64,000 nucleotides of DNA. It comes from Acidobacteriota bacterium (GTDB lineage: Bacteria; Acidobacteriota; UBA6911; RPQK01; JAJDTT01). This document shows, in pieces, positions 1-64,000 of this stretch; position 1 is the stretch's first letter; every line of letters starts with the position of its first letter. The notes under the pieces are model-generated. The model searched no databases. It saw only the letters and a program-made list of their open reading frames with translations, and was not told where the DNA came from. Location of the stretch: assembly GCA_965217775.1 (NCBI GenBank), contig CBDCJH010000002.1:992001-1056000 (forward strand). The letters are read 5' to 3'. The position numbers and the translations under genes are program-made.

Positions 1-946
1 CGAGGTCCGGCAGCAGCTTGAAACCCAGGCTCCAATGCGCGTCGTCCGACTTGTAGTCGCCTGGGACCCGGCTCCCGTCGCCTGCCCGGTAGTCGTTGCC
101 CTGCCGCCGGTTGTAGAGCAGATGGAGCCGCATCCACTCGTTCCCGCCCCAGAACAGGCCATGTCCGTCCTGGTTGACGGCATTTTGTCCGTAGCGGTAG
201 CCGAGCCGGCCATGGAACCGGCTGCCGCCGGTGAAGAATGGAGGCCGGAAGGTCTGTACCTGGATTCCGCTCAGAACCCCGGCCCCCCAACCCAGGGCGT
301 AAGGCCCCTTGACCACACGAATGGACCGGACGGCGTGGGGGCTGACATGGCTCATGTCCGAGTCCATGCGGGCGGGACCGGCGGCAAAGGTCCGGGTCCC
401 GTCCACGAAGGTTCCGATCTGGTTTTCCTGCAGGCCCCGAATGTTCGGTTCCAGGTTGATGGGTCCTCGCCGGACTGCAGCCGTGCCCGGCTCGCCCCGG
501 AGGAGCTCGGCCAGGTCCTGACTCTCTTGACGGTCGATCTTGCCACTGCCGACAGCCAGCTCGCGGTGCATCCGGGGAGCACTCGCCCTGACCTCCAAAT
601 GTTGCGTGGCGGTATCCACCTCCAGCCGCACCAGCAATTCCTGGGGCTCATCCCCCAGAAGCCACGTCCTTTGGTAGATCTGAAATCCGGGCACCCTGAC
701 CCTCAACGAATAGCGTCCCGGTTTCAGGCGGACCCGAAACTCGCCTCGATCATCGGTGAAGCGGGCCTCCACCGGTCGGCCGGAACGGAGGGCCTTCACT
801 TCGGCGCCTGGAATGGGATAGCCGTGAGGGTCCAGGACCCGGCCCTCGAACAATACGGGCTCGGTTTCCGCGGCCGGGAGCATCCCTCCCGCCGCCGCCA
901 TGCAGGCGAGCGGGAGCCAGACCGCGGTGCCAATAAGTTGGCGCAT
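1..946 (-). CDS. TonB-dependent receptor, OprC/NosA-like copper-receptor clade (5' part; runs off window edge)
   Basis: Not in the ORF track because it has no stop in the window. Manual translation from ATG at 946 (RBS AGGAGG at 952-957): MRQLIGTAVWLPLACMAAGG signal peptide, carboxypeptidase-regulatory-like domain (GRVLDPHGYPIPGAEV), plug with RRGPINLEPNIRG...FAAGPARMDSDMSHV...IRVVKGPYALGWG. Confidence 0.85.
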   Translation of the reverse strand, partial: MRQLIGTAVWLPLACMAAAGGMLPAAETEPVLFEGRVLDPHGYPIPGAEVKALRSGRPVEARFTDDRGEFRVRLKPGRYSLRVRVPGFQIYQRTWLLGDEPQELLVRLEVDTATQHLEVRASAPRMHRELAVGSGKIDRQESQDLAELLRGEPGTAAVRRGPINLEPNIRGLQENQIGTFVDGTRTFAAGPARMDSDMSHVSPHAVRSIRVVKGPYALGWGAGVLSGIQVQTFRPPFFTGGSRFHGRLGYRYGQNAVNQDGHGLFWGGNEWMRLHLLYNRRQGNDYRAGDGSRVPGDYKSDDAHWSLGFKLLPDL

Positions 947-948
947 AC

Positions 949-1083
949 GATCCTCCTTGTGGTATCGCACGCTCAGAAGAGACGGGGACCCCGGTGGGCG
1001 CGCAGATGTCACTCCGGCCGTCGGGGACCCGAAATCGTCGTACTGCTGTCGTCGAATCAGGAAGAGCGGCGTGGAGGAGGATC
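949..1083 (-). promoter_or_regulatory. Putative anti-SD/SD helix coupling leader-ORF translation to receptor translation
   Basis: On the mRNA, GATCCTCCT (leader codons D-P-P, 1083-1075) is exactly complementary to AGGAGGATC (receptor SD region, 957-949). A nested CACGC/GCGTG helix and an inner GACGG/CCGTC hairpin are also possible. Confidence 0.55.
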
Positions 1084-1455
1084 TTCTACGGCTGGCGGGA
1101 TCAGGGGTGTCGGTAAGGGAGTTTCCTGGTGAAGACCGGAGTCAAAGTCTTCGGAACCGGTCCAAACCGGAGAGAGGAAGACCGCCTTCAGGTTCATGAA
1201 ACCAATGAGCTCGGGCTCAGCTCCGCAGTCGGAGACGAACCGGAGCGCGTCCGGCTTCCGCACCGGCCGGGCGCAGGCCCGATGACGGTTGTCCGGGTTC
1301 TTCAACTGCTTCAAGCACAGGTCCGGGCAGCAGCAGACGCTCCCATGAGTCGGGCAGACCGAAGCCGCCGGCTCGCTCTCCGTTTCTTGAACCACCCAGA
1401 CCATGGGGCTGGTGGCCAGGACGAACAAGAGCGTAGAGCTGGCCAGGGTCTTCAC
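1057..1455 (-). CDS. Small exported Cys-rich leader protein, CutF/CruR (DUF2946)-like, with C-terminal Pro-rich arrest-type motif
   Basis: N-terminal hydrophobic segment; 7 Cys including CPTHGSVCCCPDLC; C-terminus PPAVEDPPPRRSS; ends 110 nt upstream of the receptor on the same strand. Confidence 0.7.
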   Translation of the reverse strand: MKTLASSTLLFVLATSPMVWVVQETESEPAASVCPTHGSVCCCPDLCLKQLKNPDNRHRACARPVRKPDALRFVSDCGAEPELIGFMNLKAVFLSPVWTGSEDFDSGLHQETPLPTPLIPPAVEDPPPRRSS

Positions 1456-1556
1456 AAAGTCAGAGTACGCCGAACCGAACCTGGGCGCAATGAGGAAGAG
1501 GGGAAGGGAAGGAAAGAGGAGATAGTAGAGAGTGGGCAGATACGGGGACGGTCAAT

Positions 1557-2957
1557 TCAGCCGTGGCGGACCCAGCGAACGATCTCGGGGAGGCTGGCGC
1601 GCTGTCCCCGCATCAGGATTCCCACTCGATAGATCCGCCCGGACATCCAGACGGCGGCCGCCACAGCCGCGGCCAACAGGACCAGGGAGAGCATCCACTG
1701 CCAGAGCGGGACTCCGGTGGAGAAGAGCCGGGACGGCATCACCACAGCGTTGAAAGGAGGGACCATCGACAGCATCACGGCCCATCTGTTGTTGGGACTC
1801 TCCATCAGCAAGGGGCCCGCGATGAGGGAGATCATGCTCACGAAGACGATGGGCGTCACCGCCTGTTGGGCGTCCTGAAGGTCACTGACCGTGGCCCCGA
1901 CGGCGGCGAAAACCGAGGTATAGAGAAGGTAGCCGAGCAGGAAGAAAAGGAGAGCGGGGACCATGCTGTCCCATGGGATCGAGCCCGAAATCCGGTCGAT
2001 GTCCGCCAACTCGGCAGCATCACCTGGGAGAGGGCCGGGGCCGCCGGAAGCGGGGATAGTGGAGGGGAAACTTGGCAATCCGCCGCGGGTGAGAACGTAG
2101 CCCGCCGCGGCCGCCAACATCAGCGCCCAGATTCCAATCTGAGCCAGGGCCATGGCGCCGCACCCCAATATCTTCCCCAGCATCAGTTCCCAGGGGCGTA
2201 ACGACGATGCCAGGATTTCGACGATGTTCGATTGCTTGTCCTCGATGGTCGACATCAGGACCATCTGCCCGTAAGCTACCAGGAGCATGAAAAAGACGTA
2301 GACGATACCCATGCTGGCAACGGTCTGTATGGTCTGGGAGCGGCTATCGCCCGTTTCGGTGACGTTGACGGTATTCAATCGAGGTCGGCGCAGCAGCTCT
2401 CGAGCGTCTACCGCTTCGACTCCCGCCGCTTGGAGACGCGTCTGCAAGAGGGCGCGTTGGAGCGCGTTTCGGACCGATCTTCGGGTTGCCGACGGCACCC
2501 TGTCCTTGCCCAGCAGGGTGGCGGCCACCCGGTCCTCCGCGTCATCCGTCTCCCGGTTCTGCGCCGGCTCCCGTCGATTCGGGGTGCGGACCACCCCCTC
2601 TGAAACGGCGACTCCCGACGGTAGAATCAGCAGGTAGTCGAACGGCGCCGACAGGAATCGTTCCCTGATCGTGGGGACAGGGAGAGGTTCCATGTCGCTC
2701 ACCCTCGACGCCGCAACGGAACCGTCATTCAACTCCTCCACCAGGAGATTCGCTACGATTCCATCGGCGTCCACGACGCCAATGGTCTTCCCCTTCTCGG
2801 AGTCCTCGACGTCCCGCATGGCGAAAACGATCAGGAATGCCACCCCGACCATGATCACCGGCATTCCGATGGTGCCCAGGATGAACCACTTGGTCTTGAC
2901 GCGTTGCATGAACTCCCGGACCGCAACTGCCAGGACGTTCGGCGTAAACGGGTTCAT
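1557..2957 (-). CDS. ABC-2 type transporter permease (NatB/YhaP-like)
   Basis: N-terminal TM helix, large extracytoplasmic loop, EDKQSNIVEILASS...LMLGKILG motif, several C-terminal TM helices; 4-bp overlap with the ATPase gene. Confidence 0.9.
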   Translation of the reverse strand: MNPFTPNVLAVAVREFMQRVKTKWFILGTIGMPVIMVGVAFLIVFAMRDVEDSEKGKTIGVVDADGIVANLLVEELNDGSVAASRVSDMEPLPVPTIRERFLSAPFDYLLILPSGVAVSEGVVRTPNRREPAQNRETDDAEDRVAATLLGKDRVPSATRRSVRNALQRALLQTRLQAAGVEAVDARELLRRPRLNTVNVTETGDSRSQTIQTVASMGIVYVFFMLLVAYGQMVLMSTIEDKQSNIVEILASSLRPWELMLGKILGCGAMALAQIGIWALMLAAAAGYVLTRGGLPSFPSTIPASGGPGPLPGDAAELADIDRISGSIPWDSMVPALLFFLLGYLLYTSVFAAVGATVSDLQDAQQAVTPIVFVSMISLIAGPLLMESPNNRWAVMLSMVPPFNAVVMPSRLFSTGVPLWQWMLSLVLLAAAVAAAVWMSGRIYRVGILMRGQRASLPEIVRWVRHG

Positions 2958-3910
2958 CTTCCGGTCCCCTCGCCGGCCACGGGGGCGTCACTCGCCGACA
3001 GGCCGGCCGCCTCGGCCTTCTCCATGAAGATCTCTCGCAGTGAGGGTTCCGTCAGTTCGAAACGTGAAATCCTCACCCCAGACTCCAGGGCCCCGCGGAG
3101 CAGCGCCTGTGGGTCGGCGCCTGCCTGGAGCCGAACTTCCACGTAACCACCCTGGTCGGCTGCCCGTTCCACCAGGCCGGGCGCCGCCAGGAACTCGCTG
3201 CTCCCCTCGAAGGCGATGGCCAGATCCCGCCGCCCGGAGGCCGCCTTCAAGTCGCTCACCTTCCCGTCCAGGACCTTGTTGGCGCCGGCGATCATGCACA
3301 CCCGGTCACAGAGACGCTCGGCGTCTTCGATCATGTGGGTCGATAGGAGTACGGTCGCTCCCGCCCGGCGCCGCTCCAGGACCAACCGTTTGAAGAGCTC
3401 CACGTTGAGTGGGTCCAGTCCGCTGAACGGCTCGTCCAGGACCAGCAGCTCCGGCTCGTGGAGGATCGTGGCCAGAAGCTGGACCTTCTGCTGCATTCCC
3501 TTGGAGAGAGTTTCCACCCTGTCCCGGGCGCGCTCGCCGAGCCCGACCTCCTCAAGTCCGGTGCGAGCCCGTTGCATGGCGTCCCGTCTGCCCAGTCCCT
3601 TGAGCACACCCAGGAATACGAGGTGGTCGATGACCCGCATCTTGGGATACAGCCCGCGCTCTTCCGGGAGGTAGCCGATGCGCAGGCGGGTCGATTGGAG
3701 GTCGGTGGTGCCCAACACCTCGACGGTCCCATTGTCGGGACCGATGATGTCGAGAATGATGCGCAGCAGAGTGGTCTTGCCGGCGCCGTTGGGACCGATC
3801 AACCCGCAAATGGTGTTCCGCGGCGTTTCCAGATCCACGCCGTCAAGAGCCGTCTTCTTGCCGTAGTGTTTCCTGATGCCCCGAAGACGGAGGGCGGAAC
3901 CGTTCGCCAT
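2954..3910 (-). CDS. ABC transporter ATP-binding protein (YhaQ-like, C-terminal DUF4162-type domain)
   Basis: Walker A GPNGAGKT, signature LSKGMQQK, Walker B LVLDEPFSGLDP, C-terminal EPSLREIF. Confidence 0.93.
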   Translation of the reverse strand: MANGSALRLRGIRKHYGKKTALDGVDLETPRNTICGLIGPNGAGKTTLLRIILDIIGPDNGTVEVLGTTDLQSTRLRIGYLPEERGLYPKMRVIDHLVFLGVLKGLGRRDAMQRARTGLEEVGLGERARDRVETLSKGMQQKVQLLATILHEPELLVLDEPFSGLDPLNVELFKRLVLERRRAGATVLLSTHMIEDAERLCDRVCMIAGANKVLDGKVSDLKAASGRRDLAIAFEGSSEFLAAPGLVERAADQGGYVEVRLQAGADPQALLRGALESGVRISRFELTEPSLREIFMEKAEAAGLSASDAPVAGEGTGR

Positions 3911-3974
3911 ACGGACACGATAACAATTCCCGTCGAGACGCCGCCACCGGGACCCGGTTTGGAATTCAGGCTAG

Positions 3975-4132
3975 CAGCCCGTGGCAAAAGTCGTCACGGC
4001 ATTCGACCGTCCCTGCATCCCGGCGGACTGCGTTGCGACTCGGTCACATACCCCGGTATGCTCCCTCCGAAGCGCCTTGTCCGGCGGGCGCAGGAACGGT
4101 CTCGGTGCTCGCGGGACTTTCACCACGGACTG
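3975..4132. mobile_element. 158-bp MITE-like element, copy 1
   Basis: Imperfect terminal IRs CAGCCCGTGGCAAAAGTC / GACTTTCACCACGGACTG; flanked on both sides by CTAG (3971-3974, 4133-4136); near-identical copy at 48383-48540; no coding capacity. Confidence 0.8.
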
Positions 4133-4190
4133 CTAGAATAAGTCCGAAACCGACACCAAACGAACACCCGACTTCGGCGGAGGATCCGCG

Positions 4191-6701
4191 ATGAATTCTA
4201 GCGCCCGACGGATGCTGGTTCCGATCCTGTTCCTACTCTTTTTCTCCCGGGAGGTGGTTCCTCAGATTTCGTCCGCGCCCATCGATCTGGCTCCCTATCG
4301 GGTCCAACGGGGCGATCAGGAAGCGGACCCCACCGGATTCCAGTTGAATTTTGCGGGAGAGGCCGGCCATCGGCTCCAATTTCACTACGCCGCGGCGGAA
4401 CCCGTGGAGCTGGAGGTGTCGGTGGGGTTTCCTGCAGGCGGGGCTCGCACCGAAAGACGGCTTCTGGACCCCGGAGCGGAAGACGCTGCGGCCGGCTTCG
4501 ATCTGGGTCCCCTACTGGGTCACGGACCCTACCGGCCACTTCCTGCCCCCAGCCACAAGGGGCCCCAGGAGAGGGTCCGGGGATATTTGCGAACCGGCTG
4601 GTGGATCGACACCCACGACCCGGGCAACTACCTCTTGACCGTCAAGGGAAGACGGGTCCGGGACGGCGTGCTCCTGTTCTCCAACGACTTCCGACTCCCG
4701 GTTCAGACCTGGATCGGAGCGGATCCGGACCGCTTGGCCTATATCGACGACAACGCCGCCGAGGTGGAACTCTGGCTCAAGAAAGGCGCGCCGGTCCGGG
4801 AACTGGCGGTGGAGGTCGATCTCGTGGAAGCCCGCACCGGGCGCGTGCGATCACCCGCCACCGCAGTCAGGCTCACCCCAGACAAGGCAAACGTGGCCTT
4901 CGATCTGACCGGCCTGAAGGCGGCCACCTATCACGTGCGGGTGAGGCCTCGGGTGGACGGCCGGCTCTGGGAGGACGGACCCCGCCGGGCGTTGTACCTG
5001 CACCGGAACGGGCCGGCCCCGAGACCGGAACCGCCCCTTGAGATCCCGGTGGCTCCCCAACTGTTCGTGGACGACTTTCTGATCGAGGACCAGCGGAATC
5101 TTCGTAGGATCTTCCATCCGGCCCGCAAGCTGGACCATCGGCCCCTGATCCGGCCCGACCGTCCTTGGGAGGGTCATTCAGTCATGCTGCCCGACGGCGC
5201 CGTCCCTGTCTTCAACCGGGAGCAACAACGGTACGAGTTGGAATATATGAGCGCGACCCGTTACCGGCTTCTGGCGGTGTCCAGCGACGGAGTCCGTTGG
5301 ACCAAACCGGAGCTGGGGCTGGTGGAGTTCCAAGGTTCCCGGGCCAACAACATCCTGGAGAAGATGCCGTCCCGGGGCCATGTGGGGGAAGAGGGCGAGT
5401 TCGGGGGGCTGTGGGACTATAGAACCCGTGGCACGCCCGATTTGCGGACCGCCACCCGGGTCGGCAGTCCCAAGTACCCGGACATGGAGTTTCAGCCGGG
5501 AACTTACCTGATGGTCCGGGACTCGGAGGGGGTCGGGTATCTCACGACGGAGCGGCCTTTCATGAGGCGTCACCTGCAGGTGGAGACGCTGGACAGCCCC
5601 ACCGACAACCTGGGCCCCATGTTCTACGACGAGCGGACCGGTGAGCTGGTGCTCTATTTCGCCGCTCATCCTCCGTCCATGGGACGGGCGTTGGTGCGCT
5701 ACGACAACAAGTGGGCCGTCTCGCGGAACCTGGGGCGGTTGACCACGCGCGACGGGGTGAACTGGAACCGGAGCTATATCTGGGCGCCGCCGCGGGAGCA
5801 CCCGAAGCACCAGAGCTACGGGATGCAGCGGGTGAAGCGGATCGGCGACCTCTACGTCGCCTTCTTTCCACTCTACGACTGCGGAACTCAACGGATGGCA
5901 ATCCACCTTTGGGTGAGCCGCAACGGGATCCACTGGGAGGATCTGGGAGGAGACCGGGCCTGGATTCCCAACGGACCCGACGGCAGCTTCGATTACGGGA
6001 TTGTCTACGGTTTCGCAGAGGGCTCAGAAGAGGGAGACCGTTCCGTCGGTTTGTACCACGGCACCAATACCCTGCACGTCAACGCCTGGATCCGGGACAA
6101 ACTGGTGGGCGGCGGGCCGGGCGACACCCCGATTCCCGCCTCCGGGATATTCAATGACGTGCAATACAACGGCCGGCCCTATCTTTCCTCGCCGGCGCCA
6201 GTGGGGCCGGCGTGGGCTCTTTACGAATGCATTTGGAGTTGGCGGCGGCCCCATTGCAGCCAGACGGTGGAGGAAGTTCGCCAAGGCTTCTGGGCGGAGC
6301 TCGAGGCCAATACGGGTCAGACCCGGGAGGACCATATCGAAAAGAGCCGGGTGTTCCAGATCGCTCCCGCCCAAGTGGAGTACCGCACCAATGGATTCGC
6401 GTCGAGGCGGGCCGGTGAGCGGGAGGGCGTGCTGACGACCCATCCGCTGGTTTTTCAGGGGAGCCGGTTGACGGTCAACGCGGCGGCCACCAAGGGCCGC
6501 GTCGGTGTGGAGATCCTGGACGAAGCCGGGCGGCCGATGGCCGGTTACCGCCGGAACGAGTGCCTGCTCACCGCCTTCGACAGCACTCGGCAAGAAGTGA
6601 CCTGGAGAGAAAAACCGGATCTGGCTTCGTTGCGAGGCCGGCCGGTTCGGCTCCGCTTCTACCTGCAGCACGCTGACCTGTACGGCTTCCGGATTCGATA
6701 G
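4191..6701 (+). CDS. Secreted GH32/GH43-like five-bladed beta-propeller protein with N-terminal extension
   Basis: Signal peptide; QLFVDD, SSDGVRWTKPELG, SRNGIHW, GSFDYG motifs; C-terminal beta-sandwich (GVLTTHPLVFQGSRLTVN...GRPVRLRFYLQHADLYGF); RBS GGAGG. Confidence 0.75.
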   Translation: MNSSARRMLVPILFLLFFSREVVPQISSAPIDLAPYRVQRGDQEADPTGFQLNFAGEAGHRLQFHYAAAEPVELEVSVGFPAGGARTERRLLDPGAEDAAAGFDLGPLLGHGPYRPLPAPSHKGPQERVRGYLRTGWWIDTHDPGNYLLTVKGRRVRDGVLLFSNDFRLPVQTWIGADPDRLAYIDDNAAEVELWLKKGAPVRELAVEVDLVEARTGRVRSPATAVRLTPDKANVAFDLTGLKAATYHVRVRPRVDGRLWEDGPRRALYLHRNGPAPRPEPPLEIPVAPQLFVDDFLIEDQRNLRRIFHPARKLDHRPLIRPDRPWEGHSVMLPDGAVPVFNREQQRYELEYMSATRYRLLAVSSDGVRWTKPELGLVEFQGSRANNILEKMPSRGHVGEEGEFGGLWDYRTRGTPDLRTATRVGSPKYPDMEFQPGTYLMVRDSEGVGYLTTERPFMRRHLQVETLDSPTDNLGPMFYDERTGELVLYFAAHPPSMGRALVRYDNKWAVSRNLGRLTTRDGVNWNRSYIWAPPREHPKHQSYGMQRVKRIGDLYVAFFPLYDCGTQRMAIHLWVSRNGIHWEDLGGDRAWIPNGPDGSFDYGIVYGFAEGSEEGDRSVGLYHGTNTLHVNAWIRDKLVGGGPGDTPIPASGIFNDVQYNGRPYLSSPAPVGPAWALYECIWSWRRPHCSQTVEEVRQGFWAELEANTGQTREDHIEKSRVFQIAPAQVEYRTNGFASRRAGEREGVLTTHPLVFQGSRLTVNAAATKGRVGVEILDEAGRPMAGYRRNECLLTAFDSTRQEVTWREKPDLASLRGRPVRLRFYLQHADLYGFRIR

Positions 6702-6708
6702 GCAGATC

Positions 6709-7497
6709 TTGTCCCAAAACAGTCACGACGCAATCATCTCCATGCAACGGGTCCGGAAGTCGTATGGAGATCTTCTGGTGTTGGACGACCTCGATCTCCA
6801 GGTACCCTCCTCCCAGAAGCTGGCCCTGATCGGACCCAGCGGTTCCGGGAAATCGACCATTCTCCGCATCCTCATGACCTTGGAGCGCGTGGACTCGGGC
6901 CAGGTGCTCATCGATGGCCAGGCGGTCTGGGAGCGGGACCACCGGGGACGGCAGGTTCCTGCCGGATCTCGCCACCTGAGGGAGATTCGGAGCAAGGTGG
7001 GAATGGTCTTCCAGCAGTTCAATCTGTTTCCCCACATGACCGTGCTGAAGAACCTGACGGTGGCGCCCATGCGGGTCCTGGGCCTGTCCCAGGAAACGGC
7101 TCGGGAGCGTGCTCTGGCCCTGCTGAAGAAGGTCGGCCTGCTGGACAAGATCGATGCTTATCCGGCGCAGCTCTCGGGAGGTCAGAAACAGCGGGTGGCC
7201 ATCGCCCGGGCCCTGGCGATGCAGCCCCGGATCATGCTCTTCGACGAGGTCACATCGGCGCTCGACCCCGAGTTGGTGGGCGAGGTGCTTCAGGTGTTGG
7301 AAATGTTGGCCCAGGAGAGCGACATCACCATGTTGATCGTGACCCACCACATGGGTTTTGCCCAGGACATCGCCGACCGGGTCGTTTTCCTGGACCAGGG
7401 ACGGATCGTGGAGGACGCGGCTCCCGGGATCATCTTCTCCCAGCCGCGGGAAGCCCGGACGCAAAAGTTTCTGGGGAGCATCCTGGCCGCCCGGTGA
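6709..7497 (+). CDS. ehuA: Ectoine/hydroxyectoine (polar amino acid) ABC transporter ATP-binding protein
   Basis: LIGPSGSGKSTILRILMTLE, LSGGQKQRVAIARALAM and FDEVTSALDPELVGEVL match the EhuA subfamily; TTG start 7 nt after the upstream stop. Confidence 0.85.
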   Translation: MSQNSHDAIISMQRVRKSYGDLLVLDDLDLQVPSSQKLALIGPSGSGKSTILRILMTLERVDSGQVLIDGQAVWERDHRGRQVPAGSRHLREIRSKVGMVFQQFNLFPHMTVLKNLTVAPMRVLGLSQETARERALALLKKVGLLDKIDAYPAQLSGGQKQRVAIARALAMQPRIMLFDEVTSALDPELVGEVLQVLEMLAQESDITMLIVTHHMGFAQDIADRVVFLDQGRIVEDAAPGIIFSQPREARTQKFLGSILAAR

Positions 7498-7556
7498 GGA
7501 AAGAGGAAGGTGAGGAAAGAGGGTTGCCGCGCCACGGGGCGCGGTATGGAGCGCGG

Positions 7557-9002
7557 TTACACCAATAGTTTTTCGATGACCCGGCCGGCCACGTCGGTGA
7601 GCCGGAACTCCCGTCCCATGTAACGGTAGGTGAGCCGAGTGTGGTCGAGCCCGAGGCAGTGCAGCAGGGTGGCCTGCAGATCGTGGATGTGGATCGGATC
7701 CTCTTCGATCCGGATCCCGAAGTCGTCGGTTCGCCCCACCACCTGGCCTCCCCGGATTCCCCCTCCGGCTATCCAGAGGCTGTAGGCGGAGGGCTGGTGG
7801 TCCCGGCCTGCATAGCTGGCGTCTTCGGGGGTTCTCAGCTCCACCATGGGCGTTCGCCCGAACTCGCCGCCCCAGACCACCAGGGTCTCCTCCAGCAAGC
7901 CCCGCCGTTTCAGGTCCTTGAGCAGGGCCGCCGTGGGCCGGTCGATCTTGCGGGCCCGTTTGGGGAGCTTCTTGTTGATCTCGGTGTGATCGTCCCAGCC
8001 GTGGTCCATCATCAGGACGAAACGGACGCCCCGCTCCACCATGCGGCGAGCCAGCACGCAGTTGGCCGCGAACTGACGCTCCGCTTCGTCCGCACGGTCG
8101 AGGCCGTAAAGTTCCCGGATCTCGGCCGGTTCGGAAGAGAGATCGGTCAACTCCGGAGCCGCGGTCTGCATCCGGAACGCCAGCTCGTAGTTGGAGATGC
8201 GAGAGGCGATCTCGGCGTCGCCGGTGGACTCCCGATGTTGTTGGTTCAGATCCCGAATCAGGTCCAACGAAGCCCGCTGGGTGGAATGACTGATCCCGGG
8301 TGGGTTGCCCAGGTAGAGAATCGGGTCTCCCGACTGGCGAAAGACCGTCCCCTGGTAGTGGGAGGGCAGGAAGCCGCTGGCGAAATTGGTCGACCCGCCG
8401 CTGGTGCCCCCGGGACCGGAAGTCAGGACCACGAATCCGGGCAGGTTCCTGGACTCGCTCCCCAGGCCGTAGGCGATCCAGGCGCCGAGGCTGGGACGGC
8501 CCATCTGGATGGTTCCGGTGAAGAGCAGCAACTGGCCCGGATGATGGTTGAAGGAGTCGGTGTGCATGGAACGGACCAGGCTGATGTCGTCGGCGCAGGA
8601 GCCGATGTGGGGGATCCACTCCGAGAGCTCCATGCCGCACCGGCCGTAGCGCCGGAAAGGAACGGAGCTGGCCAGGATCGACGCCGAAGGCTGGATGAAC
8701 GCGAATTCCAGGCCTTCGGTCTGGGATTCGGGAAGAGGTCTGCCGTGGTATTGGTTGAGAGCCGGTTTGGGATCGAAGAGTTCGTACTGGCTGGGACCGC
8801 CCTCCATGAACATGAAGATGAAATTCTTGGCCTTGGGTGCGAAGTGGGGAGCCGCCGGCCGCAGGGGACCGCCCGGAGTGGGGGCGGCGGTCAGGCCGTC
8901 GAGGGTGAGCAGGTCGGCCAGAGCCATCACGCCGATTCCGGAAGCGCAGTTCTGCAGGAAGTCCCGGCGGCCCTGGAGGGCACGAAGTTGAAAGGGAGTC
9001 AT
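7557..9002 (-). CDS. DUF1501 domain-containing protein (Tat-like RR leader)
   Basis: Start MTPFQLRALQGRRDFLQ; [43 protein letters not shown]. The longer 736-aa ORF call extends upstream into the neighbouring gene. Confidence 0.9.
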   Translation of the reverse strand: MTPFQLRALQGRRDFLQNCASGIGVMALADLLTLDGLTAAPTPGGPLRPAAPHFAPKAKNFIFMFMEGGPSQYELFDPKPALNQYHGRPLPESQTEGLEFAFIQPSASILASSVPFRRYGRCGMELSEWIPHIGSCADDISLVRSMHTDSFNHHPGQLLLFTGTIQMGRPSLGAWIAYGLGSESRNLPGFVVLTSGPGGTSGGSTNFASGFLPSHYQGTVFRQSGDPILYLGNPPGISHSTQRASLDLIRDLNQQHRESTGDAEIASRISNYELAFRMQTAAPELTDLSSEPAEIRELYGLDRADEAERQFAANCVLARRMVERGVRFVLMMDHGWDDHTEINKKLPKRARKIDRPTAALLKDLKRRGLLEETLVVWGGEFGRTPMVELRTPEDASYAGRDHQPSAYSLWIAGGGIRGGQVVGRTDDFGIRIEEDPIHIHDLQATLLHCLGLDHTRLTYRYMGREFRLTDVAGRVIEKLLV

Positions 9003-9004
9003 CT

Positions 9005-11608
9005 CTATTCCCGGGTGATGAACTCGTCCAGGTTCAACACGGCTCGGGCAGCCGCGGTCCAGGTGGCCGCCAACAGGGGCTCCAGGTCCGAATCGGCCCC
9101 GTTCGCGAGTTGTTTCACCGACTCCGGTTCCTCCTGGAGAATCGCCCTCTGCCGTCCAAGAAAACGTCGGAATAGACGACGTTCGTCCGGAGTGGGTTCC
9201 CGGCTCAAACAGAGCTGGTAGATGTGGTCCAATCGTTCTTCCCAGCGGGGAGGGGCCTCCCGGAGCGTGCGTTGCGCCAGAAACCGGGCCGCTTCCATGA
9301 AGACGGGGTCGTTGAGCAGGTTCAGGGCCTGGAGCGGTGTGTTGGAGCGCTCCCGCCGGCAGACCGTGGCGCTGGCGTCGGGAGCATCGAAGTTCACCAT
9401 CTGGGGATAGGGAGCGCTTCGCCGGAAGAGCACGTAAAGGCCGCGGCGGAAGCGGTCCGCACCCGAACTGGGCTCCCAGCCGGACTTGCCGTAGGTGATC
9501 GTGGCGATCCAATCGGGCTGAGCCGGACGGATGCTCTTGCCGCCGATTCGGGAATCCAGCACTCCAGCCGCCCTCAGCGCCGCATCGCGGATCAGCTCGG
9601 CGGGAAGGCGCAGCCGGCTTTGCCGGGCGAGCAGGACGTTCTCCGGATCCGTCTGCTCCAGCCGCTGCTCGACCCGGGAGGGCTGGCGGTAGGTGGCCGA
9701 CGTCACCAGTCGGCGCAACATCTTCTTTTGGCTCCAGTCCCGGCGCATGAACTCCGAGGCCAGCCAATCCAGGAGAGCCGGATGGGAGGGCTTGGATCCC
9801 TGGGTGCCGAAGTCCTCGGGAGTACTCACGAGTCCACGCCCGAACAGTTCCTGCCAGAGCCGATTCGCGGCGACGCGGGCGGTCAGGGGGTTGTTCTTAT
9901 CCACCAGCCATCGGGCCAGCCCCAGCCGGGGTGGTTCCTCCCCGTTCCGGAGGGGAGGCAGCCAGCCGGGCGTGCCGGGCCGGACCTCCACTCCAGGGAC
10001 TCGATAGTCTCCCCGCAGGGCGATATGGGTGGCGCCCGGCAGGGCCTGAACGACATCGGCCCGGGTCACATCGGGGAAGGACGTTTCCAGCTCGGCCAGC
10101 TTCCCCTTCAGATCCTTCAACTTCTCGCTCAGGGCCTCTTCCTTGGCGTTCTCCGGACCGGGATACTTGAAGAAATAGTGGGTCACCCGGTCGTTTTCCC
10201 GCCAGGTGCGGCCCGCGGGGCCCGACCCCAGCAACTCCGGAGCCCGGTCCAACTCGTTGAGAATGGCGCCCCGGAGAATGTCGTCCCAGTCCAGATGCTT
10301 CCCCGGATACTCCATTGCCTCCAGGAGCATGGTTTCCCATCGCGCTTGCAGCCTGGGAACCGAGATCTCGCCGTTGTCGAGAAGTTCTTTCCTCTGCTGG
10401 CGGTAGCGCGGGAATTCCTCCAGGAATGGCTCCGTTTCTCCCCCGAGGGGTGCATCCATCTCCCGGCCCTGGGTCTGATTGAAGAAGGCCAGGAACTGGT
10501 AGTACTCCTTCTGGCTCAGGGGATCGTACTTGTGGTCGTGACACTGGGCGCAGCCCAAGGTCAGCCCCAGCCAGACCGAGCCCATGGTGTTGGTCTGGTC
10601 CAATATCTCCTCGAACCGCACCTGACCTCGAGGTACGCCCGCTTCCCGATTCTTGAGGCCGCTGCGCAGGAATCCGGTCGCGACCCTCTGTTCAAGGCTC
10701 GCCCCGGGGAGGAGATCTCCGGCAATTTGCTCGAGGGTGAAGCGGTCGAAGGGCAGGTCGCGATTCAGCGCCTGGATCACCCACTGCCGCCAGCGCCAGG
10801 CGTGGGGACGGAGCAGGTCCTTCTCGTAGCCGTCGCTGTCGGCGTAGCGGGCCAGGTCCAGCCAGTGCCGGGCCCATTTCTCGCCGTAACGGGGCGATGC
10901 CAGGAGCCGGTCCACCAACCGCTCATAGGCGTCGGGCCGGTCGTCGCGCAAGAAGGCCTCCACCTCCTCGACGCTGGGCAGGAGACCGGTCAGGTCCAGG
11001 CTGACCCTGCGGATGAGGGTCTCTTTGGAGGCCATGGGGGAAGGGGACAATCCTTCCTGGTCCAGTCGGTTCCGGATCAACGAGTCGATGGGCGACCGAT
11101 CCCAGGCTCCGGTTGTCTCCGGCAGGGGCTCGGGCCGGTCGATGGGGCGGAACGACCAGTGCTGCGCCTCTGTTGGGGAAACAGAATCCGAGTCGGCCCG
11201 AACCGGCATCTCGCGGGGCCAGGGGGCTCCCTGGTCGATCCAACGGGTCAGCACCTCGATCTGATCCGGACGGAGGGGTGGCGCCGCCAGGGGCATGCGC
11301 GTGCTGGGGTCTTCACTGGTCAGTCTCCGGATCAGGGTACTGCCGCCGCCGTCGCCCAAGACCAGAGAGGGCCCCGAGTAGCCCCCTGCCAGAGCGCCCT
11401 CCCGGCTGTCCAGACGAAGGCCGTTCAGTTGCTGCGAGGGACCGTGGCACTGGATGCAGTGGTTCTCAAGGAGGGTCCGGACTTCCTGGGCCAACGGGTC
11501 AGGGACCGCCGCCGAACGGGACTCTGCCCCGAAACCGGACCCGAGCAGTCCGAAAACGATGAGAATGTGGGACTTGAAGGCCATGGCAACCCGGCTCCCA
11601 TTGTACAT
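9005..11608 (-). CDS. PSD1/planctomycete cytochrome c protein (CIQCH + DUF1549 + DUF1553)
   Basis: Signal peptide; CIQCH; HWSFRP; [21 protein letters not shown]; [11 protein letters not shown]; [11 protein letters not shown]; SNTPLQAL; LNLDEFITRE. The start may be ATG 11584. Confidence 0.92.
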   Translation of the reverse strand: MYNGSRVAMAFKSHILIVFGLLGSGFGAESRSAAVPDPLAQEVRTLLENHCIQCHGPSQQLNGLRLDSREGALAGGYSGPSLVLGDGGGSTLIRRLTSEDPSTRMPLAAPPLRPDQIEVLTRWIDQGAPWPREMPVRADSDSVSPTEAQHWSFRPIDRPEPLPETTGAWDRSPIDSLIRNRLDQEGLSPSPMASKETLIRRVSLDLTGLLPSVEEVEAFLRDDRPDAYERLVDRLLASPRYGEKWARHWLDLARYADSDGYEKDLLRPHAWRWRQWVIQALNRDLPFDRFTLEQIAGDLLPGASLEQRVATGFLRSGLKNREAGVPRGQVRFEEILDQTNTMGSVWLGLTLGCAQCHDHKYDPLSQKEYYQFLAFFNQTQGREMDAPLGGETEPFLEEFPRYRQQRKELLDNGEISVPRLQARWETMLLEAMEYPGKHLDWDDILRGAILNELDRAPELLGSGPAGRTWRENDRVTHYFFKYPGPENAKEEALSEKLKDLKGKLAELETSFPDVTRADVVQALPGATHIALRGDYRVPGVEVRPGTPGWLPPLRNGEEPPRLGLARWLVDKNNPLTARVAANRLWQELFGRGLVSTPEDFGTQGSKPSHPALLDWLASEFMRRDWSQKKMLRRLVTSATYRQPSRVEQRLEQTDPENVLLARQSRLRLPAELIRDAALRAAGVLDSRIGGKSIRPAQPDWIATITYGKSGWEPSSGADRFRRGLYVLFRRSAPYPQMVNFDAPDASATVCRRERSNTPLQALNLLNDPVFMEAARFLAQRTLREAPPRWEERLDHIYQLCLSREPTPDERRLFRRFLGRQRAILQEEPESVKQLANGADSDLEPLLAATWTAAARAVLNLDEFITRE

Positions 11609-11681
11609 GGGCGGTGTGGGATTGGCAGCCGAGGTGACGGGGCTCCCCGCGGTGACGGAAGCGGATATGGCGACGCGGGTG

Positions 11682-13466
11682 TTATTGGCCGCGCGCAGGG
11701 GGAGGAGTCACGGGAGGCCGGGGGATGTCCTCGGCCGGTCTTTTCAGTGTCACGTCCTCGAACAGGAGAGACGGTGTCACCAGGGACATCAGAGGCGCTT
11801 CCATCGACCCCCCGGCCCCCATCATGAAAAACGAAGCGAACATGCGATCCGGACGGCGATATTCCATGTCGTAGACTTCAGCCGTGTCGGAAGCAGCGAC
11901 GATGTCCCTGAAGCTGGACTCGCTCACTCCGGATAGTGTCACCTTCCGAATCGGCTCTTCCCGTCCGTCCGACAGCACCTTGTAAGCCAGAATGGCCGGC
12001 TCGACCCGCGAACTCTCCCGGGATCCCGGCATCATGAACGCAGCACTGCGGTCCCTGGACAGCTTCAGGTGCGGGTTTCCCAGACGCCGCACGATGATGC
12101 CGTAGTCAAGTCCCCGTTCCTGCACCAGACTGAGAAGTTCTTGCTTGATCTCGTCACGATTCATTCCGTTCTGTGCGCGAACGAAAAGATTGGAGGGGGC
12201 GGGTCCCATGTTTCGCCGATTTCCGGTGCTGTTCGGCACTCCCCTGACCGGGTTTCGAGTCGTCAACAAGGTCTTGAGAATTCCCCTCCGGACAACGGTC
12301 GTCTCCCCGGAACGCACGGCTTCCTCGTCCACCTCGTACCCGCCCAGAAGAGGAACCGAACCGTGGTGCTTCACGGTCGGGTCGTCTACGATCGACAGGA
12401 ACCTGGGAAGGACCCGAGCACCCAACCGGTCCTGAAACGGATTCCGGGACCGTTGGACGTATCGTTCATTCCTGGGATCGTCCAACCTGGGAACCCTCTG
12501 ACCCAGCAGCCGGGGAACCAGTACTTGGCTCACGAGCTCGGCGGCAGCCTGTCCCTCGAAGAGGACCGGACCGCTGTAGAGTTCGATGTTTTCGGCCTCA
12601 CGCAGTTGGTCCAGGTGAGCGATCATTCCCCGAATCTTTTTGGCCAAATCAGTCTGACCGGGCAGGTCCTCCCATGAACGTCCGTAAGCGACGACGAAGT
12701 CTTCCAACTCCGTCCCGTCGGAGGCCTGGGTACCGCCCAGAGCCCGGATCCTGGCCGAAGGCTCGCTTTGGACATACGCAGACCCTTCGCTGTTCACGAA
12801 GTACGTCGTCGTGCGGCGAAGCTGGGCCCGGACCTGTGAGGCGAAGATGTGGGGCGCCTCCTGGAAGAGAGCGGACAACTCCTTCACCGTTGTTTCCACC
12901 TGCGCTGCATCTGCAAGTTCCACCAGGGGCCGGGAGTCTCTGAATTCAACAGGTTCTTCCTGACTGAAATCGGCGACCTCCTCGGCCCGAGTCTTGTTCT
13001 GGAGAGCCGCACGTTTCTTGGCGAGCCGATGGACAGCCTGTTTGTAGGCCCCGTCGGTGGCCAGCCAGATCTTTCGTCTCAGTTCTCCGTAATCGTCTGC
13101 CAGAGGTAAGGGAGTGGGCATTCCGGTCCAGACCACTCCGGAACGCATTGCGCCGAAATCAAAGAAATTGGTGTTGTCGAAACCAGGTTCGCCGACTCGA
13201 ACCTGGACCGAAAGAGAACGGCTGCTCCCCCCTCCCCGGTTGAGCACTCCCCCCAGACTGGCCGCAACCCGGAAGTTCTGAGACTCCTGAACCCAATAGG
13301 CGACGTAGTAAGGTTTCTCCATCCCTTCGAGTTGCAGCTTCTCCATACTCCGTCCCAGCTCATCGCGCATCGCTTTCATCAGGACGCTCTCTTGTGCTTG
13401 AAGCCACGTTGAACCCATCACCAACAGGATGAAACTGCACAGAATCGGGGCGCGGCAGGGCGTCAT
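11682..13466 (-). CDS. TldE/PmbA-like non-catalytic partner of the TldD metalloprotease, with signal peptide
   Basis: RBS AAGGAG before ATG 13466; signal peptide then AMRDELGRS; YSGPVLFEG; DDPT; lacks HExxxH. Confidence 0.8.
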   Translation of the reverse strand: MTPCRAPILCSFILLVMGSTWLQAQESVLMKAMRDELGRSMEKLQLEGMEKPYYVAYWVQESQNFRVAASLGGVLNRGGGSSRSLSVQVRVGEPGFDNTNFFDFGAMRSGVVWTGMPTPLPLADDYGELRRKIWLATDGAYKQAVHRLAKKRAALQNKTRAEEVADFSQEEPVEFRDSRPLVELADAAQVETTVKELSALFQEAPHIFASQVRAQLRRTTTYFVNSEGSAYVQSEPSARIRALGGTQASDGTELEDFVVAYGRSWEDLPGQTDLAKKIRGMIAHLDQLREAENIELYSGPVLFEGQAAAELVSQVLVPRLLGQRVPRLDDPRNERYVQRSRNPFQDRLGARVLPRFLSIVDDPTVKHHGSVPLLGGYEVDEEAVRSGETTVVRRGILKTLLTTRNPVRGVPNSTGNRRNMGPAPSNLFVRAQNGMNRDEIKQELLSLVQERGLDYGIIVRRLGNPHLKLSRDRSAAFMMPGSRESSRVEPAILAYKVLSDGREEPIRKVTLSGVSESSFRDIVAASDTAEVYDMEYRRPDRMFASFFMMGAGGSMEAPLMSLVTPSLLFEDVTLKRPAEDIPRPPVTPPPARGQ

Positions 13467-13553
13467 GGACCTACTCCTTGTTTGCTGGACACGTCCGGGA
13501 CCATGGTGGGTGTCGCTGGTGGCAGAATGTGGCATTTGGGTGCTCCTGCCGGG

Positions 13554-15242
13554 CTAAGACGCAGGCTCGGGAAGGGGCAGGATCGGAGTCCTTTCCTGGG
13601 ATTTCTCTTTCTTCTGGACTTCGATCTGAGAGACCAGGACGCCCGGCGACACGGCCGCCACCGGCACCCAACCGGACTCGGCGCCACAGGAGCCGCTGAA
13701 CACCTCCACTTGATCGTCCGCGGCAGTGATCTGGCTGAACGTGGTCAGCGGTGTCCCGATCAGGTCCACGCCTCGGACCAGCTCCTCGCGCCCGTCGGCA
13801 TAAATCCGAAACACCATCGTCGGCAACACATTGAACGCATTGGGAGTCCTCCTGCCCGTCATGGTGAAGCCTCCTTGGATGTCCTCGAAATAGAGTCCGA
13901 AGGGCTTGTCCTCCCGCTTGAGCCGATCGATCAACATGGTCTTGAGCTCCTGGCGTGAGTGGGTTTTGCCGACTTCGACCAAGAGGTTCGACTGGCGGGC
14001 TACGGGGGACCGTCCCGCCTGCTTGCGACCGTGTCCGTTGGAACGGGAGAATCCCTCAATGGGCGTACGTGACATCAGGAAGTTCTTCAAGACCCCCTTT
14101 TTGATCACCTCCACCCGCTGGGCCTTCACCCCTTGGTTGTCGAACCGGTAGGCGCCGACGAGATCCATCGACTCGATACTTCGAACCGTAGGATCGAACA
14201 CGACCGAGAAGGTCTCCGGCAGCACCCTCTGATTCACCATTTTCTTGAAGGTCTGACCTTCCTCCTCCCGCTTCTGTCGATGCCCCTCGACGCGGTGGCC
14301 GAGAATCTCGTGGAAAAAGACTCCGCTGGCCCGACCCGAAAGAATGGCGGGCCCGGTGTAGGGATCCACCACGGGAGCCGCCCTCAGGGCTTCCAGATCG
14401 CTGATCATCTTCTCCACCTTCCGGAGCACGACGCCGTCTTCGGGAAGTCCGTCCGGAGTGAAGGAGAAGAAGGATTCGTATCGCGGCAGCTCCATCCCAT
14501 CCTCGGCCTTGGTGAACGCGGTGATCATCAGTCGATAGTAGGTCTGGGAGGTCCGGAGCTCGGCTCCCTCACTGTTCACGAACCAGCGAGTCTCGGCGAC
14601 GGCCGTCAGGATCGCATCCGCCTGGTAGATATGACCGAAGCGGGAAAATGGAGCCGTGTACCGGCGAAGTTTTTGGTTCCACGAGGCACGGTCAAAGTTC
14701 AGAGCAAGCGGATCCTCCAGCCATTTCTCCGGCGCCTCGGGCGAAAAATCTCCCGCCTGATCCTCCTCTTTCACTTTGACCCGGACGTTGGCCTTGACTT
14801 TGGTCAGTTGCTCGACGGCTCTTTTGTATTTCTTGTCCGTCTCGTACCACAGGATATTTCGAAGCGCATCCGGATTGTCCGTGGGCACCTCCACTCGGGA
14901 GAATGACCGGAAGTTGGCGAAGAAATCTCCGCGAATCGGATGACTGTTGTCCAGTTCGGGACTGCCGACCCGAAGATCGATGTCCACGATCCGGCGCTCT
15001 CCCTCGGAGCTTCGGGTGACGTTCCCGAAGGACGCGCTCAGGGCGAAATTGCGATCTTCGGTGATTTCGTAGCTGAGATAATAGATGGGAGTCGGCTGCT
15101 GTGAGAGGAGCTCAACTGAGCGTTGGAGCTCTTCCTTCATGGCGTCCAGCACCGGAGTCGCGCCCTGGACCGGCGGGGTCGCCAGGATCAAAGCTGCAGC
15201 CGAGAGAATGGAAAAGAGGTGAATTCTGTTGAGCAGATGCAT
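13554..15242 (-). CDS. tldD: TldD/PmbA family zinc metalloprotease, with signal peptide
   Basis: RBS GGAGG before ATG 15242; YTGPAILSGRASGVFFHEILGH; SNGHGR...RQSNL; CGAESG zinc-Cys motif. Confidence 0.88.
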   Translation of the reverse strand: MHLLNRIHLFSILSAAALILATPPVQGATPVLDAMKEELQRSVELLSQQPTPIYYLSYEITEDRNFALSASFGNVTRSSEGERRIVDIDLRVGSPELDNSHPIRGDFFANFRSFSRVEVPTDNPDALRNILWYETDKKYKRAVEQLTKVKANVRVKVKEEDQAGDFSPEAPEKWLEDPLALNFDRASWNQKLRRYTAPFSRFGHIYQADAILTAVAETRWFVNSEGAELRTSQTYYRLMITAFTKAEDGMELPRYESFFSFTPDGLPEDGVVLRKVEKMISDLEALRAAPVVDPYTGPAILSGRASGVFFHEILGHRVEGHRQKREEEGQTFKKMVNQRVLPETFSVVFDPTVRSIESMDLVGAYRFDNQGVKAQRVEVIKKGVLKNFLMSRTPIEGFSRSNGHGRKQAGRSPVARQSNLLVEVGKTHSRQELKTMLIDRLKREDKPFGLYFEDIQGGFTMTGRRTPNAFNVLPTMVFRIYADGREELVRGVDLIGTPLTTFSQITAADDQVEVFSGSCGAESGWVPVAAVSPGVLVSQIEVQKKEKSQERTPILPLPEPAS

Positions 15243-15421
15243 CCCACAACCTCCGTCTGGGCGGGAATCGGCCATCCTTGATGAGAGTATTGATGGCGCT
15301 GGTGGATCCGGCTTTGACAAGCTCAAGCTTCTTGATTTATTGACGCCGCCGCTACCCTGAGGGTTCACTTAATTTTCACTTGGAATCGATCCCGGACTCG
15401 ACCATCAAGGAGAATCCCTTC

Positions 15422-17206
15422 ATGTCCGATGGCTCCACAAGGAACAACGACCCTATCTATTTTACTGATCTGAATCGATGCCGGCCCGGATCGGCCCTGA
15501 GCCGAGTCGGTAAACGGTCGTGCTGGCGCCTGATCGACTACGAGGCCGAGGACTTCCGCGGGGTCTTCCTGCGGGCGGGTCCCGAGACGGCGGCGGCGGA
15601 AGTTCGATACCCCCTCGAGGTTCAAGGCTGGCACGACGTCCACATCGGGTTGTACAACACACCGTTCCGCCCCTTTCGGGGACAGCGGGTCTGGACTCGT
15701 CTGGATGGCGACCCGGCGTTTTCCCTGGTCTTTCTCCCGGCTCCCGCCATGGAGAGCGAACAGGCGGTTCGGGACGTCTACTGGAAGACGGCGGATTTGA
15801 CCGGTCAGGGGATCCGCTTCAAACAGCTCTGCCGGGAGCAGGTCCCGGCGGGGGAGACGGGGCGCAGCACCAGCGAGAACGTCTGGATCGCCTACATCAA
15901 GCTCGTGCCCTTGGAGCCGGAAGAGGTCGAGGCCCTGCAGGCCGACCGAAAGCGGACCGGCCGGAAGCGTCTCGTGGCCACCCAGGACGTGGGGACGGGG
16001 ATCGTGGTCGACAGCGAGCCCGGTACGGTCCGGGATCTGCTGGAGAGCTACCGCGACACCGACTTCGGCAGCATCTACTGGGAAGCGGGCGCCGGGGACC
16101 TGTGTGCGTACTCCACCCGGATCGGACGCATGTGCACCACCCGCCACTTGCAGATCGACGACTACTCGCTCTTCGAGTATCGGCGCCTGGTGGAGAACTG
16201 GACCGAGTACGTCGAAAAAGGAATCGATCCTTTCCGAATCGCGGTGGACCACGCCCACGAGCTGGGAATGGAGTTCCACGCCTCCTACCGGTTCGCCGAG
16301 GGGATGGGGCCGTTTCATTTCTCCCCTCCCTTCGAGGAGATGAACCAGGGAGGTTTCTACGAGAAACATCCGGAGTTCCGGGCGGTCCGTCGGGACGGGA
16401 GCCGTGCGCCCCGGATTTCCCTGAGCTATCCCGAGACCCGCCGCTATCTCGTATCGCTGTTTCGGGAGATGGCCGGATATCCGGTGGATGGAATCTGTCC
16501 CCTTTTCAATCGGCGCCCGCCCTACGTGGAGTACGAAGAGCCGCTGGTGGAGAGCTTCCAGGAGAAATACGGTCAGGATCCCAGACAACTGGAGGAGAGG
16601 GACCCGCGCTGGCTGAACCACCGGGCCGCGGTGATGACCGAGTTCGTCCGGGACCTGAGACGGATGCTGGATCAGGTCGCCGCGGAGCAGGGTCGTCCCA
16701 AACAGCTCTCGGTCTGGGTGTTCGGGCGGCGGGACGAAAACCTCTATTGGGGTCTCGACGTGGAGCGGTGGATCCGGGAAGGCCTGGTGGACACCGTCGT
16801 GCCCTACACCTCGGCGGAGGATCTCTACAGTTGGAAACTGGCGTGGGAGGACCCGGCCGACGTCCGGTACTGGCTGGATCTGACCCGGGGGACTCCGTGC
16901 CGGGTGACCCTCAACATCATGCCCCGGCATCTGAGTGCGGAGCAGTACCGGCGCAAGGCCCGCCAGCTCTTCGCCCTGGGGGTCGAATCGCTGGTCTTCT
17001 GGGATACGGCCAAGGTCTGGGGCCCCGAGTTCGACGCCCACTCGGCCTATTTCTGGGGTCACGGCACGTCGTTGCCGGATCTGAGGCGGCTGGGACATGT
17101 CGAGGAACTGGAGGCCTGGGCCGAATCGGGGGAGCCCCCCATCCGGATGTCCGGCAGCCGGCTCAAGAAGATCGGCGATTGGGAGATGACCTTTATCGCC
17201 GAATAG
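15422..17206 (+). CDS. Family 10 glycosyl hydrolase-like (GHL10) TIM-barrel protein
   Basis: RBS AAGGAG before ATG 15422; AHELGMEFHASYR, FYEKHPEF, LSYPETRRY, YPVDGI, GLDVERWIREGLVD. Confidence 0.75.
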   Translation: MSDGSTRNNDPIYFTDLNRCRPGSALSRVGKRSCWRLIDYEAEDFRGVFLRAGPETAAAEVRYPLEVQGWHDVHIGLYNTPFRPFRGQRVWTRLDGDPAFSLVFLPAPAMESEQAVRDVYWKTADLTGQGIRFKQLCREQVPAGETGRSTSENVWIAYIKLVPLEPEEVEALQADRKRTGRKRLVATQDVGTGIVVDSEPGTVRDLLESYRDTDFGSIYWEAGAGDLCAYSTRIGRMCTTRHLQIDDYSLFEYRRLVENWTEYVEKGIDPFRIAVDHAHELGMEFHASYRFAEGMGPFHFSPPFEEMNQGGFYEKHPEFRAVRRDGSRAPRISLSYPETRRYLVSLFREMAGYPVDGICPLFNRRPPYVEYEEPLVESFQEKYGQDPRQLEERDPRWLNHRAAVMTEFVRDLRRMLDQVAAEQGRPKQLSVWVFGRRDENLYWGLDVERWIREGLVDTVVPYTSAEDLYSWKLAWEDPADVRYWLDLTRGTPCRVTLNIMPRHLSAEQYRRKARQLFALGVESLVFWDTAKVWGPEFDAHSAYFWGHGTSLPDLRRLGHVEELEAWAESGEPPIRMSGSRLKKIGDWEMTFIAE

Positions 17207-17234
17207 GCGGCACCATGCCGTTCGGCGGCATGAG

Positions 17235-18461
17235 ATGTCCGCATCTGTCTTTTCGGTCCCCACAGCGCGTATGCCGAAGGAAATCGTTCTTCGAGTGCAC
17301 TGGCCCGATCATCTGGAGTACGGGCGGGGGGAGGCCCGCCTGGACGATCGGGAGAAGCTGGCTGCGGCGGTCGCGTATTGGAGGGAGCGTTTCGGCGTCC
17401 GTCGATTCTACTGGCGGGTGGACCACTGGTTCATCCAGCGGTACTGCGTCGAGCGCAAGGACGACCGGGAAGTGTCCCGAGGCTGGTCCCGTTTTTGGGA
17501 AAGACTGGCGGCTTCCCGGATCCAGGATGTGGCCGATTTCGTCGAGGTGACCCGTGCCGCGGGAGTACAAGCCTATCTCTATCTTCCCTTCCTGGATGAG
17601 GGTCTTCCCCGAGATCTGCTCTATCTGCCCCGGGGGACGCCATATCCTTATCAAAGTGATTTTTCGGCAGCCCATCCCGAGTTTGTGGAGGTGGACCGCT
17701 CAGGGAAGGAGCGCCACTGGGGAGTCCTCTGTTACTCCTACCCGGAAGTCCGCCGTTACCGTCTCGAGATGCTGCGCGATCTGTTGGCGGAAGCTCCGGC
17801 CGACGGGCTCCACCTCTGCACCCGTTCCTACGTGCTGCCGGCCGCCTACGGCGACCAGTTCGGCTTCAATCGCCCCGTGGTGGAGGAGTACCGCCGCCGT
17901 CACGGCGTGGACATTCTGCACAGCGACTTCGACCTGGAATCTTGGCGGAGGCTCCGGGGAGAGTCACTGAGCCGGTTCCTCTCGGAGGTGAAGGATCTGC
18001 TCCGGCCCGCCGGCCAGAGCCTCTCCCTGGCGGTCCCCCGGGGAAACTACCTGGGGCCACCCTACGGCAACCTGCACCTGGACTGGCAGAAGTGGGTCCG
18101 CGACGGTTTGGTGGACGAGCTCGTTGTGAACGTCATCAGCGGGCGGCAGTTGACGGAAGGGTTGTCCGGTTACGGGTACCTGAACAACGGCGAGGACGGG
18201 GTCGGTCTGAATCCTCTGGACCAGGATCTGGCTCGGGTCTACGGTCCCGTCTGCCGCCGGGCGGGGTGCCGACTCTACCTGGGAGCGGGGGTCGATCTGA
18301 ACCGCCGGGAACCGGACGGGGAACAGCTGGAGGGTTTGGCTCGGCTCGCCGGGTTCGACGGCTTCGTCTTCACTACCGGAAACCTGGTAGAACGTTTTTC
18401 CTTCGACAAGCGGGGCCGTCCCGTCTCCTGGACCATCGAGGAGTTGGATCTGCCGGCGTAG
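17235..18461 (+). CDS. GHL10-like TIM-barrel protein
   Basis: FSAAHPEF, LCYSYPEVRRY, ADGLHL, DWQKWVRDGLVDEL; paralogous to the upstream gene. Confidence 0.7.
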   Translation: MSASVFSVPTARMPKEIVLRVHWPDHLEYGRGEARLDDREKLAAAVAYWRERFGVRRFYWRVDHWFIQRYCVERKDDREVSRGWSRFWERLAASRIQDVADFVEVTRAAGVQAYLYLPFLDEGLPRDLLYLPRGTPYPYQSDFSAAHPEFVEVDRSGKERHWGVLCYSYPEVRRYRLEMLRDLLAEAPADGLHLCTRSYVLPAAYGDQFGFNRPVVEEYRRRHGVDILHSDFDLESWRRLRGESLSRFLSEVKDLLRPAGQSLSLAVPRGNYLGPPYGNLHLDWQKWVRDGLVDELVVNVISGRQLTEGLSGYGYLNNGEDGVGLNPLDQDLARVYGPVCRRAGCRLYLGAGVDLNRREPDGEQLEGLARLAGFDGFVFTTGNLVERFSFDKRGRPVSWTIEELDLPA

Positions 18462-18595
18462 ACGGGATTTAGCGCCACGGCGGGGGTTCCAGACACTCCC
18501 TTGGTGTAATTCGGCCCCGGCAACGCAACTTTTGGGTAAGACTATAATGTATGCCAATCACATTTCCTGAGTTCGCGAACAGCATGATCACTCCG

Positions 18596-28596: not shown

Positions 28597-29793
28597 CTAT
28601 TTCCTCTGTTTCCCAGGAGCCGCAAAGGTCAGGACCCGCTTCGGATTCTCGTAGATCAGCGTCCGGATCTGCTCCTCCGTGACCCCTTTCCCCGTGAGGT
28701 GGGGAACGAACTGCTCCAGGATGAAGGTGTAGCCCATCCCGCCGAAGGTCTTGAAGTCGATCTTCTGATCCACATTCTGGGAGAGGAGGATCCGCTCCAG
28801 GTATCCGAGCCGTATCAGCTCCACGATGCCGTGCCCGACGTGGGCCGCTGTCGCCGGTTGGCGCAGCATGTGGAATTCCGACATGCCGTCGAACTCCACG
28901 TAGACTCCCCGCTTCAGGAGGCCGGTCAGGGCGGGCAGGTCCCGAACCAGGTTGTCGCAGTGTCCAAGGATCACCCGTCCCAGGTCGGTACCTTCGGCAT
29001 CCAGCAGGTCCAGCATCGCGTGCGTGAGCCCGCTTCCGCTGCCGTCCGTGTGCAGCGAGACAGGGGCGCCCGTGATGCGGCTGGCCCGGCCCGCAGCCCG
29101 GATCACCTTGGTCTCAACCGGAGTTAGAGATCCCCCGGACGTGGCCACTTCGCCGATGATGCCGGATCGGATGCCGCTGTTTCCCGCGCCGGACGTCACA
29201 TCCTGGACGAGTTCCCGAGTCAGATCATCTAGCGATCGCTCTTCCAGGACGCGGGAATCCAGGGCGCGGATGTCCCAACCCGTGCCCATGACCACGTGGA
29301 CCCCGGTGGCCTTGGAGACTCGCCGCAGCGCCGCTGGGTCCCGCCCCAGGCCGATGCTGGTTACGTCCACCAGCGTCCCGCCGCCGCGCTTCCGGTAGTC
29401 TGCCAGTTCCTCAGCGGCGGCCGTCTCGTCACCCAGGATCAGATTGTCTCGATTGGGATAGCCCATGGTCACCGCGCCCAGCATGTCCATGGTCAAGGGC
29501 TTGAGATAAAAGCGGACCCGAGTGGCTTCCCTGGGCACCGGCTGGCTGGAATGGTTCCGGTCGATGAAGATGTGCTCGTGCACCATGGCGGCGCCCATGG
29601 AGTCCGGGTCCATGGGGCCGTTGACCGTCAGGACCTTTCCGGCGAGGTCGGGGACCCGGTGTGACGCTTCCTGAGCCCGCAAAACCGGTGCTGAAAACAG
29701 CACCCAGAGCAGGCCGATCAGGGTCCACCCGCTCCGAGTCGTACTGAGAACTTGCCAAAGCGCGTGCCGTATTTCTGTCTTCAATTCGAACAT
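28597..29793 (-). CDS. Phosphotriesterase-related (PHP/aryldialkylphosphatase) amidohydrolase with signal peptide
   Basis: GKVLTVNGP, HEHIF, GGGTLVDVT..GLGRD, GIIGE, SLHT, GHCD, ILLSQN. Confidence 0.85.
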   Translation of the reverse strand: MFELKTEIRHALWQVLSTTRSGWTLIGLLWVLFSAPVLRAQEASHRVPDLAGKVLTVNGPMDPDSMGAAMVHEHIFIDRNHSSQPVPREATRVRFYLKPLTMDMLGAVTMGYPNRDNLILGDETAAAEELADYRKRGGGTLVDVTSIGLGRDPAALRRVSKATGVHVVMGTGWDIRALDSRVLEERSLDDLTRELVQDVTSGAGNSGIRSGIIGEVATSGGSLTPVETKVIRAAGRASRITGAPVSLHTDGSGSGLTHAMLDLLDAEGTDLGRVILGHCDNLVRDLPALTGLLKRGVYVEFDGMSEFHMLRQPATAAHVGHGIVELIRLGYLERILLSQNVDQKIDFKTFGGMGYTFILEQFVPHLTGKGVTEEQIRTLIYENPKRVLTFAAPGKQRK

Positions 29794-29841
29794 TACAGAC
29801 TCCAAATAACCGGAAACGAATAGTGATTCGACCATGGGGAG

Positions 29842-29868
29842 TTCGGCGGTTGGAAAGCCGCCGCTCCT
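29842..29868. repeat. Single REP copy
   Basis: TTCGGCGGTTGGAAAGCCGCCGCTCCT matches the reverse complement of the 27167 REP. Confidence 0.65.
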
Positions 29869-30005
29869 GTCGGGGGACATTGTAAACTTCGCGCTTTGCG
29901 GAGGCCAGAGTTCCGGCTCCCCGCGTTTCCCGAGGGGCAAGATTCCAACGAAGGGGAAATTTTTGGGGATTATATCCCAAAGTCACAATTTCCTTCCGTA
30001 AACGC

Positions 30006-30034
30006 TTGATTCGGTCACCCCTCCGTGTTACTAT
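30006..30034 (+). promoter_or_regulatory. Putative sigma70 promoter for the transposase
   Basis: TTGATT-17 bp-TACTAT with a TG extended -10, 27 nt upstream of ATG 30062. Confidence 0.45.
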
Positions 30035-30061
30035 TTAGTCACAATGAGAGAGGGAAACGGG

Positions 30062-31039
30062 ATGAAGAAAGCGCCTGGGAAAGCCCACCGAAAAGGACTC
30101 ACTCTGCTGCAAGTTGCGGACAAGTTCCGGGACGACGAAGCGGCCTTAAAGTGGCTGGAAGAGCAGGTTTGGCCGGATGGTCCGTTCTGCCCCAACTGCG
30201 GATCATTCAACGTCCAAAGTGGCATCAAGCACAAGACCATGACCCACCGTTGCCGGGACTGTCCAAAGCGGCCTATGTTCTCCATCCGCAAGGGAACGGT
30301 CATGGAAAGCACCAAGCTCCCTTATCGCGTCTGGGCCGTAGGCATCTATCTCTTCACCACCAACATCAAGGGCATTTCTTCCATGAAGCTGCACCGAGAG
30401 CTGGGCATCGGCCAGAAAGCCGCTTGGTTCATGCTGGCTCGGCTCCGCAAGGCCGCGGAGATCGGCACCGGGACGTTTCAAGGTCCGGTAGAGGCTGATG
30501 AGACCTATATGGGCGGTAAGCGGAAGAACATGCCAAAGGCCAAGAGGAAGCAATTGACAGGTCGAGGATCTGTGGGAAAGACGGCTGTGGCGGGCATCAA
30601 AGACCGACCCACGAAGCAGGTTTCTGCCAGAGTTGTCCCCAATGTCAAGAGCGAAACCATGAGCCGCTTCATCATGGAGCACATGGAACCCGGCGCCAAG
30701 ATCTACACGGACGATGCCCTGACATACCACGCTCTCCCGAACCACGAAACCGTGCGGCATTCAGTTGGCGAATACGTCCGGGGCAAGGCTCACACCAATG
30801 GCGTGGAGAGCTTTTGGTCCATGCTGAAAAGGGCGCACATGGGCACCTTCCACAAGCTGAGCCCCAAGCACCTACACCAGTACGTCAATGAATTCTCGGG
30901 CCGTCACAACATCCGCGAAGCGGACACGGAAGACCAGATGGGAATGGTCGCTGTCGGGATGATCGGCAAGCGCATCAAGTACCCGGAACTTATTGCAGAC
31001 AACGGACTGGACAGTGGAGCCAGACCAGCAGTGGGTTGA
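30062..31039 (+). CDS. IS1595 family DDE transposase
   Basis: Zinc ribbon CPNC...CRDC; KGISSMKLHRELGI HTH; VEADETYMGG; YTDD; HTNGVESFWSMLKR; YVNEFSGRHN. Confidence 0.95.
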   Translation: MKKAPGKAHRKGLTLLQVADKFRDDEAALKWLEEQVWPDGPFCPNCGSFNVQSGIKHKTMTHRCRDCPKRPMFSIRKGTVMESTKLPYRVWAVGIYLFTTNIKGISSMKLHRELGIGQKAAWFMLARLRKAAEIGTGTFQGPVEADETYMGGKRKNMPKAKRKQLTGRGSVGKTAVAGIKDRPTKQVSARVVPNVKSETMSRFIMEHMEPGAKIYTDDALTYHALPNHETVRHSVGEYVRGKAHTNGVESFWSMLKRAHMGTFHKLSPKHLHQYVNEFSGRHNIREADTEDQMGMVAVGMIGKRIKYPELIADNGLDSGARPAVG

Positions 31040-31147
31040 CTTGAAAAAGCCGGATCGGAAAGACTGAGATCAGGTTAGGAACCGAGCCACCCGCCAAAGT
31101 CTCTCGGTTCCTCTACTCAGATCGGATTGGATCTGAAAGGAGGAACC

Positions 31148-31372
31148 ATGTCGAGATCATCCCTTGCTGCCGAGAACAGAGTCCCTGAACCGATCCAAGA
31201 GATGCGGGATGAGATTTTTGCGTGCATGTTCAGCCGGGACCACCACTTCGTGAATACCAAGGCGGCCATAAACCTGGAGGAACGTGTCCTCCCCAGGAAG
31301 GATCGAATAGTGTCCACACGGGGTCCCAGGTTCTCGCGGGGAATGCCCTTGGCTGCAAAAGAGCGAGACTGA
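31148..31372 (+). CDS. IS passenger small hypothetical protein (74 aa)
   Basis: Strong RBS AAAGGAGG 4 nt before ATG; MSRSSLAAENRVPEPIQEMRDEIF...; lies inside the IS ends. Confidence 0.5.
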   Translation: MSRSSLAAENRVPEPIQEMRDEIFACMFSRDHHFVNTKAAINLEERVLPRKDRIVSTRGPRFSRGMPLAAKERD

Positions 31373-31378
31373 TCTCCC

Positions 31379-31558
31379 ATGAAGCGCCGTCAACAAAGAT
31401 CCGCCCACACGATACAGAAACCCGCCACAATGCGCCTTCCCAAGCGGTCCTACCAACCGAATCGCAAAGAACTGAGGGAAGAGGTTGATATGCCTGGATC
31501 GTCTCTCCAACAGGCCCGCAAGGCATTCCTTCGGCCCTTCAAGTTCAAGACCGAATGA
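31379..31558 (+). CDS. IS passenger small basic protein (59 aa)
   Basis: Manual translation, below the ORF-track cutoff: MKRRQQRSAHTIQKPATMRLPKRSYQPNRKELREEVDMPGSSLQQARKAFLRPFKFKTE; starts 6 nt after the previous stop and ends 7 nt before the right IR. Confidence 0.55.
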   Translation: MKRRQQRSAHTIQKPATMRLPKRSYQPNRKELREEVDMPGSSLQQARKAFLRPFKFKTE

Positions 31559-31713
31559 CCGGTCGAATTGTGACTTTGGGATATAATCCCCAAATTTTTC
31601 TTTCACCTAGGGTTTGAATCGAAAGCCGGAATGACCTAGAATTCCCGGCTGGTAGGCAGATTTGCATCCCAAGTGCTCGGAGTTCTGTTTTCAGTTTTAG
31701 GAGGTTTTGAGTA

Positions 31714-34700
31714 ATGCGGAAGTGGAGAATCCTCTTCGTGGGCTTGCTCCTGGTCCCGCTGGCGGCAGTACCGCTGTGGGGCCAAGGCGCACGCGCGAGT
31801 CTCAATGGCCGCGTGATGGACAACACTGGGGGCGTGATTCCCGGTGTGAACGTGACCGCCACCAACACGGCCACGGGTCGCGAATATCCGACGGTTACCA
31901 ATGACACGGGTCTATACCGGATCGATTTTCTGACGCCCGGTCCGTATGACGTGTCGGCCTCGCTCCCCGGGTTCAAGACGGCGATCCAGGCGGTGGACCT
32001 GAGGACGGGAGACGACCCGACCCTGGACTTCACCCTGGTGGTGGGAGAAGTCACGGAGCAGGTGACGGTACAGGCCAAAGCGCCTCTGCTCCAGTCGACC
32101 AACGCCACCTTGAGTAACCTGATTGAGTCCGAGCAGATCGAGACCCTGCCCATGGCTCAGGGCAATCCGAGCCATCTGCTGGTCATGGCCCCCGGCGCTT
32201 CGAGTCCGCCGGGCGGAGGCTGGAAGTGGGATGAACCCGGGTGGTCCATCACCACCGGATTCTATTTCCATGGCAGCCAGGGCAACGCGGTGGGCTTCAC
32301 CCTGAACGGCATCAACAACGTGGGCACGGTTTTCGGCGGGGCCCAGCAAGCCCAGACGGCGCCCCCGGCCGAAGCGGTCAAAGAGATCAGGATCGCCCAC
32401 GACTACACGGCGGCCCGGGGTCACCACAACGGCACCACCATGGACGTCACCCTGAAGTCGGGGACCAACGACTGGCATGGATCGGTCTATGGCTTCTTCC
32501 GCCAGAGCGCATGGGCGGCCAATGCCTTCTTCCAGAACCGGGCCGGTTCCCCCAAGGCGGACACCAAATACCGGCGCACCGGAGGCGGCATCAACGGACC
32601 CATCTTCAAGGACCAGACCCACGTCGCCTTCAACTGGGAGCGCACCTTCCAGCGGACCCTGGAGTTCTACGGCGCCCGGACGGTGCCCACAGGAGCCATG
32701 AGAGCGGGGGATTTCTCGGCCCTCCTGGCCTTGGGACCCGAGTACCAGATCTTTGACCCCTCCACGATCCAGGCCACCGGGGACGGGTTCTTCTCCCGGA
32801 TGCCCTTTCCCAACAATATGATCCCCTCCAGTCGGATCCACCCCATCTCCCAGCAACTCATGTCCTACTACCCGGAACCGAATCTTGCAGGTGGCAGCGA
32901 CTTTAGCAGCAACTTTGAGCCCAGTTCGCCCTCTCCCACCCAGTGGGACCAGTGGTTCCTGCGGGTCGACCACACCTTCGGCCCCTCGAACCGGATCTTC
33001 GGCAGCTACTCCAAGCTGGACAACTGGTCCGGGGAATGGCGGGACTACTACGGCAACGGCGCCACCGGTTTCCACGAGTCGGTCATTCGCGAGACCTTCG
33101 GGTTGGATGACGTCTGGACCGTGAATCCCAACGTCATCCTGAATTTCCGCGGCGGCTACAATCGAGGAACCGATCCCAGAGTGCACAAGAGCCACAAGCT
33201 GCATCCGCGGGGCGAGCCCTTCGACATCTTCTCGCTGCCCTTGGCCGATTCGCTCAAGGCGCAGCTCGATCCGGACCAGTCGGCGCTGCCCCACGTCCAG
33301 ATCGAGGGCTTCAGCGGGATCCATGACGAGACCCGGAACAACTTCGACTTCTCCACCTACGTCTTCGGCGAGGCGTCCACCGACATCCACGAGGGCAATC
33401 ACAACGTCAAGTTGGGTGTTGAGGCGCGCTCCAATTACCTGAACCGGAACGATCAGCGCTGGTCCAACCCGGTCTACCGGTTCCGGTCCAGTTTCACCAA
33501 CGGCCCGCTGAACACCTCTCCCAGTGCACAAGGCCAGGGGTTTGCCGCCTACCTGTTGGGGCAGCCCTCTACGGGTTTCGTCAACCGGAACGACAACTTC
33601 GCGGCCCACCACAACTATTACGCCTGGTTCATCCAGGACAACTGGAAGGCGACGCCGGAGTTGACCTTCAATATCGGTGTCCGCTGGGAGTACTTCGCTC
33701 CTCTCACGGAGCGCTTCGACCGGAGCGTGGCCGGCTTTGCGTTCGACACTGCCAGCCCGATTGCGGCCGCGGCCCAGGCGGCCTACGCCATGAACCCGAT
33801 TCCTGAAGTTGCCGCCGGCGCCTTCGCCGTGAACGGCGGGGTCACCTACGCCGGAGTCGGAGATACGCCGCGGGCTCTGTACGAGGTCCCCTCCAACATC
33901 TTCGCGCCTCGGCTTGGCTTCGCCTATCGACTTGGCGAGGACACGGTGATCCGGGGTGGCTACGGCATCTTCCATCAGCCCATCGGGATCCTGGGGAACA
34001 GCGTTTCCCCCATTCAGTACGGCTACAGCCAGACCACGGACCTGGTGCCGACCTTCGATAATGGCCAGACCTTCGTGGCCGACTTCGCCAACCCGTTTCC
34101 GGATGGAATCAAGCTTCCTGTCGGCAACGCCATGGGACTGGCGACGAGGCTGGGTCAGAGTGTCAATTTCTTCAACGAGAACAACCTGAAGGTGCCCTAC
34201 AACCAGCGCTGGTCGCTCACGGTCCAGCATATGCTGGGCAGCACCCTTCTGGAGTTGGGTTACGTCGGGACACGCGGTGTGCGCATCATCGGCGGCCGAA
34301 ACCTGAACGTTCTGCCGGAACGGTACCTGAGCTCGGCTAACGAGCGGAACAACGAGAATCATGCCTACCTGAACGCGGCGGTGCCGAATCCATTTGCGGG
34401 TCTGCTGCCGGGGACGGGGCTCAACACCAACACCGTCTCTCGGAGACAGTTGTTGCTGCCCTACCCCCAATTTACGGGCGTGTCGCTGAATCAGACCAAC
34501 CAGGGCTACTCCTGGTATCACGCCTTCGAGACCCGTCTCGAGCGGCGCCTCTCCGGCGGCTTCAGCTACAGCCTCGGCTATACCTGGTCCCGCTTCCATG
34601 AGGCGGTCCAGTTCCTGAATTCCAGCGATCCCGTTCCCTACGAAGTGGTGGCCCGGTCTGATCGGCCCCACAACTTCAAGCTGAGCGGCATCTACCAATT

Positions 34701-35160
34701 GCCCTTTGGGAAGAACAGCCGGTTCGGAGGGTGGCAGGTGTCCGCAGTTTGGCAGCTCCAGAGCGGCTTCCCGCTGAATTTCGGCGATGTCTTCACCACC
34801 GACAGCTTCAAGCCCGACCGTCTTGGCGGCGGTGGGACGGTCGAGCGGTGGTTCAACACCAATGCCGGATTCGTCCGCAGCTCCAGTGACGCGCCCGAAG
34901 GCACCCACAAGCGGACCTTCCCGCTGCGCTTTGCGCAGTTGCGTTCGGACATAGTCGATTTCTGGGATGTCAGCGTCATCAAGGACACTTTCATCAACGA
35001 CAATCACAAGATCCGGTTCCAGGCCCAGTTCCTGAACGCCATGAACCACGCCAGCTTTGGGAATGCCAACACCAATCCCACCAGCGGCAGCTTCGGCCGC
35101 GTGGGATCGGACGTTACTTGGCCGCGGCGCATCATGCTGAGCGTCAAGTGGATGTTCTAG
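31714..35160 (+). CDS. TonB-dependent receptor, Oar-like, with carboxypeptidase regulatory-like N-domain
   Basis: Signal peptide; GRVMDNTGGVIPGVNV; KSGTNDWHG; FIQDNWK..LTFNIGVRWEY; APRLGFAY; terminal aromatic KWMF. Confidence 0.92.
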   Translation: MRKWRILFVGLLLVPLAAVPLWGQGARASLNGRVMDNTGGVIPGVNVTATNTATGREYPTVTNDTGLYRIDFLTPGPYDVSASLPGFKTAIQAVDLRTGDDPTLDFTLVVGEVTEQVTVQAKAPLLQSTNATLSNLIESEQIETLPMAQGNPSHLLVMAPGASSPPGGGWKWDEPGWSITTGFYFHGSQGNAVGFTLNGINNVGTVFGGAQQAQTAPPAEAVKEIRIAHDYTAARGHHNGTTMDVTLKSGTNDWHGSVYGFFRQSAWAANAFFQNRAGSPKADTKYRRTGGGINGPIFKDQTHVAFNWERTFQRTLEFYGARTVPTGAMRAGDFSALLALGPEYQIFDPSTIQATGDGFFSRMPFPNNMIPSSRIHPISQQLMSYYPEPNLAGGSDFSSNFEPSSPSPTQWDQWFLRVDHTFGPSNRIFGSYSKLDNWSGEWRDYYGNGATGFHESVIRETFGLDDVWTVNPNVILNFRGGYNRGTDPRVHKSHKLHPRGEPFDIFSLPLADSLKAQLDPDQSALPHVQIEGFSGIHDETRNNFDFSTYVFGEASTDIHEGNHNVKLGVEARSNYLNRNDQRWSNPVYRFRSSFTNGPLNTSPSAQGQGFAAYLLGQPSTGFVNRNDNFAAHHNYYAWFIQDNWKATPELTFNIGVRWEYFAPLTERFDRSVAGFAFDTASPIAAAAQAAYAMNPIPEVAAGAFAVNGGVTYAGVGDTPRALYEVPSNIFAPRLGFAYRLGEDTVIRGGYGIFHQPIGILGNSVSPIQYGYSQTTDLVPTFDNGQTFVADFANPFPDGIKLPVGNAMGLATRLGQSVNFFNENNLKVPYNQRWSLTVQHMLGSTLLELGYVGTRGVRIIGGRNLNVLPERYLSSANERNNENHAYLNAAVPNPFAGLLPGTGLNTNTVSRRQLLLPYPQFTGVSLNQTNQGYSWYHAFETRLERRLSGGFSYSLGYTWSRFHEAVQFLNSSDPVPYEVVARSDRPHNFKLSGIYQLPFGKNSRFGGWQVSAVWQLQSGFPLNFGDVFTTDSFKPDRLGGGGTVERWFNTNAGFVRSSSDAPEGTHKRTFPLRFAQLRSDIVDFWDVSVIKDTFINDNHKIRFQAQFLNAMNHASFGNANTNPTSGSFGRVGSDVTWPRRIMLSVKWMF

Positions 35161-35210
35161 TTCCTGGATGAGGCTGTCCCGAACAGTCTCCCGGAACTAT
35201 CCGTTGAACG

Positions 35211-35245
35211 AAAAGGGGCGGGAGGCGACTCCCGCCCCTTTTTTT
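35211..35245 (+). terminator. Rho-independent terminator
   Basis: AAAAGGGGCGGGAG-GCGA-CTCCCGCCCC followed by a T-run, downstream of the TonB receptor. Confidence 0.85.
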
Positions 35246-35296
35246 ATCTTGGCGTTGCAGCCATCGTCTTTGGTGGAGAGGAGAGAAGCCTAGACC

Positions 35297-36535
35297 TTGC
35301 CGTTCCCGTTTATTCCATCGGCGCTGTTCTTGCTGTTCGCCGGTCCCAATCTGGTTCTCCAGGAACAGGGGGACCCCGCCCGTCACTACCGCCAGGCCAG
35401 TGAGCTGTTGGCCCAGGGAGAACTCTCCCGGGCCGAGGCAGAGGTCCGCAGGGCTTTGGCTGCGGCTCCCCGTTGGCCGGCTGCGCTGAATCTGTGGGGA
35501 ATTATTTTTCGGCGCCAGGGTCGAGTGCAGGAGGCGGTTCAAAGGTTCGAGCACGCGCTGGCGCTGAACCCGGATCATGTGGCCGCCGGAAGCAACCTGG
35601 GCTACGCCCTTCTCTCCCTGGAGAAGCATCGGCAGGCAATGGCCCGTTTCGACCGGGTCCTGGAGTTGGACCCAAATCATTCGGCGGCCTGGGCGGGGCG
35701 TGCGCGGGTCCTCTTGGCCCGGGATGATTTACAAGGTGCTCTGAGTGCGGCCTCAAAGGCCGAGAAATCGGCACCCGGCGATCCGGAAACGCTGCTTCTG
35801 CTCTCCGAGATTCACTTCCGAAACGGCCAAACGGACCAGGGTTTGAAGCGTGCGCGGCAGGTTGCGGAGGCCGCCCACGACAACGGACCCGGCCTCAGGC
35901 TCGTGGGCCTGTTTCTCCTGCAACAGGGACAATCGGAGGCAGCCCTGCCGCAGCTGGAGCGAGCCCTGGAACTGGGGACTCGCGACGGACAACTTCTCCA
36001 GTCGCTGGGTTACGGCTATCTCACCTCCAGCCGCCTCGCCAAGGCCGTTCCGTTGCTGGAGGAGGCGATCCGGACGCATCCGGAGCACGCGGATCCCTAC
36101 TACCTGCTGGGGATCGGATACGAAATGCAGGGGCGTCACCGCGAGGCCGTGCGCCAGTTGGAGAACGTCCTGGAGCGGAGACCGGACCACCTGGAGGCCA
36201 CCCATCGCTACGGAATCAACCTCTACAAGAGCGGCTCGCCGGAAGCGGCCTGGGAGCCCTTCGGCAGGGTCCTCCGGGAAGACCCTGAGCGGATCGAGGC
36301 CCTCTACTTCCGCTCCCGGATCCTTTGGCTCAGGAACGACTATCGGGAAGCGGCACTCCTGCTGAAGCGGGTCCTCTCCCTGGATCCCAAACATGCGGCC
36401 GCCCACTTCAAACTGGCCCAGGTCTACACTCGTTTGGACGAACCTGAAGCGGCGACCCGGCACCGGGAGAAATACGAGAGCCTGCGGGCCCGATATTCTA
36501 CCCACCTGAAGGAAGTGATCTTCCGTATCCCGTGA
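35297..36535 (+). CDS. Tetratricopeptide repeat protein, secreted
   Basis: About 10 TPR units (ALNLWG, LGYALL, YYLLG, AHFKLAQVY); hydrophobic N-terminus. Confidence 0.88.
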   Translation: MPFPFIPSALFLLFAGPNLVLQEQGDPARHYRQASELLAQGELSRAEAEVRRALAAAPRWPAALNLWGIIFRRQGRVQEAVQRFEHALALNPDHVAAGSNLGYALLSLEKHRQAMARFDRVLELDPNHSAAWAGRARVLLARDDLQGALSAASKAEKSAPGDPETLLLLSEIHFRNGQTDQGLKRARQVAEAAHDNGPGLRLVGLFLLQQGQSEAALPQLERALELGTRDGQLLQSLGYGYLTSSRLAKAVPLLEEAIRTHPEHADPYYLLGIGYEMQGRHREAVRQLENVLERRPDHLEATHRYGINLYKSGSPEAAWEPFGRVLREDPERIEALYFRSRILWLRNDYREAALLLKRVLSLDPKHAAAHFKLAQVYTRLDEPEAATRHREKYESLRARYSTHLKEVIFRIP

Positions 36536-36550
36536 CCGGGAAACCCGACG

Positions 36551-38194
36551 TTACTGAGCGGTCGGGGAGCGGCCTCCCAGGGTGCGGACGCCGGCCAGAC
36601 TCAGGTCGAAGTCATGGTCGATCTTCAGTTCCTCTCCCTGGCGCACGAGGACCAGAAGCGGGAGGGGCTCGTCCCACGCCGTGACCAACCGGCAGAAGAT
36701 CCGCTTTCCCAGGGTATTGCCGTCCCGGATTCGGCTACCCGCGATCCGTTGCCGGATCCGGCTGTTGCCGTAGACGGATGAAGCAATGGCGCGGTAGCTT
36801 CGAAAGTCGCCGTAGAGAGCCTGAGAAGATGGCGTCAGCAGGTCCCAGATCTCCCCGTACCTCTCCTCGAGCAGGGCTTGCTTGTAGCGGAGGTAGAACT
36901 GATTCACAGCCCGGGCCAGCTCCGAGCTCTCTCTGGGATCGACCCGGTCCGATCCGGGCAGGAGAGCCCGCCGCGACCGCTGCCGCTCGAACGCCTTGAC
37001 CTTCTGAAACCGCTCCAGGATCTTGCGGGCTTCCTCCGACTGACCCAGCTTCCGGTGCAGGGTTCCCAGGTGAAACAGGGCCGCCTCATGGTCCGGCTCC
37101 CGATCCACGACCGCAAGGAATTCGGTCAGGGCGTCTCGTTCCCTCCCGGCGGCGGCGTACGCCTTTCCCATCAGGAGCTGGGAGTTGACTGATCGGGGGT
37201 TGAGCCGCAGCGCCTCCTCCAATTCGGTGATGGCCTCCTGGGGGCGGTTCAGGTCCAACAGCGTCGAGCCCAGAAAGTAATGGCCAGCATAGTCGTCCGG
37301 GTCCTGACGGACGCACTCGGCATAGGTCTTCCGGGCGGGTTCGACCCGGCCCTGGGAGGCCTGGGCATAACCCAGATGAAGGCAGGCCCCCTCGGCATCC
37401 GGCTCCAGTTCCAGGGTCCGGGCGAAGGCCGTTTCCGCCTCCCGGAAGCGTTTCATCTTGAGCCAGGTGCGTCCCAGAGCGTCTTGCAGCAGTGGCGAGT
37501 CGGGATTGGCCTGGACGCCGGCGGAGAAGACCACCGACGCGGCTTCGGGAAGCTCGTGGACCAGGAAGACTCCTCCCAAAGAGAGGTACTCATGCTGTTC
37601 CGACCCCAGAGTATGGGCGAACTGCTCCACTTCATCACCGATGGGCGCCTGATGGTAGAAGCTCAGGGCCGGTGTCGCCGGCGCCGTGGATCGAACCAGA
37701 CGCGCGAACTGTCCGGTGGCGGCCGAGCGTTGTCCCAGGCGGAGATAGCTGAGGGCCAGATTCAGGCGGGCGGTGGACCAGTCGCGCCGGAGTTGCAGTG
37801 CGCGGAGGTAGCAGGAGGGAGCCCGAGCCGTGTCTCCCGCTCTCTCCCGTGTGGTTCCCAGAAGATTCTGCAGCACAGCGTCGGACGGGGACGTCTGAAG
37901 CAGGGCCTCCAGGGAGCGCGCCGCCTGGGCGTAGGACTCGGAGCGAAGCAGAGAATAGACCTCGGCCAGCCTCTCCTCCTTCGTCTGGGCGAGGCCGGCG
38001 GCTCCCAGGGCCCCCAGGAAAAGCGCACACTGGAGGGTCCAGCCACGGATCTTCTTCCTGGAAAAAAATAGGGGCACCCTGGGAGGGGGGACATTCTTGC
38101 CCCCCTCTTCAACGCCCCCCGGAATCGGGGGTTGAAAACCCCCGCTCCCATCGTTTTGCAATGTCTGGCTGCCGACGGACCACTTTCCAGTCAC
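36551..38194 (-). CDS. TPR protein with C-terminal non-TPR (NTF2-like?) domain
   Basis: Multiple TPRs; signal-like CALFLGALGAAGLA. Start is uncertain: GTG 38194 overlaps the CRTAC1 stop (GTGA), or a later GTG near 38077. Confidence 0.82.
   Translation of the reverse strand: MTGKWSVGSQTLQNDGSGGFQPPIPGGVEEGGKNVPPPRVPLFFSRKKIRGWTLQCALFLGALGAAGLAQTKEERLAEVYSLLRSESYAQAARSLEALLQTSPSDAVLQNLLGTTRERAGDTARAPSCYLRALQLRRDWSTARLNLALSYLRLGQRSAATGQFARLVRSTAPATPALSFYHQAPIGDEVEQFAHTLGSEQHEYLSLGGVFLVHELPEAASVVFSAGVQANPDSPLLQDALGRTWLKMKRFREAETAFARTLELEPDAEGACLHLGYAQASQGRVEPARKTYAECVRQDPDDYAGHYFLGSTLLDLNRPQEAITELEEALRLNPRSVNSQLLMGKAYAAAGRERDALTEFLAVVDREPDHEAALFHLGTLHRKLGQSEEARKILERFQKVKAFERQRSRRALLPGSDRVDPRESSELARAVNQFYLRYKQALLEERYGEIWDLLTPSSQALYGDFRSYRAIASSVYGNSRIRQRIAGSRIRDGNTLGKRIFCRLVTAWDEPLPLLVLVRQGEELKIDHDFDLSLAGVRTLGGRSPTAQ
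38080..38150. repeat. REPIN (inverted REP doublet)
   Basis: TGGGAGGGGGGACATTCTTGCCCCCCTC ... CGGGGGTTGAAAACCCCCGCTCCCA; near-identical to 57130-57199, including the spacer. Confidence 0.75.
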
Positions 38195-39894
38195 CGGTGC
38201 CTCCTCGGCCTCTTCCGGATCACTCCTTCTGACTCCTGGACCGTGTAGAAGTGATTTGCCTCCAAATCGGGGAGTTCCTGGAGCCGGCCGTCTGGCCAGC
38301 GGATCGTCACCTGGGCAGCGGGGGCGTCTCCCAGGCCGAAATGGGTCCGGAGGTCATGGTGGGACATGAAGCTGGCGCCGCTTCTGACCTCCCGCATCTG
38401 CCGGACGTCCCCGGTTCGGACCAGGATCCGGGCCCCCACACCGTCCCGGTTGCTTCGAGTCCCTACCAAACGCAGGGAGATGAAGTTTCGCCCGTTGCCT
38501 CCCTGATTTTCCAACAATTCGGGCAGCCCGTCGATATTGGTCACCACCACGTCCAGGTCTCCGTCATTGTCGTAGTCGGCGAACGCGGCTCCGCGTCCGC
38601 CGTTGGGACGGATCAGGGCCGGGCCCGCGTCCCGGGTGACCTCGATGAAGTGACCGGCTCCGGTATTTTTGAACAGGAGCTTGGTTTGGAGGTATTTGTA
38701 GTCGAGCCGCTCCGCTTCGGGGTAGAGATGGCCGTTGACCATGAACAGGTCCAGCCAGGTGTCATTGTCGTAATCGATGAAGCCGGCGCCCCAGCCCAAA
38801 TGGAGCAGGCTGGGCGCACCCAACCCCAGCGGTCCCGTCCGGTCCGAGAAGGTCCCGTCTCGATTCGCCTTGAATAGCGTGTTGACGTCGCCGGAGAAGT
38901 TGGTGGTGAAGATGGACAGATGCCCGCTGTGGTCGAAGTCGCCGGCGTCGACTCCCATGCGGGCCTGTTCCCGTCCGTCCTCGCTGAAGGCACACCCGGC
39001 CAGCACGGCGTTGTCGGTGAAGCTGCCGTCGCCGTTGTTGCGCCAGAGGTTGGCCGGAGTGGCGTCGTTGGCCACGTAGATGTCCTGGAGCCCGTCGTTG
39101 TCGTAGTCCAGAAAGAGGACTCCGAGGCCGTTGTCGGGCTCACCGCTGCGGATGCCCGCAGCAACGGAAACGTCCTCAAAGGTCCCGTCCCCATTGTTAC
39201 GGTAAAGCAGGTCGGGGCTGCCTGCGTAGCGGCGCGGACCGCAGGTCACACGGAGGCCGGAAAAGAGGCATTCGGTGGGGTAGTTCTCCGGCGAGAACTC
39301 CACGTACCGGGCCACGTAAAGGTCCAGGAACCCGTCCCGATCATAGTCCCCGAAGGCGGCTCCGGCCGACCAGCCGCTCCCCGTAACTCCGGCTTCCCGC
39401 GAGATCTCCTGGAAGATCCCGTCCCCCTGGTTTCGAAAGAGAAGGTTTCGGCCGTAGCCGGTGACGAACAGATCCGGGTCGCCGTCGTTGTCGATGTCGG
39501 CGGCCACGGCCCCCATGGCCCAGAGCTCGCCGCCGTCGACACCGGCCCGGTCGGTCACGTCCTCGAAGGTCCCGTCGCCCCGGTTCCGGTAGAGCGCACC
39601 TCCAGGAGGGGGCTCAGGGTCCCGTCCCCGGATCCTGTCCAGGGACGACCCGTTGGCCAGGTACAGGTCCACCCATCCGTCTCCGTCGTAATCGAACCAG
39701 GCCGCTCCATGACCCAAGGTTTCCAGCAGCGCATCTTTCTTGGCTCCACCCGAGAGGTCCTCCAGGGTGATTCCGGCCTGAGTGGCCCGGTCCACGAAGG
39801 TGACTTGGCCCGAGTGGACCCAAGTGGCCGCCAGCATCACGAACGCCGCCAGAAAGAAGGGTTGCGGAGGTGTGGTGGGAGTCTTCGAACTCAT
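38191..39894 (-). CDS. CRTAC1 family protein (FG-GAP/VCBS repeats + ASPIC/UnbV)
   Basis: Repeated DYDxDGxxDL and NxGDGTF; GRGAAFADYDNDGDLD; SNRDGVGARI; HFGLG; IRWPDG; RBS GGAGG. Confidence 0.93.
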   Translation of the reverse strand: MSSKTPTTPPQPFFLAAFVMLAATWVHSGQVTFVDRATQAGITLEDLSGGAKKDALLETLGHGAAWFDYDGDGWVDLYLANGSSLDRIRGRDPEPPPGGALYRNRGDGTFEDVTDRAGVDGGELWAMGAVAADIDNDGDPDLFVTGYGRNLLFRNQGDGIFQEISREAGVTGSGWSAGAAFGDYDRDGFLDLYVARYVEFSPENYPTECLFSGLRVTCGPRRYAGSPDLLYRNNGDGTFEDVSVAAGIRSGEPDNGLGVLFLDYDNDGLQDIYVANDATPANLWRNNGDGSFTDNAVLAGCAFSEDGREQARMGVDAGDFDHSGHLSIFTTNFSGDVNTLFKANRDGTFSDRTGPLGLGAPSLLHLGWGAGFIDYDNDTWLDLFMVNGHLYPEAERLDYKYLQTKLLFKNTGAGHFIEVTRDAGPALIRPNGGRGAAFADYDNDGDLDVVVTNIDGLPELLENQGGNGRNFISLRLVGTRSNRDGVGARILVRTGDVRQMREVRSGASFMSHHDLRTHFGLGDAPAAQVTIRWPDGRLQELPDLEANHFYTVQESEGVIRKRPRRHR

Positions 39895-40032
39895 TCCGAA
39901 CCTCCACCCGTAAGCAAGCACCTGAATTCCTGGTTCGTACTTGCCGATTCGCAATTTTCCCATGCGATCGATCGATTATGGCAAAGTCCGCCGATCGAAT
40001 CCGTCCGGATGTTGGAGTGCTACACTGAGTTT

Positions 40033-41631
40033 GTGCGCTTCTTCAACACCACGGGTCCCGTCGTCGCAACGGACCACTACTGCATACCACCGTTGGAGCG
40101 CTTGAATCTCGACGAGGTCCGGACGCTGATCGGGCAGAAACGATATTTCGTGCTGCACGCGCCGCGGCAGACCGGCAAGACGTCCACCCTGCTGGCGTTG
40201 CGCGACCTGCTCAACGGCGGTGCCGAGGGTGAGTACCGTTGCGTCTACACCAACGTCGAAGCCGGTCAGACCTCGCGCGAAGACCTGGGACAGGCGATGC
40301 GCGCGATTCTGGTGCGATTGGCCTCGCGGGCTCGTTCGACGCTCGGCGACGAGTTCCTGGACCAGATCTGGCCCGGTGTCCTGGAACGAGCCGGTCCGCA
40401 CGGCGCGCTCGAAGAAGCTCTGACTCTCTGGAGCGAAGCCGACCCCAGGCCGCTCGTGCTGCTCATCGACGAGATCGACGCGCTGGTGGGCGATACGTTG
40501 CTCTCGGTGCTGCGCCAGTTGCGCGCCGGCTACGACCAGCGTCCGGCCGGCTTTCCACAGAGCGTGGTGCTGTGCGGCGTGCGCGACGTGCGCGACTGCC
40601 GCATCCACTCCAGCTCCGAGAAGGCGATCATCGCTGGCGGCAGTGCCTTCAACATCAACGCCAAGTCGCTGCGCCTCGGCGACTTATCGGAGGAAGATGT
40701 GCGCGACCTGCTGGCCCAGCACACCGAAGAGACCGGAGAGGCGTTCACCTCTGACGCAGTGGAGACGATCTGGAGACAGACCCGGGGCCAACCCTGGCTG
40801 GTGAACGCCCTCGCTTACGAAGCCTGCTTCGAGAGCGGGGACGGGCGCGACAACGGCCGTCCGGTGACCGCAGACGCCATCATCGAAGCCCAGGAGCAGT
40901 TGATTCTCCGGCGGGAGACGCATCTGGACCAGTTGGCCGACAAGCTGCGGGAGGACCGGGTGCGTCGCGTGGTCGAACCGATCCTGGGCGGGGTTGAAGC
41001 GGCCGACTCCGTCCCCGCCGACGACCTGCAGTACGTCCGCGACCTGGGCCTCGTGTGCAGCGAGGGACCCGCCGTCATCGCCAACCCGATCTACCGGGAG
41101 GTTGTTCCCCGTGATCTCACCTACACGACCCAGGAGATGACGTTCGGTGGCTACAATCCGGCCTGGTACGTCGGTGCGGACGGTGACCTGCGGGTTGACG
41201 ATCTATTGGCCGCTTTCCAGGCTTTCTTTCGCGAGCACTCGGAACACTGGGTGGAGCGGTTCCAGTACAAGGAGGCGGGTCCGCAGTTACTGCTGCAGGC
41301 GTTCTTGCAGCGGATCGTCAACCGCGGAGGCAGAATCGAGCGCGAGTATGGCCTGGGAAGGATGCGCACGGATCTCTTGATCGTCTGGCCGGTGAAGGGG
41401 GACCTCCAAGACACCCGCAAGACGGTGGTCGAGTGCAAGCTGCTGCACGGAAGCCTTGAACGCACCGTCCAGCGGGGGCTTGAACAGACCTGGGCCTACA
41501 TGACTCGTTGCGCCGCCGTCGAGGGTCACCTGGTGATCTTCGACCGCAGCGAGGGGACGGGGTGGGAGGACCGGATTTTCCGTCGCCAGGAGGCCGTCGA
41601 GAGCGGAACTGTGACGGTGTGGGGGATGTAG
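40033..41631 (+). CDS. AAA-like ATPase with C-terminal PD-(D/E)XK nuclease-like domain
   Basis: MRFFNTTGPV start (GTG); Walker A HAPRQTGKTS; Walker B LLIDEID; GQPWLVN; REYGLGRMRTDL...VVECK; ends VWGM. Confidence 0.85.
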   Translation: MRFFNTTGPVVATDHYCIPPLERLNLDEVRTLIGQKRYFVLHAPRQTGKTSTLLALRDLLNGGAEGEYRCVYTNVEAGQTSREDLGQAMRAILVRLASRARSTLGDEFLDQIWPGVLERAGPHGALEEALTLWSEADPRPLVLLIDEIDALVGDTLLSVLRQLRAGYDQRPAGFPQSVVLCGVRDVRDCRIHSSSEKAIIAGGSAFNINAKSLRLGDLSEEDVRDLLAQHTEETGEAFTSDAVETIWRQTRGQPWLVNALAYEACFESGDGRDNGRPVTADAIIEAQEQLILRRETHLDQLADKLREDRVRRVVEPILGGVEAADSVPADDLQYVRDLGLVCSEGPAVIANPIYREVVPRDLTYTTQEMTFGGYNPAWYVGADGDLRVDDLLAAFQAFFREHSEHWVERFQYKEAGPQLLLQAFLQRIVNRGGRIEREYGLGRMRTDLLIVWPVKGDLQDTRKTVVECKLLHGSLERTVQRGLEQTWAYMTRCAAVEGHLVIFDRSEGTGWEDRIFRRQEAVESGTVTVWGM

Positions 41632-41641
41632 GCCGCCATCA

Positions 41642-42784
41642 TCAAGGGACGGACCCAGGCGGCGCTGCGAGGAGCCTTCGACGTTTGACCGCGTAGCGGA
41701 CGGTGTGGACCCACCGATTGTCGTAGCGGTTGATGCGGCCCAGGTCTTCCCGTTCCGGTTGGGTTTCGCCCCGATCATCGAAGGCTCGAACCTGTAGCGC
41801 GTACGGTCCGGTCCGGCGAGGCTCCCAGGTGTGGGACCAACGGACCCAGGAGCACGGTGTCTGATGGTCCGTCAGGCGGGCCACGGTCCACGACTTCCCA
41901 CGATCGCTGCTGACTTCGACTCGCTCGATGGTCCGGCAACCGGCCCAGGCCCGCCCCCGCACGTCATGGGGACCGGGACTCAGGATTTCGCCCTCTACCG
42001 GAGAGTCGATCTGGGACTTGACGCCCATGCGCGTCACCGGAGTCAAGACCGGTTCTCCCGTGTTGGGATGGCGCCGGGCCGTGAAGTAGCGCTTGGCCAT
42101 GTAGAACCCTCGAAACGGCTCCGCCGTCACCCGGATCCGTGTCAGCCACTTGACGTGGGCCATTCCATACCAGCCGGGGACGAGGGCCCGCGCCGGATGG
42201 CCGTGCTCGGGAGTCAGGGGCTGGCCGTTCATCTCCAGAGCGACGAGGGTCCCGGCAGCCACGGCTTCGTCCAGGGGCAAGCTTCGCGCATAGGTCACGG
42301 GAACCATCTCCAGTTCGTCCAGACCCCGGTCGGCCCCCTCGAGGACGACCTCCCGAGCCTCCGGCTTAATGCCCACTTCTTCCAGAAGCCGGGCCAGGAG
42401 CACGCCGCGCCACTGGGCATTTCCCACCAGCGAGCCACCGGGCAGGTTCTCGGCGCATTCCACGGTGACGGTCCGGGATTCCTGTTCCATCTCCCGGAGC
42501 TGGGACCAGGTCCATTCCCGGGGTTGGCGGACGCTTCCGTCCACCGCAAGTCTCCATTCATCTCGTTCGATGGACGGAGTTCCCAGGTGACTCCGGACGA
42601 AGAAGTGCTCCACCGGCGTGAGCCATTCCGATGAAGCGGCGCCAATCGGCGGCGGGACCGGCGCGGCCCGCAAAGGATCCCAGGCCGGAAGCAGGGCCAA
42701 TCCCAGTGTCTGCAGGAAGGCCCGGCGATGGGGCTCCGGCAGCCGGGTCACGATCTCCGGGCGGATTGGTCCTCGATTCGCCAT
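41642..42784 (-). CDS. Sulfite oxidase family molybdopterin oxidoreductase, Tat-exported
   Basis: RRAFLQ leader; TPVEHFFVRSH; Mo-ligand ECAEN; MNGQPLTPEHGHPAR; GWYG...KWL; C-terminal dimerisation domain. Confidence 0.9.
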   Translation of the reverse strand: MANRGPIRPEIVTRLPEPHRRAFLQTLGLALLPAWDPLRAAPVPPPIGAASSEWLTPVEHFFVRSHLGTPSIERDEWRLAVDGSVRQPREWTWSQLREMEQESRTVTVECAENLPGGSLVGNAQWRGVLLARLLEEVGIKPEAREVVLEGADRGLDELEMVPVTYARSLPLDEAVAAGTLVALEMNGQPLTPEHGHPARALVPGWYGMAHVKWLTRIRVTAEPFRGFYMAKRYFTARRHPNTGEPVLTPVTRMGVKSQIDSPVEGEILSPGPHDVRGRAWAGCRTIERVEVSSDRGKSWTVARLTDHQTPCSWVRWSHTWEPRRTGPYALQVRAFDDRGETQPEREDLGRINRYDNRWVHTVRYAVKRRRLLAAPPGSVP

Positions 42785-42789
42785 CCCGG

Positions 42790-43608
42790 CTATTCTCCCG
42801 ATCTCGGGTGCTGCGCCATCCTTTTCCGGGCATGGGTGCAGAAATAGCAGCCGGGGTTGGCGCAGAGCAGGGCGTCGGACCGTTCCTTGAGGACCTCCAC
42901 CGTGGTCTCGATGACGTCCAGGCCTCTGACCAACTGGCACTTGGCGGCCTCGATCTTGAAGTCCCGGATCAAGCCCTGCTGTCTGAGGGGCATCTCGATG
43001 ACGCCGAACCCGGTGCTGCAGCCCGGCTCATCGTTCAGGTCCACGTTCACCACCTCGCCGGAGGGCGTCCTCACCTGGGCAGTTCGGGGAAAGTTGGGAT
43101 CGTAGGGAACACCCCGGTAGGGGACTTGGGCGTAGGCTTCTCCCACGTGCATGGTGGAGTCGGTGTCGTGCTTGACCCCCAGCAGCAGGATGAAGCCGCC
43201 GGCCCGGGCGATCCGGTCGATGGGTGAGCCGATGCCCGTGGATTCCGCCTTCCAGTGCTCCCGGGTGAACTCGTCGGCCTGGCGGCCGATGGCGGCCACT
43301 GAATAGGTGGGATGGAGACTCCGCACCGCTTCCGGGCGTTTTCGCAGGGTGTTGGTGATGAGGCCGGTCTGGGAATGTACGGTTGCGGGATCGAAGAGTT
43401 CCATCTCCAAAACGTAGTTGAAGGTGGGCACCATCAGCGTTCCGTCCTCTCCCAGGACCTCCAGCACGGCGTCGATCACGGTCTCGGCGCCGCCGTCGAC
43501 ACGTCCCAGACTGTGAAGCGAGCTGTGCATCATCACGAGGCGGGTCTGGTCCACGCCCCCTTCACGCAGAGAGTTCACGAGATCGGATTTTCGGAGCAAC
43601 CTCTTCAT
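42790..43608 (-). CDS. AAC(3)/YokD family N-acetyltransferase
   Basis: MHSSLHSLGRVDGG, GTLMVPTF, RSLHPTYSVAA, LLLGV..D.TMH..E; C-terminal LLCANPGCYFC. Confidence 0.88.
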   Translation of the reverse strand: MKRLLRKSDLVNSLREGGVDQTRLVMMHSSLHSLGRVDGGAETVIDAVLEVLGEDGTLMVPTFNYVLEMELFDPATVHSQTGLITNTLRKRPEAVRSLHPTYSVAAIGRQADEFTREHWKAESTGIGSPIDRIARAGGFILLLGVKHDTDSTMHVGEAYAQVPYRGVPYDPNFPRTAQVRTPSGEVVNVDLNDEPGCSTGFGVIEMPLRQQGLIRDFKIEAAKCQLVRGLDVIETTVEVLKERSDALLCANPGCYFCTHARKRMAQHPRSGE

Positions 43609-43650
43609 TTCAGCGGCCGTTCCTTGTTTGTTCTATTGTTTCACTGGAGT

Positions 43651-43733
43651 CCGGCGGCAAGAAAGCCGCCGGTCCCAATGGGCGACAAGAAAGTCGCCCC
43701 TCCTGTTCGGCGGCAAGAAAGCCGCCGCTCCTA
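43651..43733. repeat. Tandem triplet of REP palindromes
   Basis: CCGGCGGCAAGAAAGCCGCCGG / GGGCGACAAGAAAGTCGCCC / CGGCGGCAAGAAAGCCGCCGCTCCTAG; compensatory stem change; overlaps the DUF1501 TAG stop. Confidence 0.8.
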
Positions 43734-45182
43734 GGCCAACAACTTGTCCACTACGTGGCCGCCCACGTCCGTTAGGCGGAATTGGCGTCCCTGGAACTTG
43801 TAGACCAGCCGGGTGTGGTCCAGACCCAGCAGATGCAGGATGGTAGCGTGCAGATCGTGCAGGTGGATGGGGTCTTCGACGATCTCGTAGCCCAGTTCGT
43901 CCGTCTTCCCGAAGGTGATTCCCGGCTTGGTTCCGCCGCCGGCCAGCCACATGGTGAAGGCGTACGGATGATGGTCCCGTCCCGGATACTTTCCGGGTTG
44001 CTCGTTCATGGGAGTCCGGCCGAATTCGCCGCCCCAGATCACCAGTGTGTCCTCCAGCAGGCCCCGGTCCTTCAAGTCCTTGATCAGAGCGGCTGAGGCC
44101 TGGTCGGTTTCCAGGCACCGCGTCTGCAAACCCTCTTTGTGAATGATGGACATCTGGGCGAGAAATCCGTGATGGTCCCATCCGTGGTGGTAGAGCTGGA
44201 CGAATCGGACACCCCGCTCCACCAGACGCCGGGCCAGGAGGCAGTTGTTGGCAAAGGATTCTTTGCCCGGCTCGGTCCCGTACATGCGGTGGATGTGCTC
44301 CGGTTCATCGCTGATGTCCATCAGCTCGGGGACGCTGGTCTGCATCCGGTAGGCTAATTCGTAGGAGGCGATGCGGGTCAGGATCTCCGGGTCGCCCACG
44401 GCCTGGTATTGTTCCTGATTGAGCCTCTTCAGGGCGTCGAGGGAGCGGCGGCGCGCCTTGCGGGTCATCCATTCGGGGTCGGAAAGAAATAGAACCGGAT
44501 CACCCTGGGACCGGAACTCCACGCCCTGGTAGACCGTGGGAAGGAAGGCGGGCCCCCAGCACGAATTGCCGGCAAAGACCTGGACCGGACCCGATTGTAG
44601 GACTACGAAGCCCGGCAGGTCGCGGTTCTCGCTGCCCAGCCCGTAGGTCAGCCACGAGCCCATGCTGGGCCGGCCGACGAGATGGTGACCCGTGTTCATG
44701 AACAGTTGAGCTGGAGCGTGGTTGAATTGCTCGGCGTGGACCGATTTGACGATGGTGATGTCGTCCACGACCTCGGCCAAGTGGGGCAGCAACTCCGAGA
44801 GCTGGGCCCCGGACTCACCGTAACGATCATAGGAGTAGGGAGAGGCCAAAACCTGAGGCGTCCCCCGCAGGTTAGCGAACCGTTTGCCGTCCAGCGTGCC
44901 TTCCGGGACGTTCTGGCCATCCAAGGCCGTGAGCCGCGGCTTGTTCTCAAACATATCGATCTGAGACGGACCGCCCGACATGAAGAGGAAGATGATGTTC
45001 TTGGCCTTGGGTTCGAAGTGCCCCGCCTTGGGCGCCATGGGATGGCGGGCGTCGAGAACCGGAGCCGAAAAGAGACGGTCGTCCATCAGTCCGGCCAGAG
45101 CGACGGACCCGATACTCATCCCTCCCCGGAAGAAGAAGTGGCGACGGGTGATGGCTTTCAGCATCTTTTGTTGACTGTTCAT
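43731..45182 (-). CDS. DUF1501 domain-containing protein (Tat-like RR leader)
   Basis: TRRHFF; [12 protein letters not shown]; GRPSMGSW; GWDHH; WGGEFGRTP; GRDHHP. Confidence 0.92.
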
Positions 45183-45201
45183 GAATGACTCTTCCTCGGG
45201 C

Positions 45202-48200
45202 TCAAGGTCGAGAGATGGTTTCGTCCAGATTCAGCAGCACCTGGGCCACGCTGGTCCAGGCCGTGAGGCCGCCGGATTCCGACACCCCGGAGAGAGAATG
45301 GGAACTCGTCGTGCTGGGAGCGGAATCGAAGTGATTCTCCAACTGGTCCCGATACAGGGCAGTCAACTCCTTGAGCTCCGTCTCGGTGGGCCGGCGGCCC
45401 AGACAGAGACGAAATCCGTGGGCGATCCGGTCGGCGACTCCCGGCCCCGTCTCCGAGACCATGCGGCTGGCCAGTCCTCGGGCGGCGTCCAGAAAGGTCT
45501 GGTCGTTCATCAAGTTCAGGGCCTGCAGCGGCGTATTGGAGCGGCTGCGGGCGACGCACGTGGTCTCCCTGCTGGGAGCGTCGAAGTTGGCGTAAAAGGG
45601 ATAGGGACGAATCCGCTTCAAAAAGGTGTAGAGACCCCGCCGGTAGCGGTCGTCTCCCCGCCCCGTGATCCAGGTGTCGGCAACGTACAGGTTGTCCCAG
45701 AGTCCCGCGGGCTGGGGCGGAAAGACGCTGGGGCCGTACGGTCTCAGGCTGAGGAGTCCTGCGGCGCTCAGCGCGCTGTCCCGGATCATTTCCGCGTCCA
45801 TCCGAAAGCGGGGCCCACGGGCGTAGAACTCGTTGTTCGGATCCCTTTCCCGCAGTGGATCTTCCATCCGCGAGTCCTGCCGGTAGGTCGCCGAGGTGAC
45901 CATCAGCCGGTGCATGGCCTTCATGGACCAGTTCTGCTCCACGAATTCGGTGGCCAGCCAATCCAGCAGCGCCGGATGGGTCGGCCGTTCCCCCTGCGTC
46001 CCCAGGTTCTCGGGGGTCTTCACCAAGGCCCTTCCGAAATGATCGGCCCAGAGCCGGTTCATGGTGACCCGTCCCACCAGAGGGTTCTCGGGAGAGACCA
46101 GCCAGCGGGCCAGGGTGAGGCGGTTGGGCGGGTTGTCGCTCTCGGGCAAGGGATGGAGCACCGAGGGGACACCCGGCTGGACCTCCTTGCCCGGGTACAG
46201 GAAGCTCCCCTTGATGAAGACGTGGCTGGTCCGGGGTTTTTCCAGCTCCTTCATGACCAGGCTGTTGGGCGAGGTCAACTGTTTCCAGAAGGCCAGAAGC
46301 TCGGAGAGCCGTTGCCGCTTCGGCGTCAGCAGGGGGGCGATCCCTCGATAGTAGTCGTTCAGGACCTTCCTCTGACTCTCGGTCCGGCGGTCGACGGGAA
46401 CGGCGAGGCCACGTTCCGCCCGGGTCGGGAGCTTGACGTTCCGGGTCGGGTCCTGGTCGCGGGTGACGGAAAAACGAAAACGCCCGATGGTCTTGCCCGG
46501 ATTCTCTCCCTCATGCCTCAATCGGATAGTGAGCCGGGTACCACCCGGAAAGCCCAGCGGAGCTCTCGAAATGAAAATGGCTTGGCGCTCGACCCGGTTC
46601 TTGTGACTGCTGCCGGTGGGGTCGGCGTCGTCCAGCGCGGCGTCGCCGTTGGACCAGCCGGTGGTGGCGTCGCCGTCCAGCGCGCGGCGGATCCCCGAGA
46701 GAACGGGATCGATCTCGGCCGCGGCGCCGCTGAACATTACCGGCGAGGAGGAGCCAGGCGCGGCCAAGGGCTCCGCCACCACCTCGAATTCGGTCAGCAG
46801 GAAATCCCCGTCGGAACTCCGGCTCGAACCGCCGTGAGGCAGGCTGGGATCGGTCAGGGTTTCCAGCCGGATGGCCGTAATCCCTTCGACCTGGGTCTCG
46901 GTCACGACCACGTACGTTTCGCGCCCCGGTTTCGGTCCCGATGCCAGCAAGGAACCGTCCCTCTGTAGGGTCAATTCCGCCCCGCCCAGCGAGAAGTAGG
47001 TCACCGGATCCAGGAAGCTCCAGGAGACCATGCCCCCGGCGGTCCGGGTCTCCCATTCTTTCTGCGCCGCTTCCAGCTCCGGGGTGGAACGCTTCAGCGC
47101 CGCTTTCAGCTCCACGATCTCCCGCTCGATATCGGAGCGGTAAGTGGACAGATAGTCGGCGGGAGGCAGGGTGATGCTGGCGTTATGCGCCCCGATCTTC
47201 GTATTCGGGTTGTGTTCCTCCATCGTGTTGTTGAAGAAGGAGAACATCCGGAAGTACTCCTCCTGCGTGATGGGATCGTACTTGTGATCGTGGCACTGGG
47301 CGCAGGCGATGGTGCTCCCGAGCCAGACGGTTCCGGTGGTCTCGACCCGATCCAGAATCGCTACGACCCGGTACTCCTCATAGTCGATACCACCCTCGGT
47401 ATTGATCGTGGTGTTGCGGTGGAATCCGGTGGCGATCTTCTGCTCGGGAGTGGCGTCGGGGAGCAGGTCTCCCGCCACCTGCTCGATGGTGAACTGATCG
47501 AAGGGCAGGTCCGAGTTAAAGGCCTTGATCACCCAGTCGCGATAGAGCCACATGTTGCGTCGCCGGTCGTGGATGTAGCCGTTGGTGTCGGCATAGCGGG
47601 CCAGATCCAGCCAGGGCCGGGCCCAGCGCTCTCCGAAACGGGGGGACGCCAGGAGGCGGTCGACCAGGCGCTCGTAGGCCAGCGGACGCCGGTCCTCGAC
47701 GAAGGCGTGCACTTCCGCGGGAGTCGGCGGAAGACCGATGAGATCCAACGTCAGGCGGCGGATCAACGTCTCACGCGAAGCTTCCGGGGACGGATCCAGG
47801 CCTTCCTTTTCCAACCGCTTCAGGACGAAGCGGTCGATGGTGTTGCGGACCCAGGCCACATCCTTCACCTTCGGCAGCGGGGGACGGACCGGCTTGATGT
47901 AGGCCCAGTGTTTCTCGCCGGAGGCGCCCGTTCCATCGATGGCCTCGGTCCAAGGGGCCCCCTGATCCAGCCAGACCCGGATCATCTCGACCTGGTCCGG
48001 GGGCAGCTTGCCCGTCAGAGGCATGGGAGACCCCGGCGCGTCGCCGACGATCTTGCGGTAGAGCAGGCTTGAGGAACCGTCACCGGGCAGGATGGCCGGT
48101 CCGGACTGTCCACCCTTCAGGGCCGCTTTCCGGGTATCCAGGCGAAGACCGTTCATGCTCTGGTCTACGCCGTGGCACTGATTGCAATTGGCCTCCAGGA

Positions 48201-48345
48201 TGGGCCGGATGTCGCGCGCGAAGTCGAGGTCCCGGTCCGCGGACGGGGACGGACCCGATCCGCTCATCAGGGCAACGGTGCTCAAACCACTCAAAAAGAA
48301 GAGGAATATCCAGTTTCGGAATCGCAAGACCAGCGCCCACCGCAT
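45202..48345 (-). CDS. PSD1/planctomycete cytochrome c protein (DUF1549/DUF1553) with inserted beta-sandwich domain
   Basis: [14 protein letters not shown]; HWAY; WLDLARYAD; [11 protein letters not shown]; ITAIRLETL...FLLTEF insert; [11 protein letters not shown]; SNTPLQAL. Confidence 0.92.
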
Positions 48346-48382
48346 GCCGTCAATCTCGATTCGGGGTGTCGCGCCAGTGTAT

Positions 48383-48540
48383 CAGCCCGTGGCAAAAGTC
48401 GTCACGGCATTCGACCGTCCCTGCATCCCGGCGGACGGCGTTGCGACTCGGTCACATACTCCGGGTATGCTCCCTCATCGCGCCTTGTCCGGCGGGCGCA
48501 GGACCGGTCTCGGTGCGCGCGAGACTTTCACCACGGACTG
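48383..48540. mobile_element. 158-bp MITE-like element, copy 2
   Basis: Same terminal IRs and length as 3975-4132, with scattered substitutions; flanks GTAT/ATAT. Confidence 0.8.
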
Positions 48541-48583
48541 ATATCAGTCGAGGGCGAAAATCGTCGCTCCTGCTCCGGACAAC

Positions 48584-50239
48584 TCATGGGACGGCTTTCT
48601 CCCGAACCGTCAGGATCTGATTGGCCCTGACGTTGCGGAGACTCTGGAGGATCCCCGAGGGCCAGTGGATTTCCACCAGTTCCGCGACGTCCGAGCCGCC
48701 CAGCCCCAGGTGAACCCTTGGGTCGTGACTGGAAAGGTAACTGGCCGCCCGTTGGACCTCACGGTGGAGCTCCCGGCCCCCGGCCCGGACCCGGAGCCGG
48801 GCCCCCAGTCCATTCCGATTGCTCTCGACCCCCTCCAGCCGGATCAGGAGCCAATTGTTCCGGTTATTCGCGTCGTTGCGCAACAGGTTCACGGGACCGC
48901 CGTTGTTGGTCACCACGATATCCACATCGCCGTCGTTGTCCAGGTCTCCGAAGGCGGCCCCGCGGCTCAGGTCCCGGACCTGAGACCAGGCACCGGCCTC
49001 GCTTGAGGACTCTCGGAAACTGCCCTCCCGATTCTCGTACAGTAGGTTCTCCTGGCGAAAAAAGACGTAATCGCGAAGTTGGTTAATGGTGGGATCGATG
49101 TGGCCGTTGGCGACGAACGCATCCAGGTCTCCGTCGTTGTCGTAGTCGAAGAGACGGGCGCCGAAACCCACCTTGACGTAGCTCTTCTCCAGGATTCCCG
49201 ACTGGTACGTGACCTCGTTGAAGTAACTTCCCGCCCTCCGGAAGAGAGCGTTCCCCTCGTCGGCGAAGTTGGTTACCAGGAGATCCATTTTCCCGTCGCC
49301 GTCGTAGTCGCCGAAGTCGACTCCCATGCCGGCCCGGGGATGACCGTTCTCGTCCAGAGCCACCCCTTGGTCGAAGCCTACCTCCTGGAAGGTGCCGTCC
49401 CGGTTGTTCCGGAAGAGGAAGTCGGCCACCGTGTCGTTGGCCACGAAGACATCCGGATAACCGTCCGGCTCCAGATCGGTGAAGGCGACGCCCAGGGCCT
49501 TGCCGCCCACCTGTCCTATGCCGCTGGATTCGCTCCGGTCCTGAAACTTGCCGTTTCCCAGATTCCGGAACAGCACGCTGGCGTCGGTCTCGAAGGTCGT
49601 GGGGTGGCAGTAGTTCCTACGGTCGGCCGTGTGGCAAGGAGTCTCCTTGCCGGGATCGTAGGCGACGTAGTTGCAGACGAACAGATCCAGGAGGCCGTCC
49701 CGGTCGTAGTCGAAGAATCCGGCGCTGGAGCCCCAGTGGCCCGAGTTTTCCACGCCCGCCCCCCGCGAAACGTCCCGGAAGCGGCCGTCTCCCTGGTTCT
49801 GGAACAGTTGGCTCCGGGGATACCCGGTGACGTAGAGGTCGGGATCGCCGTCGTTGTCGTAGTCACCGGCGGCCGCCCCCATCCCGTAGGTTCGAATCTG
49901 CAGACCCGAGTCGCGGGTCGCGTCCCGAAAGGTGCCGTCCCTCCGGTTCCGAAAGAGCCGGCTGCGGGATTCCTCCGTGTCGCTCGGAGGGATCTGGCTG
50001 CCGGCCACTACGAACAGGTCCAGGTAGCCGTCTCCGTCGAAATCCAGCAGGGCGGCGCCGGAACCCATGATCTCCAACAGGTGATAGCCGCCGCGAGCCC
50101 CGTTGTAGTGTTGATAGTCGATTCCGGCCACTCGTGTCCGGTCGTTGAACCGGGGAACACCCCTTTCCGTCTCCGTCGCTGGTAGTCCGTCTCCGGGCGC
50201 AACCAGGGAGAGGACCAGGAGACAGGGGCCGAATCTCAT
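48584..50239 (-). CDS. CRTAC1 family protein (FG-GAP + ASPIC/UnbV)
   Basis: EIMGSGAALLDFDGDG; AGMGVDFGDYDGDG; SRGAAFGDLDNDGD; VHLGLG; ATGA overlap with the symporter gene. Confidence 0.93.
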   Translation of the reverse strand: MRFGPCLLVLSLVAPGDGLPATETERGVPRFNDRTRVAGIDYQHYNGARGGYHLLEIMGSGAALLDFDGDGYLDLFVVAGSQIPPSDTEESRSRLFRNRRDGTFRDATRDSGLQIRTYGMGAAAGDYDNDGDPDLYVTGYPRSQLFQNQGDGRFRDVSRGAGVENSGHWGSSAGFFDYDRDGLLDLFVCNYVAYDPGKETPCHTADRRNYCHPTTFETDASVLFRNLGNGKFQDRSESSGIGQVGGKALGVAFTDLEPDGYPDVFVANDTVADFLFRNNRDGTFQEVGFDQGVALDENGHPRAGMGVDFGDYDGDGKMDLLVTNFADEGNALFRRAGSYFNEVTYQSGILEKSYVKVGFGARLFDYDNDGDLDAFVANGHIDPTINQLRDYVFFRQENLLYENREGSFRESSSEAGAWSQVRDLSRGAAFGDLDNDGDVDIVVTNNGGPVNLLRNDANNRNNWLLIRLEGVESNRNGLGARLRVRAGGRELHREVQRAASYLSSHDPRVHLGLGGSDVAELVEIHWPSGILQSLRNVRANQILTVREKAVP

Positions 50240-51762
50240 GTCCTGTTTCGATCCCCGAAAGTGAGGCCTTGAATCTGCTCGGACGAGGGCCGGCGGAAGA
50301 GAAAGCCGCCCAGTCCCGCCACGATCATGCCCAAGGTGAAGGAGAAGGGAATTCCCCACATCCAGGAGATGGCCTTCTCCATCCCGAACCATTCCTTGCT
50401 GAAGCTGACGAACAGGGAAACGGACGCCGCCAGGAAAAAGCCCATCAGAATCGCTTGTGGTCCGACCCTGCGAAACAGGATGCCCCCGAAGAAGAGGACG
50501 GCGATGGGGCCCACGAAGACGTCGTTGACCCGGCCGCTCAGGTCCAGGATGTTCCAGTCCGTCCGGCTCATGACCACGGCGATGATGACGGCCACTCCGA
50601 TCCCCACCACGCCGGCTCCGGCGGCCACGCCCTTATCCAGCAGGAGACCCCGCCGGGAGTCTTTCCGCCGATCGGCGAAATGGGTCGTCAGGACGCCCGA
50701 GATGGAGTTGATGGCCGAGCTGAGGCTGGACATGGCCGCCGACAGCAGGGCCGCCATGACCAAACCGGAAACTCCGGTGGGAAGCTGCTGGGCGATGAAG
50801 CGCGGCATCAGCCGGTCTCCCTCGGGAGCGATCTTGGCCTGGAACTCGGCCACCGGCAGGTTGGAGATGTGCGCATAGAAGGCGAACAGGGCCAGGCCGC
50901 AGATCGCCAGGGTGGTGTAGAGGACGACGTTGGACCAGGCATAGACCCAGACCGAGCGCCGCGCCGCCTTGATGGAAGGCGTCGAAAGATACCGCTGGAT
51001 CGCCACCTGGTCGCCGCCGTTGGCGCAGATGTTCCAGAACAGGATGTTGAGCATGATGCCGACGATGGTGATGCGGACCGTGGGATCGAAACTGAAGACC
51101 TGCATCTCGCCTCGCCCCGCTTCGGAGAAGGTCTCCCACCATCCCATGGGGCCCGTCCCCACCAGGTAGTAGACGTAGATGGGGATGGAGAGCGCGCCCG
51201 CCAGCAGGATCCAGAGCTGCAGGTTGTCGGTCCAGATGACGGTCCGAAAGCCACCCACGCTGGTGTAGAAGGTGGTGATGACCCCCAGCAGTATGATGGT
51301 GGTGAACAGGCCCAAGCCCGAAATCTCGGAGAAGGCGAAGCTGGCCGTGTAGATGATGATTCCGGACCAGATCAGGGTCCGGAAGACGAACAGGGTGGAG
51401 GCCAGGGTGCCGGTGCCCCGGTCGAATCTTCGGCCCACGTATTCGTAAGCACTGGTGATCTCGAGCCCCTTGATGGTGGGGATCAGGATCCGGTTCACGA
51501 TGGGGATCACCAGCGGCGCCACGATCAGGCCGAAACAGTAGGCGAATCCGTAACGAATTACCTCTCCCGGGACCGAGAGATAGCTGATGGTGGAGAGGAT
51601 GGTGGCCAGGACGCTGCCTCCGGCCAGAAACCAGAAGACCTTCCGGTCGCCCAGGAAGTACTCGTCACGGGACTTTTGGCGGCGCGAAAAATAGATCCCG
51701 ATGAGGGACAGGCTTCCCATGTAGGCGATGATGACCAGGATATCGATGGGGTTGAGATTCAT
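50236..51762 (-). CDS. Sodium:solute symporter (SiaT/SMVT-like)
   Basis: EYFLGDR; SAYEY..RF; GGFRTVIWTD; DQVAIQRYL; AAMSSLSS; ~13 TM helices. Confidence 0.92.
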   Translation of the reverse strand: MNLNPIDILVIIAYMGSLSLIGIYFSRRQKSRDEYFLGDRKVFWFLAGGSVLATILSTISYLSVPGEVIRYGFAYCFGLIVAPLVIPIVNRILIPTIKGLEITSAYEYVGRRFDRGTGTLASTLFVFRTLIWSGIIIYTASFAFSEISGLGLFTTIILLGVITTFYTSVGGFRTVIWTDNLQLWILLAGALSIPIYVYYLVGTGPMGWWETFSEAGRGEMQVFSFDPTVRITIVGIMLNILFWNICANGGDQVAIQRYLSTPSIKAARRSVWVYAWSNVVLYTTLAICGLALFAFYAHISNLPVAEFQAKIAPEGDRLMPRFIAQQLPTGVSGLVMAALLSAAMSSLSSAINSISGVLTTHFADRRKDSRRGLLLDKGVAAGAGVVGIGVAVIIAVVMSRTDWNILDLSGRVNDVFVGPIAVLFFGGILFRRVGPQAILMGFFLAASVSLFVSFSKEWFGMEKAISWMWGIPFSFTLGMIVAGLGGFLFRRPSSEQIQGLTFGDRNRT

Positions 51763-51805
51763 TTAGCCTTACCTGATGAACGGATGCGTGATATTTGGGG
51801 GCAGA

Positions 51806-52720
51806 TCAGGTGAACTTCTTGAAGTATCCTTCACTCTGGATCACTTCCCGGGCCCACTCCTTCTCCGATTCTGAAACCGGCTTCAGCGGCGGCCGGGGCG
51901 CGCTGGACTGGAGGAAGCCAAAAGCTTCGATCAGCGCCTTGTCCACGGCCACGTCGGTGTAGCCGCGCCGGCTCAGCGGCCAGTAGAGCCGGTCCATGCA
52001 GCGGTCGAACTCCACCTGCATCTCCTCGGCCCGTTCCCAGTCCCGGGACCTGCAGGCCTGGTACCAGGCTTGGGCGAACCGGGGCGCCAGACTGGTCAGC
52101 AGGGAGAAGGCCCCATAGCCGCCCTGCTTCATGGAGGCGACCATCCAATCGTCCAGGCTGAGGTGCCGCAGAGGACTGGAGTGCTCCTGCAGTCCGTCCC
52201 AGAATTCTTGCGTCAACTGCCCCTGCTTCGTGCCCCAGAGGTTGGGCAGATCCAATAAGGCCGCGTATTCACAAGGCTCGAATTTCACCTCCGGGGCGTA
52301 GTTGGTGTTGTAGTGGACGATTCCCAGGGAAGGGCAGGCCTGTGCGATGGCGCGAAGAGCACGGGCGCGCTCCTCGGCGCTCAGGGGAATGAAGTGGGGC
52401 GGGATGGCCAGGACGGCGTCGGCGCCGGCCTCGGCCAGCCACTGGACGGTCTCCAGGATCCCCCCCAGGCGCACCGAGGTCGCCCCCACCACCTTCAGGG
52501 TCTCCGGTCCCGCCTCCTCGACGAAGATCCGCACGGCTCGCCGGTACTCGTCCGGAGAGACATTGAAGAGCTCACCGCTGGTCCCCAACAGGTACATGGC
52601 CTCCAGGCCCTCGTTCCGGTAGGCCCGAATATTGTTCCGGAGGGCGGTCTCGTCCATGCTCCAGTCGGAGCTGAAGCACATGGGAATGTTGGCGATCACA
52701 CCCTGCAATCTTTCTCTCAT
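51806..52720 (-). CDS. Dihydrodipicolinate synthase/N-acetylneuraminate lyase family aldolase
   Basis: GTSGE; GADAVLAIPP; catalytic Tyr (HYNT) and Schiff-base Lys (WGTK). Confidence 0.85.
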   Translation of the reverse strand: MRERLQGVIANIPMCFSSDWSMDETALRNNIRAYRNEGLEAMYLLGTSGELFNVSPDEYRRAVRIFVEEAGPETLKVVGATSVRLGGILETVQWLAEAGADAVLAIPPHFIPLSAEERARALRAIAQACPSLGIVHYNTNYAPEVKFEPCEYAALLDLPNLWGTKQGQLTQEFWDGLQEHSSPLRHLSLDDWMVASMKQGGYGAFSLLTSLAPRFAQAWYQACRSRDWERAEEMQVEFDRCMDRLYWPLSRRGYTDVAVDKALIEAFGFLQSSAPRPPLKPVSESEKEWAREVIQSEGYFKKFT

Positions 52721-54870
52721 GGTGAACCGGTTTCCTTTCCGAGTTCCGCTTCGAGTTGCTCCATCTGCTGGATCAGGAATTCGTCGTCCGGCTTCAACTT
52801 CAGAGCGTTTCGGATGGCAACGGCCGCTTCCCGCAATCGCCCCAGAGAAGCGAGAGACAGGCCCAAATTGACTTGGGCCGCCAGCAGGCCCGGCTCGATC
52901 TCCACCGCCCGGCGAAAGGCCCGGATCGCCTCTTCCACCTTTCCCGTGGCCGCCAACGTCGCCCCCAGGTTGGTGTGGGCGGTGGCCATTTCGGGAGCCA
53001 GCGCAATGGCTCGGCGGAAAGAAGCGATGGCCGGTCCGGCCGCCCTCGCCGCGTATTGTTGAAGACCCAGATTATAGTGAGCGCTGGCGAAATTGGGCTC
53101 AAGACGGATAGCTTCCTGGAAAGCCTTGGTGGCTTGCCTTCCCAGATTCTGCCGGGCCAGGGCCAGGCCCAGGTTGTTGTAGGCATCGGGAAGATCCCGG
53201 TCCAGGCGTAGGGCGGATTGCAAGACCCGTGCGGCCTCCGCCGCCCGACCCGATTCCAACAAGGCATAGCCCAACTGCGTCAGGCTGACCGTGTCGTCCG
53301 GCTTCACCGCGAGGGTGTTTCGAAGCACTGTCAGACCCTGATCCAGCGATCCTTGCCTCGACAGCGCCAGCCACTGGTTGCGCAGGGCCGGCAGGTAGTC
53401 TCGTTGTCTGCGAAGGGCATCCTGGTGGAGGCGGACGGCGTCCTTGAACCTGCCCTCCGCCAAATAGGCGTCCCCCAGCTCGAAGTAAAATCCCGCCTGC
53501 AGAGGGCGTTGGGCCTTCAGGGCTTTTTCCAGCCTGGGAATTCCTGGTTTCAGGTTGGCGTTCTGCTTGACTTGAGCCACCGCTTCGTAGAGTTTGACCT
53601 GACCTGATTCGGCGGGACCCGGCGGATAGTAGCGGATGACCTCTCCCAGGATCACCTCTTGGCGGGATTCGGCCAGCGGCGCCAGCAGGTCGCCCCCGGG
53701 CGGACGGCGGACGATCCGGTGATCGGTCATGACGGCGTGGACCACGTCCTGAGTCCTGCGCCGGGGCATGTGGCAGACCAGGCAGTCCTCGTCCGCCGGG
53801 TGCTCTCCAGAGGCCACCAGTGGTGCGACCTGTTCGGCGTGGCAACGATTGCAGGCATCCCGGGACGCACTTCTCGACTCGGGCGCCGACGCCGGCCGGT
53901 GGGGATCGTGGCAGGTCACGCAGGTGAACCGACCTTCGCTTTCCTGAAAGCAGGACGACCTGAGGAACCGGTATCCGGCGTGATTGACCTCGAACCGCTC
54001 TTCCGCCTCTTCCTGATCCGAAGCGTCGAAGTGAAGGATGTAGTCCGCCAGCGGTTCTCCCGGCCGGTAGGAGAAGACGCCCCGGCCGTAGTTCCGGATC
54101 ATGGCCGGGAGTCCCTTGGTGGTGGACTCCAGGTGGCACTGGAGACACACTTCCAACTGTCTTTGGGGATCCAACCTGGCCGGATTCACGATGGAATTGC
54201 GGATGGCTTCTTTGGAGGCACGGCTGCGAACCGCCTTCAGATGGGCGCCGCCCGGACCATGGCAGCGCTGGCAGTCGATGCCGTTGGGGAGTTCTTCCGG
54301 AAAGAGAGGATCCTTGCCGTTCGCGTCGTCTCCCGGCGGCAGTTGCGGATAGGCGTTGTGGCAGAACATGCAGGAGTAGTCGATCCGCCGGCTGAACCCC
54401 TTGTGATCGGGGCGGTCGTAACCGGGGCTCATACCCCAGTGCCCGCCGTCTTCCGCGTACCAGGCCAGGGGAAGCTGGTAAAGGGCTCCCCAGGGAGTCC
54501 GGTGGAGATAGGTCCGGCCCCGGTTCCCGGAACCCAGGACGTAATGGATCTCTTTCTCCACCCGGTTGATGGTCTTCTCCTTCTCGTTCAACTGGTGCCG
54601 GCTCAAGTAGTAGGAGCCGTTCCTGCGGGCGACCGTGTAGTGCCGGTCGGAGGCCGGGTGGTAGTACGTTGCCTCCTGCTGTTCTTCTCCCAGCGTATTG
54701 GTGGGATCGGGGAGAGAGAAGGCTCGGCCCATCCCCGTGGTCTGGTGAGAGTCGTAGATCTCCTGGTGGCACGCACTGCAGTCTTCACTCGAACCTCCCT
54801 GGGAATAGAGCGGGAGGGAGAGGAGGACCAAGTGGGAGCACCAAACGGCGAAGCAGTGGCGAACATCCAT
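52717..54870 (-). CDS. Multiheme cytochrome c (7 CxxCH) fused to TPR repeats
   Basis: CSACH, CMFCH, CQRCH, CLQCH, CVTCH, CNRCH, CLVCH; TDHRI; ~8 C-terminal TPRs; signal peptide. Confidence 0.9.
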   Translation of the reverse strand: MDVRHCFAVWCSHLVLLSLPLYSQGGSSEDCSACHQEIYDSHQTTGMGRAFSLPDPTNTLGEEQQEATYYHPASDRHYTVARRNGSYYLSRHQLNEKEKTINRVEKEIHYVLGSGNRGRTYLHRTPWGALYQLPLAWYAEDGGHWGMSPGYDRPDHKGFSRRIDYSCMFCHNAYPQLPPGDDANGKDPLFPEELPNGIDCQRCHGPGGAHLKAVRSRASKEAIRNSIVNPARLDPQRQLEVCLQCHLESTTKGLPAMIRNYGRGVFSYRPGEPLADYILHFDASDQEEAEERFEVNHAGYRFLRSSCFQESEGRFTCVTCHDPHRPASAPESRSASRDACNRCHAEQVAPLVASGEHPADEDCLVCHMPRRRTQDVVHAVMTDHRIVRRPPGGDLLAPLAESRQEVILGEVIRYYPPGPAESGQVKLYEAVAQVKQNANLKPGIPRLEKALKAQRPLQAGFYFELGDAYLAEGRFKDAVRLHQDALRRQRDYLPALRNQWLALSRQGSLDQGLTVLRNTLAVKPDDTVSLTQLGYALLESGRAAEAARVLQSALRLDRDLPDAYNNLGLALARQNLGRQATKAFQEAIRLEPNFASAHYNLGLQQYAARAAGPAIASFRRAIALAPEMATAHTNLGATLAATGKVEEAIRAFRRAVEIEPGLLAAQVNLGLSLASLGRLREAAVAIRNALKLKPDDEFLIQQMEQLEAELGKETGSP

Positions 54871-54897
54871 GGATGATGTCGAGTCCGCCCCGGCGGC

Positions 54898-56232
54898 CTA
54901 GAGTTCTGACAGCACTTCGTCCAGGGCTTCCAGCGTGCGGTCGATGTCCGAATCGGTGTGGGCCGCCGAGATGGAGCATTGCTTGGTCGCCACCGGGAAG
55001 AAGTAGATTCCGCGCTCGATCAGGGCGCGCCGCATAACCAAATCCTTGCCGAAATCATGGTTTCCGGCCAGATCGTGCCAGTCCACCGGCTCGTGATCCA
55101 TCAGGTAGAGGCAGAAGGCGGATCCCTGGCGGGCCACCGTCCCCGTGATTCCCCGGGAGCTCAGGATCGACTCGATCCCGGCCTGGCACCGTTGTCCCAG
55201 CCGGTCGATGTGCCGGTAGACGTCGCCGTCGCCTTCCAGGAGGCGCTCGATGGTGGCGATGGCGGCGCTCACCGAGACGGGATGGCCATTGTAGGTCCCG
55301 GAGACGATGGGCCGCTTGGAAGGATCGGGATGGGCGAAATGTTCCAGAAGCTCCCTCTTTCCGCCCAACGCCGAGAAGGGATAGCCGTTGGCCACCGCCT
55401 TGGCGAAGTAGACCAGGTCGGGCTGGACGCCGCTGACCTCGCTGTACCCTCCAACCGAGTAACGGAACCCGGTCTTGACCTCGTCGAAGATGAGCACGAA
55501 ACCGTACTCGTCGGCCAGCTCCCGGAGCCCTTCCAGGTAGCCGGGGACCGGTTTCATGATGCCGATGTTCTGCAGGATGGGCTCGGTCACCAGGGCGGCC
55601 ACATCGTGGCGCTCGCAGACGTAGCGGACCGAATCCAGGTCGTTGAAGTTGATCACGTGCACCAGTTGGGCATGAGCGTCAGGGACCCCGGGTCCCAGCG
55701 GAATGTAGCGGTACTCGCCGGGGGAGACTCGGGGACCGATCTGGTCCAGGGGCGTCAGCACATTGCAGGCCACGTCGTTGTGGGAGCCGTTGAAGCCTCC
55801 CTGCGTCACGATGACATGATCGCGGCCGGTGGCGGCGCGGGCCAGTCGGACGGAGGCCATGGAGGCCTCGGTGCCGGTGTTGAGGAACTCCACCATCTCC
55901 ACCGCCGGGACGTGGGTGCAGAGCATCTCGGCCAAGCGGCCCTCCAACTCGTTGGTACCGCTTCCATACAGGCTCGCTCCGCCGTCGATGGCTTTGCGGA
56001 CCGCTTCGTTGACGTAGGGGTCGTTGTGGCCCAGGACGATGGGAGCGAAGGCCGCGTGGTAGTCCAGATAGCGGTTGCCATCCACGTCCCAGATGTAGGC
56101 TCCCCGGCCCCGGGCAAAGGCCAGGTCGGGCTCCGCCTTGCGGACGATGGAGACCACGCCGCCGGGGATGTAGCGTTCGTTGAAATCCAGCACCTGAGCG
56201 GACTTGGAGCGAATGGCATCGAGGACAGTCAT
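54898..56232 (-). CDS. Class III aminotransferase (glutamate-1-semialdehyde aminomutase-like paralog)
   Basis: WDVDGNRYLDY; NTGTEA; LIFDEVKTGFR; PLP Lys in FAKAVANG; SGTYNG; GGFNG replaces the canonical GCYHG. Confidence 0.88.
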   Translation of the reverse strand: MTVLDAIRSKSAQVLDFNERYIPGGVVSIVRKAEPDLAFARGRGAYIWDVDGNRYLDYHAAFAPIVLGHNDPYVNEAVRKAIDGGASLYGSGTNELEGRLAEMLCTHVPAVEMVEFLNTGTEASMASVRLARAATGRDHVIVTQGGFNGSHNDVACNVLTPLDQIGPRVSPGEYRYIPLGPGVPDAHAQLVHVINFNDLDSVRYVCERHDVAALVTEPILQNIGIMKPVPGYLEGLRELADEYGFVLIFDEVKTGFRYSVGGYSEVSGVQPDLVYFAKAVANGYPFSALGGKRELLEHFAHPDPSKRPIVSGTYNGHPVSVSAAIATIERLLEGDGDVYRHIDRLGQRCQAGIESILSSRGITGTVARQGSAFCLYLMDHEPVDWHDLAGNHDFGKDLVMRRALIERGIYFFPVATKQCSISAAHTDSDIDRTLEALDEVLSEL

Positions 56233-56354
56233 GACGTTACCTTGATTCGTTTCCCTTCGATTGTTAGTTTCCAGACACCTTGTTACTTGTGCATGCTGCG
56301 GGCCGGTCTGTCAAGTGATCCCGCCCGGCGGCGGTGAAGGAGTCGAGCGGCAGG

Positions 56355-57125
56355 ATGTCCCTGGAATCGGCGGTGGCCGTCGTCACGGGAGCGGCGGAGG
56401 GCATGGGCCGGGCCATTGCCTGGAAGCTCGGTAGCGAGGGCGCCCGGGTCGCCGTCTGTGACCGCAACCGGGAGGGTCTCGAAGCCGCTGCCGGACAAAT
56501 GGCGGCGAGCGGGTTCCGGGTCCTGGCCCGGGTCTGCGACGTCAGCGACAACCGGCAGGTGGAAGGGTTCGTCTCCGCAGTCACCGGGGAATGGGGCGGG
56601 ATCCGGATCCTGGTGAACAACGCCGGGATCTCGAAACGGAATCCGATTCTGGAGCCGGGCGACGAGACCTGGCATGAGGTGCTGGCCACCAATCTGACCG
56701 GCGTCTATTACTGCACCCACCGGGCGCTTCCCCATTTCCAGGACGGCGGCCGCATCGTCCACATCTCCTCCATCTCGGGGAAGGTGGGCTCGGCCGAGTA
56801 CAGTGCCTATTGCGCTTCCAAGCATGGGGTAATCGGTCTGACCCGGGCCCTGGCCCTGGAGTTGGCTCCCCGCGGGATCACGGTCAACGCCGTCTGTCCC
56901 GGGTGGGTGCGGACATCCATGGCCCGCAGGGACCTCCAGGAGACCGCCCGCCTCGAGGGCCTGAGCCTTGAAGCCATGCGTCGACGCATTTTGGACGGGA
57001 TCCCCCTGGAAACCATGATCCGTCCCGAGGAGGTGGCCGGTCTGGTGCACTTCCTGGTGTCACCCTCGGGAGCGGCCATCACGGGACAGGCCGTAGACAT
57101 CTCGGCGGGGGAGGTGATGTCTTGA
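56355..57125 (+). CDS. Short-chain dehydrogenase/reductase
   Basis: TGAAEGMG; LVNNAG; YCASKH; VNAVCPGWV. Confidence 0.92.
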   Translation: MSLESAVAVVTGAAEGMGRAIAWKLGSEGARVAVCDRNREGLEAAAGQMAASGFRVLARVCDVSDNRQVEGFVSAVTGEWGGIRILVNNAGISKRNPILEPGDETWHEVLATNLTGVYYCTHRALPHFQDGGRIVHISSISGKVGSAEYSAYCASKHGVIGLTRALALELAPRGITVNAVCPGWVRTSMARRDLQETARLEGLSLEAMRRRILDGIPLETMIRPEEVAGLVHFLVSPSGAAITGQAVDISAGEVMS

Positions 57126-57129
57126 GACG

Positions 57130-57199
57130 AGGAGGGGGGACATCCCTGTCCCCCTCTTCAACACCGCCCCGGAACCGGGGGTTGCAAACCCCCGCTCCA
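57130..57199. repeat. REPIN (inverted REP doublet)
   Basis: AGGAGGGGGGACATCCCTGTCCCCCTC ... CGGGGGTTGCAAACCCCCGCTCCA; twin of 38080-38150. Confidence 0.75.
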
Positions 57200-57257
57200 A
57201 CACGCCCTTTTTCTGCGTGGATTGCGCCGGCCCGCGGCCGGCGGAGGACTTCCAAAA

Positions 57258-60200
57258 ATGATTGGAATCGGTCTTGTCATTTCTTTCCTGTTCTTCACCG
57301 GGTGGGCACGGGCGTCCGCCCCAGAGTCGAAACCCCGGTCCCTGGGAGACCTGACCGGTCCTTGGGAACTGGTCGTGGACGATCACCTGATCCAGGAGAA
57401 GCAGGGACTGGTCCGCCGTTATCATCCGTTTCGCAAACATGCGGGGAACCCGGTCCTGAAGCCCGACCGTCCCTGGGAAGGACAGGTGGCCTATCTGCTG
57501 GGGACGGTGCTCCCGATCCCCGATGGCCAGGGATACCGGATCTGGTACCACACCGCCAATCCGGATGCCGACCCGAAGGAACAATACCGAAACCTCTACG
57601 CCGAGAGCCGGGACGGCGTCCATTGGACCAAGCCGGACCTGGGCATCGTCCGGTATCGGGGCTCGGGAGCCAACAACATCTTCCTGGACCGGATGCGGGA
57701 GAGCCACATTCCTCTGGTGATCCACACCCCCTGGGACCCGGATCCGGAGAAGGAATACAAGCTGGTCTACTACGACTACGGCCGCACCGATCCCCGTCAC
57801 CGGGTCAGCGGTTACTACGGGGCATGGTCCAGAGACGGCATCCATTGGAGCCCGATTCGGGAGGAACCCCTGTTTGCGGACCCCGGAGACGTGGGCAACT
57901 TCGTCTGGGATCCGCACCAGGGCCGCTTTCTGGGCTACGCGAAGATCTTCGTGCCCTATGGCGGACACCGTCGGCGGGCCATCGGTCTGACCGCCACCAC
58001 CGACTTCCTCCACTGGCCACCGACCCAACTGGTTCTGGCCCCCGACGCGGTGGACGACCGCTGGGTGACCGCCGACCGGCAACACACCGACTTCTACGGC
58101 CTCTCCGCCTTTGCCTACGAATCCATGTACCTGGGTTTTCTCTGGGTGTTCCGGATCGACGACGGGCACAACGACGGGACCATCCACGTGGAGTTGGTGA
58201 GCAGCCGGGACGGCATCGATTGGAAGCGGGAAGAGGGAAACCGTCCACCCCTGGTGGAGCTGGGAGCCGCAGGGCAATGGGACGACGGCATGTTGCACAC
58301 CCCGAGTCAGCCGTTGGTCGAGGGGGACACAATCAGGCTCTTCTACGGGGCCTCGGACCAGACCCACGTGAGCCCGGTGGCGGGGGGATGGGGGAACTGC
58401 GCCATCGGCTTGGCCACCCTGCGCAAGGACGGGTTCGCGTCCCTGGATGCGGGCGAGGAGGCGGGCTCCTTCACCACTCGCCGGCTGCGCCATTTTGCCG
58501 GACCTCTCCGGGTGAATGCCGACGCCCGCCGCGGTTGGGTGCGAGTCGAGTTGCTGGACTCGTCCGGAAACGTCATTCCCGGTTTCGGGAAGGATCAATG
58601 CGATCCGGTGAAGGACGACGGCGTCGACCAGGTCGTCCGCTGGCAGGGACGGGACCGGTGGCCGGAGTCCGCGCGGCCCGCGCATCTCCGGTTCCACCTC
58701 CAGAACGCCTCACTGTACTCCTTCCGGGGGGCCGGGCCCATGGAGCCGGCGGACCAATCGCCCCTTCTGGACGTCCTGCTCGATTTCGAGGGGGACGTGG
58801 ACAGCTCAGTCCGGGACAAGCGGACCGAAGACGGACGACAGGACGTGCGGCTGCACAACTCGGTCCGAATCGTCCAGGATCGAGAAGCCGCCGCCTCCGG
58901 CAGCGGCGCGGCAAAGTTCTTCGGGGAGGGGAAGACCCACGACGCCCTTGAGATTCCCGGAACCCGGTATCTGGGCACCCGATTTACCCTCTCGGCCCGC
59001 GTGAAGCCGGCCCTGAAACGGCGCATGCGCCTGTTCAGCAACCATCGAGGGACGGGCCAGCCGGCCACGGGAGAGCTCATCTTCGACTTCAATCCCAACG
59101 GCGGCGACCTTCGGTTAGTCTGCAACGGTCAGACCGTGCGATCCCGGTCGGTCTCCATCTTCACCGATCGCTTCCACCTCATGGAGGCCACCTACGATGA
59201 GGGGCGGGTCCGCCTCTACCTGGACGGCGTCCAGGTCGGTGAGGGACAGCTCATGGCGGGGACTTCCCACCTCTACTACGACCGTTCGATCGTGCTCCAC
59301 TTGACCCCTCCCGGCAGGGCTCCGACCGTGGGGCTCTACCTGGCATCGGATCTTCGGGTGGGACAGGATCTGGAGGGGCGCTTCATCACCCATCGCCACG
59401 AGGCCCGGAGCGATCCCGGGAATCAACTCGTCGGCCTGGTGGACGAGGTTCGGATCATCCGGCGAACCTCCGGAGCGGTCGGACCGCCAAATACCGAAAC
59501 GAGCTTCATCCGGGAAGTCGGGCCGATCCGGCGCTACGGACCGGGCGGAGGCTGGGGAGAGGGGGGATGGGCCCGATCCCTCCAGGCGCCGGACGGCACC
59601 ATCTATCTTTACGGGGACAAGAAGACTCTGGACGGGGGCAAAACCTACGTGGCTCACGAGGGGCCGTCCCTGCAGGAGGTCCTCCGCATTCCGGAGCGTG
59701 TCTTCCATGTCCGCAAGGGGCACTTCTTCGCCCTGGGCGGGGCCGCCGACTTCCAGTCGCCCGGGATCTATACCGTCCGATCCTGGCGTTCGCGGGACGA
59801 CTTGGCGACCCTCCGGGAGGAGCAATCGGTGATTCGGGTTCCGGGCGGTCCGCCGAGGGCCCGGGAAAAGGGCGAGTGGTACGGGCTCTACTTCTACCGG
59901 GACATGCTGGAGATGCCCGACGGGACCCTTATGACCACCATGGAGGGAAACCTGGAACAGGACGACCTGGCGCCCACCGACCGCCGCAGCTCGTCGGAGA
60001 CCCACTATCAGCAGCGGACCTTCACCTTGATTTCCAAGGACGAGGGGCGGTCGTGGGACTACTTTTCCACCGTTGCCGCACCCAAGCCGGGAGACCCGGT
60101 AGGCGAGGGTTTCACCGAGCCGTCTCTACTCCATATGGGCGAAGGCCGTCTGCTCTGCGTCATGCGGACCGGCCACTTCACGCCTTTGTTCGCCAGTTGG

Positions 60201-60566
60201 AGCGAGGATTGGGGAAAGACCTGGAGCGAACCGGTCTACACGGGCCTCGACCGGGGCTGCGACCCCACCCTCCTCAAGCTCCGGGACGGCCGAGTTCTGT
60301 TGAGCTACGGTCTCCGGTTCCCGGCCGGCACCCATCTCCAGCCCAGAGAGCGGGGCGCGCTGGTGCGTTTCGCCATCAGCGAAGACGAAGGGAAGACCTG
60401 GCAGACCGCCACCGTGGCGGAGAGGATGGGTTCGTCCTACTCCACGGTGATCGAGGTGGAGCCCAATATCCTATTCGTCCAGGTGGACGGCTGGTTCTGG
60501 AGGGTCAAGTTGTGGCCAAGGGGGGGATCGGCCCCGACATTGGTAACGGTGCCGGGTGAATACTGA
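57258..60566 (+). CDS. Secreted trimodular protein: GH32-like propeller + LamG-like lectin + BNR/Asp-box sialidase-like propeller
   Basis: Signal peptide, RBS GGAGG; SRDGVHWTKPDLG/RKDGFAS; FTLSARV...ATYD..VRLYLDG...GLVDEVRI; Asp-boxes SKDEGRSW, SEDWGKTW, SEDEGKTW. Confidence 0.85.
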   Translation: MIGIGLVISFLFFTGWARASAPESKPRSLGDLTGPWELVVDDHLIQEKQGLVRRYHPFRKHAGNPVLKPDRPWEGQVAYLLGTVLPIPDGQGYRIWYHTANPDADPKEQYRNLYAESRDGVHWTKPDLGIVRYRGSGANNIFLDRMRESHIPLVIHTPWDPDPEKEYKLVYYDYGRTDPRHRVSGYYGAWSRDGIHWSPIREEPLFADPGDVGNFVWDPHQGRFLGYAKIFVPYGGHRRRAIGLTATTDFLHWPPTQLVLAPDAVDDRWVTADRQHTDFYGLSAFAYESMYLGFLWVFRIDDGHNDGTIHVELVSSRDGIDWKREEGNRPPLVELGAAGQWDDGMLHTPSQPLVEGDTIRLFYGASDQTHVSPVAGGWGNCAIGLATLRKDGFASLDAGEEAGSFTTRRLRHFAGPLRVNADARRGWVRVELLDSSGNVIPGFGKDQCDPVKDDGVDQVVRWQGRDRWPESARPAHLRFHLQNASLYSFRGAGPMEPADQSPLLDVLLDFEGDVDSSVRDKRTEDGRQDVRLHNSVRIVQDREAAASGSGAAKFFGEGKTHDALEIPGTRYLGTRFTLSARVKPALKRRMRLFSNHRGTGQPATGELIFDFNPNGGDLRLVCNGQTVRSRSVSIFTDRFHLMEATYDEGRVRLYLDGVQVGEGQLMAGTSHLYYDRSIVLHLTPPGRAPTVGLYLASDLRVGQDLEGRFITHRHEARSDPGNQLVGLVDEVRIIRRTSGAVGPPNTETSFIREVGPIRRYGPGGGWGEGGWARSLQAPDGTIYLYGDKKTLDGGKTYVAHEGPSLQEVLRIPERVFHVRKGHFFALGGAADFQSPGIYTVRSWRSRDDLATLREEQSVIRVPGGPPRAREKGEWYGLYFYRDMLEMPDGTLMTTMEGNLEQDDLAPTDRRSSSETHYQQRTFTLISKDEGRSWDYFSTVAAPKPGDPVGEGFTEPSLLHMGEGRLLCVMRTGHFTPLFASWSEDWGKTWSEPVYTGLDRGCDPTLLKLRDGRVLLSYGLRFPAGTHLQPRERGALVRFAISEDEGKTWQTATVAERMGSSYSTVIEVEPNILFVQVDGWFWRVKLWPRGGSAPTLVTVPGEY

Positions 60567-60622
60567 CGTGGTTCCCGCAACCCTCCCGCATGCTGCTGGC
60601 GTACGCTGCCGCCATGGCTTGA

Positions 60623-60812
60623 ATGCAAACGGAATTCATCCTGAAGGACATCCACTGTTTCGAGGGTGAACAACGTGCCCTATTGCGCCTGATTACCCTG
60701 CTGGTGAGAGAGAACAGCACCGGAAAAACCTCGTTTCTGGGTTGTTACCGGGTCGTGAGCCAACTATTCGTGAGGCCTTGGTTCGGCCGTGGCCCTGGGA
60801 TTGATTTCAATC
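60623..60812 (+). pseudogene. 5' remnant of an ABC-type/AAA ATPase gene
   Basis: FILKDIHCF...ITLLVRENSTGKTSFL is a Walker A with G>R. Similarity is lost after IDFN; the rest of the 209-aa ORF is antisense to other fragments. Confidence 0.55.
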
Positions 60813-60894
60813 ATTCACAATCCACGTGGGAAAGTGTATTCAAGCAGACGGAACGAGTTGCTTCTGCGACGCTCATCCTGTCGATGATCTACAT

Positions 60895-61166
60895 GGGCCG
60901 TCGTTCCGTGCGCTGCGAGGCGGACGACGTCACTATCGTTCCTATCAAGAAATGCTGCGGAAATTCTCTCGAAGTCGTTGTAGGCGGCGACGTAGTTGAA
61001 GACGGTCTTCTTTGCCTCCAACAGTGGCAAGTTCCGTCTCCAAGGAGAGGGCTTTGCCTGGGACGACTGGAGGCCTGCGTGCTCGAACTTAATCTCGTGA
61101 CGCTCGACTTTGAGCGCGGCGATCTCGCGTGCCAAGTATTTGGCGATACCCTCCTGCAATTCCACC
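60895..61166 (-). pseudogene. Internal fragment of a type III restriction (Res-like) helicase/nuclease
   Basis: WRRNLPLLEAKKTVFNYVAAYNDFER..AFLD..DVVRLAA resembles the C-terminal region of type III Res proteins; no proper start or helicase motifs. Confidence 0.45.
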
Positions 61167-61223
61167 TGCGCCCAGCGACCGTACAGCGCGTCTCCACTCC
61201 CCAAGTGCCATCTCTCGGTTCAC
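61167..61223 (-). pseudogene. Truncated HEPN-domain gene (first ~19 codons)
   Basis: GTG overlapping the MNT stop (GTGA); MNREMALGEWRRAVRSLGA resembles HEPN helix 1, then unrelated sequence and a stop. Confidence 0.5.
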
Positions 61224-61555
61224 AGGACAGCGACTCCTTCGCGTTCAACTGATTCTCTATAGGGGGAGCGAAGAACTCTCAGGCGATCCCACTCGGCCTG
61301 CGTATAGGCCATGATCGAAGGTACCGCCCAAGAGGTCGCGGCCAGGGTGTATCCAATTCGTCGCAGTGGACGCTTGAGGTCAGCTGACTCGTTCTTCACG
61401 ATGAGGAGCACATCGAGATCGCTGTCCTCGTTCGCGTCTCCCCGCGCCTTCGAGCCGTAGATGAGCATCCGCGTGACCGCTCCAGGTTGTTGCTCCAAGA
61501 GCGCCTTCCGGTATTCGTCCAGCCAAGTCTGTTCTTCCGGATGGAGCTTTAACAT
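61220..61555 (-). CDS. Minimal nucleotidyltransferase (MNT) antitoxin
   Basis: IYGSKARGDANEDSDLDVLLI; ends VEREGVAVL. Confidence 0.9.
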   Translation of the reverse strand: MLKLHPEEQTWLDEYRKALLEQQPGAVTRMLIYGSKARGDANEDSDLDVLLIVKNESADLKRPLRRIGYTLAATSWAVPSIMAYTQAEWDRLRVLRSPYRESVEREGVAVL

Positions 61556-61619
61556 GGGTTCATACTTCGATGTCGGATGCCTGCGAAGTGTCGTTGCCGA
61601 AGATGTCGATCTTTGCCAT

Positions 61620-63071
61620 TTACGGTTTCGCTCCGATCTGTTTCAGGTATTCGCGTCCTGTTGCTGTCAGGCGGTAGCGCTGCTTGCTGCTGCGCGGCTT
61701 GTCCGGGATCGTCATTTCGATCAGACTGGCCTGCAAGGCAGGGACCAGATACGCCTTGCGGAAATGTTGACTGTCCCTGAGATCAAGCCTTTCCTGCAGG
61801 CGTTGTCGGGTCATTTCACCAGACAACGCCTTCAACAGTCGAACTTGAGGGGTGACTTGAGGGGTGACTTGAGGGGTGACTTGAGGGGTGACTCCCCCGG
61901 CGACTCTGTCATCCTCAGACGCCGCATGGACCTCCGGGTTCGGACGAAAGGTGACGGTCACGAAGCTGTCGGCCTCGAACTCCGGTTCCGGGCAGTCCAA
62001 CTCCCTCGCCTCGTCCCGGATGCGCCGGATGCCAGTGCCGGCCTTCTCGATGAAGTCGATGCGATGGAGCAGGTCCGCGACCAGTGCGTTCCGCCGGATG
62101 CTCCTGCGCCCAAGTTCGGCCAGGGTCAAGCCCTTGGGGAGGCTGCCGGGGCTGCTCACCTCGATTCGGTCGGTGTAGATCTCCACGAAGACGTTGGCCC
62201 CGTCGAAGAACCAGTCGCGGTGCATGACCGCATTGGTGATCGCCTCGCGTAGCGCCCTCATCGGATACTCCGGGATGTTCTGTCGCCGCAGCCCCTCGAT
62301 CCGATAGGCGGTGCGGGTATTGCGCTCGACGAAACGCAGGGCGTCCTCGATGTCGGCCACGACCCCGCCGTCGAAGTCCTTTCGGTCCAGGATGTGGACC
62401 TTGTCCGTGCCTCTTGCCAGCAGGCAGGTGATGTACGCCTCCGGGAAGAAATGACGTACGTTCCGAGCAAAGAAGAGCACACCGGCGTTTCGGAAGAGCA
62501 GTTTCCCACCCGCCTGCTCGGCTGCCTCGATGTTGACCAGCACGTCTTCGACCGGCAATTGGCCGGTGATGCCGGAGTAGCCGAGCCAAACCTCGAACTT
62601 CTCGCGGTGGAAATCCTCCGGATAACGGAAGCGGGGACAGGGGGAGAGATCGAACCGGATCACGCCTTCGACCCGGAAGAAGTCGCGGATTTCGTCACGG
62701 CTGAGCTTCTGGGTCACTGCGCCCTGACGCCAGAAGATTCCATCGCTGCATTGCACGGGCTTGGCGTCGCTTTCGCGAACCTGAACCACGAGTATCTCAC
62801 CCACCGGCTCCGCCAGCACCTTCACCGGAGGATCGCAATTTCGGGCGATGTCCTGAATGCGGGCGCGCAGAGCGTTGGAGTCCCGGATCCCGATTACGAT
62901 GCCATCATCGCGCACTCCCAGAAGGATCTTCCCTCCAATCGTGTTCGCCAGGGCCACGACTTCCCTCGCCAACGACGACGAGGGACTTTCCTTGAATTCA
63001 AGGGTCGTTCCCTCACCCTGCTGGATGAGGATTGCGAGGTCCGCAGGTGTGATTCTAGCCACGTGAGTCAA
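61620..63071 (-). CDS. Schlafen/AlbA_2 domain + RecG C-terminal-like HATPase + Fic-type C-terminal HTH protein
   Basis: GEGTTLEFKE, VALANTIGG.ILLGV.D; EYPMRALREAITNAVMHRD; RRNALVADLL..IEKAGTGI; IEMTIPDKPRSSKQRYRLT. Confidence 0.88.
   Translation of the reverse strand: MTHVARITPADLAILIQQGEGTTLEFKESPSSSLAREVVALANTIGGKILLGVRDDGIVIGIRDSNALRARIQDIARNCDPPVKVLAEPVGEILVVQVRESDAKPVQCSDGIFWRQGAVTQKLSRDEIRDFFRVEGVIRFDLSPCPRFRYPEDFHREKFEVWLGYSGITGQLPVEDVLVNIEAAEQAGGKLLFRNAGVLFFARNVRHFFPEAYITCLLARGTDKVHILDRKDFDGGVVADIEDALRFVERNTRTAYRIEGLRRQNIPEYPMRALREAITNAVMHRDWFFDGANVFVEIYTDRIEVSSPGSLPKGLTLAELGRRSIRRNALVADLLHRIDFIEKAGTGIRRIRDEARELDCPEPEFEADSFVTVTFRPNPEVHAASEDDRVAGGVTPQVTPQVTPQVTPQVRLLKALSGEMTRQRLQERLDLRDSQHFRKAYLVPALQASLIEMTIPDKPRSSKQRYRLTATGREYLKQIGAKP
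61843..61890. repeat. 12-bp tandem repeat x4 encoding (TPQV)4
   Basis: ACTTGAGGGGTG, four exact copies inside the AlbA_2 gene linker. Confidence 0.9.
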
Positions 63072-63372
63072 TCCGATTGAGGTTCTCGTTCGGAGCGCAC
63101 CTCGGCGATGCTGAGCCAGCCGCGGTCAAACGTAAATGTACGGGCCGTTCCGGCCGGGTCCTGGATCCGAACGATTCGGGGAATCTCCTCGCCGGCGCGC
63201 TGCCCGTTCCAATCATTTCGCTTCGCCATCGCATCCTCGGCGTTCTGCAGCAACTCGTAGATGGAATGGGTTCGATTATCATAGCGATTCGCGAGCAGTG
63301 TCGGGCCGACTCACCAATTTCGGCGCCGTAACGAGGCTTGTTTTCCATGGTAATGCGGTTTCATATTCGACT
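63068..63372 (-). pseudogene. Internally deleted sacsin-N HATPase / NOV(DUF3883)-type gene
   Basis: Frameshifted N-terminus ...RYGAEIG / PTLLANRYDNRTHSIYELLQNAEDAM joined directly to a C-terminal-like RIVRIQDPAGTARTFTFDRGW. Confidence 0.55.
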
Positions 63373-63537
63373 CGTCCCGATTCACTACGTCGTCGGGGTC
63401 ATCCCATAACGTCGGCTATCGGGAGGGTGCAAATAACAGGCGAGCCAATGCCGACCTCGAAGTTCGCACGCTCAGGGGTTTAGTGAAAGGCGAGTCTACC
63501 TTACAATTTGCAGATCGAATTCAATGGAGTTGGAGCC

Positions 63538-63774
63538 ATGGCCATCACGCTCACAGTGACTCTCAAGGGGCAGATCACCTTGCGCAAAGAGGTACTCAAT
63601 CATCTCGGGGCGCGTCCCGGCGACAAACTCGAGGTCGACCTGCTGAAGGCCGGACGGATTCAACTGAGGCCGAAGCGTGGAACCTCGCCGGCAAGCGTCT
63701 TCGGTATGCTTGCAAGACCGGGAACACCACGTCTTTCCATCGAAGAACTCAACCAGGCCGCTGCTTCCGGATAG
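63538..63774 (+). CDS. AbrB/MazE/SpoVT family antitoxin
   Basis: TVTLKGQITLRKEVLNHLGARPGDKL; LSIEELN; RBS GGAG. Confidence 0.88.
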   Translation: MAITLTVTLKGQITLRKEVLNHLGARPGDKLEVDLLKAGRIQLRPKRGTSPASVFGMLARPGTPRLSIEELNQAAASG

Positions 63775-63785
63775 GCGGACGAGGA

Positions 63786-64000
63786 GTGAGGATTAAAGCC
63801 GATCCGAATGTGCTGCTGGGTGCCATCCTACAGGATGACCAGGAACAGGCCTCAGCGGCACGGGCGGTGCTCCTGCGCGCGACGGTCATTACCGTTCCCG
63901 TGCCGGTCTTCTGCGAGTTTGTTTGGGTGTTGAAGCACGGCTACGGTCGGAAGGTCGATGAGATAGCCGTAGCGATCGAGGCCATATGTGAAATCGACGC
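63786..64000 (+). CDS. vapC: VapC PIN-domain toxin (partial, runs off window edge)
   Basis: Manual translation MRIKADPNVLLGAILQDDQEQA...VFCEFVWVLKHGY; GTG start just after the antitoxin. Confidence 0.8.
   Translation, partial: MRIKADPNVLLGAILQDDQEQASAARAVLLRATVITVPVPVFCEFVWVLKHGYGRKVDEIAVAIEAICEID

What the first reader, a model, noticed from the sequence alone, without database searches (positions are those of the whole stretch)
944..1455. Candidate metal-sensing ribosome-stalling switch: CutF/CruR-like leader whose arrest codons are the anti-SD of a TonB receptor
Seen: the 132-aa ORF has an N-terminal signal-like helix, a Cys/His cluster (CPTHGSVCCCPDLC, containing CxxxC) and a Pro-rich tail PAVEDPPPRRSS, and ends 110 nt before an OprC-like receptor. 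Its D-P-P codons GAT CCT CCT (1083-1075) pair perfectly over 9 bp with the receptor's AGGAGGATC SD region (957-949), and CCT is an unexpected Pro codon in this GC-rich genome. Known: CutF (Rhodobacter capsulatus; CxxxC + Pro-rich tail) and CruR (Bordetella pertussis; DUF2946, CxxC + RAPP, upstream of the TonB transporter BfrG) are exported nascent-chain copper sensors that act by ribosome stalling. Inference: a ribosome paused on DPPP would melt the helix and switch on receptor translation, with periplasmic metal binding controlling the pause. I know of no description of this in Acidobacteriota, or of an anti-SD built into the arrest codons themselves.
Basis: partly seen in the sequence, partly recalled or inferred. 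Interest (0 to 1): 0.85.

Follow-up and report, generated by a model that had tools for sequence, protein, structure and literature searches.

The report
Cys-rich PPPR leader before outer-membrane receptor
A small exported, cysteine-rich gene ending in a proline run sits in front of a copper-receptor-like outer-membrane gene, and its last codons pair with that gene's ribosome-binding site, so it looks like a new sequence family of the known "stalling leader" switches, though nothing has been tested at the bench.

Summary
A 132-aa ORF (1057-1455, minus strand) has a hydrophobic N-terminus, the cluster CPTHGSVCCCPDLC and the tail DPPPRRSS. It ends 110 nt before a 771-aa TonB receptor whose best solved relative is OprC. 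GATCCTCCT (1083-1075) is the exact complement of AGGAGGATC (957-949).

The ORF belongs to a small family without any Pfam or NCBIfam match, found in 17 of 137 genomes of its class. Members share a Cys motif at residues 34-47, further Cys at 61 and about 77, PP(P)R near the C-terminus, and 75-78 residues between motif and PP. They always precede an outer-membrane protein gene.

In 6 of 8 lineages the downstream SD is predicted to pair mainly with the last codons of the leader. Only 6 of 261 control gene pairs of this genome reach that level. The anti-SD lies in the Pro codons themselves in only 3 of the 8 lineages.

It is not a DUF2946 member: the HMM gives no hit, and profile-profile comparison gives probability 0.5%. 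It does fit the rule-based "CutF-like" description.

Best reading: a nascent-chain, stall-dependent unmasking of the SD. That makes it a new variant of a known kind. Stalling, the metal and the direction of control are all untested.

The parts
1456..1490 (-). Conserved block directly upstream of the leader's GTG (TTGCGCCCAGGTTCGGTTCGGCGTACTCTGACTTT), holding the direct repeat GGTTCGGTTCGG. Possibly a promoter or operator. No SD precedes the GTG.
   Evidence: Kept with few changes in 8 of 8 genus loci (printed). The sigma-70 consensus scan finds nothing here. Function is inferred only.
1057..1455 (-). Leader ORF, 132 aa, GTG start, TGA stop.
   Evidence: GTG is at the same place in 8 of 8 loci. 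dN/dS is 0.44. Homologues.
1390..1455 (-). Codons 1-22, MKTLASSTLLFVLATSPMVWVV: a signal-sequence-like N-terminus.
   Evidence: Read from the sequence. A basic residue at position 2-3 followed by a hydrophobic run is seen in 12 of 14 rows of A6. No signal-peptide predictor was available.
1315..1356 (-). Codons 34-47, the Cys/His cluster C-P-T-H-G-S-V-C-C-C-P-D-L-C.
   Evidence: In A4 (15 rows) G38, C41, C43, C47 and C61 are invariant and C34 nearly so. In A6 (14 rows) C34, C43 and C61 are invariant and C41 and C47 nearly so. The motif sits at residues 38-47 in 13 of 15 rows (31-40 in the two rows with a shorter annotated start).
1225..1275 (-). Span from codon 61 (Cys, at 1273-1275) to codon 77 (Cys, at 1225-1227), the two further conserved cysteines.
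   Evidence: C61 is invariant. A Cys is at or next to position 77 in most rows of A6.
1069..1083 (-). Codons 125-129, D-P-P-P-R (GAT CCT CCT CCA CGC): the putative arrest motif and the 5' arm of the long-range helix (anti-SD).
   Evidence: PP is invariant in 15 of 15 rows of A4. In RNAalifold, columns 31-44 pair with columns 145-167. Synonymous-recoding test.
985..1031 (-). Central hairpin of the intergenic region, enclosed by the long-range helix.
   Evidence: RNAalifold columns 83-131; one of its pairs shows a compensated change.
949..972 (-). 3' arm of the long-range helix: GCGTGCGA (972-965) and the SD region AGGAGGATC (957-949).
   Evidence: The core CCUCC/GGAGG pairs are kept in 8 of 8 loci but are invariant, so they carry no covariation.
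947..1056 (-). Intergenic region, 110 nt (110-112 nt in the genus).
   Evidence: The length differs by 1-2 nt between loci, so it is not coding in the receptor's frame. 65 of 112 columns are invariant, against 96 of 201 four-fold sites in the receptor. There is no Rfam match.
1..946 (-). First 315 codons of a 771-aa TonB-dependent receptor (CarboxypepD_reg + Plug + barrel). It runs off the window's left end. purA follows on the other strand, so the unit is the leader plus the receptor.

Best explanation
The 132-aa ORF is a cis-acting regulatory leader of a new sequence family. It appears to work like the exported arrest-peptide leaders CutF, CruR and SecM.

Proposed steps:
1. Leader and receptor are made from one mRNA.
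2. The leader's N-terminus takes the nascent chain to the Sec translocon.
3. When the ribosome reaches D-P-P-P-R (codons 125-129), elongation slows. By then about 80 residues have emerged, so the Cys/His cluster (34-47), C61 and C77 lie outside the cytoplasmic membrane.
4. The state of those cysteines (metal-bound, or disulfide-bonded and folded) sets how long the pause lasts.
5. While a ribosome covers 1069-1083, these bases cannot pair with 949-972, so the receptor's SD is free and the receptor is translated.
6. After termination the long-range helix closes again.

Shown here: the anatomy, the conservation of the motifs and their spacing, the recurrence of SD pairing with the leader's end above background, and the codon choice.

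Inferred: export, stalling, the ligand (copper is the first guess, because the receptor is OprC-like), and the direction of control. For an importer I expect more receptor when the metal is scarce, as with CruR.
For: Family and conservation:
- 9 close homologues; 7 of 8 genomes of the genus; 17 of 137 genomes and 7 of 51 genera of the class; only 4 clusters among 1.84 billion representatives.
- Invariant G38, C41, C43, C47, C61, P126 and P127 in 15 rows.
- The spacing from C47 to PP is 75-78 residues in 14 of 15 rows, although the stretch between is not conserved across genera.
- PP(P)R lies 2-13 residues before the stop.

Downstream genes are always outer-membrane proteins:
- CarboxypepD_reg TonB receptors or barrels in the genus of the window, the second genus, L043 and L046.
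- A roughly 270-aa protein resembling Phenol_MetA_deg channels in L009, L041, L042 and L044. The resemblance comes from the Atlas and is a lead only.

SD masking, measured as the share of SD pairing that falls on the last 24 nt of the leader plus 11 nt:
- Genus of the window: 0.31-1.00 in 7 loci (median 0.82).
- Second genus: 0.99 and 0.74.
- L042 0.99, L043 0.91, L044 0.98, L046 1.00.
- Control gene pairs of this genome: 15 of 261 reach 0.5 and 6 of 261 reach 0.75.

Codon choice: the native Pro codons rank 4, 7, 1, 1, 1, 4, 2 and 4 of 64 synonymous variants for SD:Pro-codon pairing in 8 loci of two genera.

Ribosome footprint: forcing a footprint on PP to be unpaired lowers predicted SD pairing to 0.30-0.62 in 8 of 14 loci. 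The same footprint placed 36 nt upstream leaves it at 0.88-1.00.

Other support:
- PP is conserved even where the anti-SD lies outside the Pro codons, so PP is a constraint on the protein.
- The AF2 model is mostly disordered (mean pLDDT 52.9), and dN/dS is 0.44 against 0.14 for the receptor, as expected for a leader in which only the motifs matter.
- Contigs from four RNA libraries of one study run unbroken from inside the leader across the intergenic region. In three of the four runs they continue into the receptor gene.
- EF-P is present.
- In G005 the leader and receptor decayed together.
- Literature for the kind: CruR (passages of PMC9426467); CutF (Introduction and Discussion of 10.1101/2025.02.05.636593; section 10 and passages of PMC9973294).
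Against: - No experiment exists: stalling, export and metal binding are all inferred.
- The window's own locus has the weakest masking value of its genus (0.31; 18 of 261 controls reach it).
- The helix carries no covariation. Its core pairs are invariant, and the one flank that changed on both sides (GAT>GAC with ATC>TTC) became a C.U mismatch.
- The 8 genus loci are close kin. 48-63% of four-fold sites are invariant, so keeping CCT CCT in 8 of 8 is not significant in itself.
- Two lineages fit poorly: L041 at 0.00 and L009 at 0.39.
- In 6 of 14 loci the SD stays at 0.74 or more paired under the simulated footprint, through other partners.
- An SD being paired in silico is the norm in this genome (mean 0.70 in controls).
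- The control set comes from one genome of 62% GC, while the other lineages have 51-60% GC.
- Pro codons are anti-SD-like by nature.
- PPPR is not a characterised arrest motif, and PPP pauses are normally resolved by EF-P.
- Contigs from an RNA library cannot prove a single transcript, and DNA can be present in such libraries.
Confidence: 0.55

Rival explanations
1. Plain translational coupling with a functional small protein. The ORF encodes an exported Cys-rich (metal-binding or disulfide-bonded) periplasmic partner of the outer-membrane protein. Masking of the SD by the leader's last codons only ensures that the receptor is made when the small gene is translated. There is no regulated pause and no sensing by the nascent chain.
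For: The same anatomy fits: any ribosome passing the last codons opens the helix. Six conserved Cys could form three disulfides or a metal site in a mature protein. The association with outer-membrane proteins is conserved.
Against: The invariant PP and the fixed spacing of 75-78 residues to the Cys cluster, across an otherwise unconserved stretch, are hard to explain for a folded partner protein. The AF2 model is largely disordered, although the alignment is shallow. dN/dS is 0.68 for codons 98-124. The partners differ (TonB receptors versus small channels) while the leader keeps the same motifs.
Confidence: 0.22
2. CruR-type transcription attenuation. The paused ribosome at PPP shields the nascent RNA from Rho, and release of the pause lets Rho terminate before the receptor gene. 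The SD helix would be secondary.
For: This is the mechanism shown for the only characterised leader before a TonB receptor (abstract and passages of PMC9426467). The intergenic regions are long (45-228 nt).
Against: The intergenic region is not C-rich and G-poor (C 36, G 34 of 110 nt) and is predicted to be strongly structured, which does not look like a rut site. The recurrent SD pairing has no role in this model. The model is not excluded and could coexist with the best explanation.
Confidence: 0.1
3. No switch. The ORF is an ordinary lineage-specific hypothetical protein, and the complementarity arises because Pro-rich (CCN) tails resemble anti-SD sequences.
For: CCU CCU is by nature the complement of AGGAGG. 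A match of 9 bp or more arises in 1-4% of shuffles. There is no covariation. The close kinship of the 8 loci explains the invariant codons.
Against: The pairing recurs in lineages with different SDs, different intergenic lengths and different anti-SD positions against a 2-6% background. With other Pro codons the pairing mostly disappears (usage-weighted mean 0.00-0.11).
Confidence: 0.1

Closest known systems
CutF of Rhodobacter capsulatus (cutFOG; DUF2946-like; PMC9973294 and preprint 10.1101/2025.02.05.636593)
   Same: A small exported ORF under 150 aa with a Sec-type N-terminus, CxxxC among further cysteines, and a C-terminal PPP. The SD of the next gene is masked by RNA structure that a ribosome paused at PPP would open. 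[quoted passage not shown]
   Different: There is no detectable sequence relationship. The Cys cluster lies 75-78 residues from PP, against 45 for CutF. The target is an importer-like receptor, not a detoxifying oxidase. The anti-SD lies in or just after the Pro codons and pairs over about 110 nt, rather than sitting in a local intergenic stem-loop.
CruR of Bordetella pertussis (bp2923, DUF2946; PMC9426467)
   Same: A uORF with a signal peptide, conserved Cys and a proline motif a few residues before the stop. It lies directly before a TonB-dependent transporter, and the spacing between its two motifs is conserved.
   Different: CruR has CXXC and RAPP, acts through Rho-dependent termination, and does not need its signal peptide or EF-P. 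Here the motifs are C-x-C-x3-C and PPPR, PF11162 does not match, and the intergenic region does not look like a rut site.
RAPP/RGPP uORFs upstream of TonB-dependent receptors and other metal-homeostasis genes (PMC12992588, passages only)
   Same: The same gene arrangement and the same predicted localisation signal, reported across Gram-negative phyla.
   Different: That screen was defined by RAPP/RGPP. This family has PP(P)R and so would not have been captured by it.
SecM-secA, MifM-yidC2 and VemP-secDF2 monitoring substrates (as summarised in the Introduction of 10.1101/2025.02.05.636593 and in PMC9973294)
   Same: An exported nascent chain arrests near its C-terminus, and the arrested ribosome opens a structure that masks the downstream SD.
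   Different: Those systems sense translocation activity and control the localisation machinery. Here the targets are outer-membrane proteins and the leader carries a Cys/His cluster.
OprC/NosA copper receptors (PMC8610252), for the downstream gene
   Same: OprC is the best solved relative (E 2e-29, full-length alignment). The equivalents of Met147, His323 and Met325 are kept.
   Different: TIGR01778 scores 192.8 bits, below the 472.45 cut-off. Cys143 is Gly; in OprC the C143A mutant loses Cu(II) binding but still binds Ag(I) (passages). There is an extra N-terminal CarboxypepD_reg domain.

Membership tests
DUF2946 (PF11162; CruR/CutF family) | Match to the Pfam HMM PF11162 at its gathering score (23.7 bits) | tested here: not met
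   0 families at E<=1 for the ORF. None of the 15 family members hits PF11162 even at E<=10. The six-frame search of the whole genome gives a best of 13.6 bits, at another place.
DUF2946 (PF11162; CruR/CutF family) | Profile-level homology to true members | tested here: not met
   hhalign of A4 (15 rows) against A5 (4 DUF2946 proteins from Acidobacteriota genomes): probability 0.5%, 1 aligned column. A5 is small, so distant homology is not excluded.
DUF2946 (PF11162; CruR/CutF family) | CXXC (CruR) or CxxxC (CutF) metal motif | tested here: inconclusive
   There is no CXXC. C43-P-D-L-C47 is a CxxxC inside G-x2-C-x-C-x3-C, which is present in 15 of 15 rows of A4.
DUF2946 (PF11162; CruR/CutF family) | C-terminal RAPP three residues before the end, and about 45 residues between the Cys motif and the Pro motif | tested here: not met
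   The motif is D-P-P-P-R with 4 residues after PPP. The spacing from C47 to PP is 75-78 in 14 of 15 rows. C77 to P126 is 48 residues, which may or may not be the equivalent distance.
CutF-like proteins by the rule-based filter of PMC9973294 | [quoted passage not shown] | tested here: met
   132 aa; PPP at residues 126-128 of 132; receptor on the same strand after 110 nt.
CutF-like proteins by the rule-based filter of PMC9973294 | Predicted N-terminal signal peptide, and recovery by jackhmmer from CutF seeds | not testable with these tools
   A hydrophobic N-terminus can be read from the sequence, but no signal-peptide predictor and no CutF seed set were available. The paper's lists are in supplements that were closed.
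Regulatory ribosome arrest peptides (functional class) | Demonstrated elongation arrest at a defined codon that controls the downstream gene in cis | not testable with these tools
   Only indirect support: the invariant PP, the conserved spacing, and SD masking by the leader's end.
OprC/NosA TonB-dependent copper receptor (TIGR01778), for the downstream gene | Score over the equivalog cut-off, and the CxxxM-HxM copper site | tested here: not met
   192.8 bits against 472.45. The site reads G-P-A-R-M and H-L-M, 3 of 4 ligands. It is the best-matching family, not an equivalog.

The most novel reading that the evidence does not exclude
This is an independent, convergent invention of the transmembrane nascent-chain sensor. 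A Cys/His cluster is held a fixed 75-78 residues from a PPPR pause site, so that it reports periplasmic metal or thiol-redox state. The paused ribosome itself acts as the anti-anti-SD, because the pause codons (or the codons just after them) are the sequence that masks the SD of an outer-membrane channel gene about 45-170 nt away. On this reading, one class of Acidobacteriota (including sponge-associated ones) sets outer-membrane uptake capacity purely at the level of translation.
Probability: 0.35. Interest if true: 0.65.

Novelty: new variant of a known kind. Interest (0 to 1): 0.55.

Why it matters
Exported arrest-peptide leaders that sense copper are recent discoveries (CruR in 2022, CutF in 2023-2025). 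Searches for them so far start from DUF2946 or from RAPP/RGPP.

This family has neither. It still shows the same architecture, so such switches may be more diverse and more often reinvented than motif-based screens suggest.

The family offers three natural comparisons for asking how a signal outside the cytoplasmic membrane is turned into a pause:
- a different motif (PPPR);
- a different spacing between Cys cluster and proline motif (75-78 against 45 residues);
- a long-range SD mask that overlaps the pause site.

It also gives a first regulatory handle on metal uptake in uncultured Acidobacteriota.

Tried and rejected
- **Rfam.** No match at E<=1 in 850-1650, so this is not a described riboswitch or leader RNA.
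- **Promoter and terminator scan of 850-1700.** No sigma-70-like site. The two terminator-like hits lie inside the ORF and are no more than the shuffles give.
- **Covariation in the genus alignment.** The RNAalifold covariation term is +0.6, and the anti-SD/SD pairs are invariant. The 8 loci are too similar to test the helix this way.
- **Metagenome scan with A2.** 594 pattern matches, none confirmed. The genome-contig scan returned only loci already found.
- **Structure.** The AF2 model has mean pLDDT 52.9 and pTM 0.20. It is too poor for a fold search, so none was run.
- **Protein Atlas for the ORF.** The nearest clusters are unnamed Acidobacteriota proteins of 131-134 aa. One DUF6769 cluster appears at rank 19 (score 0.94, 117 shared features). 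No member hits DUF6769 in Pfam at E<=10, so this lead was dropped.
- **Lipoprotein reading.** The residues before C34 (A-S-V-C) do not fit a lipobox as I recall its consensus. This was not tested with a predictor.
- **Receptor start at the upstream GTG (1012).** Rejected because the intergenic length differs by 1-2 nt between loci, and because ATG 946 has the SD and a signal-like N-terminus.
- **RNA-library contigs.** No contig covers 1445-2165. Contigs end at 1439-1444 in 3 of 4 runs of one study. Lack of cover proves nothing, so I use it only as a weak hint that the transcript starts near the GTG.
- **SD choice.** The automatic choice of SD was wrong for L009, so that row is not used. Searches use GGAG there.

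**Rows left out**
- L005 (almost identical to L004) and L003 were omitted.
- L005 was omitted.
- L041 was omitted.
- L045 was omitted from all RNA tests, because no downstream gene could be identified within its locus.
- L012 and L013 (weak hits) were not pursued.

**Not available**
- Supplements were closed. Table S1 of PMC9426467, and Figs S5-S7 and lists B-D of PMC9973294, may already contain this family or Acidobacteriota members.
- Searches behind the "not described" statement. "Acidobacteri" does not occur in the main text of PMC9973294.
Full report
**1. What is there**

On the minus strand a GTG at 1455 opens a 132-codon frame that stops at 1059-1057. The product starts with MKTLASSTLLFVLATSPMVWVV, carries C34-P-T-H-G-S-V-C-C-C-P-D-L-C47 and ends P-A-V-E-D-P-P-P-R-R-S-S.

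After 110 nt (947-1056) an ATG at 946, preceded by AAGGAGGATCGT, opens a TonB-dependent receptor that leaves the window. In the genome this receptor is 771 aa and is followed by purA on the other strand, so the unit is the leader plus the receptor. An ABC-2 transporter pair lies upstream.

GAT CCT CCT (1083-1075) is the exact complement of AGGAGGATC (957-949).

**2. Is it more than chance?**

- The MFE fold of 930-1100 contains the helix, but the fold as a whole is ordinary (z = -1.48).
- A perfect complement of 9 bp or more that covers GGAG appears in 49 of 5000 shuffles of the nearest 134 nt, and in 180 of 5000 shuffles of the 489 nt upstream.
- CCT is 11.9% of Pro codons, and CCT-CCT is 4.1% of Pro-Pro pairs. 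That is uncommon, not rare.

Taken alone, the window gives a suggestive coincidence and no more.

**3. The ORF is a real, conserved gene of a small unnamed family**

- No Pfam or NCBIfam model matches.
- Close homologues (75-92% identity) exist in Acidobacteriota/"Aminicenantes" MAG records and in 7 of 8 genomes of the genus.
- A profile of the family finds only 4 clusters among 1.84 billion representative proteins, but 17 of 137 genomes and 7 of 51 genera of the class.
- Within the genus the frame has no indels, the GTG is kept in 8 of 8 loci, and dN/dS is 0.44, against 0.14 for the receptor.
- Across about ten lineages (A4, A6), little is conserved beyond the N-terminal basic-plus-hydrophobic segment, the cysteines C34, C41, C43, C47 and C61, a Cys near 77, and PP near the C-terminus (PP(P)R in 10 of 14 rows of A6).
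- The Cys motif sits at the same residues, and the distance from C47 to PP is 75-78 residues in 14 of 15 rows, although the sequence between is not alignable between genera.
- An AlphaFold model built from the 15-row alignment is mostly disordered (pLDDT 52.9).

**4. Context**

Wherever a downstream gene could be read, it is an outer-membrane protein on the same strand. There are two types:
- CarboxypepD_reg TonB receptors or barrels: the genus of the window, the second genus (only 23% identical to the window's receptor), L043 and L046.
- A protein of about 270 aa with no Pfam hit, which the Atlas places beside Phenol_MetA_deg-like channels (a lead only): L009, L041, L042 and L044.

The window's receptor is best matched by TIGR01778 at 192.8 bits, below the cut-off of 472.45, and by OprC among solved structures (E 2e-29; the next is 8e-12). 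Of the OprC CxxxM-HxM ligands it keeps Met, His and Met, but has Gly for Cys143.

In G005, the one genome of the genus without the leader, the upstream block and the first five leader codons remain. A deletion then joins them to receptor residue ~124, and a second deletion removes residues ~209-647. The two genes decayed as a unit.

**5. The RNA within the genus**

RNAalifold on the 8 loci pairs GAUCCUCCUCCACGC with GCGUGCGA...AGGAGGAUC around a central hairpin. These pairs are invariant, so there is no covariation.
- Five of 8 loci have the 9-bp helix.
- Two have GAC/UUC, which gives a C.U mismatch after changes on both sides.
- One has a 7-bp helix in a register shifted by one base.

Four-fold sites are invariant at 96 of 201 positions in the receptor and 26 of 41 in the leader. 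The conserved CCT CCT in 8 close relatives is therefore weak evidence by itself.

**6. The RNA across lineages**

The informative tests use the other lineages and explicit controls.

(a) *Synonymous recoding.* Among the 64 ways to encode PPP, the native codons rank 4, 7, 1, 1, 1, 4, 2 and 4 for predicted SD:Pro-codon pairing in 8 loci of two genera. These genera have different SDs (AGGAGG, GAGGAG, AGGAG) and different Pro codons.

(b) *Where the anti-SD lies.* In L042 the partner is again the Pro codons. In L046, L043, L044 and L009 it is a CU-rich stretch 4-26 nt after the Pro codons. In L041 there is none.

(c) *A common measure against a genome control.* The measure is the share of SD pairing that falls on the last 24 nt of the upstream ORF plus 11 nt.

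| Set | Value |
|---|---|
| Genus of the window (7 loci) | 0.31-1.00, median 0.82 |
| Second genus | 0.99, 0.74 |
| L042 | 0.99 |
| L043 | 0.91 |
| L044 | 0.98 |
| L046 | 1.00 |
| L009 | 0.39 |
| L041 | 0.00 |
| 261 same-strand gene pairs of this genome | 15 reach 0.5; 6 reach 0.75 |

Family values are and the control. The control also shows that an SD being paired in silico is normal (mean 0.70), so only the identity of the partner is informative.

(d) *Simulated ribosome.* Forcing a ribosome footprint on PP to be unpaired lowers SD pairing to 0.30-0.62 in 8 of 14 loci. In the other 6 it stays at 0.74-1.00 through other partners. A footprint 36 nt upstream does not free the SD in any locus.

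The window's own locus is the weakest of its genus on measure (c).

**7. Reading**

PP is conserved even where it is not the anti-SD, and its distance from the Cys cluster is fixed. PP is therefore a constraint on the peptide and not a by-product of the RNA. Masking of the SD by the leader's 3' end is a recurrent feature in its own right. Together these are the anatomy of an exported arrest-type leader.

With the ribosome on PPP, about 30 residues would be in the tunnel and about 20 in the translocon. Those figures are the ones used in PMC9973294. All six cysteines would then be outside the membrane. How metal or disulfide state changes the pause, and in which direction, is inference by analogy with CutF and CruR. 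The best explanation, its refutation tests and the three rivals with their confidences are set out in their own sections.

Other observations:
- EF-P is present.
- Contigs from four RNA libraries of one sponge metatranscriptome study, about 96% identical to the window, run unbroken from 1396-1444 down to 740, 832, 910 and 973. All four cross from the leader into the intergenic region, and three reach into the receptor gene. This fits one transcript but does not prove it.
- The intergenic region is not C-rich over G (36 against 34), which gives no support to a Rho site. A CruR-type mechanism is still not excluded.

**8. Comparison with the known**

The kind is in print:
- CruR: CXXC, RAPP three residues from the end, before the TonB transporter BfrG, Rho-dependent (abstract and passages of PMC9426467).
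- CutF: CxxxC, PPP, a stem-loop masking the cutO SD, EF-P-dependent (PMC9973294 section 10 and passages; preprint Introduction and Discussion).
- RAPP/RGPP uORFs with signal sequences before TonB receptors in many phyla (passages of PMC12992588).

This family fails the membership tests for DUF2946: HMM, hhalign at 0.5%, motif and spacing. Canonical DUF2946 proteins do occur in Acidobacteriota (3 of 301 genomes over the cut-off), and two of the four loci I read are followed by TonB receptors.

The family does meet the rule-based CutF-like filter of PMC9973294. An anti-SD that coincides with the arrest codons is a lineage-specific version (3 of 8 lineages) of the classical arrangement, in which the arrested ribosome opens a helix that masks the next SD.

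I found no description of this family in my searches.

**9. Verdict**

This is a new sequence family that most likely works like CutF or CruR, so it is a new variant of a known kind.

- Confidence in the stall-and-unmask mechanism: 0.55.
- Confidence that the signal is copper is lower. It rests only on the OprC likeness of one of the two target types, and that receptor lacks the key cysteine.

Noticed in passing
window 1456-1490 (-): A 35-nt block directly before the leader's GTG is kept in 8 of 8 genus loci and contains the direct repeat GGTTCGGTTCGG. No SD precedes the GTG. In one relative (L003) the part 9-14 nt before the GTG reads CATAAT. It may be a promoter giving a leaderless or very short-leader mRNA, or a regulator's binding site.
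   Followed up: partly
window 1491-1533 (-): A CU-rich tract lies between the ABC-2 permease stop (1557) and the conserved block. The 101-nt region is 76% pyrimidine (C 41, T 36). One database entry (P0002) translates the equivalent tract as an N-terminal extension.
   Followed up: no
L049/L048 (G005:C1:140630-144209): In the one genome of the genus without the leader, the upstream block and five leader codons remain. A deletion joins them to receptor residue ~124, and a second deletion removes residues ~209-647. This is a decayed remnant of the whole unit.
   Followed up: yes
L025 and L027 (other Acidobacteriota genomes): Canonical DUF2946 ORFs (CxxC ... RAPP plus 3-4 residues) lie directly before TonB receptor genes. 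CruR-type pairs therefore do exist in this phylum, though rarely (3 of 301 genomes over the cut-off).
   Followed up: partly
L041 (G009), intergenic region after the leader homologue: The 228-nt intergenic region holds a very long, very stable hairpin (MFE -145 kcal/mol for the 332-nt construct). This is the only lineage where the SD does not pair with the leader's end. It may be an inserted repeat element.
   Followed up: no
window 1-946 (-) and L022: The OprC-like receptor has Gly where OprC has the copper ligand Cys143, but keeps the Met and H-x-M ligands. It carries an extra N-terminal CarboxypepD_reg domain.
   Followed up: partly
window 1062-1069 (-) in relatives L002 and L004-L008: In relatives whose tail ends RSFS, the last codons plus the stop (TTC TCC TGA) give a second SD-complementary stretch, UCUCCU. 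This may explain why their SD stays paired in the footprint simulation.
   Followed up: no
window 2166-2600: RNA-library contigs over the ABC-2 permease gene match the window at 99-100%, while those over the leader and receptor match at about 96%. At least two strains of this organism seem to be present in those samples.
   Followed up: no
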